A stretch of DNA of 31,032 bases from a virus (Duplodnaviria; Caudoviricetes): positions 1 to 31,032 of IMG/VR virus record IMGVR_UViG_3300044723_002287; one strand, written 5' to 3'. Of this stretch, positions 1 through 31,032 are shown piece after piece (position 1 is the stretch's first letter; each line of letters starts with the position of its first letter). The position numbers and the translations under genes were made by a program. The notes under the pieces were generated by a model that saw only the letters and a program-made list of their open reading frames with translations, was not told the origin of the DNA and searched no databases.

Positions 1-665
1 AGTTGGTCGTAGGTCGTTGCGCCTTCGATGCGGTTGCGGACCAGTTCAATGGGCTTGAGGTCAGACCGCGTAACCACCTTGTTAGGCTTCTTAGAATCGC
101 CGTCACTGGCTTTTTGTTCAAGGGGTGTCATAATATCCCCACCGACAAAAAGCTGTCTGAGGTCGATTGTGGACTCTTCTAGGGCACTAAATGCCGTTGC
201 GGTGTCATCGTCAGAGCTTTCCACCTTCTCCAGGGTGTACTTGGTCAGCATCCCATCGCCCTTGCGTTTGATCATGATGTCAAAATCCTGCGGGTTGCCG
301 TAGGTGTCGATCAGGTCTTCGATGCGTTCGCGGTTGCTGACCTGGTTGATCTGCCAGCACTGTACGGCTCCCAGCGTTCGGTTGTAGACCGCCAGAGCCC
401 AAAAGAACTTGATGTCTTCCGCACCAGCCCGCTGCAGAGACGCCTTGTCATTGATCCCCACACGCTGGGGGCGGCGTACCTCTTCGCCAAAGTTGTCCTG
501 CTGGTTGACCCAGCCTTCCCAGCCACGCACGGCTAGCTTCTTGTCCTTGAATGATCCCAGGATGCGGACCACGCACTTCTGATTGGCGCTTAGTTTCAGG
601 TACACGCCGATTTTTGAGGGGTCCACATAGTCGGCCTCAAGGCCCCAGTCTGTCAGATGGCTCAT
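1..665 (-). CDS. Putative phage single-stranded DNA-binding protein (runs off the left edge; not in ORF track)
   Basis: Hand translation from ATG at 665 (ATGA overlap with the upstream stop): MSHLTDWGLEADYVDPSKIGVYLKLSANQKCVVRILG...GWEGW...KFFWALAVYN...YGNPQDFDIMIKRKGDGMLTKYTL...IDLRQLFVGGD. Open to the window edge. The motif pattern resembles gp32-like phage SSBs. Confidence 0.7.
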   Translation of the reverse strand, partial: MSHLTDWGLEADYVDPSKIGVYLKLSANQKCVVRILGSFKDKKLAVRGWEGWVNQQDNFGEEVRRPQRVGINDKASLQRAGAEDIKFFWALAVYNRTLGAVQCWQINQVSNRERIEDLIDTYGNPQDFDIMIKRKGDGMLTKYTLEKVESSDDDTATAFSALEESTIDLRQLFVGGDIMTPLEQKASDGDSKKPNKVVTRSDLKPIELVRNRIEGATTYDQ

Positions 666-1150
666 GCGATCTCCTTGTATGAGCTATTTGGAAAAGCACT
701 GTGTCGCTCCATTGGCAATAGATCGGACTGCGGCACCCAGAAGCAGGGGCGGCCCGTGTTGTACTTGTCGCCCCAATACTTGTACTGTTTGCCGTCACGA
801 CCACTGATCCAGCCGCGCACAGTATAAACCCCCGCCTGTCCGGTCAGCAGGACAAACGGAGCGTGATTCAGGTCACCTGGCTGTAGTAGAAGATGCCCGT
901 CCGGGTTATGGGTATGGCGGACTTCCCAGCTCCCCACATCGCCCTTGCCCACGACGCCAATCTTGCCGTCCCAGTGAATGTCCATCAGCTTGGCAAAAGC
1001 GAACTCTGCTAGAGCACCTTCAATCTCTCTCTGCCATTTGTTTTCATAGCCACTGATTTCTTTGAAATGGCTAATGGCGTAGGCACAGCGCTGCATCCCC
1101 ACAAAGGCAGCCTGTTGGATTTCTGATTCGTTTAGTTTGGTGATAATCAT
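662..1150 (-). CDS. Conserved phage protein, possible PD-(D/E)XK nuclease-like fold
   Basis: 162 aa with a GALAEFAFAK...GDVGSWEVR pattern and VRGW...FWVPQSDL C-terminus; translationally coupled to the next gene. Confidence 0.5.
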   Translation of the reverse strand: MIITKLNESEIQQAAFVGMQRCAYAISHFKEISGYENKWQREIEGALAEFAFAKLMDIHWDGKIGVVGKGDVGSWEVRHTHNPDGHLLLQPGDLNHAPFVLLTGQAGVYTVRGWISGRDGKQYKYWGDKYNTGRPCFWVPQSDLLPMERHSAFPNSSYKEIA

Positions 1151-1167
1151 TCAGTCCATGAATGAGG

Positions 1168-1288
1168 AGCTACCGACACCGTAGGCCGAGTTGAGCAGAC
1201 CGTATTGGTTTGGCGTCACATGAACAGTGCGAAGTTTACTGGTTCGGAGCCCAGTTGGGAGGATCGCACCCCGCCTTGGCCGGTAGCT
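1168..1288 (-). ncRNA. Candidate structured intergenic RNA element
   Basis: Nested inverted repeats fill the intergenic gap: 1168-1177/1279-1288 (10 bp, one G-U on the minus strand), 1226-1232/1264-1270 and 1238-1242/1251-1255. Confidence 0.4.
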
Positions 1289-2128
1289 TTAAATTTCTGC
1301 GTCATACTGGTCGTAGCTCCAGAAGTTCTGCGGCACCGCGAGGTTGGCCTCATCCGCTTCCTGGGGCTGGTACTGGGTGATCTTCCCACCACGCTTCAGG
1401 TACGCCTTGATGGCGTCACTATAAGCAGTTTCACCGGGCATCTGGCGACTCAGCGTCACCCGCCGTTCCTGCGTTTCACGCAACTCCTGCCGCTTGCGTT
1501 CACCCTGCTCGGCCAGCAGCCTTTCGTGAGCCTTCTTGGAATTTGTGTAGCGATTACTACAGCGCCGTGAACAGTTGATTGCGCGGATGTTGTGGCTTTT
1601 AAACTGAACGCCACAGGTCGCACACTGCTTATCGTGAATCTGGCGGGCTACCCACTTGTTTTTGTTGCGGCACTTGACCGAACAGTAAATAAGCCCAAAA
1701 CGTGGTAGAGGCCCCTTGCAGGTCTTGCACTCTGTGGGGGACTTGGCCTTCAGGCGCAGGTAGACCTCATGCTTCTTGCTATTGATGCGGCACCGGGCGC
1801 TACAGAACAGGTGATTGTGATTGACCTGCTTAAAGAAAGCAGTGCAGAAGGGACACTGGAGATGCTTGGCCTGCCAGGCGTTGGCCGCCTTCTTGGCCCG
1901 CTTCCGTTCCCGCGCCTGCTCGTAGTAGCATTCGGTACAACAGTAGCGCTGGTTGTACTTCCGTCGGTCAAAGTAAGTCTGGCAATGCTCACAGCGGGTG
2001 GAGCCACGACGCACCTGACCACGGCGGCACAGTTCTAGGCGGTAGCACTCGCGGCTACAGAACTTAGAGTGATGTTTGTTCGGCACAAAATCCTGAGAGC
2101 ATATCTGACATGGTCTGGGTGGCTTCAA
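1289..2128 (-). CDS. Protein with five CxxC...CSxxC-type zinc-finger repeats
   Basis: Repeats CQIC..FCSREC, CEHC..YCCTEC, CPFC..FCSARC, CKTC..YCSVKC and CATC..NCSRRC. Start placed at TTG 2128 (TTGA overlap with the upstream stop) rather than 2245. Confidence 0.75.
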   Translation of the reverse strand: MKPPRPCQICSQDFVPNKHHSKFCSRECYRLELCRRGQVRRGSTRCEHCQTYFDRRKYNQRYCCTECYYEQARERKRAKKAANAWQAKHLQCPFCTAFFKQVNHNHLFCSARCRINSKKHEVYLRLKAKSPTECKTCKGPLPRFGLIYCSVKCRNKNKWVARQIHDKQCATCGVQFKSHNIRAINCSRRCSNRYTNSKKAHERLLAEQGERKRQELRETQERRVTLSRQMPGETAYSDAIKAYLKRGGKITQYQPQEADEANLAVPQNFWSYDQYDAEI

Positions 2129-2370
2129 TGACGCCCCATGCGCTGACAGAAACGGCAGACCTTGCTGCCAAATACCCAGAGGGGGGCTGTTGGCGTTTTG
2201 TAGTTGTCGCACCCAGGGCAATAGCGCAGTTTCGAATCGTGACATGTCACGCGAGTGTCCAGGTTTTTGCCGATAGGCTGCGTAACGGCTGGTCTGGCGG
2301 GTTCCAGCGCCAATCGTGACATGTCACGCTGTGCTAACCGCTCACTCAGGCGTTCACTCAGGCGCTTCAT
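2125..2370 (-). CDS. Small hypothetical protein with C-terminal CxxC...CxxC zinc ribbon
   Basis: 81 aa with CPGC...CRFC; ATGA-coupled to the upstream ORF; N-terminal RLSE-RLSE from a 12-bp tandem repeat. Confidence 0.55.
   Translation of the reverse strand: MKRLSERLSERLAQRDMSRLALEPARPAVTQPIGKNLDTRVTCHDSKLRYCPGCDNYKTPTAPLWVFGSKVCRFCQRMGRH
2235..2329. repeat. Two identical 18-bp copies containing the perfect 14-bp palindrome CGTGACATGTCACG
   Basis: aatcgtgacatgtcacgc at 2235-2252 and 2312-2329. Confidence 0.9.
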
Positions 2371-2699
2371 GTCAGCACCTCTGCCAGCTTCGCTACGTCC
2401 GTTTCGTAGTCCCAGTTCCAGTCATTGAACAGGTCTTCCTTGCGGTGGATGCGCTCACTCAGTGACATCTCTGACGGCAATACCGGCGTCATGTCCTTGT
2501 CTGGACAGTTCAGGGCGTGCTTGGCGCCAACTAGTTTCCCGCACTCGCATTCGTACAAGAAGCAGATGCGCTTGAGGGCATACCGTGCCTGGTTGTCCCA
2601 GTATTTGTTCTGCCGATCCAGCCTTGCAGTCTCATCCAAGAACGCCTGATGGCGGGCGGCTGCGCGTTGCCGTGACTCTTCAATTTCCTGCTCAGTCAT
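2367..2699 (-). CDS. Hypothetical phage protein
   Basis: 110 aa ORF with overlapping start/stop on both sides; CECG..H..C motif. Confidence 0.6.
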   Translation of the reverse strand: MTEQEIEESRQRAAARHQAFLDETARLDRQNKYWDNQARYALKRICFLYECECGKLVGAKHALNCPDKDMTPVLPSEMSLSERIHRKEDLFNDWNWDYETDVAKLAEVLT

Positions 2700-2857
2700 A
2701 CGGGCCTCCTGCGATTACGCCACCACCATTTGACCGTGAGCCACTTCAAGCGGACCCACCAGTAAAGGCGTCGTAGTTTGTAGGGTTTTACTGGGCGAAG
2801 TAGGCGGGACTTGCAGTCGTGGCTTTCCATGTCAAACAGGTATTCGACTCTAGTCAT
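2696..2857 (-). CDS. Small basic Trp/Arg-rich hypothetical protein
   Basis: ATG at 2857 preceded by GGAG; the stop overlaps the next start. Confidence 0.45.
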   Translation of the reverse strand: MTRVEYLFDMESHDCKSRLLRPVKPYKLRRLYWWVRLKWLTVKWWWRNRRRPV

Positions 2858-2880
2858 GGGGCAACTCCATGTATGGTTAG

Positions 2881-2975
2881 CATCCAATGGGTAGCAGCTT
2901 TGACCGTTGCACGTTCCTAATGCTCAACTGTCCACACCATCAATGGTGATTAAAGTTACTGCTACCCAGTCGATG
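2881..2975 (-). promoter_or_regulatory. Candidate structured RNA element in the early operon
   Basis: Perfect 10-bp inverted repeat tgggtagcag (2888-2897)/ctgctaccca (2959-2968), extended past a bulge, with an inner hairpin cacca-tcaa-tggtg (2935-2948). Confidence 0.4.
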
Positions 2976-3025
2976 GCCGAATTCAGACAGGTGGGCGATG
3001 TCACGGCTTCGGCGGGCCGGTGAGG

Positions 3026-3226
3026 TCAGTCGTAACCTAGATTCTGCGCCTTCCGCACAGAGTCGAGAGCCGCTTCCAAGTCAGCTAACCGCTGTTTCTG
3101 CGCACGCTCCTTCAGGTCATGCGTCATCAGCGGTATATGGTTGGCCTTGGCTAGATGGTTTACGTCCATCCGTAGCCCATGAAGGAGTGCCTTGATCTCA
3201 GCTAATTCTGTCGATAGGTCGCTCAT
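3026..3226 (-). CDS. Hypothetical coiled-coil protein
   Basis: 66 aa; ATGA overlap with the Cro-like gene; AAGGA upstream. Confidence 0.6.
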   Translation of the reverse strand: MSDLSTELAEIKALLHGLRMDVNHLAKANHIPLMTHDLKERAQKQRLADLEAALDSVRKAQNLGYD

Positions 3227-3426
3227 GCGGATTCCTTCAAGAGCGCGGTCAGCAACTCTTCCTTGCGGTTATGTAAGGCTGTGTGCGCTAACTGTTTGAT
3301 CTCATCATTGCGTCGTTCATTCAGCAGTACCTGGCGCACATACGATTGCGTGAAGCCGCTGGCGTCAGCTAACTGCCTGAGCCGAACGCCATAAAACTGG
3401 CACTGTTTCAAAAGATTCATTGGCAA
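3223..3426 (-). CDS. Cro-like HTH transcriptional regulator
   Basis: 67 aa with LRQLADASGFTQSYVRQVL helix-turn-helix; divergent from the repressor. Confidence 0.75.
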   Translation of the reverse strand: MPMNLLKQCQFYGVRLRQLADASGFTQSYVRQVLLNERRNDEIKQLAHTALHNRKEELLTALLKESA

Positions 3427-3468
3427 AGGAGTTGCTTCCGTGTATAACTGTTTGCTTTATAAGCGAGT

Positions 3469-3516
3469 TCAGGTTGCATTGTTTTAGTACATGTTTAAAA
3501 ACAGTATGCAAACTGA
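3469..3516. promoter_or_regulatory. Lysis/lysogeny switch region, candidate operator (imperfect inverted repeat)
   Basis: AT-rich gap between divergent HTH genes: tcaggttgcat-tgtttta...taaaaaca-gt-atgcaaactga. Confidence 0.45.
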
Positions 3517-3556
3517 GAATTACTTTCAAGGACAATTTTTATCTGCGTGGCAATTT

Positions 3557-3970
3557 ATGGGGGAACATGCTGAAATCATTGAACGAATAAATTTTTATGT
3601 GCGGCAAAAAGGTGGGAACAAGTCAGCGTTAGCCCGTGACTGGGGTGTATCCCCTAGCCATTTAGGAGTAGTTTTGAAAGGGACAAGGCAGGTTTCTTCG
3701 ACTATGCTTAAAAACGCAGGCGATAACGGTTATAACACAAAATGGCTTTTGACAGGCCAGGGTGAGCCGTATTTGCCGACTGGTGTAGAGGGAGATGGGC
3801 AAGCCACAGACTACCGGGATGAGCTGATTGCCAGCAAAGATGAGGTGATAGCGCTGTTAAAAGAAAAGAACGCGCTACTGGAGTCACAGTTAAAAAAAGG
3901 GTTGGGGGTGGTAACGGAACGCACGAACGGCAAAGTGGTACCTTGGCCGACAAGTAAAGTTTACTTGTAG
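3557..3970 (+). CDS. CI-like XRE-family repressor
   Basis: NKSALARDWGVSPSHLGVVLKG HTH, NTKWLLTGQGEP motif typical of phage repressors and a C-terminal coiled coil. The ORF extends to 3491 but ATG 3557 seems the more likely start. Confidence 0.8.
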   Translation: MGEHAEIIERINFYVRQKGGNKSALARDWGVSPSHLGVVLKGTRQVSSTMLKNAGDNGYNTKWLLTGQGEPYLPTGVEGDGQATDYRDELIASKDEVIALLKEKNALLESQLKKGLGVVTERTNGKVVPWPTSKVYL

Positions 3971-3975
3971 TGTTA

Positions 3976-3995
3976 GACTGCTTTGGCAGTTTTTT
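3976..3995 (+). terminator. Intrinsic terminator after the repressor
   Basis: ACTGC-TTTG-GCAGT hairpin followed by a T run, directly after the stop at 3970. Confidence 0.55.
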
Positions 3996-4047
3996 ATTAA
4001 AACGTTACAAAGTTATTACCCCCCCCCCCACAAATGTTGCGTAAGCC

Positions 4048-5115
4048 GTGAACAAGAAGTTAATCAGCTTCAACCGGCAGCGAGGCATCCACATTGCGCA
4101 GCTCTACGTTGGTGGCAAGCGGATACGCAAGAAACTCGCTGATGCGGTAGAGTTTATTGGCATGAGCCCACAGGAGCGCTCTGTCATTCTATCTGACCGC
4201 CTGGAAGCACTACGCCTGGAGCTAGGGATTGAAAGCGAAGGTGGGATGGTCACGCTGAAGGCAGCCGTAGAGCGCTTTCTAGCGCACTGTGAAACCCGCA
4301 ACAGCCCTAGAACGGTCTACACCTATGGCGACAGTCTGAAGCGCTGGCAACAGGCCAATGGCAATCCTTGCCTGGAAGACTATCAGCGCAGTCAGCTTGA
4401 CCGCTACATTGCCCAAGAGCGGGCGCGTGGGCTGAATGACCGCACGATCAACCACCACATCCGCAACGTGAATCGCTTCTACAGTTGGGCTTTTGAGGAG
4501 GAGCTGATTACCAAGCCTGTCAAACTGAAGCAACTGCGGGCTGTCACCGTGGTACCGCAAACCTGGAGCCGTGAGCAGCTAGAACTGATGCGGCAGTACA
4601 TTGAACGGAAGCTGACAGAAACGGGCTCACGGCGCTTTCTGGTACTGCGTAAAGCGTTTTACTTGTTCCGCTACACAGGTATGCGGGCTAGCGAACTGAT
4701 CCACTTGAAGTGGGACCACATTCTGCCCCAGGGGATCTGGCTGGAAAGCACAGGCGATTGGCAAACGAAGGGTAGGCGTGATGCGATCCTGCCGGTGGCG
4801 AAACCGCTGCGGCAATTCCTGGACGCAGAAGGCCATGAAGGTGAGGTCTATGTCTGTGATGATGGGAGCGGTGGGAAGTTCTGGCGAGACTACAGCAGTG
4901 CAGGGCACAGCTTTCAAAAGATGCTGGATCAGCTAGGGTTGAAAGGGCCAAAGGTGCTGCACGGCTTTCGGGCTACCGTGGCGACAGAGTTACTAGCAGC
5001 GGGTGAGTCGCCGGTCCTGGTGCAGAAGCTACTCAGGCACCAGCAGTTGACTACCACGTTGGGCTATCTGAATGTGGGCGAGGTGGAGGTGCAGGAGCTG
5101 GTAAATAAACTGTAG
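4048..5115 (+). CDS. int: Tyrosine recombinase (phage integrase)
   Basis: Catalytic motifs YTGMRASEL (R), TKG (K), LHGFRAT (HxxR) and LLRH...TTLGY (H, Y); SAM-like core-binding domain; adjacent to the att core. Confidence 0.95.
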   Translation: MNKKLISFNRQRGIHIAQLYVGGKRIRKKLADAVEFIGMSPQERSVILSDRLEALRLELGIESEGGMVTLKAAVERFLAHCETRNSPRTVYTYGDSLKRWQQANGNPCLEDYQRSQLDRYIAQERARGLNDRTINHHIRNVNRFYSWAFEEELITKPVKLKQLRAVTVVPQTWSREQLELMRQYIERKLTETGSRRFLVLRKAFYLFRYTGMRASELIHLKWDHILPQGIWLESTGDWQTKGRRDAILPVAKPLRQFLDAEGHEGEVYVCDDGSGGKFWRDYSSAGHSFQKMLDQLGLKGPKVLHGFRATVATELLAAGESPVLVQKLLRHQQLTTTLGYLNVGEVEVQELVNKL

Positions 5116-5116
5116 C

Positions 5117-5317
5117 TGTTGTCAGTACATTGGCAACAAGTGTTGTTGTCAGTCTGGTGAGCCCAGACAATAAGCGGGCTAGTGGCTAGGCGATCATCTT
5201 ATTCATAATCGCAAGGTCGGGAGTTCAAGTCTCCCCTCTGCTACCAACAAATTCAGTGACTTACCGCTTCAATCAGCAGCCAAAACGTCACGATCCACAC
5301 TGGCAACATTGACAACA
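5117..5317. repeat. Candidate integrase arm-type sites TG(A/G)CAACA flanking the att core
   Basis: Five copies: reverse at 5117-5124 and 5144-5151, forward at 5131-5138, 5301-5308 and 5310-5317. Confidence 0.6.
5201..5246 (+). other. attP core: 3' half of a tRNA with CAT anticodon (Ile2 or Met)
   Basis: ATTCATAATCGCAAGGTCGGGAGTTCAAGTCTCCCCTCTGCTACCA gives anticodon loop, variable loop, T-arm (GGGAG-TTCAAGT-CTCCC), acceptor 3' strand and CCA. No matching 5' half is present. Confidence 0.85.
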
Positions 5318-5325
5318 AACAGGCA

Positions 5326-5484
5326 CTAAAAAAACCCAAAGCGTTTCTTGATCTCTTCGCCGGTTTCTTTGGCCTTACGAATGCGCTTGTAGGCAACAAC
5401 AGCCGGTATTGCCGCCCCCATCCCGGTGGCTGCCAGAATTAACTCTAGCCCGCCTGAATCTACAATCGCGTTAAATAGTTCCAT
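5326..5484 (-). CDS. Small membrane protein of the lysis cassette (52 aa; not in ORF track)
   Basis: MELFNAIVDSGGLELILAATGMGAAIPAVVAYKRIRKAKETGEEIKKRFGFF; TGATG coupling to the endolysin; hydrophobic segment followed by a basic tail. Confidence 0.65.
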   Translation of the reverse strand: MELFNAIVDSGGLELILAATGMGAAIPAVVAYKRIRKAKETGEEIKKRFGFF

Positions 5485-5894
5485 CAGTACGTCCAGATAG
5501 CAGGATTGGTGCGGTCATCCAAGTGGCAGAAGCGCTGGTCCCAGTCAGACTTTTGAGATAACCCAACACCTGAAAAATACTTGAGCGCCAATCGTAAAAA
5601 CTCAACGGCATCGGCACCCGCAATCAAAACATCTACAGCCCTGCCACGGGCGTGCATACCACCACGCGGTAGCGGGTTGCCGAGATGGTCATACTTTAGT
5701 GGCTTGGTGCGTTCACGTGGGTGATCTTCTGTCCTATAAGCGCTGCTGAGACGCATGGGGCGGCCCCACTCTTCTCGCAGCTCTTCCAGCTTTTCCATGA
5801 AAAAGGCGTCCATCAGCACAGGCGCATCAGGGGCAAAGCTGCATTTCAACTCATCGCGGCTGAAGTGCTTACTGCTTTCGACGGTGTCGCTCAT
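5484..5894 (-). CDS. Endolysin, peptidase M15A-type zinc peptidase
   Basis: HFSRDELKC, LEELRE..GRPMRLSSAYR, H..GRAVD and FCHLDDR motifs; AAGGAG upstream of ATG 5894. Confidence 0.88.
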   Translation of the reverse strand: MSDTVESSKHFSRDELKCSFAPDAPVLMDAFFMEKLEELREEWGRPMRLSSAYRTEDHPRERTKPLKYDHLGNPLPRGGMHARGRAVDVLIAGADAVEFLRLALKYFSGVGLSQKSDWDQRFCHLDDRTNPAIWTY

Positions 5895-6202
5895 AACGTA
5901 ATCTCTCCTTTGCCGCATTGGTTCGCATAAATTTCACCAGCTCGTTTGCGCTCCTCAGAAGTCAACTGGATCACCGCATCAAACGGGTAGTCTGTTCGAA
6001 ACTTGTCGATCACACAGCTACAACCTTGAACTGCCCAATTCATGGCAAAATGCCGTGGCATCCCCTGGGCTTCAAACTGTGGGGCCATGATCTGTGCGCA
6101 GCCCGTCACCCACTGCCAAATAAAACTGGTCTTGTAATCCAGCTCGGCAGGCTCTGCCGCATAAACGGTGGCGGGGAGTAGCAGGGCGAGTAGGGCTTTC
6201 AT
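5891..6202 (-). CDS. Secreted Cys-containing protein in the lysis cassette
   Basis: Signal-peptide-like N-terminus MKALLALLLPATVYA; C...CSC...C pattern. Confidence 0.6.
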   Translation of the reverse strand: MKALLALLLPATVYAAEPAELDYKTSFIWQWVTGCAQIMAPQFEAQGMPRHFAMNWAVQGCSCVIDKFRTDYPFDAVIQLTSEERKRAGEIYANQCGKGEITL

Positions 6203-6498
6203 TTTTTTTGATCCAGTACAATTTGCCGCAACAGCGTAGTTTGCTCGGTCAGCACTGATTTGAGGTCACCTAGAATCTTGTTGGAATCCGCCATGATTGA
6301 TCGCAACGCAGCATCGCTGTCAGAATCCTTCTGCATCCAGGCGAGACGCTCCTCCTTGTGCATCTCATCGGCCTTGGTGCGCTCATCGCGGTGAGATTTG
6401 GTAATCCACTGAATATAGTAAAAAGCCGCCAGAAGCGTCACTACGTTCACGCCTAGCGTGTTTACCATATCAATAAGGGTGTTTGCTTCTGCTGGCAT
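6199..6498 (-). CDS. Holin-like protein (one N-terminal TM segment plus coiled coil)
   Basis: LGVNVVTLLAAFYYIQWI hydrophobic segment then a charged helix; first gene of the lysis cassette. Confidence 0.6.
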   Translation of the reverse strand: MPAEANTLIDMVNTLGVNVVTLLAAFYYIQWITKSHRDERTKADEMHKEERLAWMQKDSDSDAALRSIMADSNKILGDLKSVLTEQTTLLRQIVLDQKK

Positions 6499-6511
6499 AT
6501 GCTCGGCCTTG

Positions 6512-7801
6512 TTAAGTGGTTAAAGCTGACTCGACTTCAGCTTGAGTGAACCCTAAACGAAACAGTTTACAGTTAGGGTCTTCTTGCAGTTCTTGCTGGT
6601 ATTTAATGGTAACACCATCTAAATCGGTTTCGGTTCTAACTCGGTGAGTTGCGTCTGTAATCCCTGCATCTTCTGGCGCTAAGTCTGCTGTTTTAAACCA
6701 GTTCAGTCTAGTGTCTAAGAGCGCTTGGTACTGAGTCTGCCAACCGGACAGGTTTTGATTTTTAATGTATTCGTAGTCGAATTTAGTGTTTAGGTGTTTG
6801 GGAATCCCTCGCATACCGATAGTCTCCTTGAGTTTAGTGATTTCTAGGGTTTGCAATAAATGATAAGTGTTTGCCCAACTCGCCCAACCTTCATACGATG
6901 CTAGTGTTGAACGAAATCGAATGCTACTACAAGCAGGCCAGTTCTTTTTGAGCTCACTGATCCTTTGAATCATTTGTTTTGCTGTTGATTTTCGTAACAG
7001 TTTCTTTGTAGGGAAATGGCGATAACCAACAAAATCAACGCCTGTCTCGACAGGCTTTAGCGACCACCTGCTAATTTCTAGTTTTAGTGATCTCTTTAAA
7101 AAATCTACAATATTTACACGAACAAACTGCAACCATTCCTTGCTATCGCCAAATATTAAAAAATCATCAACGTAACGGCAATATCCTTTGATTCTATATT
7201 TGTGTTTTAAGTATTGGTCTAATTCATTTAAGTATAAATTGCCAAACCATTGGCTTGTGTAATTCCCTATTGGGCAGCCTTCGGCACTACTGATGATTTC
7301 TTTAATTAGCATTAAAGTGCGTTTGCATTTTATCTTTTGCTGAACAACAGAAAATAAAATCTGATGGTCAACACTCGGATAAAACTTCCGAATATCCATT
7401 TGCAAACAGTATTTATATTTTTGCACACAGCTCTGAGCATAGTTGCTGGCTCGGTGAAGTCCTAATTGTTTACGACAAGCAAAACTTTGCGCTAATAAAA
7501 CCCTGTCCCAGATTGGCTCAAGGATCTGGATAATAGCGTGTTGGACGATTCTGTCAGGAGCAAATGGAAGCACATAAATTATTCTGCGTTTTGGTTTTAG
7601 AATCTCTTTTATACGGTATTGGCTGGTCTGGTACTTACCATCTACTAATTGCTTGCGGATTTCCGCCAATCCTACTTCGCTACGATTGTCAAATTCTTGG
7701 ACTACTCGCTGCCAAGACTTACCTTTTCTTGCGTTACGATAGGCAAGATTTAAATTGTCAGCAGACACAATCTGCTCAAAAAGATTCCCGTGACGTTTCA
7801 T
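6512..7801 (-). CDS. DGR reverse transcriptase with a 100-aa C-terminal extension
   Basis: RT motifs PKRRII..PF.PDRIVQHAI, SFACRK..G.H, LQMDIRKFYPSVDH, PIGNYTSQWFGNLYL (DGR-type SQ), RYVDDF and VDFVGY; adjacent to the TR. Confidence 0.96.
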   Translation of the reverse strand: MKRHGNLFEQIVSADNLNLAYRNARKGKSWQRVVQEFDNRSEVGLAEIRKQLVDGKYQTSQYRIKEILKPKRRIIYVLPFAPDRIVQHAIIQILEPIWDRVLLAQSFACRKQLGLHRASNYAQSCVQKYKYCLQMDIRKFYPSVDHQILFSVVQQKIKCKRTLMLIKEIISSAEGCPIGNYTSQWFGNLYLNELDQYLKHKYRIKGYCRYVDDFLIFGDSKEWLQFVRVNIVDFLKRSLKLEISRWSLKPVETGVDFVGYRHFPTKKLLRKSTAKQMIQRISELKKNWPACSSIRFRSTLASYEGWASWANTYHLLQTLEITKLKETIGMRGIPKHLNTKFDYEYIKNQNLSGWQTQYQALLDTRLNWFKTADLAPEDAGITDATHRVRTETDLDGVTIKYQQELQEDPNCKLFRLGFTQAEVESALTT

Positions 7802-7908
7802 TTTCTAGAGAGATGTCCTTCGCTCTCACTACCAAACACCTCTCCCACCGTTGTGTATTTTGGCAAAAGCCAAGGTGAGCCAGCCAGCCAGTGGTGTTGT
7901 GGCCCTCT
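7802..7908 (-). ncRNA. DGR spacer RNA between TR and RT
   Basis: Hairpin TTGGC-TTTT-GCCAA (7860-7873) and an 11-bp stem with G-U pairs 7834-7844/7808-7818. The position matches the structured 3' spacer of DGR RNAs. Confidence 0.6.
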
Positions 7909-8023
7909 CACTGTCTCTGCGTGACCCGATGTTGTCGTTGAGATTCAAAGGTGAATTATTCCAATTGACACTACGTGACCTGCATTTCGTGCCATTGTTC
8001 CAATTGCTGCCCACGATCCCGTG
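7909..8023 (-). repeat. DGR template repeat (TR)
   Basis: 115-nt ungapped match to 8083-8197 (offset 174); 23 of 24 mismatches at coding-strand adenines; nine AAY codons in the VR frame. Confidence 0.97.
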
Positions 8024-8068
8024 CTGTAACAACGGTACTGCCTCACCCTCCCAGAGGGACTTTTAAAA

Positions 8069-9247
8069 TTAGTACAGACTTCCACTAACTCCGCGCGACC
8101 CGACGAAGCCGCTGAGATTCAAAGGCGAATTATTCCAAAAGACACCACGCGACCCGCATTCCGCGCCACCGCTCCAACTGCCGCCCACGACCCCGCGATT
8201 TGGGACTGCGTATCCCTGACCCCGACCGATAGAATTAACCCCATCGTATGTCGTTCCATCGGAGGCGGTGTCTTGAACTGCATAACTAGCTGCACCACCG
8301 TCAGAGCCTGTTTCATTCACCCATTGCCACAATGCTCCTGCACAATCCTCGCAGCCGATATTTGAGATCATTCTCCGACTAGCTGTGTCACTATGCCCTC
8401 CAGTCGTCCCAGGGTCTGCTGATCCGCTGATATTGGTTTCTTGATTGCTGCCAATAGCTAGAGCCATAAACTCTGCTTGCGTCGGAAGTCGCTTCTCAAT
8501 TTCCGCAAATCGTTCCACAAAATTATACCAGTGATAATCGGGGTTGCTTGCCCCATCAACGATGGTTCCACCGTAACTGCTTTCCAGCGTTGTCGTATTA
8601 CTGGCTAGATAAATATCTGCCCAAAGTTTGTTCCCGACATAAACCATCCCCTCAGGATTTGCCGTTGGACGATGTTGCGCTTGTGTCCAAACACTTCTAG
8701 GTAGAATATCCCCATCCAAGTAACCTGTGAGGGAGTGTCCGCTAATCGTTCCGACATCAACACAGAGGCAGTGGAATCCGCCAATTTTGCGAGAGTTTGT
8801 GGCACTGGCTGTCACACCACCAACGGTTCCATCAGGATAGGTAGAATTGGGGCTTAAACAGAAATTGGGAGTAGTTCCCGAACTAGGTTCTACTGCAAAA
8901 ATATAGACATCCTCGCCATTGCGGTTTGCTGCTGTGGCCTTTGAGGTTTCATTACTGGCCCACGAGCCTGTTGTGTCTGCATCCAGTGTGGTTGCCGCAG
9001 AAAGTGTGTAAACAGTGGCGTTGATTCGTAGTTGCATTGCTGGAATATTGACTGTCCGCCTTTCTGAAGCTGTAGCAGAACCAGCATAAAATCCGGCACT
9101 GGCATCATTGCCCCCTGTGATTTGCTGCTCGGCTAGATACCAGTTGGGGATTGTAGGCGGAACGGCCTGAACCGAACCTCCAAAACTGATAAGGCCACCG
9201 GATTCAGTTGCCAAAGTCACACTGTTTAGTTGAATCTCTCCTGCCAT
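8069..9247 (-). CDS. mtd: Mtd-like receptor-binding protein (C-type lectin fold), DGR target
   Basis: Shares SRKIGGFH, P.GM....WADIYL, WYNF.E......KRLP...EF.ALA.G, G.LW.W and GG.W......GSR...W motifs with Bordetella phage BPP-1 Mtd as recalled; VR at the C-terminus. Confidence 0.9.
   Translation of the reverse strand: MAGEIQLNSVTLATESGGLISFGGSVQAVPPTIPNWYLAEQQITGGNDASAGFYAGSATASERRTVNIPAMQLRINATVYTLSAATTLDADTTGSWASNETSKATAANRNGEDVYIFAVEPSSGTTPNFCLSPNSTYPDGTVGGVTASATNSRKIGGFHCLCVDVGTISGHSLTGYLDGDILPRSVWTQAQHRPTANPEGMVYVGNKLWADIYLASNTTTLESSYGGTIVDGASNPDYHWYNFVERFAEIEKRLPTQAEFMALAIGSNQETNISGSADPGTTGGHSDTASRRMISNIGCEDCAGALWQWVNETGSDGGAASYAVQDTASDGTTYDGVNSIGRGQGYAVPNRGVVGGSWSGGAECGSRGVFWNNSPLNLSGFVGSRGVSGSLY
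8083..8197 (-). repeat. DGR variable repeat (VR)
   Basis: Encodes RGVVGGSWSGGAECGSRGVFWNNSPLNLSGFVGSRGVS; the TR equivalent reads HGIVGSNWNNGTKCRSRSVNWNNSPLNLNDNIGSRRDS. Confidence 0.97.
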
Positions 9248-11224
9248 TTAGTGTCTCACTGAAAGGGTTCCTGTTATGTTTGCTGTGCCTGTTAAATTAA
9301 AAGGGCCATCTATAGAAACAAGTTTGCCTTGAATCGTCAGAGTCCCACTAAACGTGGTGTCTCCCATGTAGAGTCGGTTATTACCGGATGCTACGGTGAT
9401 GCTGTCACTGATACTATTGGCGTGTTCAAACGCATTCGCTACTCCTGCCGTAAATACCTGGCTTTGCGTGACCCACTCTACGTCGGTGCCACCGGAATTC
9501 AGCGCCAGAACTTTGCTGCCGTTGCCGTTGTAGCTGGGTAACAGGTTCCCGCGTGCCACGCTGGCCGTACTTGCGCCGGTGCCGCCGTCTGCTATGGCGA
9601 GATCAGTAATGCCGGTCACAGAGCCACCTGTGATGCTGACGCTGTTGGAATCTTGTGTGGCAATACTCCCCAGCCCTAGACTCGTGCGGGCCGTAGCCCC
9701 TGATTCAGCGACCCAAGCGGTACCGTTGCCGACAATGAAGTTGCCATCCGTAACGGCAAGAGCTGCGATCTCACCCAGCCCAGCATCGTAGGCTTGCACC
9801 GTGCTGTTGATGTCGCTGTCTACCACCACGTTGCTACCACCGTTCTGAAGCGTGCCGGTGAAGTTGGCGGTAGTGTCTCCATAGTCGGCATTGGTAGCGC
9901 TGTAGGCTTCAACGGTAGAACCAATATCAGAATCGACCACCACGTTGCTGCCCCCGTTCTGAAGCGTGCCGGTGAAGTTGGCAGTAGTGTCATCGTACTT
10001 GGCAGTGTCTGCGTCAAAGGCTTGAATGTCGGTGCCTGGCACCAGCGATAACGTGGCTTGAATCGTGGCCGCATCCGCATCATCTAGGATCGTCCTGGCA
10101 AAAGCGGTGAGGTCCGTGACGGCGTAGGTGTCGCTAGCCGTCGTGTAGATCATCTTGTTAGCAGCCGTGGTGAGCCCGCTGATCGACTGTAGACCGGCAT
10201 CATAGGCTTGAACATCACTGCCCAAGGTGACGCCTAACAGCGTTCTGGCTTCACTGGCTGAAGTCCCGCCGGTACCGCCCAACGAAATCGGCACTGTGCC
10301 TGCGGTGATGACCTGGTTGGAGATGGTCAGGTAGTTGTCGGTGACGGTGGCGAGGCTGGTGGTCACGGGCTCAAAGCCTGTGCCGGTGACGTAGTATTTC
10401 AGGATGTTGTTGGCGGTGTCGTACCAGAGGTCACCATTGCCCGGGGTGTCGCTGTACGGATTGGTTGCGCCGGTCTTGAACTGACCTTCGAAACTGGCTA
10501 GGGCGGCTTCTGCTCCAGTCTGTGCCGTTTCTGCGTCTGTCTTGGCCGTCTCTGCAGCAACCTTCAGCGTGCGCACGGTGGCGACATCTACCAGCAGTTC
10601 AAAGTAGCTGGTGTTGGTCAGCAGCGTGCCACTCGGAGCATCCTGCTTGGTGAAGTAAACGTTGTCGTTACTGGAGTCGCGGATCAGGTCACGCACCACA
10701 TAAGCCGCTGTGGTGGTCGTGGCGTCGCTCCCCTTGAACGTGCCGATTTCCTGCGTGGTCACAAAGGCGCCAGTGCTGTCAAAGGCGAGGAGCTTGCCTG
10801 CCAGATCGGCGGTGCCTGCCGCGAGTTTCAAACTGGTAGTGTCCACCTCGCTGACCGTCTCTTCAAAGCCTATCGACTTTTCAATCTTTACGTCGAGCTG
10901 CTGGCACATCATCGTCAATTTATCGAACGCCTTTTCCAGCGTTTCTGCGTCCAGCGCGTCGTTGTTGACGTAGTCGATGGCCTGCAGGTAATCCGTTTCC
11001 CGCTTGATCGTCACCAGCGTCTCTTGAGCAGGCGCACTCAGGAAGGTGACGGTACCCGTAGCGCCTGGATCGGTCAGCGTGAAATGCGTGGTGCGGGTCT
11101 GCTCGGTGGTGTCTAGGAAGACCTTGACCTGATCTAGTTCAGTGTATGGGAAGTTGACGGTAAACGCAGTCGTGCTGCCGTCACCGCCAAACTGAACTTG
11201 GTTTCGTTTTACGCTGACAGTCAT
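9248..11224 (-). CDS. Tail fibre protein (T7 gp17-like N-terminal anchor)
   Basis: GDGSTTAFTVNFPY...VTIKRET...AETLEKAFDKLTM N-terminal domain; Thr/Gly/Ala-rich body with GGTG.STAS.AR-type and VQAYDA repeats. Confidence 0.88.
   Translation of the reverse strand: MTVSVKRNQVQFGGDGSTTAFTVNFPYTELDQVKVFLDTTEQTRTTHFTLTDPGATGTVTFLSAPAQETLVTIKRETDYLQAIDYVNNDALDAETLEKAFDKLTMMCQQLDVKIEKSIGFEETVSEVDTTSLKLAAGTADLAGKLLAFDSTGAFVTTQEIGTFKGSDATTTTAAYVVRDLIRDSSNDNVYFTKQDAPSGTLLTNTSYFELLVDVATVRTLKVAAETAKTDAETAQTGAEAALASFEGQFKTGATNPYSDTPGNGDLWYDTANNILKYYVTGTGFEPVTTSLATVTDNYLTISNQVITAGTVPISLGGTGGTSASEARTLLGVTLGSDVQAYDAGLQSISGLTTAANKMIYTTASDTYAVTDLTAFARTILDDADAATIQATLSLVPGTDIQAFDADTAKYDDTTANFTGTLQNGGSNVVVDSDIGSTVEAYSATNADYGDTTANFTGTLQNGGSNVVVDSDINSTVQAYDAGLGEIAALAVTDGNFIVGNGTAWVAESGATARTSLGLGSIATQDSNSVSITGGSVTGITDLAIADGGTGASTASVARGNLLPSYNGNGSKVLALNSGGTDVEWVTQSQVFTAGVANAFEHANSISDSITVASGNNRLYMGDTTFSGTLTIQGKLVSIDGPFNLTGTANITGTLSVRH
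9822..9991. repeat. Intragenic direct repeat in the tail fibre (56 nt twice, 114-nt period)
   Basis: 9822-9877 vs 9936-9991 with three mismatches; the peptide DTTANFTGTLQNGGSNVVVDSDI occurs twice. Confidence 0.9.
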
Positions 11225-13716
11225 CGGAATCCTCCGCCGGGTGCAACGATTTCGCTAGGGGCCCAGCCGGGCAAAAAGTCTTGGTTGTTCTTTTGTTTGA
11301 AACGTCTTTCCATACGCTGTAAGGAACCTCGGTTTAGAATTTCCTGCACCTGGTAATTGATGAGGTAGTCAAACGCTTGACGGGATGCCCACCAGTTTGC
11401 GTAAGGAATGTTTGCCTTCAGGGCCCGCCAACCGGCTGCGGCTGCGTCTACCGGGTCACCGCCTGTTGCGGCATCTACCGTTGCTGCGCCAAACTCGACC
11501 AGGTCATTGAGCGTTGAACCGCTAGGGCCTGCGGCCAAATCTAAAAAGCTGGTGCTGTACTGGCGGTAATCATTAAACAGGAAGTCACCAGCAATGCCGC
11601 CAAAGCCTGACTGTAAAACTGAAGCGGTGATAATCTTGCCCAAATCCGCCATATCGTCTGGGGTTTTGAGTTCGCGCATCTTTAGCATGTCTTTCATTGC
11701 CATTGCGCCGTACCCCATACCCACCATTGGGACTAGGTGATAGAGAGCAGGCAGCCCCATTTCATAGGCTCTAGGCCACTGCCGAAACAGCATCGTCACA
11801 CCGAAACTGCGGAACTGCCAAAACAGTTTATTTACCATCGCAGAGCGGGTGCCTGCCTGAATGCCTTCATCGCCACTAAAGAAGCGTCCCATGAAGGCTC
11901 TTTCGTTGGCACCAGGTTGCAGCACTGCGAATTCATTTTCGGTAATCAGTACCTGCTGGATCTTTTCCGCCAGTTCGCGGCTGCGTGGGATCGCATCGCC
12001 AGTGATGTTGCCTAGTTCGATCTCATCGAAGACGCGGGTAGGGCTGATGACATCAAGGCCGTTGATCTTTTCAAAGGGAAGCGCCGCAATGTCCTTCCAG
12101 TCTGCCTCGCCGATTTTGTATCTTTCCAGTAGACGGCGGTAATTGGGATTTAACTGGTCCCAGCGCAACTTTGTCGCATCGGCCATATCAGATGCCATCA
12201 AATAGGCAGCACCTTCACGGTAGAAGTTTGTCCAACCGGACAGGCCGTTTAAGCGAAAGAAGTTATTGACGGCGCCCTGCATGAAATCAGTGGTGTCTCG
12301 CGCTCCTGACCAACGGCTGGCGGCACTGCCAATTACCCCATCAAACCCTAGTCCCAACTTGCGGGCAAACATTTCAATTTCTTTGCTCTTGCCCCGCTGT
12401 AGCAGACGCCCCACGCCTATGTTTAGAAAAGCGTTGTGGTAGGCGGTAAAGAAATTTTTACCATGATAGTGCTGGGTGAACGCAACATAGATCGGATCTG
12501 TGGTAGAGCTGAAGATCGCACTACCCAGCTTGCTGAGATTTTGGATGGCGGCAATCCCTTGTGTCCACTTGTGAAGCGCAGGGTTCGCTACCTCAAACGC
12601 AGCTCCGCTGACCTGGTTGTATTCAGACTTCAGCATGGTGCGCTGGTCTGGGGTAAAGTCCTGCCGCTCCAGCAGACGTTTAAACGCACCGTCTGGGTTG
12701 GCCCCCATCACCTTAATTAGTTCCAGGCTGTCGCTTAGGCGCTCTACACCTTGTACAATCGCTTGTACGGCGTTGCTGTGACCGTATTTCTTGTTGTACT
12801 TAATCCATGCGGCAGAGTCCCTGAAGTGAAGCTGACGGCTTTGACTGATCTTTGTAGATAGACTGCGGCGTCCTACACCCGGTTCGCTGACCAACTCCAC
12901 GGTCTGGCGCTTACCGCTTTTGATGTTGTTGTAAACGGCTTCTAAAAACTCACGCTGTTTGTTGGTATCAGCACTTATAAAGGTGCGGTCATCATTCAGT
13001 AATGGCCGAATGTCATTAAACCAGGTATCAAAGCCTGCCTTCCCAATGGCTGCAGAATCATGCGTTTGTGTGGTGACATGATCATCCAGCCACCCGATAG
13101 GAACGCCTTCGGCCTGTAGAGCGTTAATCATTTCCCGCTTTTCCTTCAGGATCGCTTCAGCCATCATGCGGGCTTCTGTATTGCGGCTGGTGCCTAGTCC
13201 ATCAAACAGTTCCTGCACCAAGGCGGTCTGAAAAGCCTCATCGTCAAACAAGCCTCTGCCAAAAGGGTGATAGCCAAAAAAGGTGGGGCGACTGAGCTGT
13301 AAATTCGTTTTACCAAACACGCTCAAGATTCTGCCAACCCGCAACTTGCCCATTGCTATCTGCTTACTGGCAATACTATCCAGCGCCTGGAAGCCACGCC
13401 GTGCGCTACCTACCAGCATTTGAGACAACGTCCTTTCCTTGTTGTTGCCTGCGTCCATGCGGTTGTCCAACGTCTCATTCTTAAAGACCTGCAACTTGCG
13501 CTGTCGGCGTTTCTGCGCTAACTCAAACTTCTCTCTGGCGGTCAGGTCTGCGGCCACCTTGCGGAACTGTATCGTGTAGTCACCTTTGGAATTAGCCCGC
13601 ACATTGCGCTGTTCATTGCGCAGTTGGTCAACCAGGTCTTTGGCTTCCTGTTCTGTCAGCCCAAACTTAGTACTGTTCGCTACACCCAGACAGGGGTCTA
13701 CTTTACGGTTAGCCAT
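11221..13716 (-). CDS. Internal virion (DNA ejection) protein
   Basis: 831 aa helical protein immediately upstream of the tail fibre; SRQLHF, FWQFRSF and GGIAGDFLF motifs of podophage internal proteins. Confidence 0.75.
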   Translation of the reverse strand: MANRKVDPCLGVANSTKFGLTEQEAKDLVDQLRNEQRNVRANSKGDYTIQFRKVAADLTAREKFELAQKRRQRKLQVFKNETLDNRMDAGNNKERTLSQMLVGSARRGFQALDSIASKQIAMGKLRVGRILSVFGKTNLQLSRPTFFGYHPFGRGLFDDEAFQTALVQELFDGLGTSRNTEARMMAEAILKEKREMINALQAEGVPIGWLDDHVTTQTHDSAAIGKAGFDTWFNDIRPLLNDDRTFISADTNKQREFLEAVYNNIKSGKRQTVELVSEPGVGRRSLSTKISQSRQLHFRDSAAWIKYNKKYGHSNAVQAIVQGVERLSDSLELIKVMGANPDGAFKRLLERQDFTPDQRTMLKSEYNQVSGAAFEVANPALHKWTQGIAAIQNLSKLGSAIFSSTTDPIYVAFTQHYHGKNFFTAYHNAFLNIGVGRLLQRGKSKEIEMFARKLGLGFDGVIGSAASRWSGARDTTDFMQGAVNNFFRLNGLSGWTNFYREGAAYLMASDMADATKLRWDQLNPNYRRLLERYKIGEADWKDIAALPFEKINGLDVISPTRVFDEIELGNITGDAIPRSRELAEKIQQVLITENEFAVLQPGANERAFMGRFFSGDEGIQAGTRSAMVNKLFWQFRSFGVTMLFRQWPRAYEMGLPALYHLVPMVGMGYGAMAMKDMLKMRELKTPDDMADLGKIITASVLQSGFGGIAGDFLFNDYRQYSTSFLDLAAGPSGSTLNDLVEFGAATVDAATGGDPVDAAAAGWRALKANIPYANWWASRQAFDYLINYQVQEILNRGSLQRMERRFKQKNNQDFLPGWAPSEIVAPGGGFR

Positions 13717-14881
13717 TGCGGATCAAACATTCGGTGACTTCAAATAAGGCTTGGTGATAGCCTTCCTGCGCTTTTACTTCTTCGTCAATGTACGCCAACT
13801 CACGGGCGTCGGTTTCGCTTAAACGGCCTTCTGCCTCTTCGGTGCGAATACGCTCATCCAACTCAGCTTCCAGTTGCTGCAGGCGTGCTTCGTTGGCGTC
13901 AATCGGCAGATCATCAGGCACAGGATCTGGCGCCGGTTCTACCCTAGCGTCAGCCTGAAAGGTTTCTGCAGGCGTCACTTCTGGTGCTTCAGCGCCATCG
14001 ACGGTCTGTCTGACGGGCTGCGTTGGTGCAAACTTCCCAACATTGACAGATTCGCCTGCGGCCTGCTGTGCAATCGCTACATCAATGGCCGTCTTTGCGT
14101 CCTGTGGTGCGATGTTGGCGGCAGCTCTAGTAGACGGTGTTTCCAGATCGGGTGCCCGCCCTTCCTTGATTTCAATGTCGCCCTTGCGGTTCACTCTGAC
14201 CGTGCCTTCTTGCGCCCGCACTGCTGGATCTGGATCTTTCGGATGCACCCGTCCTAGTGCCGCACCCAATCCAAAGCCTAGCCCCAGCGCCAGCCCTAGC
14301 TCGGTCAGCGCATCACGGGTGTCGTACTTCAGTTGGTAGGTGTCGCGTTCGGCAGCCACCAGGGGCTGAATCAAGGCTGTACCCAGCACCGCGTCAGCGG
14401 CTGTGGTAGCCCCACGACCTAGCCTTCCAGACTGAGCGATCTTGCCCAGCACGGCTGCGCTCTTGGCTTTCGATGCAATGCCCACAAAGGGGATGTAGTT
14501 GACCGGATCGGGCACCGTACCGACTAGCGCACCACCATAGAAAGCGGCTGTGCTACCAATACCGGCACGCTCCAGCAGAAAGCCTAGTTCGCGTTCACGG
14601 TCACGGCGTTCCTTCAGCAATCTAGCTTTGGGCGTTGTGAAGCTATCGTCCCACTTGATCTCTGGATCGTAGAATTTCGATGTCTCCCAGTCTTCCTTGG
14701 TGAGTAGTGGCGCGTTTTCGGCTGCGTCCATGTCCATCACCGACTTCGCCAGCATGAAGCTGACATCGCGGAAGCCCGCATCAATCCCCTCGCTGAACAT
14801 GCGCCCGGCGGAAGGGGTGTAGTCCCTTATGAATTGTTCTTGCCCGCCTGGGAAGTCCGTAGTGTCTGGGTGGTAAATCAT
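13709..14881 (-). CDS. Internal virion protein
   Basis: 390 aa with DPVNYIPF motif and Gly/Ala hydrophobic helices; lies within the ejection-protein block. Confidence 0.65.
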   Translation of the reverse strand: MIYHPDTTDFPGGQEQFIRDYTPSAGRMFSEGIDAGFRDVSFMLAKSVMDMDAAENAPLLTKEDWETSKFYDPEIKWDDSFTTPKARLLKERRDRERELGFLLERAGIGSTAAFYGGALVGTVPDPVNYIPFVGIASKAKSAAVLGKIAQSGRLGRGATTAADAVLGTALIQPLVAAERDTYQLKYDTRDALTELGLALGLGFGLGAALGRVHPKDPDPAVRAQEGTVRVNRKGDIEIKEGRAPDLETPSTRAAANIAPQDAKTAIDVAIAQQAAGESVNVGKFAPTQPVRQTVDGAEAPEVTPAETFQADARVEPAPDPVPDDLPIDANEARLQQLEAELDERIRTEEAEGRLSETDARELAYIDEEVKAQEGYHQALFEVTECLIRNG

Positions 14882-17800
14882 TTGCGCCTATTCAGTAAAT
14901 CTTCCAGCATCTTACGGGTTTCTGGATCTACTTCGGGCTTGTCACCAACCAGGTTGCGGATTTGTTCTTTAGAAGCCGTATTGCCTTGAATTAGGTCCAA
15001 CTGCGTTTCCAGAAGACGTAACCCACGCATTAGCTTTTCACGGCTGCGTTTTTCGGTAACGGTCTTGGGGGCTCCTAAGACCTGGAGCTTTTGCTGAATG
15101 ATGTCTGCGCCTTCGATCAAGCGTTCCACAACCACCATCTGGTCTGTGCCTGTCACACTTGGCTCAAAGTCTCTGGCTCGGCTAAGGAATGATTGGGTTG
15201 TCAACAAGTCTTGATCAGGCGGTGGTGCTGCAGGCTCTTCCGGTGGAGGGGCAGGTTCTGCCTCCTTGCGCATGGCACGGCTACGGCGGTCTGTTGCCAT
15301 AGCCGGTGCTGCCTCTTCGATAGGTGCGGCAGGGCGTTCCACAGGGCCAAACTTCTCATCTAGGATTTCGTTAGCCTGTTGTTTGGCTTGATCGCTCAAG
15401 AACAGATCCGCATCGCCGTTCATGTGCTTTTCAGTAATCTGCAACAACTCATCAAACGGCATTATGATTTGGCGGCTGCTATACTGTACCCCTCGGTTTT
15501 CGTTTAGGAAGACCAGCTCTAACCCCTTCTCATCGCCACGGACCTTCCAGGCCCACAAGTCATCGCTGCCCGCCAAGTCAATCATCCCCTGACGGCGTTC
15601 TGCCAGAAGTTGTTCCGTAAACTGGGTCAGTGCCTCTTCTACCTTGCCTGCGGGTAATGTCTTAATCTGCGAATTTTTAAGGCGGACTTTGACGGTTTCA
15701 GGGTTCGGCTGAATGAAAACATAGTTATCGGTCACCAAGTGATCTGCCGCCATCCTGACTGCATCACTAAGCGAGATAGGGGGTTGCCTACGCCCCAACT
15801 CCAGCACATAGTCTGTAATAAAAGTCTGAAACTCCTGGCGCACTGCTTCTGCGCCTGGGTCAATACTGAAACTGTTCAGGTAGTCGCGGATCTCATCGTT
15901 TGAAAATATTTCAGTTTGGACATCTGTCAGTTTCTGGTCTGCCTGCCCGAAAAGCTGTCGGACATTTTCACGATTGCTGGCAGCGTTTTCTTCGGCATTG
16001 TAAAGGTTTTGGATAGTCCCAGCTTCCCGCACTTCCGTATACATCATTGCCCGATACGGCAACCCAATGCCGTTTTGCTTGCCCTCCTTACGCGCCATTT
16101 CTGCAATCAAAAGCGGTGCATACAGCGACCCGGCTTCATCTTGGATGTTTTGCATGAAAGCCCTGCGTTCTTCACCGTTCTGCGTGCCGCGATAGTCTTG
16201 GCCTTGTTGCATAATGGCTTGGTCGCTCATCAGTCGAAAATCATGATTATTGATGCCACCTTGGTGTAAGCGCCGTAGTTCCTGTGGAGTCAGGTTTTTG
16301 CTTTTGTCGAGCCTGTGGTAACTGAGTTGCGAATCAACAATCCCTTCCAAGGTCGCTGAACTGAGTGAACTTTCGTTTTCACCAATCTTGTAGAATGAGG
16401 CTCCATTTTCCTTGCGCTCCTTCTCAACCGCTTCAATCGCCTTTGTCGAGACATTGTAGATTTGTTCGAACTTGCTGAGATCCAGGTTGCTGACGCCATC
16501 AATGTAAACAGGTGGCTGAAGGTCGGCCTTGGCTTGGGTCAGTTCAACAATGTCCTTACTGCCTAAGTCCTTGAGTGTGTTACGGGTTTGGATCGCATAG
16601 CCAATCAGCCCTTGTGCAATAACACGGTCTTGATCATCAGGGAGATTCTCCACCAAGGCCGCTGCCGTTGAGGGAGATTCTAGTTCAGCCCGACGGTCTT
16701 CAGGGGTGTTTGGTGACAGAATGGCAGCAACCGTAAATGCTATATCCTTACGGGTAGCGACCTCCCCCTCACGGGCCCTAGTCCGCAGATAGCTTTCGAT
16801 CTCAAGTATTTTTTGGTAACGGTTTTCGCGGAAGGTAGGTAGAAAGTCTGCGTCATTATAAAGCCGGTCCCGCAACTCAGTTGGATTTTCCAACTTCAAC
16901 CTGTCAAAGTCGCTCTCATCCAAGCGCCCTTCGAAGTTGACTACATTCCTTGGGACATCCTGTGGCGCAATCAACTCCTTCTGTGCTTTTTCAAGCTGCG
17001 CCTGTTCATAAGCGGCAAGGCGTTCTTCGCGGCTGGCAGGGCTTTTGAGGATTTCAATTTCGCGTCTGGCAAAGTCGGTAGCGAGTTCCCCCTTGATGTA
17101 GTTGTCTCTAGCCCGAATTACCGCTTGTGCAGACTGTAAAACGTATGACTGTAGACGCTGACGAGCTTCAACCTGTTGAGCTGGACTAAGCCCTTCTATA
17201 GCGGTTTCAATGCGTTCGTTGAGGTCGCTACCCAAAACCCCTTGGAACTCATCATCAGCCATCTTGACCGTGCCTGCGTAGTATTCTGGGGTCAAGTCTT
17301 GTTCAAAGTTAAACAAGCTCTGTTGGCCTTTCAACACACTTTGGCTTACCTGCAAAGCGTTATTGCGGTCAACCGCCCGAATTTTTAGCAGATGGCGAGT
17401 CTGAATTTCCTTATCTTTGAGTAGTTGTTCAACGGCATCTTTGACACGTTTTGGGGCGTTTTTGTATTGCCGTGCAATGGCTTGGTAAATCCCTGTGCCT
17501 TCATTGTCATCCAGCCCTCCGGTCCCTTCAGCCCCATTCAGGAAGTAACTGTAGCGCAGCATTGCTTCAGTAGCATCTTTGGCTGGTTCGTTCTTTTGGT
17601 CCGCTAGGTGTTCATTAAAACTATTGTCAATAAACTGCCCTGCCTGAACGATTGCAATCTTCGCCTGCTCATCCTGCTCCTTCTCGGCCTGTGTCAGGTA
17701 GATGTCTGCAGCGGTGCGCCCTATCTTGGCAATGCTCTCGCCGAGGCTCTGGAGCGCCTGGTAGCGGGCATTTGCTCCGGGAACCTCTGTAGGCATCGGC

Positions 17801-17883
17801 CCAGGGGCATTCGGCACACTAGGGGCTTGTAGGCGATTCTGTTGGGGCAGGACCGTAGCCTGCTGGAAAGGGAGCCTAGCCAT
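14878..17883 (-). CDS. Large internal virion protein
   Basis: 1001 aa helical protein with MARLP N-terminus; position equivalent to T7 gp15. Confidence 0.65.
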   Translation of the reverse strand: MARLPFQQATVLPQQNRLQAPSVPNAPGPMPTEVPGANARYQALQSLGESIAKIGRTAADIYLTQAEKEQDEQAKIAIVQAGQFIDNSFNEHLADQKNEPAKDATEAMLRYSYFLNGAEGTGGLDDNEGTGIYQAIARQYKNAPKRVKDAVEQLLKDKEIQTRHLLKIRAVDRNNALQVSQSVLKGQQSLFNFEQDLTPEYYAGTVKMADDEFQGVLGSDLNERIETAIEGLSPAQQVEARQRLQSYVLQSAQAVIRARDNYIKGELATDFARREIEILKSPASREERLAAYEQAQLEKAQKELIAPQDVPRNVVNFEGRLDESDFDRLKLENPTELRDRLYNDADFLPTFRENRYQKILEIESYLRTRAREGEVATRKDIAFTVAAILSPNTPEDRRAELESPSTAAALVENLPDDQDRVIAQGLIGYAIQTRNTLKDLGSKDIVELTQAKADLQPPVYIDGVSNLDLSKFEQIYNVSTKAIEAVEKERKENGASFYKIGENESSLSSATLEGIVDSQLSYHRLDKSKNLTPQELRRLHQGGINNHDFRLMSDQAIMQQGQDYRGTQNGEERRAFMQNIQDEAGSLYAPLLIAEMARKEGKQNGIGLPYRAMMYTEVREAGTIQNLYNAEENAASNRENVRQLFGQADQKLTDVQTEIFSNDEIRDYLNSFSIDPGAEAVRQEFQTFITDYVLELGRRQPPISLSDAVRMAADHLVTDNYVFIQPNPETVKVRLKNSQIKTLPAGKVEEALTQFTEQLLAERRQGMIDLAGSDDLWAWKVRGDEKGLELVFLNENRGVQYSSRQIIMPFDELLQITEKHMNGDADLFLSDQAKQQANEILDEKFGPVERPAAPIEEAAPAMATDRRSRAMRKEAEPAPPPEEPAAPPPDQDLLTTQSFLSRARDFEPSVTGTDQMVVVERLIEGADIIQQKLQVLGAPKTVTEKRSREKLMRGLRLLETQLDLIQGNTASKEQIRNLVGDKPEVDPETRKMLEDLLNRRK

Positions 17884-18515
17884 TAGGGCGCCGTGGTAGT
17901 CGGTTGTGGGTCAAGCTGACCAAAACGGTAGTAGCCTCCTGCGAAGTCGGCCCCTCCGCTAAGTAGGGTGCTGAACAGCATCATGTCTCTGGAGCCTGCC
18001 AATTCGCCTGCGCCCTGATCCGAAAGCTGGGCCTGACGCATCAGATTGTTGTAGGCCAACTGTCCGCGCCTCAACTCCATTGTCGCTCTCTGCTTGGCTT
18101 CCAGGCGGGTACGGGCGGCTTCGTAACGTGTGTTGTAGTCGATCATTCTTTGGTTATAGTCATTCGCAAAGGCTTGGGCGATCTGTACGTTTGCCGGGGT
18201 GCCGACATTCACGGAAGCGCCAGAGCTACCAGCCCGTGCGCGGATACCGCTGATGCGTCGCTGGCCGGCGATCTCTTCCTGCATCAACATCTCGGCACCA
18301 CGGAACTCAATCGCTCTGGCGTTTTCAGCGCCGGTGCGCATGTAGAGGCTGGCCTGCTCTCTAGCGAAGGCTAGGTTTTCTGCAGCACTCGCCCGGTACG
18401 CCCCAGCCTGCGCTTTCATTGCTCGCACCTGGGAAGCGTTCTGTTGGGCCTGCCCATACATCTTCAGGCCCGTGCTGACTGCGGTAATTGCTGCAAAAGC
18501 GGCTAATGCACTCAT
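17883..18515 (-). CDS. Internal virion protein (T7 gp14-like position)
   Basis: Hydrophobic N-terminus, Ala/Gln-rich body and AGSSGASVNVGTP motif; follows tail tube B. Confidence 0.7.
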   Translation of the reverse strand: MSALAAFAAITAVSTGLKMYGQAQQNASQVRAMKAQAGAYRASAAENLAFAREQASLYMRTGAENARAIEFRGAEMLMQEEIAGQRRISGIRARAGSSGASVNVGTPANVQIAQAFANDYNQRMIDYNTRYEAARTRLEAKQRATMELRRGQLAYNNLMRQAQLSDQGAGELAGSRDMMLFSTLLSGGADFAGGYYRFGQLDPQPTTTAP

Positions 18516-21271
18516 TCGTTGGTCTGGTAATCAATTGCTAGTAAAGTGACAGAAAACGGGTACGGTTGGTCCTGTCGCAAAAATAACTGGGTAATCGTAT
18601 TGAACTGATCGCCAACCTGATAGGTCTTCTCGCCGGTAAAAAAAGCCAAAGCGCTGCCGATATTGTCGCTAGCCGTTCTAAAGACCGCTTCGGTCAGGTC
18701 GCTGATGTTTACGCCAAAGTTCAGCCCAAGGCTCTCCAAATAGGCAATGGTGGCGGCGTCCAGGTCATTCGCGTTGGTGCCAAACTTAAAGCTCAGTGAC
18801 TCCAGCAGGCGCACGGTAAAACGGTGGATGCGCTTGCGGTTTCCTACACTGGTGCCCTGTGAGGTCGCTGCGACCATTGGCAGGGTTTCGATGTCGCTGT
18901 TGTAACCAAAGCCTATGCGGAAATTAGTCGCAGCGGTCTGTAGGGTGATCGCTCCAGAGCTAACCGTTCGGTTGGGCTGGACTGCAGCATCGGCTAGGAT
19001 GGCTACGCTTTCGCCTTCCAGGTGATCCAACCCCAATACGCTGGTGGATGCGCTGGTGCGGCTGGGTGGCTCTTCCAGGCCAGAATCTACAAAGTGTGCG
19101 TCACTTGGCACGACCTCGCTGGCAACAAAATAGCGCTCCATGAATTCGATATAGCGCTTCACACCGCCGTCGATGTCGCGCTTTACAATCATCCAGAGCT
19201 GGTCGTGTGTGCCTCTTGGGATGACTGCGATGCTTTCCACCTTGGCCTGTGATCCATAGGTCGCATCACTGTGGCTTCCGCCAATGGTGTGGCGGTGCCA
19301 GGCCCGCATCTGTAACAGATCCACATAGGTCAGACCCGCTAGCCTGCCATCGTTACGCAAGCACCACAGCACGCTGTAAGGCTGATCCTGGTAGGCGGTG
19401 GCGATGAGGCCAGTTTCGGAGATGTCTTCGCTGCGAAGTGTCAGGTCTGCCGCACTATATTGGTCTTGGAGTTTGTCGAAGGCCAGCTCCCGCAGTTTCC
19501 GCCCATTGGTCTGTACATATAATAGGTTGTTGCCTACCTTGGCGGGCAGGGCTGTGGAGTCACAGGCCCAGGCGCTTACTTTGCTGATCGTAAAATTGAA
19601 AGGGGTCAGCGTTAGATCATCATCGGTTCCGTAGCACTGGAATACGCCACCGGAGGTGCCAATCGTTAGACGCCGGTCTTCGTTCAGCCATTCGATCTGA
19701 TCCACAGTGTCTGAGCTGATGGTGAGACTGAGCGCATTGTCTTCATAGATTTGCTCACCAATAATGCTGCGCCCTGCGCTGTCAAACTGCCCCGTAGAAC
19801 GTCCAAGGGGTTCGGTAGCGGCAAAGTTAAAGAAGTCACCAGTGCGGCTAAAAAATAACGTTTGAGGCTCTTCGCTGGTGCCCGCATAGACTAGGCGCTG
19901 CTGATAAATCTGTACGGTACGCGGGTAGCCTGTTGTCTCGCTGAAACTGCCTAGCTGCCACTCTGTGGTTGCGCCTACGCCTGCGATGGCTTTCTTGAGC
20001 TTGACCAGCACAACCGTGGTTTCTGATCCGCTTAGACGCTCAATGATTTCGCCATAACCCCACTTGATTTGCGGCGCGATTTCAGAGTTCAGCCGTAGGT
20101 AGCGCCCTATATCGCCAGACTGAAAGCCGGTATCGTCGTTGATTCCTGTCACCGCACTCGCTGTGACGCGGATGTACACATCCTTGTCTACAAAGGATTT
20201 GCTGACCGTCATATCATCGGAGGTGGGTGCTGCCGTAATATCTACGGGTGTACCGCCTGCGGTGGTCGCTACCTTGAAGGTGTTCTGTGTGGCACTGACT
20301 ACGAAATAATCGGTGGTTGCCGATAGCGTAGGGGTGCTGGTAAATCCACTGGGGATTGCCGCAAATTGCACCTTCATGCCATTCACCAGTGGGTGGTTCG
20401 CTAGCGTAAAGGTGTTGGTGGTGACATCGACATTACTTGGGCTGACCGTGCCGACCTCTTCGAGACTCAGTGAGCCATTCGTAAAGCTGGCTGTCCAGTT
20501 GGCGGTATCGGCCAGCGCTACCGTCATCGTGGTGGTCGTGGTGTTGGTCGCCAAGAACGGCCCATCTGTAAAGACTACGGTAGGAGTGGTGTAGGTTCCG
20601 CTCACTACAGACGGCAGTAGATTCGTTAAGGTCCAGAGGTTGGTGTCGAAACGCTCCAGGCGGGCTGGCGGGTGGCTGGGATGGGCTAGGAACAGAACGT
20701 CTGCGCTCTGTGTGAAACTCAGCTCATCAACCTGGGCAGCCGTGTAGCTCGTCGTGACTTCGTACCTTTGGCTGATGTTTACGTTGCCGCTGGTGCTTTG
20801 GCTGGTAGTGCTGGTGACGGTGAAGTCATTCCCAGAAGTGCCTGTGATTGTGTAGAACCCGTCAACGCCATCGCCTGAAGTGAAGTCTAGGTAGACCTCA
20901 TCGGAGGTACTGCGACTGTGTCCGGTTTCGGTGACCGTGATGTCGGTACCACTTTGGATATAGGTGCCTGCAACGTCATCGGTGCGGACAGGGCCGTCAT
21001 TGGCAAAGAACCGAATGTATAGGTTGCCAAACTCTAGGATCAGGCTGGTGCCTTGACCACGGCTGAAGGGGATCAGTCTTGCCGCCCCATTGTTTTTTGT
21101 ACGGGCCGCAAAGAAGGTTCCAGGTCGGCGGGTTAGGCTGCCCTGCGGCAGCACAATCATGTTTTCTAGCTTGGCGAGGCTAGACTTGTACGATTCAAGC
21201 TCCACCATCCCTTGCATACGCGGACTGATCTGTCCATCGGCAAAGCTGGATTGAAGGGCCTGAATCCGCAT
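18512..21271 (-). CDS. Tail tubular protein B / nozzle (T7 gp12-like)
   Basis: QSSFADGQISPRM.G, N.IVLPQG.L.RRPGT, TQSADVLFLAHPSHPP, GYP..V.IYQQRL and GLDHLEGE.V.ILAD motifs. Confidence 0.9.
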   Translation of the reverse strand: MRIQALQSSFADGQISPRMQGMVELESYKSSLAKLENMIVLPQGSLTRRPGTFFAARTKNNGAARLIPFSRGQGTSLILEFGNLYIRFFANDGPVRTDDVAGTYIQSGTDITVTETGHSRSTSDEVYLDFTSGDGVDGFYTITGTSGNDFTVTSTTSQSTSGNVNISQRYEVTTSYTAAQVDELSFTQSADVLFLAHPSHPPARLERFDTNLWTLTNLLPSVVSGTYTTPTVVFTDGPFLATNTTTTTMTVALADTANWTASFTNGSLSLEEVGTVSPSNVDVTTNTFTLANHPLVNGMKVQFAAIPSGFTSTPTLSATTDYFVVSATQNTFKVATTAGGTPVDITAAPTSDDMTVSKSFVDKDVYIRVTASAVTGINDDTGFQSGDIGRYLRLNSEIAPQIKWGYGEIIERLSGSETTVVLVKLKKAIAGVGATTEWQLGSFSETTGYPRTVQIYQQRLVYAGTSEEPQTLFFSRTGDFFNFAATEPLGRSTGQFDSAGRSIIGEQIYEDNALSLTISSDTVDQIEWLNEDRRLTIGTSGGVFQCYGTDDDLTLTPFNFTISKVSAWACDSTALPAKVGNNLLYVQTNGRKLRELAFDKLQDQYSAADLTLRSEDISETGLIATAYQDQPYSVLWCLRNDGRLAGLTYVDLLQMRAWHRHTIGGSHSDATYGSQAKVESIAVIPRGTHDQLWMIVKRDIDGGVKRYIEFMERYFVASEVVPSDAHFVDSGLEEPPSRTSASTSVLGLDHLEGESVAILADAAVQPNRTVSSGAITLQTAATNFRIGFGYNSDIETLPMVAATSQGTSVGNRKRIHRFTVRLLESLSFKFGTNANDLDAATIAYLESLGLNFGVNISDLTEAVFRTASDNIGSALAFFTGEKTYQVGDQFNTITQLFLRQDQPYPFSVTLLAIDYQTNE

Positions 21272-21867
21272 TATGGAGCCGGTACTGCTCGGCGGTAGGT
21301 GCTGCCTACCAACCTGGCGTTAATGAATCCATCCGCAATGAACTCGCCTGCCTGGGAGCGCTCCTGGCTGTCTACGCCACGGGCCTCCGCTAGAATCTGT
21401 AAATACTTTGAAAGCATTCGGTCACGCAGCTCCGCACGACCTGTGAGCGCTTCGGCGATCTCACTGCCTAGCTTCATGGCAATGGCGTGCAGTAGTAAGC
21501 TGTCAAACTGGGTGGGGTCGGTGACCTTGGCGATGTAGAGAAGGTTGACCGCTGTTGCATCGGTAAACACAAAGCGGCCTTCCACTTTGTAGTCCTGGTA
21601 AAAGTCTTCGATGTCCAAGACTCTCAAACAGTCAGCGGGGAGGGCAAACTTCTTGGCATACCCCCAGGCTGGAGCGGTGACACTGGCAGCCAGAGCCGCA
21701 CGGGTGACCGCCGCATTCCAGGGGTGAGAGCGAAGCACGGCATCACGGCAGTCTTCATAGCGAAGGTTGCACTGCCGCGCCCGCTCGTTTTCGTCGGTCA
21801 GCGCTGCGATTTTCGCCTCGCCCAGATTGGACAGGGCGATATTACAAATCTGAACGACGCTGGTCAT
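21271..21867 (-). CDS. Tail tubular protein A / adaptor (T7 gp11-like)
   Basis: SVVQICNIALSNLG, RDAVLRSHPWN.A and F.LP.DCLRVL motifs. Confidence 0.9.
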   Translation of the reverse strand: MTSVVQICNIALSNLGEAKIAALTDENERARQCNLRYEDCRDAVLRSHPWNAAVTRAALAASVTAPAWGYAKKFALPADCLRVLDIEDFYQDYKVEGRFVFTDATAVNLLYIAKVTDPTQFDSLLLHAIAMKLGSEIAEALTGRAELRDRMLSKYLQILAEARGVDSQERSQAGEFIADGFINARLVGSTYRRAVPAP

Positions 21868-22286
21868 TAGTCTCCTAGGGTGTAGAAGACCATGAAGGCA
21901 ATGGTCCCAGTCGCGGCTGCGCCACCAACGGTAGCGATCAGATCGGTCTGGGTCGTGTAGTTGTAGCCCACACCGGCGATTGCGTTGGTGTTGGTTACCA
22001 GGTTGGCGGTGTTCATGGTCGTGGCCGTAATGAAACGATCATCGTCAGAAGCGTCGCCGACCTTGAGGGTTACGCTAGCGCCTAGAGCGTCGGCCATCAC
22101 CTTGACTTCCCAGATGGTGGCGCCCTTCGGCATTCTCGCAAAGGTAATCGTGTCTGAAGCTGCTGTAGAACTGGCCTCAAACGTGTCATACCAGACCCGC
22201 ATCCGCCCGTGGGCTTCAGCAGCGTTCACATTCACCGACGGATCAGCCGTGATGTTTGTGATTTTGGTGGTGTTATTATTTGCCAT
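21867..22286 (-). CDS. Probable capsid decoration/cement protein
   Basis: 139 aa beta-rich protein directly after the major capsid gene; AGGAG RBS. Confidence 0.6.
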   Translation of the reverse strand: MANNNTTKITNITADPSVNVNAAEAHGRMRVWYDTFEASSTAASDTITFARMPKGATIWEVKVMADALGASVTLKVGDASDDDRFITATTMNTANLVTNTNAIAGVGYNYTTQTDLIATVGGAAATGTIAFMVFYTLGD

Positions 22287-22299
22287 TAGTCAGCTCCTG

Positions 22300-23181
22300 T
22301 TATGGCGATTCGTCACAAGAAATTTGGACAACCTTTTCTTCTTCCATGCGGGTAGCGCCAATGCTCATGCAGGCATACACCTGGACGGCATAGCCTTTGT
22401 CTGGGCGCTCATCAATGCGCACGGTCAGATCCTTGGCTACCGCTAGCGTGATCCCGTCTACGGCATAAGCAAAACAGGTCCGCACATCCGTTCCACTGTC
22501 GTGTGCCAACCGGGTGCTGGTAATGAAGTTGAACCCCATGAAGGTATTCACCTCGCCTTGTACCAACGCCTTGACGGTGTTGAAATCGCTACTGGTGATG
22601 TTGGTGCTTTCCAAGAGGTCTTGGAGCTGCTTTGGCCCAATTACCATCACACGCGGAATCGACGGGTCTACATCATTGTTATCCATGATGTATTTGGCTT
22701 CGCGCAGCTTGCCAATCGTCATCCCTTCGTTGGAACCTGAGAGGTTGACCGCTACTTTCTGTCCTGCAGGCAGTGCGGTGGTGGTCCCTCCGGTTTCGCC
22801 AGTTTTCGCATCGCCGGTGGCGGCGGTGATGATGACATCATCCATGCTGCGACCAATGGCAAAAGCCTGGGCCTGTGCGTAGGAACTGGTGGGGTCTACG
22901 ATCATCCGTAGCTTGTCCTGGTCATCAATCAGATCGGCGACTTCGTAGTCGGCGAGAGTGACCATTCTGCGGCTATGGGGGGTATCGTTCAGTAGGGTGT
23001 CGGCAGCTCGTGTGGTTCTTACTGATGCGGACTGTGACCCGATTTGGTCAAAAAAGGCTTGTTTGCCGCGAACGGCTTCAACACGCACTAGACCGCGCAG
23101 GCGTGAGCCTTTTTGCTGGCTCAAGTGCTGTAAGTTGGCGCTGTACTGTTGTACGAACGCCGTCGTAATTTGCGATGACAT
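22300..23181 (-). CDS. Major capsid protein
   Basis: MSSQITTAFVQQY, DTPHSRR, ADLID..DKLR, A.A.GR.MDD.II, TSSDFN.VKALV.GE..TFMGF.F and GATRMEEEKVV motifs. Confidence 0.93.
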   Translation of the reverse strand: MSSQITTAFVQQYSANLQHLSQQKGSRLRGLVRVEAVRGKQAFFDQIGSQSASVRTTRAADTLLNDTPHSRRMVTLADYEVADLIDDQDKLRMIVDPTSSYAQAQAFAIGRSMDDVIITAATGDAKTGETGGTTTALPAGQKVAVNLSGSNEGMTIGKLREAKYIMDNNDVDPSIPRVMVIGPKQLQDLLESTNITSSDFNTVKALVQGEVNTFMGFNFITSTRLAHDSGTDVRTCFAYAVDGITLAVAKDLTVRIDERPDKGYAVQVYACMSIGATRMEEEKVVQISCDESP

Positions 23182-23309
23182 TAGTCACTCCAATTTCGGC
23201 TTTCCCATGCCTGAAATCAGAGTTGTCCCGCTAAGGGGGCTCTATGGTAGGTGCGTGATTACGGGTCTGAACGATTGTCCGAACCGCAGCCTCGCATGGG
23301 GGATTGTGC

Positions 23310-23489
23310 CTAGCGTTTACGGCTAGGCGGTGGTTTCTGTCCGGTGTGTGCCGGTTCTAGGTCTGATATAACCCACAGATAATAGGTGGTTGCAAGTGGG
23401 ATCGGATCACTGACATCGACCTGTGTCCCGTTTTCTACTGCAAGCCGCAGGCACTCCATGCGCAGCTCACGCTTCTCTTCTAAGTTCAT
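23310..23489 (-). CDS. Small phage protein between scaffold and capsid (59 aa; not in ORF track)
   Basis: MNLEEKRELRMECLRLAVENGTQVDVSDPIPLATTYYLWVISDLEPAHTGQKPPPSRKR; ATGA overlap with the scaffold stop. Confidence 0.65.
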   Translation of the reverse strand: MNLEEKRELRMECLRLAVENGTQVDVSDPIPLATTYYLWVISDLEPAHTGQKPPPSRKR

Positions 23490-24319
23490 GACAGCAATTC
23501 TCGCAAGCGCAGGGCCTCCTGAACATACCTGTCGTGGTCGCGGTGCATCCCGTCCCAGTAGGGCGAATCTGGGGCCATCAGTTCACTGAGGCGGCCTTCA
23601 ATATCCACACGGCCACCGTTGCCGCTGGTGCCCACATCGTTTTGCAGCAAGCCATCTTCTGCCATCAACTGGCCGACCTTGTTCATCATCTTGACCAGGC
23701 CGGGATGGTTGCCAATGCCTGTCTCTTCCACCAGCTTCAGGGTTTCGGCATCCGCTAGCTGTAGGAACGCACGACGGGCTACATCGGTGTTGGCGGCGTA
23801 GTCTCGCCCCCATTCCTTCTGTAATTCCTGAACGTAGTTCTGTTGCTGGTACTGCCAGGCGTCCCGGTCTGCAGCGGTGTTGGACTCCTGGTTCTTGGTG
23901 TACCAGTCATAGAGCTGACGGGCCTGTACCTTGGAGAGCCCCAGCTTGTGGGCTTCCTGCAGATACTGGCTGGTTACCTCATCCTGGGCATTGATCTCGT
24001 AGCCACTGACTTCATTGGGGCGGCCCAGGCGCTCATACACCTCAGACCAGCCGGTGTCGTCTGGACTGGAGGGCAGACGCACTAACTGATCCGGGGGAAC
24101 GCCCAGGCGCTTAACTAGATGTACATAACTCTTCGCTAGCTTGCCGACATCATCAAAACTGCGCAGGCTGGGTTCATTTGCCAAGTCTTCGGGCAGACTG
24201 GTGGGATCGAACGCTAGGCTGTTGACGCTGGAGCCTTCGGGCGCTAGCCCTGCTTGGCTAGGTTCTATTGGTGCTTCAGATGGCTGCGACGCTGTCGCCT
24301 CTTGGGTCGTAGTCTCCAT
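23486..24319 (-). CDS. Capsid assembly scaffolding protein
   Basis: LAKSY.HL...LG, W.EVYERLGRP, AHKLGLS..QA, L.KEWG..Y and G.GNHP motifs; acidic N-terminus. Confidence 0.85.
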   Translation of the reverse strand: METTTQEATASQPSEAPIEPSQAGLAPEGSSVNSLAFDPTSLPEDLANEPSLRSFDDVGKLAKSYVHLVKRLGVPPDQLVRLPSSPDDTGWSEVYERLGRPNEVSGYEINAQDEVTSQYLQEAHKLGLSKVQARQLYDWYTKNQESNTAADRDAWQYQQQNYVQELQKEWGRDYAANTDVARRAFLQLADAETLKLVEETGIGNHPGLVKMMNKVGQLMAEDGLLQNDVGTSGNGGRVDIEGRLSELMAPDSPYWDGMHRDHDRYVQEALRLRELLS

Positions 24320-24560
24320 AAGGACTGTCTAAAAGGTTGGTAAGACGCTCCAGGTCGGTATTTAAGTAGCGTAGCAGGTCTACCACTACACTGCGCCGCC
24401 CATCGTTGTAGGCGCTGGAATACGCATCCCCTGGAACATGACAGGGATCAAAAATCCCATGCCGTTGACATAGATCCGCAAGCACGCGTTCCCCATGAAC
24501 GCTTTGAAAGACCGTGCGGTAGTCCGCTAGTCTGCGCTTTTCCTTTTCGCTGAGTCTCAT
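24276..24560 (-). CDS. Conserved phage protein (BPP-1 Bbp19-like)
   Basis: Y..VF.S..G.RVLADL...AYNDGRRSVV motif; between portal and scaffold. Confidence 0.75.
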   Translation of the reverse strand: MRLSEKEKRRLADYRTVFQSVHGERVLADLCQRHGIFDPCHVPGDAYSSAYNDGRRSVVVDLLRYLNTDLERLTNLLDSPYGDYDPRGDSVAAI

Positions 24561-26212
24561 TGTCGCTGTGCCCGTGCTTCGTTCAGATAGGCCACCGACT
24601 CATTGCGGCGGCTCTGGCTGATGAGGTTTTGTTGTTCGGCAATGGCGTTGGCTTGTACCAGCTCCTGCTGTTGGGCCTGCTGCTCTTCTGCCGCACGTTG
24701 TTCAGCTTCCAACTCTTCGCCACTCTTGAATACGCTGGGGCTGACTTTCAGTATCTCTGCCGCCAACTCCGCTACCCGCCCTGTCTGGAATCGTTGAATG
24801 ACCGTGGGGTCCAGTTGCGCAAAAGGCACCAAAAACTGAATCAACTGACTGATGGAAGCCAACTCGCCAGAGCGCATCGCAATCGCCACTGGGTTGGAAT
24901 ACGCCACCTTGAAGTCAGCATCCAACAAGACCTGTGGTGGCGGTGGAAGCATCCCAGAGCGCAGCATTACCGATAGGGTGCGAATGACCAAGGGCCCCAG
25001 CATTTCGGCCTCCTGACGACTCACAATCGGGCCTAGAATCGAAAGCCTATCTCGCTGCCGTGCCGCAATCTCTGTTGCGCTGAAGCGCAGTACATCGCCA
25101 TCGGCTGCCGTGGGGCCTGGTAACTCTAGTAAATCTAAAAAGAAGGTGCGGTCAATCGCAGCGCGTACCTGCCCAATCTTTGCTTCGTTGAGGTCTACCC
25201 GTCCGCCGGTCTGCAAAGGCGCAATCCGGTCCTGTGGTCCCAAGCCTGCGCGGTAGTAGTTCAGCCCACCAGGGGTGGTTCTGATTGGCGACAGGAAGCC
25301 ATCGTCCGGTACCAACAACGGCGGGTCTACGACTTTTTGCAGGGCAATCAAGCCGACACGCTCCATCTCGTTAATCATTCGCACATCAGGCAGCGCTTCT
25401 ACCCCAGGGCCTCGCCCATAAACTTCCATCGAATTCTTTTGCCAGCGGCTGACAATGTAGGGCATCTCTTCAAAGCCCCCCTCCTGCACCACCTTGCGGC
25501 TCTCCGGGTGGATGTAGATCGACAGGAAGGGCTTCTGCTTGGCAGTCTTGCCCGGTGCGTTCAAACGGGGGCGGACTACATGCAACAACTCAAAGCGCTG
25601 GAACGGCTCCTTGTCGGCAGCCTTGATGATCTCATCGGGGAGCTTGTTGCCAAACTGGCGGTAGAGACTTCTGGCGGTGTCATCGAAGCGCCGATAGACG
25701 CTGTCCACCATGCCCGTCTTGTTTTCAGCAATGTAGGTGTGGCCCAGAAAGTACGACTTGAACACAGGCCCCATGCCCGGCTCCTGTGTCACATACATGC
25801 ACCCCGTGCCAAAGGCCAACAGGTCCAGGTAGAACTCATGGGCGCTTTGGTGAAAGCCACTGCGGGGAGCATTGAAGATCCCGTTGCAGCGGCGGGTGGC
25901 GTCTTCCAGCCAGAGCTGCACCTGCCGGTTTTTCATTAAGTCGCGGTCTTCGGTTTCCAGGGCAAACCAAGGGACGGTAGAACTGGTCAGCGTGTTGTGC
26001 AACCCGGAGGCTGCGCGGACTAAAGCGCGAACGGCAGAACTTTCGTAGATCCGGTCACGCCGCTGCTCCCCCGGTGCGCGGTAGCGGTTGGTGAAGTCGG
26101 CACGCCTTGGGATCATCAGCTCGGCAATGTCCTGCCACATGTTTTCCCAGTTGCCGCGCTCTCCCTTGAGCGCTTCGTATTCCTGCACCAGTGTGCTGGC
26201 TAGTTCGCTCAT
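24557..26212 (-). CDS. Portal (head-tail connector, T7 gp8-like)
   Basis: 551 aa; R..WE..WQ.IAE...P, L.AFGTG, PY.V.RW.K...EVYGRGP..EALPD and SATEI..R motifs. Confidence 0.95.
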   Translation of the reverse strand: MSELASTLVQEYEALKGERGNWENMWQDIAELMIPRRADFTNRYRAPGEQRRDRIYESSAVRALVRAASGLHNTLTSSTVPWFALETEDRDLMKNRQVQLWLEDATRRCNGIFNAPRSGFHQSAHEFYLDLLAFGTGCMYVTQEPGMGPVFKSYFLGHTYIAENKTGMVDSVYRRFDDTARSLYRQFGNKLPDEIIKAADKEPFQRFELLHVVRPRLNAPGKTAKQKPFLSIYIHPESRKVVQEGGFEEMPYIVSRWQKNSMEVYGRGPGVEALPDVRMINEMERVGLIALQKVVDPPLLVPDDGFLSPIRTTPGGLNYYRAGLGPQDRIAPLQTGGRVDLNEAKIGQVRAAIDRTFFLDLLELPGPTAADGDVLRFSATEIAARQRDRLSILGPIVSRQEAEMLGPLVIRTLSVMLRSGMLPPPPQVLLDADFKVAYSNPVAIAMRSGELASISQLIQFLVPFAQLDPTVIQRFQTGRVAELAAEILKVSPSVFKSGEELEAEQRAAEEQQAQQQELVQANAIAEQQNLISQSRRNESVAYLNEARAQRQ

Positions 26213-27294
26213 ACGGCATACCTGCGGCGGCTGGTCGTATCGCCTGGGCCTCCTAGAATGGTCTTTTCACGGCCATAGCGGTTGGTCAGCAGGCGGCGGA
26301 TGCGGCGTAGACGCTCCTCTTCGGACATCTGAGAGCCCTTGCCTGTGGCGGTTTCCAGATCACTGTAGACCTTATCATCGCCTAGATTCGGGGTGTTGGC
26401 GTCTAGTTGCGCACCACCACCACCACCACTACTACCGCTGCCTGCAGAACCGTAAGGGCTTAACGCGGAAAGGGTGGCAGGGATCCCTTCTAGCGCCTTG
26501 CCTGTTTCCAAAAGCGTTGTACCCACAAGCTCATTGGCGTTGTCCAATAACTCGTTAAAGTCACGGGCGTAGTCGATCTTGGTCAAATCCATGACTGGCT
26601 TTGCTACAGAAAGCCCAATCTGTGCGGCAGTTTCAACGGTCTTGATCGGTACCTGGGCAGCCTGCTTGACTACCGTTTCTGCAACCTTCGGTACATCAAT
26701 CTTGGCAATCTCCTGTGCCGCCTTGACGGGTTGCTGAACTACCTGTGTAGCCGCTTTGACTACTGGCTCTGCCGCCTTTACTACCGTCTCGACAGCCTTG
26801 ACGGGCGCTAGTATCGTTTCCTTCGCTACCGACTCCACCACCTTTGGTGCGTCAATCTTTGTGATCTGTTCTACCGCCTTGACCGGAGCCTTCACCGTTT
26901 CTACGGCAGCTTCTACCACAGGCGTGACTGCCTGAACCGCTGTCTGGGCTACCTGCTCTACGGGTTTGGCTACCTCTTCTACTGCTTTGACTGCAGGGGC
27001 TGTTACTGTTTCTACAGCTTTTTGTGCTGTGTTCGTGATCGCTGAAGTATCTGGAATCTTGATCGGGCTTGTAATGTTGATTTCTGGGACTTTGAACCCA
27101 CCACCGATTCCACCATAACTCGGCATGTTGAATACCGGAGTAGTAACCGGTATCCCTTTGCCACCAGAAGAGCCACCGGTGTTGCCGGTTGCTTGATTAA
27201 TAGCACTGTCTGCCGCTTTCTGCACGCCCTTGATCGCCTTGTCTGCTTCTTTTTGTGCCCCTTTAATGATGTCTCCTGCTGTTCCACCACACAT
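26209..27294 (-). CDS. Low-complexity Val/Ala/Lys/Pro repeat protein
   Basis: 361 aa; MCGG start, repeated PVKAVE/DxPKVxE units and C-terminal R.GR..TIL.G motif. Confidence 0.75.
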   Translation of the reverse strand: MCGGTAGDIIKGAQKEADKAIKGVQKAADSAINQATGNTGGSSGGKGIPVTTPVFNMPSYGGIGGGFKVPEINITSPIKIPDTSAITNTAQKAVETVTAPAVKAVEEVAKPVEQVAQTAVQAVTPVVEAAVETVKAPVKAVEQITKIDAPKVVESVAKETILAPVKAVETVVKAAEPVVKAATQVVQQPVKAAQEIAKIDVPKVAETVVKQAAQVPIKTVETAAQIGLSVAKPVMDLTKIDYARDFNELLDNANELVGTTLLETGKALEGIPATLSALSPYGSAGSGSSGGGGGAQLDANTPNLGDDKVYSDLETATGKGSQMSEEERLRRIRRLLTNRYGREKTILGGPGDTTSRRRYAV

Positions 27295-27295
27295 A

Positions 27296-27736
27296 TCAGA
27301 CTCCTATAAAAAATTGTGAACCCACTTGCTGACCACCTTGTCGCTTCAAAAATTTGTGTACCCGTTCAAAGTCCGCTTCGCTCTTGCGGAACGTTCCATA
27401 GTAAAAAGGGACTTTGGCCTCCTTGGCAATGTGCTTCGATACTTTGTATAAATCAAAAGCAGTACGGGTCTTGCGGTGTTCTGGGTTGACGTAACAATAG
27501 TATTCGTAGAGCGCTACGTCCTTGGTGTACCAGTGGCTTTCGACTCTGAGGCCCATGTGCCCCAACAGGTGTGTGCCGTCGGTCGCTTTCAGGACCACAT
27601 GATGCTCAATACTGTCCGATAGAAAGGCCACACACTTGGCCTCATCCATCTTGCCAAAGGGTGCCATCTCGGTGTACATGTTGCGCAGATCCGCCATCAG
27701 AGCATCCACATCGGCAAGGGTACACTTTTCAATCAT
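27296..27736 (-). CDS. GNAT-fold (acetyltransferase-like) phage protein
   Basis: YVNPEHRKTRTAFDL motif-A-like segment; 146 aa. Confidence 0.7.
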   Translation of the reverse strand: MIEKCTLADVDALMADLRNMYTEMAPFGKMDEAKCVAFLSDSIEHHVVLKATDGTHLLGHMGLRVESHWYTKDVALYEYYCYVNPEHRKTRTAFDLYKVSKHIAKEAKVPFYYGTFRKSEADFERVHKFLKRQGGQQVGSQFFIGV

Positions 27737-28197
27737 CGAACCGAACCGGCCCTCCTGGTGCCACGGGTCAGGATGGAAGTGCCACTGCGCTCACGGACCT
27801 GACGCTTCGGCGCTTCCCGGTCAATCTGTAGGGATCGTTGCAGCTCCGGTAACTCGCCTTCAATTTCCTGCAAGCGTGTAGAGGCTCCCGCCATTGTCGC
27901 CTGCAGCTCCTGAAGCTGTGGCTCATACTGCCGGTAGTTGGTCTGCAACTGGCTGTACTGAGCGCTCAAGGCGTTGTAGCTGTCAAGGTTGGCCTGGGTC
28001 TTGTTCGCCTGAAAAGCATCATAGGCGGCTTGTACAGTATCCTGAAAGGCCACCGCCTGGTCATAGGCGGTCTGGTAGTCCGGGTAGAGTTTCTGATAAG
28101 CTTCCTGTGCAGAGCGTCCCGATTCCTGCAGTTGCTGAAACTCACGCTGACGCTGGCCTAGCAAGGCTCTGGGGTTGAAGTCAATTGATCGGGCCAT
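27733..28197 (-). CDS. Gln-rich coiled-coil hypothetical protein
   Basis: Heptad Q/A/Y-rich ORF with C-terminal R.G.SILT motif; start placed at ATG 28197. Confidence 0.65.
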   Translation of the reverse strand: MARSIDFNPRALLGQRQREFQQLQESGRSAQEAYQKLYPDYQTAYDQAVAFQDTVQAAYDAFQANKTQANLDSYNALSAQYSQLQTNYRQYEPQLQELQATMAGASTRLQEIEGELPELQRSLQIDREAPKRQVRERSGTSILTRGTRRAGSVR

Positions 28198-29695
28198 AGC
28201 TTTCCGGGGTGGGGTGTTTGACCCAGAAGTCAAAGGGGTCGAAGGTGCCGTCTGAGAGACTGCCCACGGCTACAGAAGGTCTGGGCTGGAAACTGTTTGT
28301 GATGGCGTATCTGAGGCTTTGTGCGGCATATCGGGTGGCACTCATCAAGTCATCAACCTTGCGTACAATCTTGCCGTCCTTCCTGTGGTACATCCGAAAC
28401 TCCTGGAACCAGGTGTCGAGATGATTGAAGACCTTGAAGCGCCCCGTCTGCATCCGCGTCAGTAACGCCATGATCCCCGGCTCCACCGCAATCCCGCCTT
28501 CCGGGTTCGTGAAGTGGCTTCCTAGAAAGCGAATCCCTGCCCGCCGGTATTGAGTTGCTAGCGCTTCGCCAGAACCTTTGTCGTGGATACTGCCGTCATG
28601 CGGCCAGGCTACCGGAATCCAGGGGCCTCTATGCTTGATCGCTTCGGCGTGCTGCAACATCCCAGAGCCCTTCTCCCGATAGGCGTCATACAAGTACACC
28701 GTGTCGGTGTCCCGGTCATGAGCCAGCCAGACACAGGCCGTGGGGTGGTCAAAGCCAAAATCAATTCCCGCAATCCGCGCCCAATGCTCTGGAATCGGAA
28801 AGGCCGGGCAACTGATGTTGTCTTCCGGTACCGGGAACACTTGCCCTGAACCTAACATCGGGATGCCCTTGGAGCGCATCAACCGCTCATGCGGCGGCAA
28901 CGCTGCCAGGATCTCTTCGCGTACCTCCAGACTCAGGTGGGGCGCATCATCCCAGGTCGCCTGAATCAACGACTGACCGCCCTTGCGCTCGTTTAAAAAC
29001 ATGCCCACTACGCCGGTCACGCCATTCTCTGGCGTAAAGGTCAATGCTACCGGACCTCCGGACTTCAACGTACTACGCAGCGCCTGGCTATAAATCTCCT
29101 GGGGTGGCTCCTCATCCAGCCAGACATAGTCCACTGCTACCCCCATCCAGGCCGCTGGACCTGAATCATAACTCTTGAACTGCAAACGGCTGTTGCGACC
29201 ACTGACATGCTTAATCAGCGCAAAGCCAATCGCATTCGGTACGCCAGGGTTGCGCTCTGTCTTGATAATCAAGTCCCGTGGGATTGCACCGGTCCCAAAA
29301 GCATCAGGATCTCCTGACTCGCCCAACAGCTCCGCCTGCACGATGTCGCGGGTGGCGTAGTGGCTCTTGCCTGCACACCAGGCCTGAATCGGCCTCTCAA
29401 AGCGCACACCCTTCCACCAGTCCGGGTAAATCCCCGTCAGGTGGTAGGCCACCTCCATTGCCCCTGAGTAGGTCTTGCCCGTCTTGTTGCCTGCCATCAA
29501 ACAACGCTGCCGCGCCCGGTTGCCCTGATCGTCCAAGGCTTCATGGAAGCGTAACTGAAACGGGTAGGGCTCATAGAAGTCAAAGGCCCTGGTGCGCCGT
29601 GTCTCTTCGTACAAGTCCCGTAACTTCAGAACCTCATCAACCTCTTCCAGCCATTGCTGCTGAACGTAGGCGTCCGCCTCTTCGTTGCGTGTCAT
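28181..29695 (-). CDS. terL: Terminase large subunit
   Basis: Walker A AGNKTGKT, Walker B VWLDEEP, TFTPENG coupling motif, nuclease GIDFGFDHPTA and DDLMSATRYA. Confidence 0.96.
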   Translation of the reverse strand: MTRNEEADAYVQQQWLEEVDEVLKLRDLYEETRRTRAFDFYEPYPFQLRFHEALDDQGNRARQRCLMAGNKTGKTYSGAMEVAYHLTGIYPDWWKGVRFERPIQAWCAGKSHYATRDIVQAELLGESGDPDAFGTGAIPRDLIIKTERNPGVPNAIGFALIKHVSGRNSRLQFKSYDSGPAAWMGVAVDYVWLDEEPPQEIYSQALRSTLKSGGPVALTFTPENGVTGVVGMFLNERKGGQSLIQATWDDAPHLSLEVREEILAALPPHERLMRSKGIPMLGSGQVFPVPEDNISCPAFPIPEHWARIAGIDFGFDHPTACVWLAHDRDTDTVYLYDAYREKGSGMLQHAEAIKHRGPWIPVAWPHDGSIHDKGSGEALATQYRRAGIRFLGSHFTNPEGGIAVEPGIMALLTRMQTGRFKVFNHLDTWFQEFRMYHRKDGKIVRKVDDLMSATRYAAQSLRYAITNSFQPRPSVAVGSLSDGTFDPFDFWVKHPTPESYGPIN

Positions 29696-29805
29696 TTCTT
29701 TTTGGTGGGCCCGTACTTCTTGAGACAGCGCCCTGCGGCCTTACACTTGCCCGGTGACGGGCACTTCGCACAAACCTTGAACGGCTTCTTGGTCATTCCT
29801 GGCAT
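29692..29805 (-). CDS. Basic Cys4 microprotein (37 aa; not in ORF track)
   Basis: MPGMTKKPFKVCAKCPSPGKCKAAGRCLKKYGPTKKK; coupled on both sides (TGATG upstream, ATGA with terL). Confidence 0.65.
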   Translation of the reverse strand: MPGMTKKPFKVCAKCPSPGKCKAAGRCLKKYGPTKKK

Positions 29806-29972
29806 CACTTCCCCTTTCGCTTGGTACGTTTGGCAGTTTTGGCACTTTCCCTAAAGGCTTTCGCTGTCGGTGCCCCCTTCGTTCCCGGTTTGCGCATACG
29901 CTCCTTGGAGCCTGCTTTGATTCGCTTCCGCTTGGCGTGTATATTCGCGTACAAGCCCTTCTTTTTCTGCAT
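29805..29972 (-). CDS. Highly basic microprotein (55 aa; not in ORF track)
   Basis: MQKKKGLYANIHAKRKRIKAGSKERMRKPGTKGAPTAKAFRESAKTAKRTKRKGK; AAGGAG 7 nt upstream. The GLYANIHAKR motif is recalled from other phages. Confidence 0.75.
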   Translation of the reverse strand: MQKKKGLYANIHAKRKRIKAGSKERMRKPGTKGAPTAKAFRESAKTAKRTKRKGK

Positions 29973-30168
29973 CCAACAACTCCTTGTGGCGTTTGTCTGA
30001 TAAGGCCCAGCGCTCCTTCCTGTCCGCTAAGAGCGCATCGCGTAACGTCTCCTGGATACTATGGCGGTACCAGGCCGGGATACTCGCGCTTGGGGCAATC
30101 ATCCCCTGGTTCGCTGCCAGCTCCCGCAACAGAAAATCAATCTCCAGAGGGCTCAGGTTCACAATCAT
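29851..30168 (-). CDS. Hypothetical protein
   Basis: 105 aa ORF whose last 122 nt overlap the basic microprotein in another frame. Confidence 0.45.
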   Translation of the reverse strand: MIVNLSPLEIDFLLRELAANQGMIAPSASIPAWYRHSIQETLRDALLADRKERWALSDKRHKELLDAEKEGLVREYTRQAEANQSRLQGAYAQTGNEGGTDSESL

Positions 30169-30362
30169 CGCTCAAGCCCCAAAAGGTTTGGAAGCGCAGC
30201 TTGGGTGAGACTCCTAAGATCCACCCTATCGCTTTGACTCATAGGCTCCTTCGCTCTGCGTGGAGTAGTGGCACCAACATGGTGTGGCGAACCCGATAGC
30301 GTCGGGCATTCCCTCAGAAAGTTTACTCGCCAAACCTAATCGCCGTGACGCTTCCAAAATCG

Positions 30363-30569
30363 TTAGCCCTTCCTTAGTTTGCCGCTCATCGCCATTTCGT
30401 GACGGTGAGTTTCTAGCAAGATGATTAACTCATTCTTTCTTTGAATCTCTTCACGCAAAGACTGTATATGGCTTTGTGCCGCACGCTCTTCACGCTGTCT
30501 AGCTTCGCGTAAAAGTTCCAACGCTTTTAACTCCAATGCCTGTGCCGTGTTTGTATCGCTTGTAGCCAT
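30363..30569 (-). CDS. Small coiled-coil hypothetical protein
   Basis: ATG 30569 coupled (TGATG) to the upstream stop; heptad pattern. Confidence 0.55.
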   Translation of the reverse strand: MATSDTNTAQALELKALELLREARQREERAAQSHIQSLREEIQRKNELIILLETHRHEMAMSGKLRKG

Positions 30570-30823
30570 CAACAGCCCCACATTCGGCGGGACCAGTAGT
30601 TCGCACTCGTTCTGTCTTTCGTGCCCTTGATGCCGCCAGAACGCGCACAGTAGCTCTTCTTGCGACTAGGCTGATCCTTCTTGATCGACATCTTCGGATC
30701 GCCAAACGCTACCCGCACCACGCGGCCAGCATCGTTCTTGACAAAGACCTCAAACTTCTTGCGCCCACCCGGTGTGCGCCGAGGCTTGTTCAGCGTTACT
30801 TTTTTGCCTCTGTATTCAGCCAT
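30569..30823 (-). CDS. Conserved basic phage protein
   Basis: KP.RTPG..KKF.V.V...V.FGDPKM.IKK..P.RKKSYCAR...SANYWSR..W motif; GGAG RBS. Confidence 0.8.
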   Translation of the reverse strand: MAEYRGKKVTLNKPRRTPGGRKKFEVFVKNDAGRVVRVAFGDPKMSIKKDQPSRKKSYCARSGGIKGTKDRTSANYWSRRMWGC

Positions 30824-31032
30824 CCGTCTCCAGGTGTCGTATCAGCTCGTAAGCTACTTGTGGCACAATCGCGTTACCTAGTCCTTTAAGTCGGTCCACC
30901 CGATTGGGTATCCCATCAGCCACTCGACCCACTGCGGGTTCAGTTTCCCAGTAGGACGATCCGATTCTTTCGTGGCGGCACAGAGGTACTTCCTGTCCAG
31001 CATATGCTGGTGACTCTTCGACCCCACTGGAC
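30816..31032 (-). CDS. C5 cytosine DNA methyltransferase, C-terminal end with motif X (partial)
   Basis: Hand translation: ...YWETEPAVGRVADGIPNRVDRLKGLGNAIVPQVAYELIRHLETDG*; open to the right edge. Confidence 0.8.
   Translation of the reverse strand, partial: SSGVEESPAYAGQEVPLCRHERIGSSYWETEPAVGRVADGIPNRVDRLKGLGNAIVPQVAYELIRHLETDG
30878..31032 (-). CDS. Overlapping alternative-frame peptide carrying a C5-MTase motif IX-like segment (partial)
   Basis: Hand translation: ...PVGSKSHQHMLDRKYLCAATKESDRPTGKLNPQWVEWLMGYPIGWTDLKD*; open to the right edge. Confidence 0.7.
   Translation of the reverse strand, partial: PVGSKSHQHMLDRKYLCAATKESDRPTGKLNPQWVEWLMGYPIGWTDLKD

Follow-up and report, generated by a model that had tools for sequence, protein, structure and literature searches.

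Organization of the DGR locus

The analyzed sequence is the 31,032-nucleotide record IMGVR_UViG_3300044723_002287 of an estuarine tailed virus (Caudoviricetes), which is ~78% complete and is referred to below in its entirety as the window. It encodes a DGR on its minus strand, with the following features:

5484..6498, minus strand: downstream lysis-type genes (context), comprising a 99-aa holin-like ORF, a 103-aa ORF and a peptidase M15 endolysin
6512..7801, minus strand: fused ORF of 429 aa, with no stop between the RT (residues 1-329) and a 100-aa module
6512..6814, minus strand: the 100-aa module, acidic, with the order helix-helix-three strands-helix-helix; probably partners the Mtd-like target or helps in its assembly
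6824..6829, minus strand: Shine-Dalgarno (SD) sequence AAGGAG of the internal ATG, encoded by Lys-Glu codons of the RT
6815..7801, minus strand: DGR reverse transcriptase (RT), 329 aa, YVDD motif, in frame with the module
7802..7908, minus strand: TR-RT spacer with a predicted hairpin and a weak RT-17 Rfam match
7909..8021, minus strand: template repeat (TR) with 35 adenines
8083..8195, minus strand: variable repeat (VR), located 3'-terminally in the target gene, with 22 of 23 differences at TR adenines
8069..9247, minus strand: Mtd-like DGR target, 392 aa (PF21916 mtd_2nd; phrog_11262, tail)
9248..11224, minus strand: tail fibre with a T7-type N-terminal domain, from profile matches (context)

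The element is a member of the DGRs, based on the adenine-specific TR/VR pair, an intact DGR-type RT and an Mtd/CLec-type target with a C-terminal VR; it is not a member of Avd. The target shares 33% identity with BPP-1 Mtd over residues 148-375. Profile searches of the 31-kb record, incomplete as it is, found neither a bAvd nor an OB-fold accessory gene. The holin-like label of the 99-aa ORF is our own assignment, with no family match.

Small hairpins are predicted after the VR (region z-score 0.35), and the RT-17 match (7793-7877, minus strand), in the hairpin just before the RT start, scores 25 bits against a gathering score of 40.4. A segment similar to a tRNA 3' half (5200-5246, plus strand) was read by eye beside a tyrosine integrase gene (4048-5115), where ARAGORN and Rfam found no tRNA. 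It is likely the attP site and points to a temperate podovirus.

The RT reading frame continues into a module with its own start

According to a preliminary description of this DNA, the DGR RT is fused in frame to a 100-aa module that has its own ribosome-binding site and start codon. Both parts of this description hold. The 429-aa ORF runs without a stop and matches RVT_1 (PF00078) at residues 71-260 and phrog_1423 at residues 1-347, while the module begins at Met330 (ATG at 6814) with AAGGAG upstream at a 9-nt spacing. The anti-SD pairing energy at this start is -8.5 kcal/mol, a value equalled at 3/106 other internal in-frame ATGs within 12 long window ORFs; one of the 12 gene starts of these same ORFs has a stronger SD. 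A weak hairpin is predicted over the SD of the module, which has a mean unpaired probability of 0.40.

The further proposal that one ORF yields two products, the fusion and a free module, gains indirect support from sequence conservation. The junction methionine is retained in all fused proteins fetched (11/11), and likewise in the fused loci, so that every fused form inspected has kept it. Furthermore, four relatives carrying RT deletions (L081, L096, P0006 and P0008) all still contain the SD-bearing tail of the RT together with the ATG and the module. A methionine at the junction and an SD that outlasts the loss of its RT fit selection on the free module, which is probably translated mainly from its own SD and ATG.

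Sequence and fold of the module family

The module belongs to a family of 530 representatives (clusters at 50% identity, E ≤ 0.001) that matches no Pfam (E ≤ 1) or PHROG family. Of the 150 representatives listed, six exceed 250 aa in length; every one of these is an RT fusion, as are the five longer matches of another module search. The structural model of two helices, three strands and two helices is confident (pLDDT 92), and no clear match to it was found in the PDB. The module is acidic (pI 5.0), as is its family (median pI 4.8, n = 137). We found no report of the module or of an RT-module fusion in the literature searched, which largely comprised papers available without subscription.

The module travels with the target rather than with the enzyme

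We determined the gene neighborhood of the module in three scans, centred on the module, the target and the OB-fold gene. The module-centred set comprised 46 dereplicated lineages derived from 119 of 148 loci, the remaining 29 having been dropped. Almost half of the lineages (22/46) showed the order target-TR-RT-OB gene followed by a free module. Direct fusions were found in 3/46, RT-OB-module triple fusions in 2/46 and avd in 1/46, and no RT was seen in 18/46, although in a few of these it may sit past the contig end. The target was present in 118/119 of these loci, but this count is biased because short loci were counted only when the target was seen and 29/148 were dropped; we therefore relied on the target-centred count.

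The target-centred scan, which involved no selection on the module, returned 80 loci, of which 60 were new and distant and 41 of these had at least 2.3 kb of downstream sequence. The module was present in 40 of these 41 loci, the RT in 33 and the OB gene in 22; one was fused. Where the RT was missing, the module was kept in seven of eight cases. In the OB-centred scan (L150-L226), the basic OB-fold gene lay behind an RT in 76/77 new loci, combined with several target types. Matches to both the target family and the module were lacking in 26 of them. Counter to the linkage of module and target, five had a target but no module match, one of which (L162) later showed the module core.

Co-divergence gave the same picture. 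In the 33 dereplicated loci that contained all four genes, the distances of the module followed those of the target when the RT was accounted for (partial rho 0.31; 0/500 permutations as high), and were unrelated to those of the RT given the target (partial rho -0.04), while the OB gene tracked the RT given the target (partial rho 0.63). Since the module goes with the target protein and not with the enzyme, it is likely a tail-assembly helper rather than a replacement for Avd. The suggestion in the preliminary description that the module is a tail-associated protein thus draws support from its neighborhood, its co-divergence with the target and the DUF4376 fusions of its relatives described below.

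Two further arrangements were observed. Tandem Mtd-like genes (two or three) lie beside one module or bbp4 gene in the RT-less phages L018, L253, L254 and L258. In five loci with another target family (L186, L192, L199, L200 and L220), other small unnamed genes occupy the slot behind the OB gene, three of which match phrog_11557.

The OB-fold gene is the better stand-in for Avd

The module had also been proposed as an unrecognised accessory factor replacing Avd. In favor of this idea, the window contains neither avd nor an OB gene, and no small gene other than the module adjoins the RT in its own clade or in the unfused sister clade. However, it also occurs in the loci described above where no RT was seen, it co-occurs with avd in L064/L065, and it stands beside an OB gene that tracks the RT as the module does not. 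It has no profile match to Avd (PF22296), and its family differs in charge from Avd, for which a pI of ~9.5 is given in PMC5758913. We therefore consider an Avd-replacing function very unlikely.

In this RT lineage, the better candidate to stand in for Avd is the basic OB-fold gene, which is distinct from the module: the module model is alpha/beta and acidic, not a basic OB barrel. An Avd identity was also considered for the 98-aa gene that relatives carry between RT and module, and was rejected, as its product has an OB fold. An OB-fold gene is also present in the archaeal virus vir525, BK063673. With regard to detection, avd was found by profile in 2/49 records (one above the cut-off), its absence in the OB- and target-centred scans refers to single-sequence queries, and the upstream ORF of L067 was left out of the OB profile because it is the TR frame.

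In lacking a recognised accessory gene next to its TR-RT core, the window resembles the Avd-less DGRs of Architecture A of Wu et al. 2018 (PMC5758913). It differs from them in its fusion: the words "fused" and "fusion" do not occur in the main text of that paper, and CH1 there measures 160-169 aa. A visual comparison showed no resemblance between the module and the PAG1-4 rows displayed in the supplement; the likeness of the OB-fold gene to PAG1 was likewise judged by eye only.

Signs of retrohoming in the fused clade

Among 15 fused-RT loci whose TRs lie within 2 nt of that of the window, we found 11 distinct VRs; of their 21-30 differences, 18-28 lay at TR adenines. Adenine-specific TR/VR pairs were also present in 5/5 unfused loci without an OB gene that were tested. 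Based on these distinct, adenine-mutated VRs, retrohoming in the fused clade appears to proceed without Avd or an OB gene in cis, with help in trans from the host or co-infecting phages being possible.

Close relatives without TR and RT (L010-L017, L083-L096) still carry VRs whose differences from the window TR fall mostly at adenines (18-25 out of 23-40, in 12 such loci). Such VRs hint at recombinational exchange or at activity supplied in trans. DGR-plus and DGR-minus alleles co-occur in run X12 (joint 6815-8061). Compared with the window, the RTs of L001-L016 are 99% identical, while their targets (85-99%) and modules (91-100%) vary more. As judged from these sequences, the greater uniformity of the RTs relative to their flanks indicates that the TR-RT cassette recently swept through the phage population. 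One contig over the RT was recovered from RNA run X16, although contigs cannot show transcription.

Age and origin of the fusion

The preliminary description left room for a recent loss of the RT stop codon, for a fusion unique to this sequence, and for a stop or frameshift before 6814 that reads might reveal. The 99% identity of the RTs in most close fused relatives would be compatible with a recent event. However, the same junction is found in P0035, P0036 and P0049, whose RTs are 79, 73 and 50% identical to that of the window. A junction common to RTs down to 50% identity indicates that the fusion is old and shared, and neither an indel nor a stop occurs at the junction among the variants listed for contigs of four public runs. 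The presence of the same fusion in 11/20 viral loci of the first scan for relatives further excludes an assembly error. Taken together, a recent stop-codon loss unique to the window, or an assembly artefact, is extremely improbable. What stands of the original suggestion is the mode of origin, as loss of the stop or an overlap likely gave rise to the fusion.

The fusion arose several times. On quick trees, the 11 fused RTs require five changes, at least three of which are forced, and a single origin was rejected (p-AU 0.00023); both RT trees were of this quick type, and the AU test was chosen after a first look at the tree. Where the RT abuts the module without an OB gene, four clusters are fused and seven free. 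All seven free clusters share the same shifted frame, and in five of them the RT stop overlaps the module ATG as TAATG/ATGA. The window's clade likely has four of the free RTs as its sister group (SH-aLRT 88), so that the OB gene was probably lost before the fusion. Triple in-frame RT-OB-module fusions of 546-547 aa, in which the module-start methionine is kept, were observed in a single clade (L040:2949-4589, L047:3672-5315 and P0041).

These repeated fusions raise the question of whether the fusion itself is selected, with the module tethering the RT to the nascent target (and hence to the target transcript or locus) or to the virion, and thereby increasing retrohoming in the absence of Avd and an OB helper. 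The independent direct fusions, all of them in OB-less loci wherever the DNA was seen, would fit such a role, as would the additional triple fusion, the long persistence of the junction and the active VRs. On the other hand, most OB-less abutting clusters (7/11) are unfused and those tested have adenine-specific VRs, and the fused share of 4/11, from clusters that are not independent, lies near the one-third that reading frame alone would produce. In addition, fused forms are a minority among the module lineages, and none of the RT-bearing Bbp4 loci discussed below is fused. A selected tether is thus quite unlikely. We give similarly low credence to the scenario that an Avd- and OB-less lineage repeatedly grafts the chaperone of the target onto its RT, which would supply both the chaperone in free form and an RT attached to nascent target protein or the virion tip, and so steer mutagenesis toward the correct gene.

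Comparison with Tfa chaperones and BPP-1 bbp4

Ten relatives are longer proteins whose N-terminus is made up of the module core, with its two conserved ends (hhalign match to the family, probability 99.7). A DUF4376 domain lies C-terminal to the core in 4/10 of these proteins above the Pfam cut-off and just below it in two more, and three of the ten match tail or tail-fibre PHROGs (phrog_2837, tail; phrog_1807, tail fibre). This arrangement recalls Tfa proteins, which consist of a variable N-terminal fibre-binding domain and a DUF4376 C-terminus, according to PMC7882524. Two Alteromonas fibre chaperones also bear the DUF4376 label in PMC10579305.

The module shares two traits with Tfa proteins. 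Like the genes of the DUF4376 (PF14301) chaperones Mu gpU, Alteromonas V22 gp27, A5 gp9 and CJIE1, its gene lies downstream of a receptor-binding gene, which it adjoins and with which it is co-inherited; and its core takes the N-terminal position in DUF4376 proteins. It differs in that the module of the window is free of DUF4376 (Pfam search), contains an extra beta-hairpin, has no clear match among solved folds and would partner a C-type-lectin Mtd-like protein. Because of this linkage and domain position, we infer a Tfa-type role, in which the module likely works like a Tfa chaperone of the Mtd-like target, without claiming membership in the Tfa family.

The same linkage to the target would also be expected if the module stayed on the tail tip for good, as a structural adaptor or cap, instead of acting as a transient chaperone, with the fusion still being incidental. 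TfaMu remains on the fibre, and capping roles have been proposed for DUF4376 chaperones (both from PMC10579305). The loss of the module from a few target-bearing loci, however, fits an accessory role better, and we regard a permanent cap as unlikely.

The closest known gene order is that of BPP-1 (mtd-avd-TR-brt-bbp4), where bbp4 (NP_958674.1) overlaps the end of brt. Both loci have an Mtd-like target, TR/VR, an RT and a small gene in the slot before the lysis genes; like the module gene, bbp4 stays by the target when the RT is absent, lying directly after mtd in the RT-less cases, and the two proteins have similar end motifs. Unlike BPP-1, which has avd, the window lacks this gene and its small gene is fused to the RT. 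Among 81 Bbp4 rows (BPP-1 counted twice), an RT was present in 64 and avd in 55, while fusions were found in 0/64 of the RT-bearing rows. Homology between the module and Bbp4 is no more than suggested: hhalign gave a local probability of 20%, with a global score of 20.4 versus a mean of 3.1 and a maximum of 10.9 for shuffles, and the module HMM matched 0/81 Bbp4 rows. Bridging the two via short relatives was tried and made the case for homology no stronger. We found no mention of bbp4 in the BPP-1 literature searched, which covered part of the matching papers.

Probably a tolerated nested-gene fusion

The reading that we favor, with moderate confidence, is a tolerated nested-gene fusion of a DGR RT to the probable, Tfa-type assembly partner of the Mtd-like target, with the partner probably translated mainly in its free form. 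The fusion is likely an accident of close gene packing. The ancestral gene order would have been target-TR-RT-OB gene-module. After loss of the OB gene, the RT end may have come to overlap the ribosome-binding site of the module, with TAATG/ATGA coupling, and a small indel could then have placed RT and module in one frame. The free module would bind the nascent Mtd-like protein and aid its folding, its trimerisation or its attachment to the fibre, while the RT would work with its C-terminal passenger and with neither Avd nor an OB protein in cis.

Under this interpretation, a 100-aa C-terminal passenger is likely tolerated by a DGR RT, and fusion to an Avd-less RT should not automatically qualify a small domain as its helper. 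An unnamed protein family is now pointed to as a likely assembly partner of Mtd-like DGR targets, and a testable role is suggested for bbp4 of BPP-1. Overall, these findings also delineate a DGR clade that is apparently active while carrying no Avd and no OB-fold candidate in cis. Avd-independent retrohoming thereby becomes directly testable with a minimal TR and RT pair, which would be a simpler tool for directed evolution.
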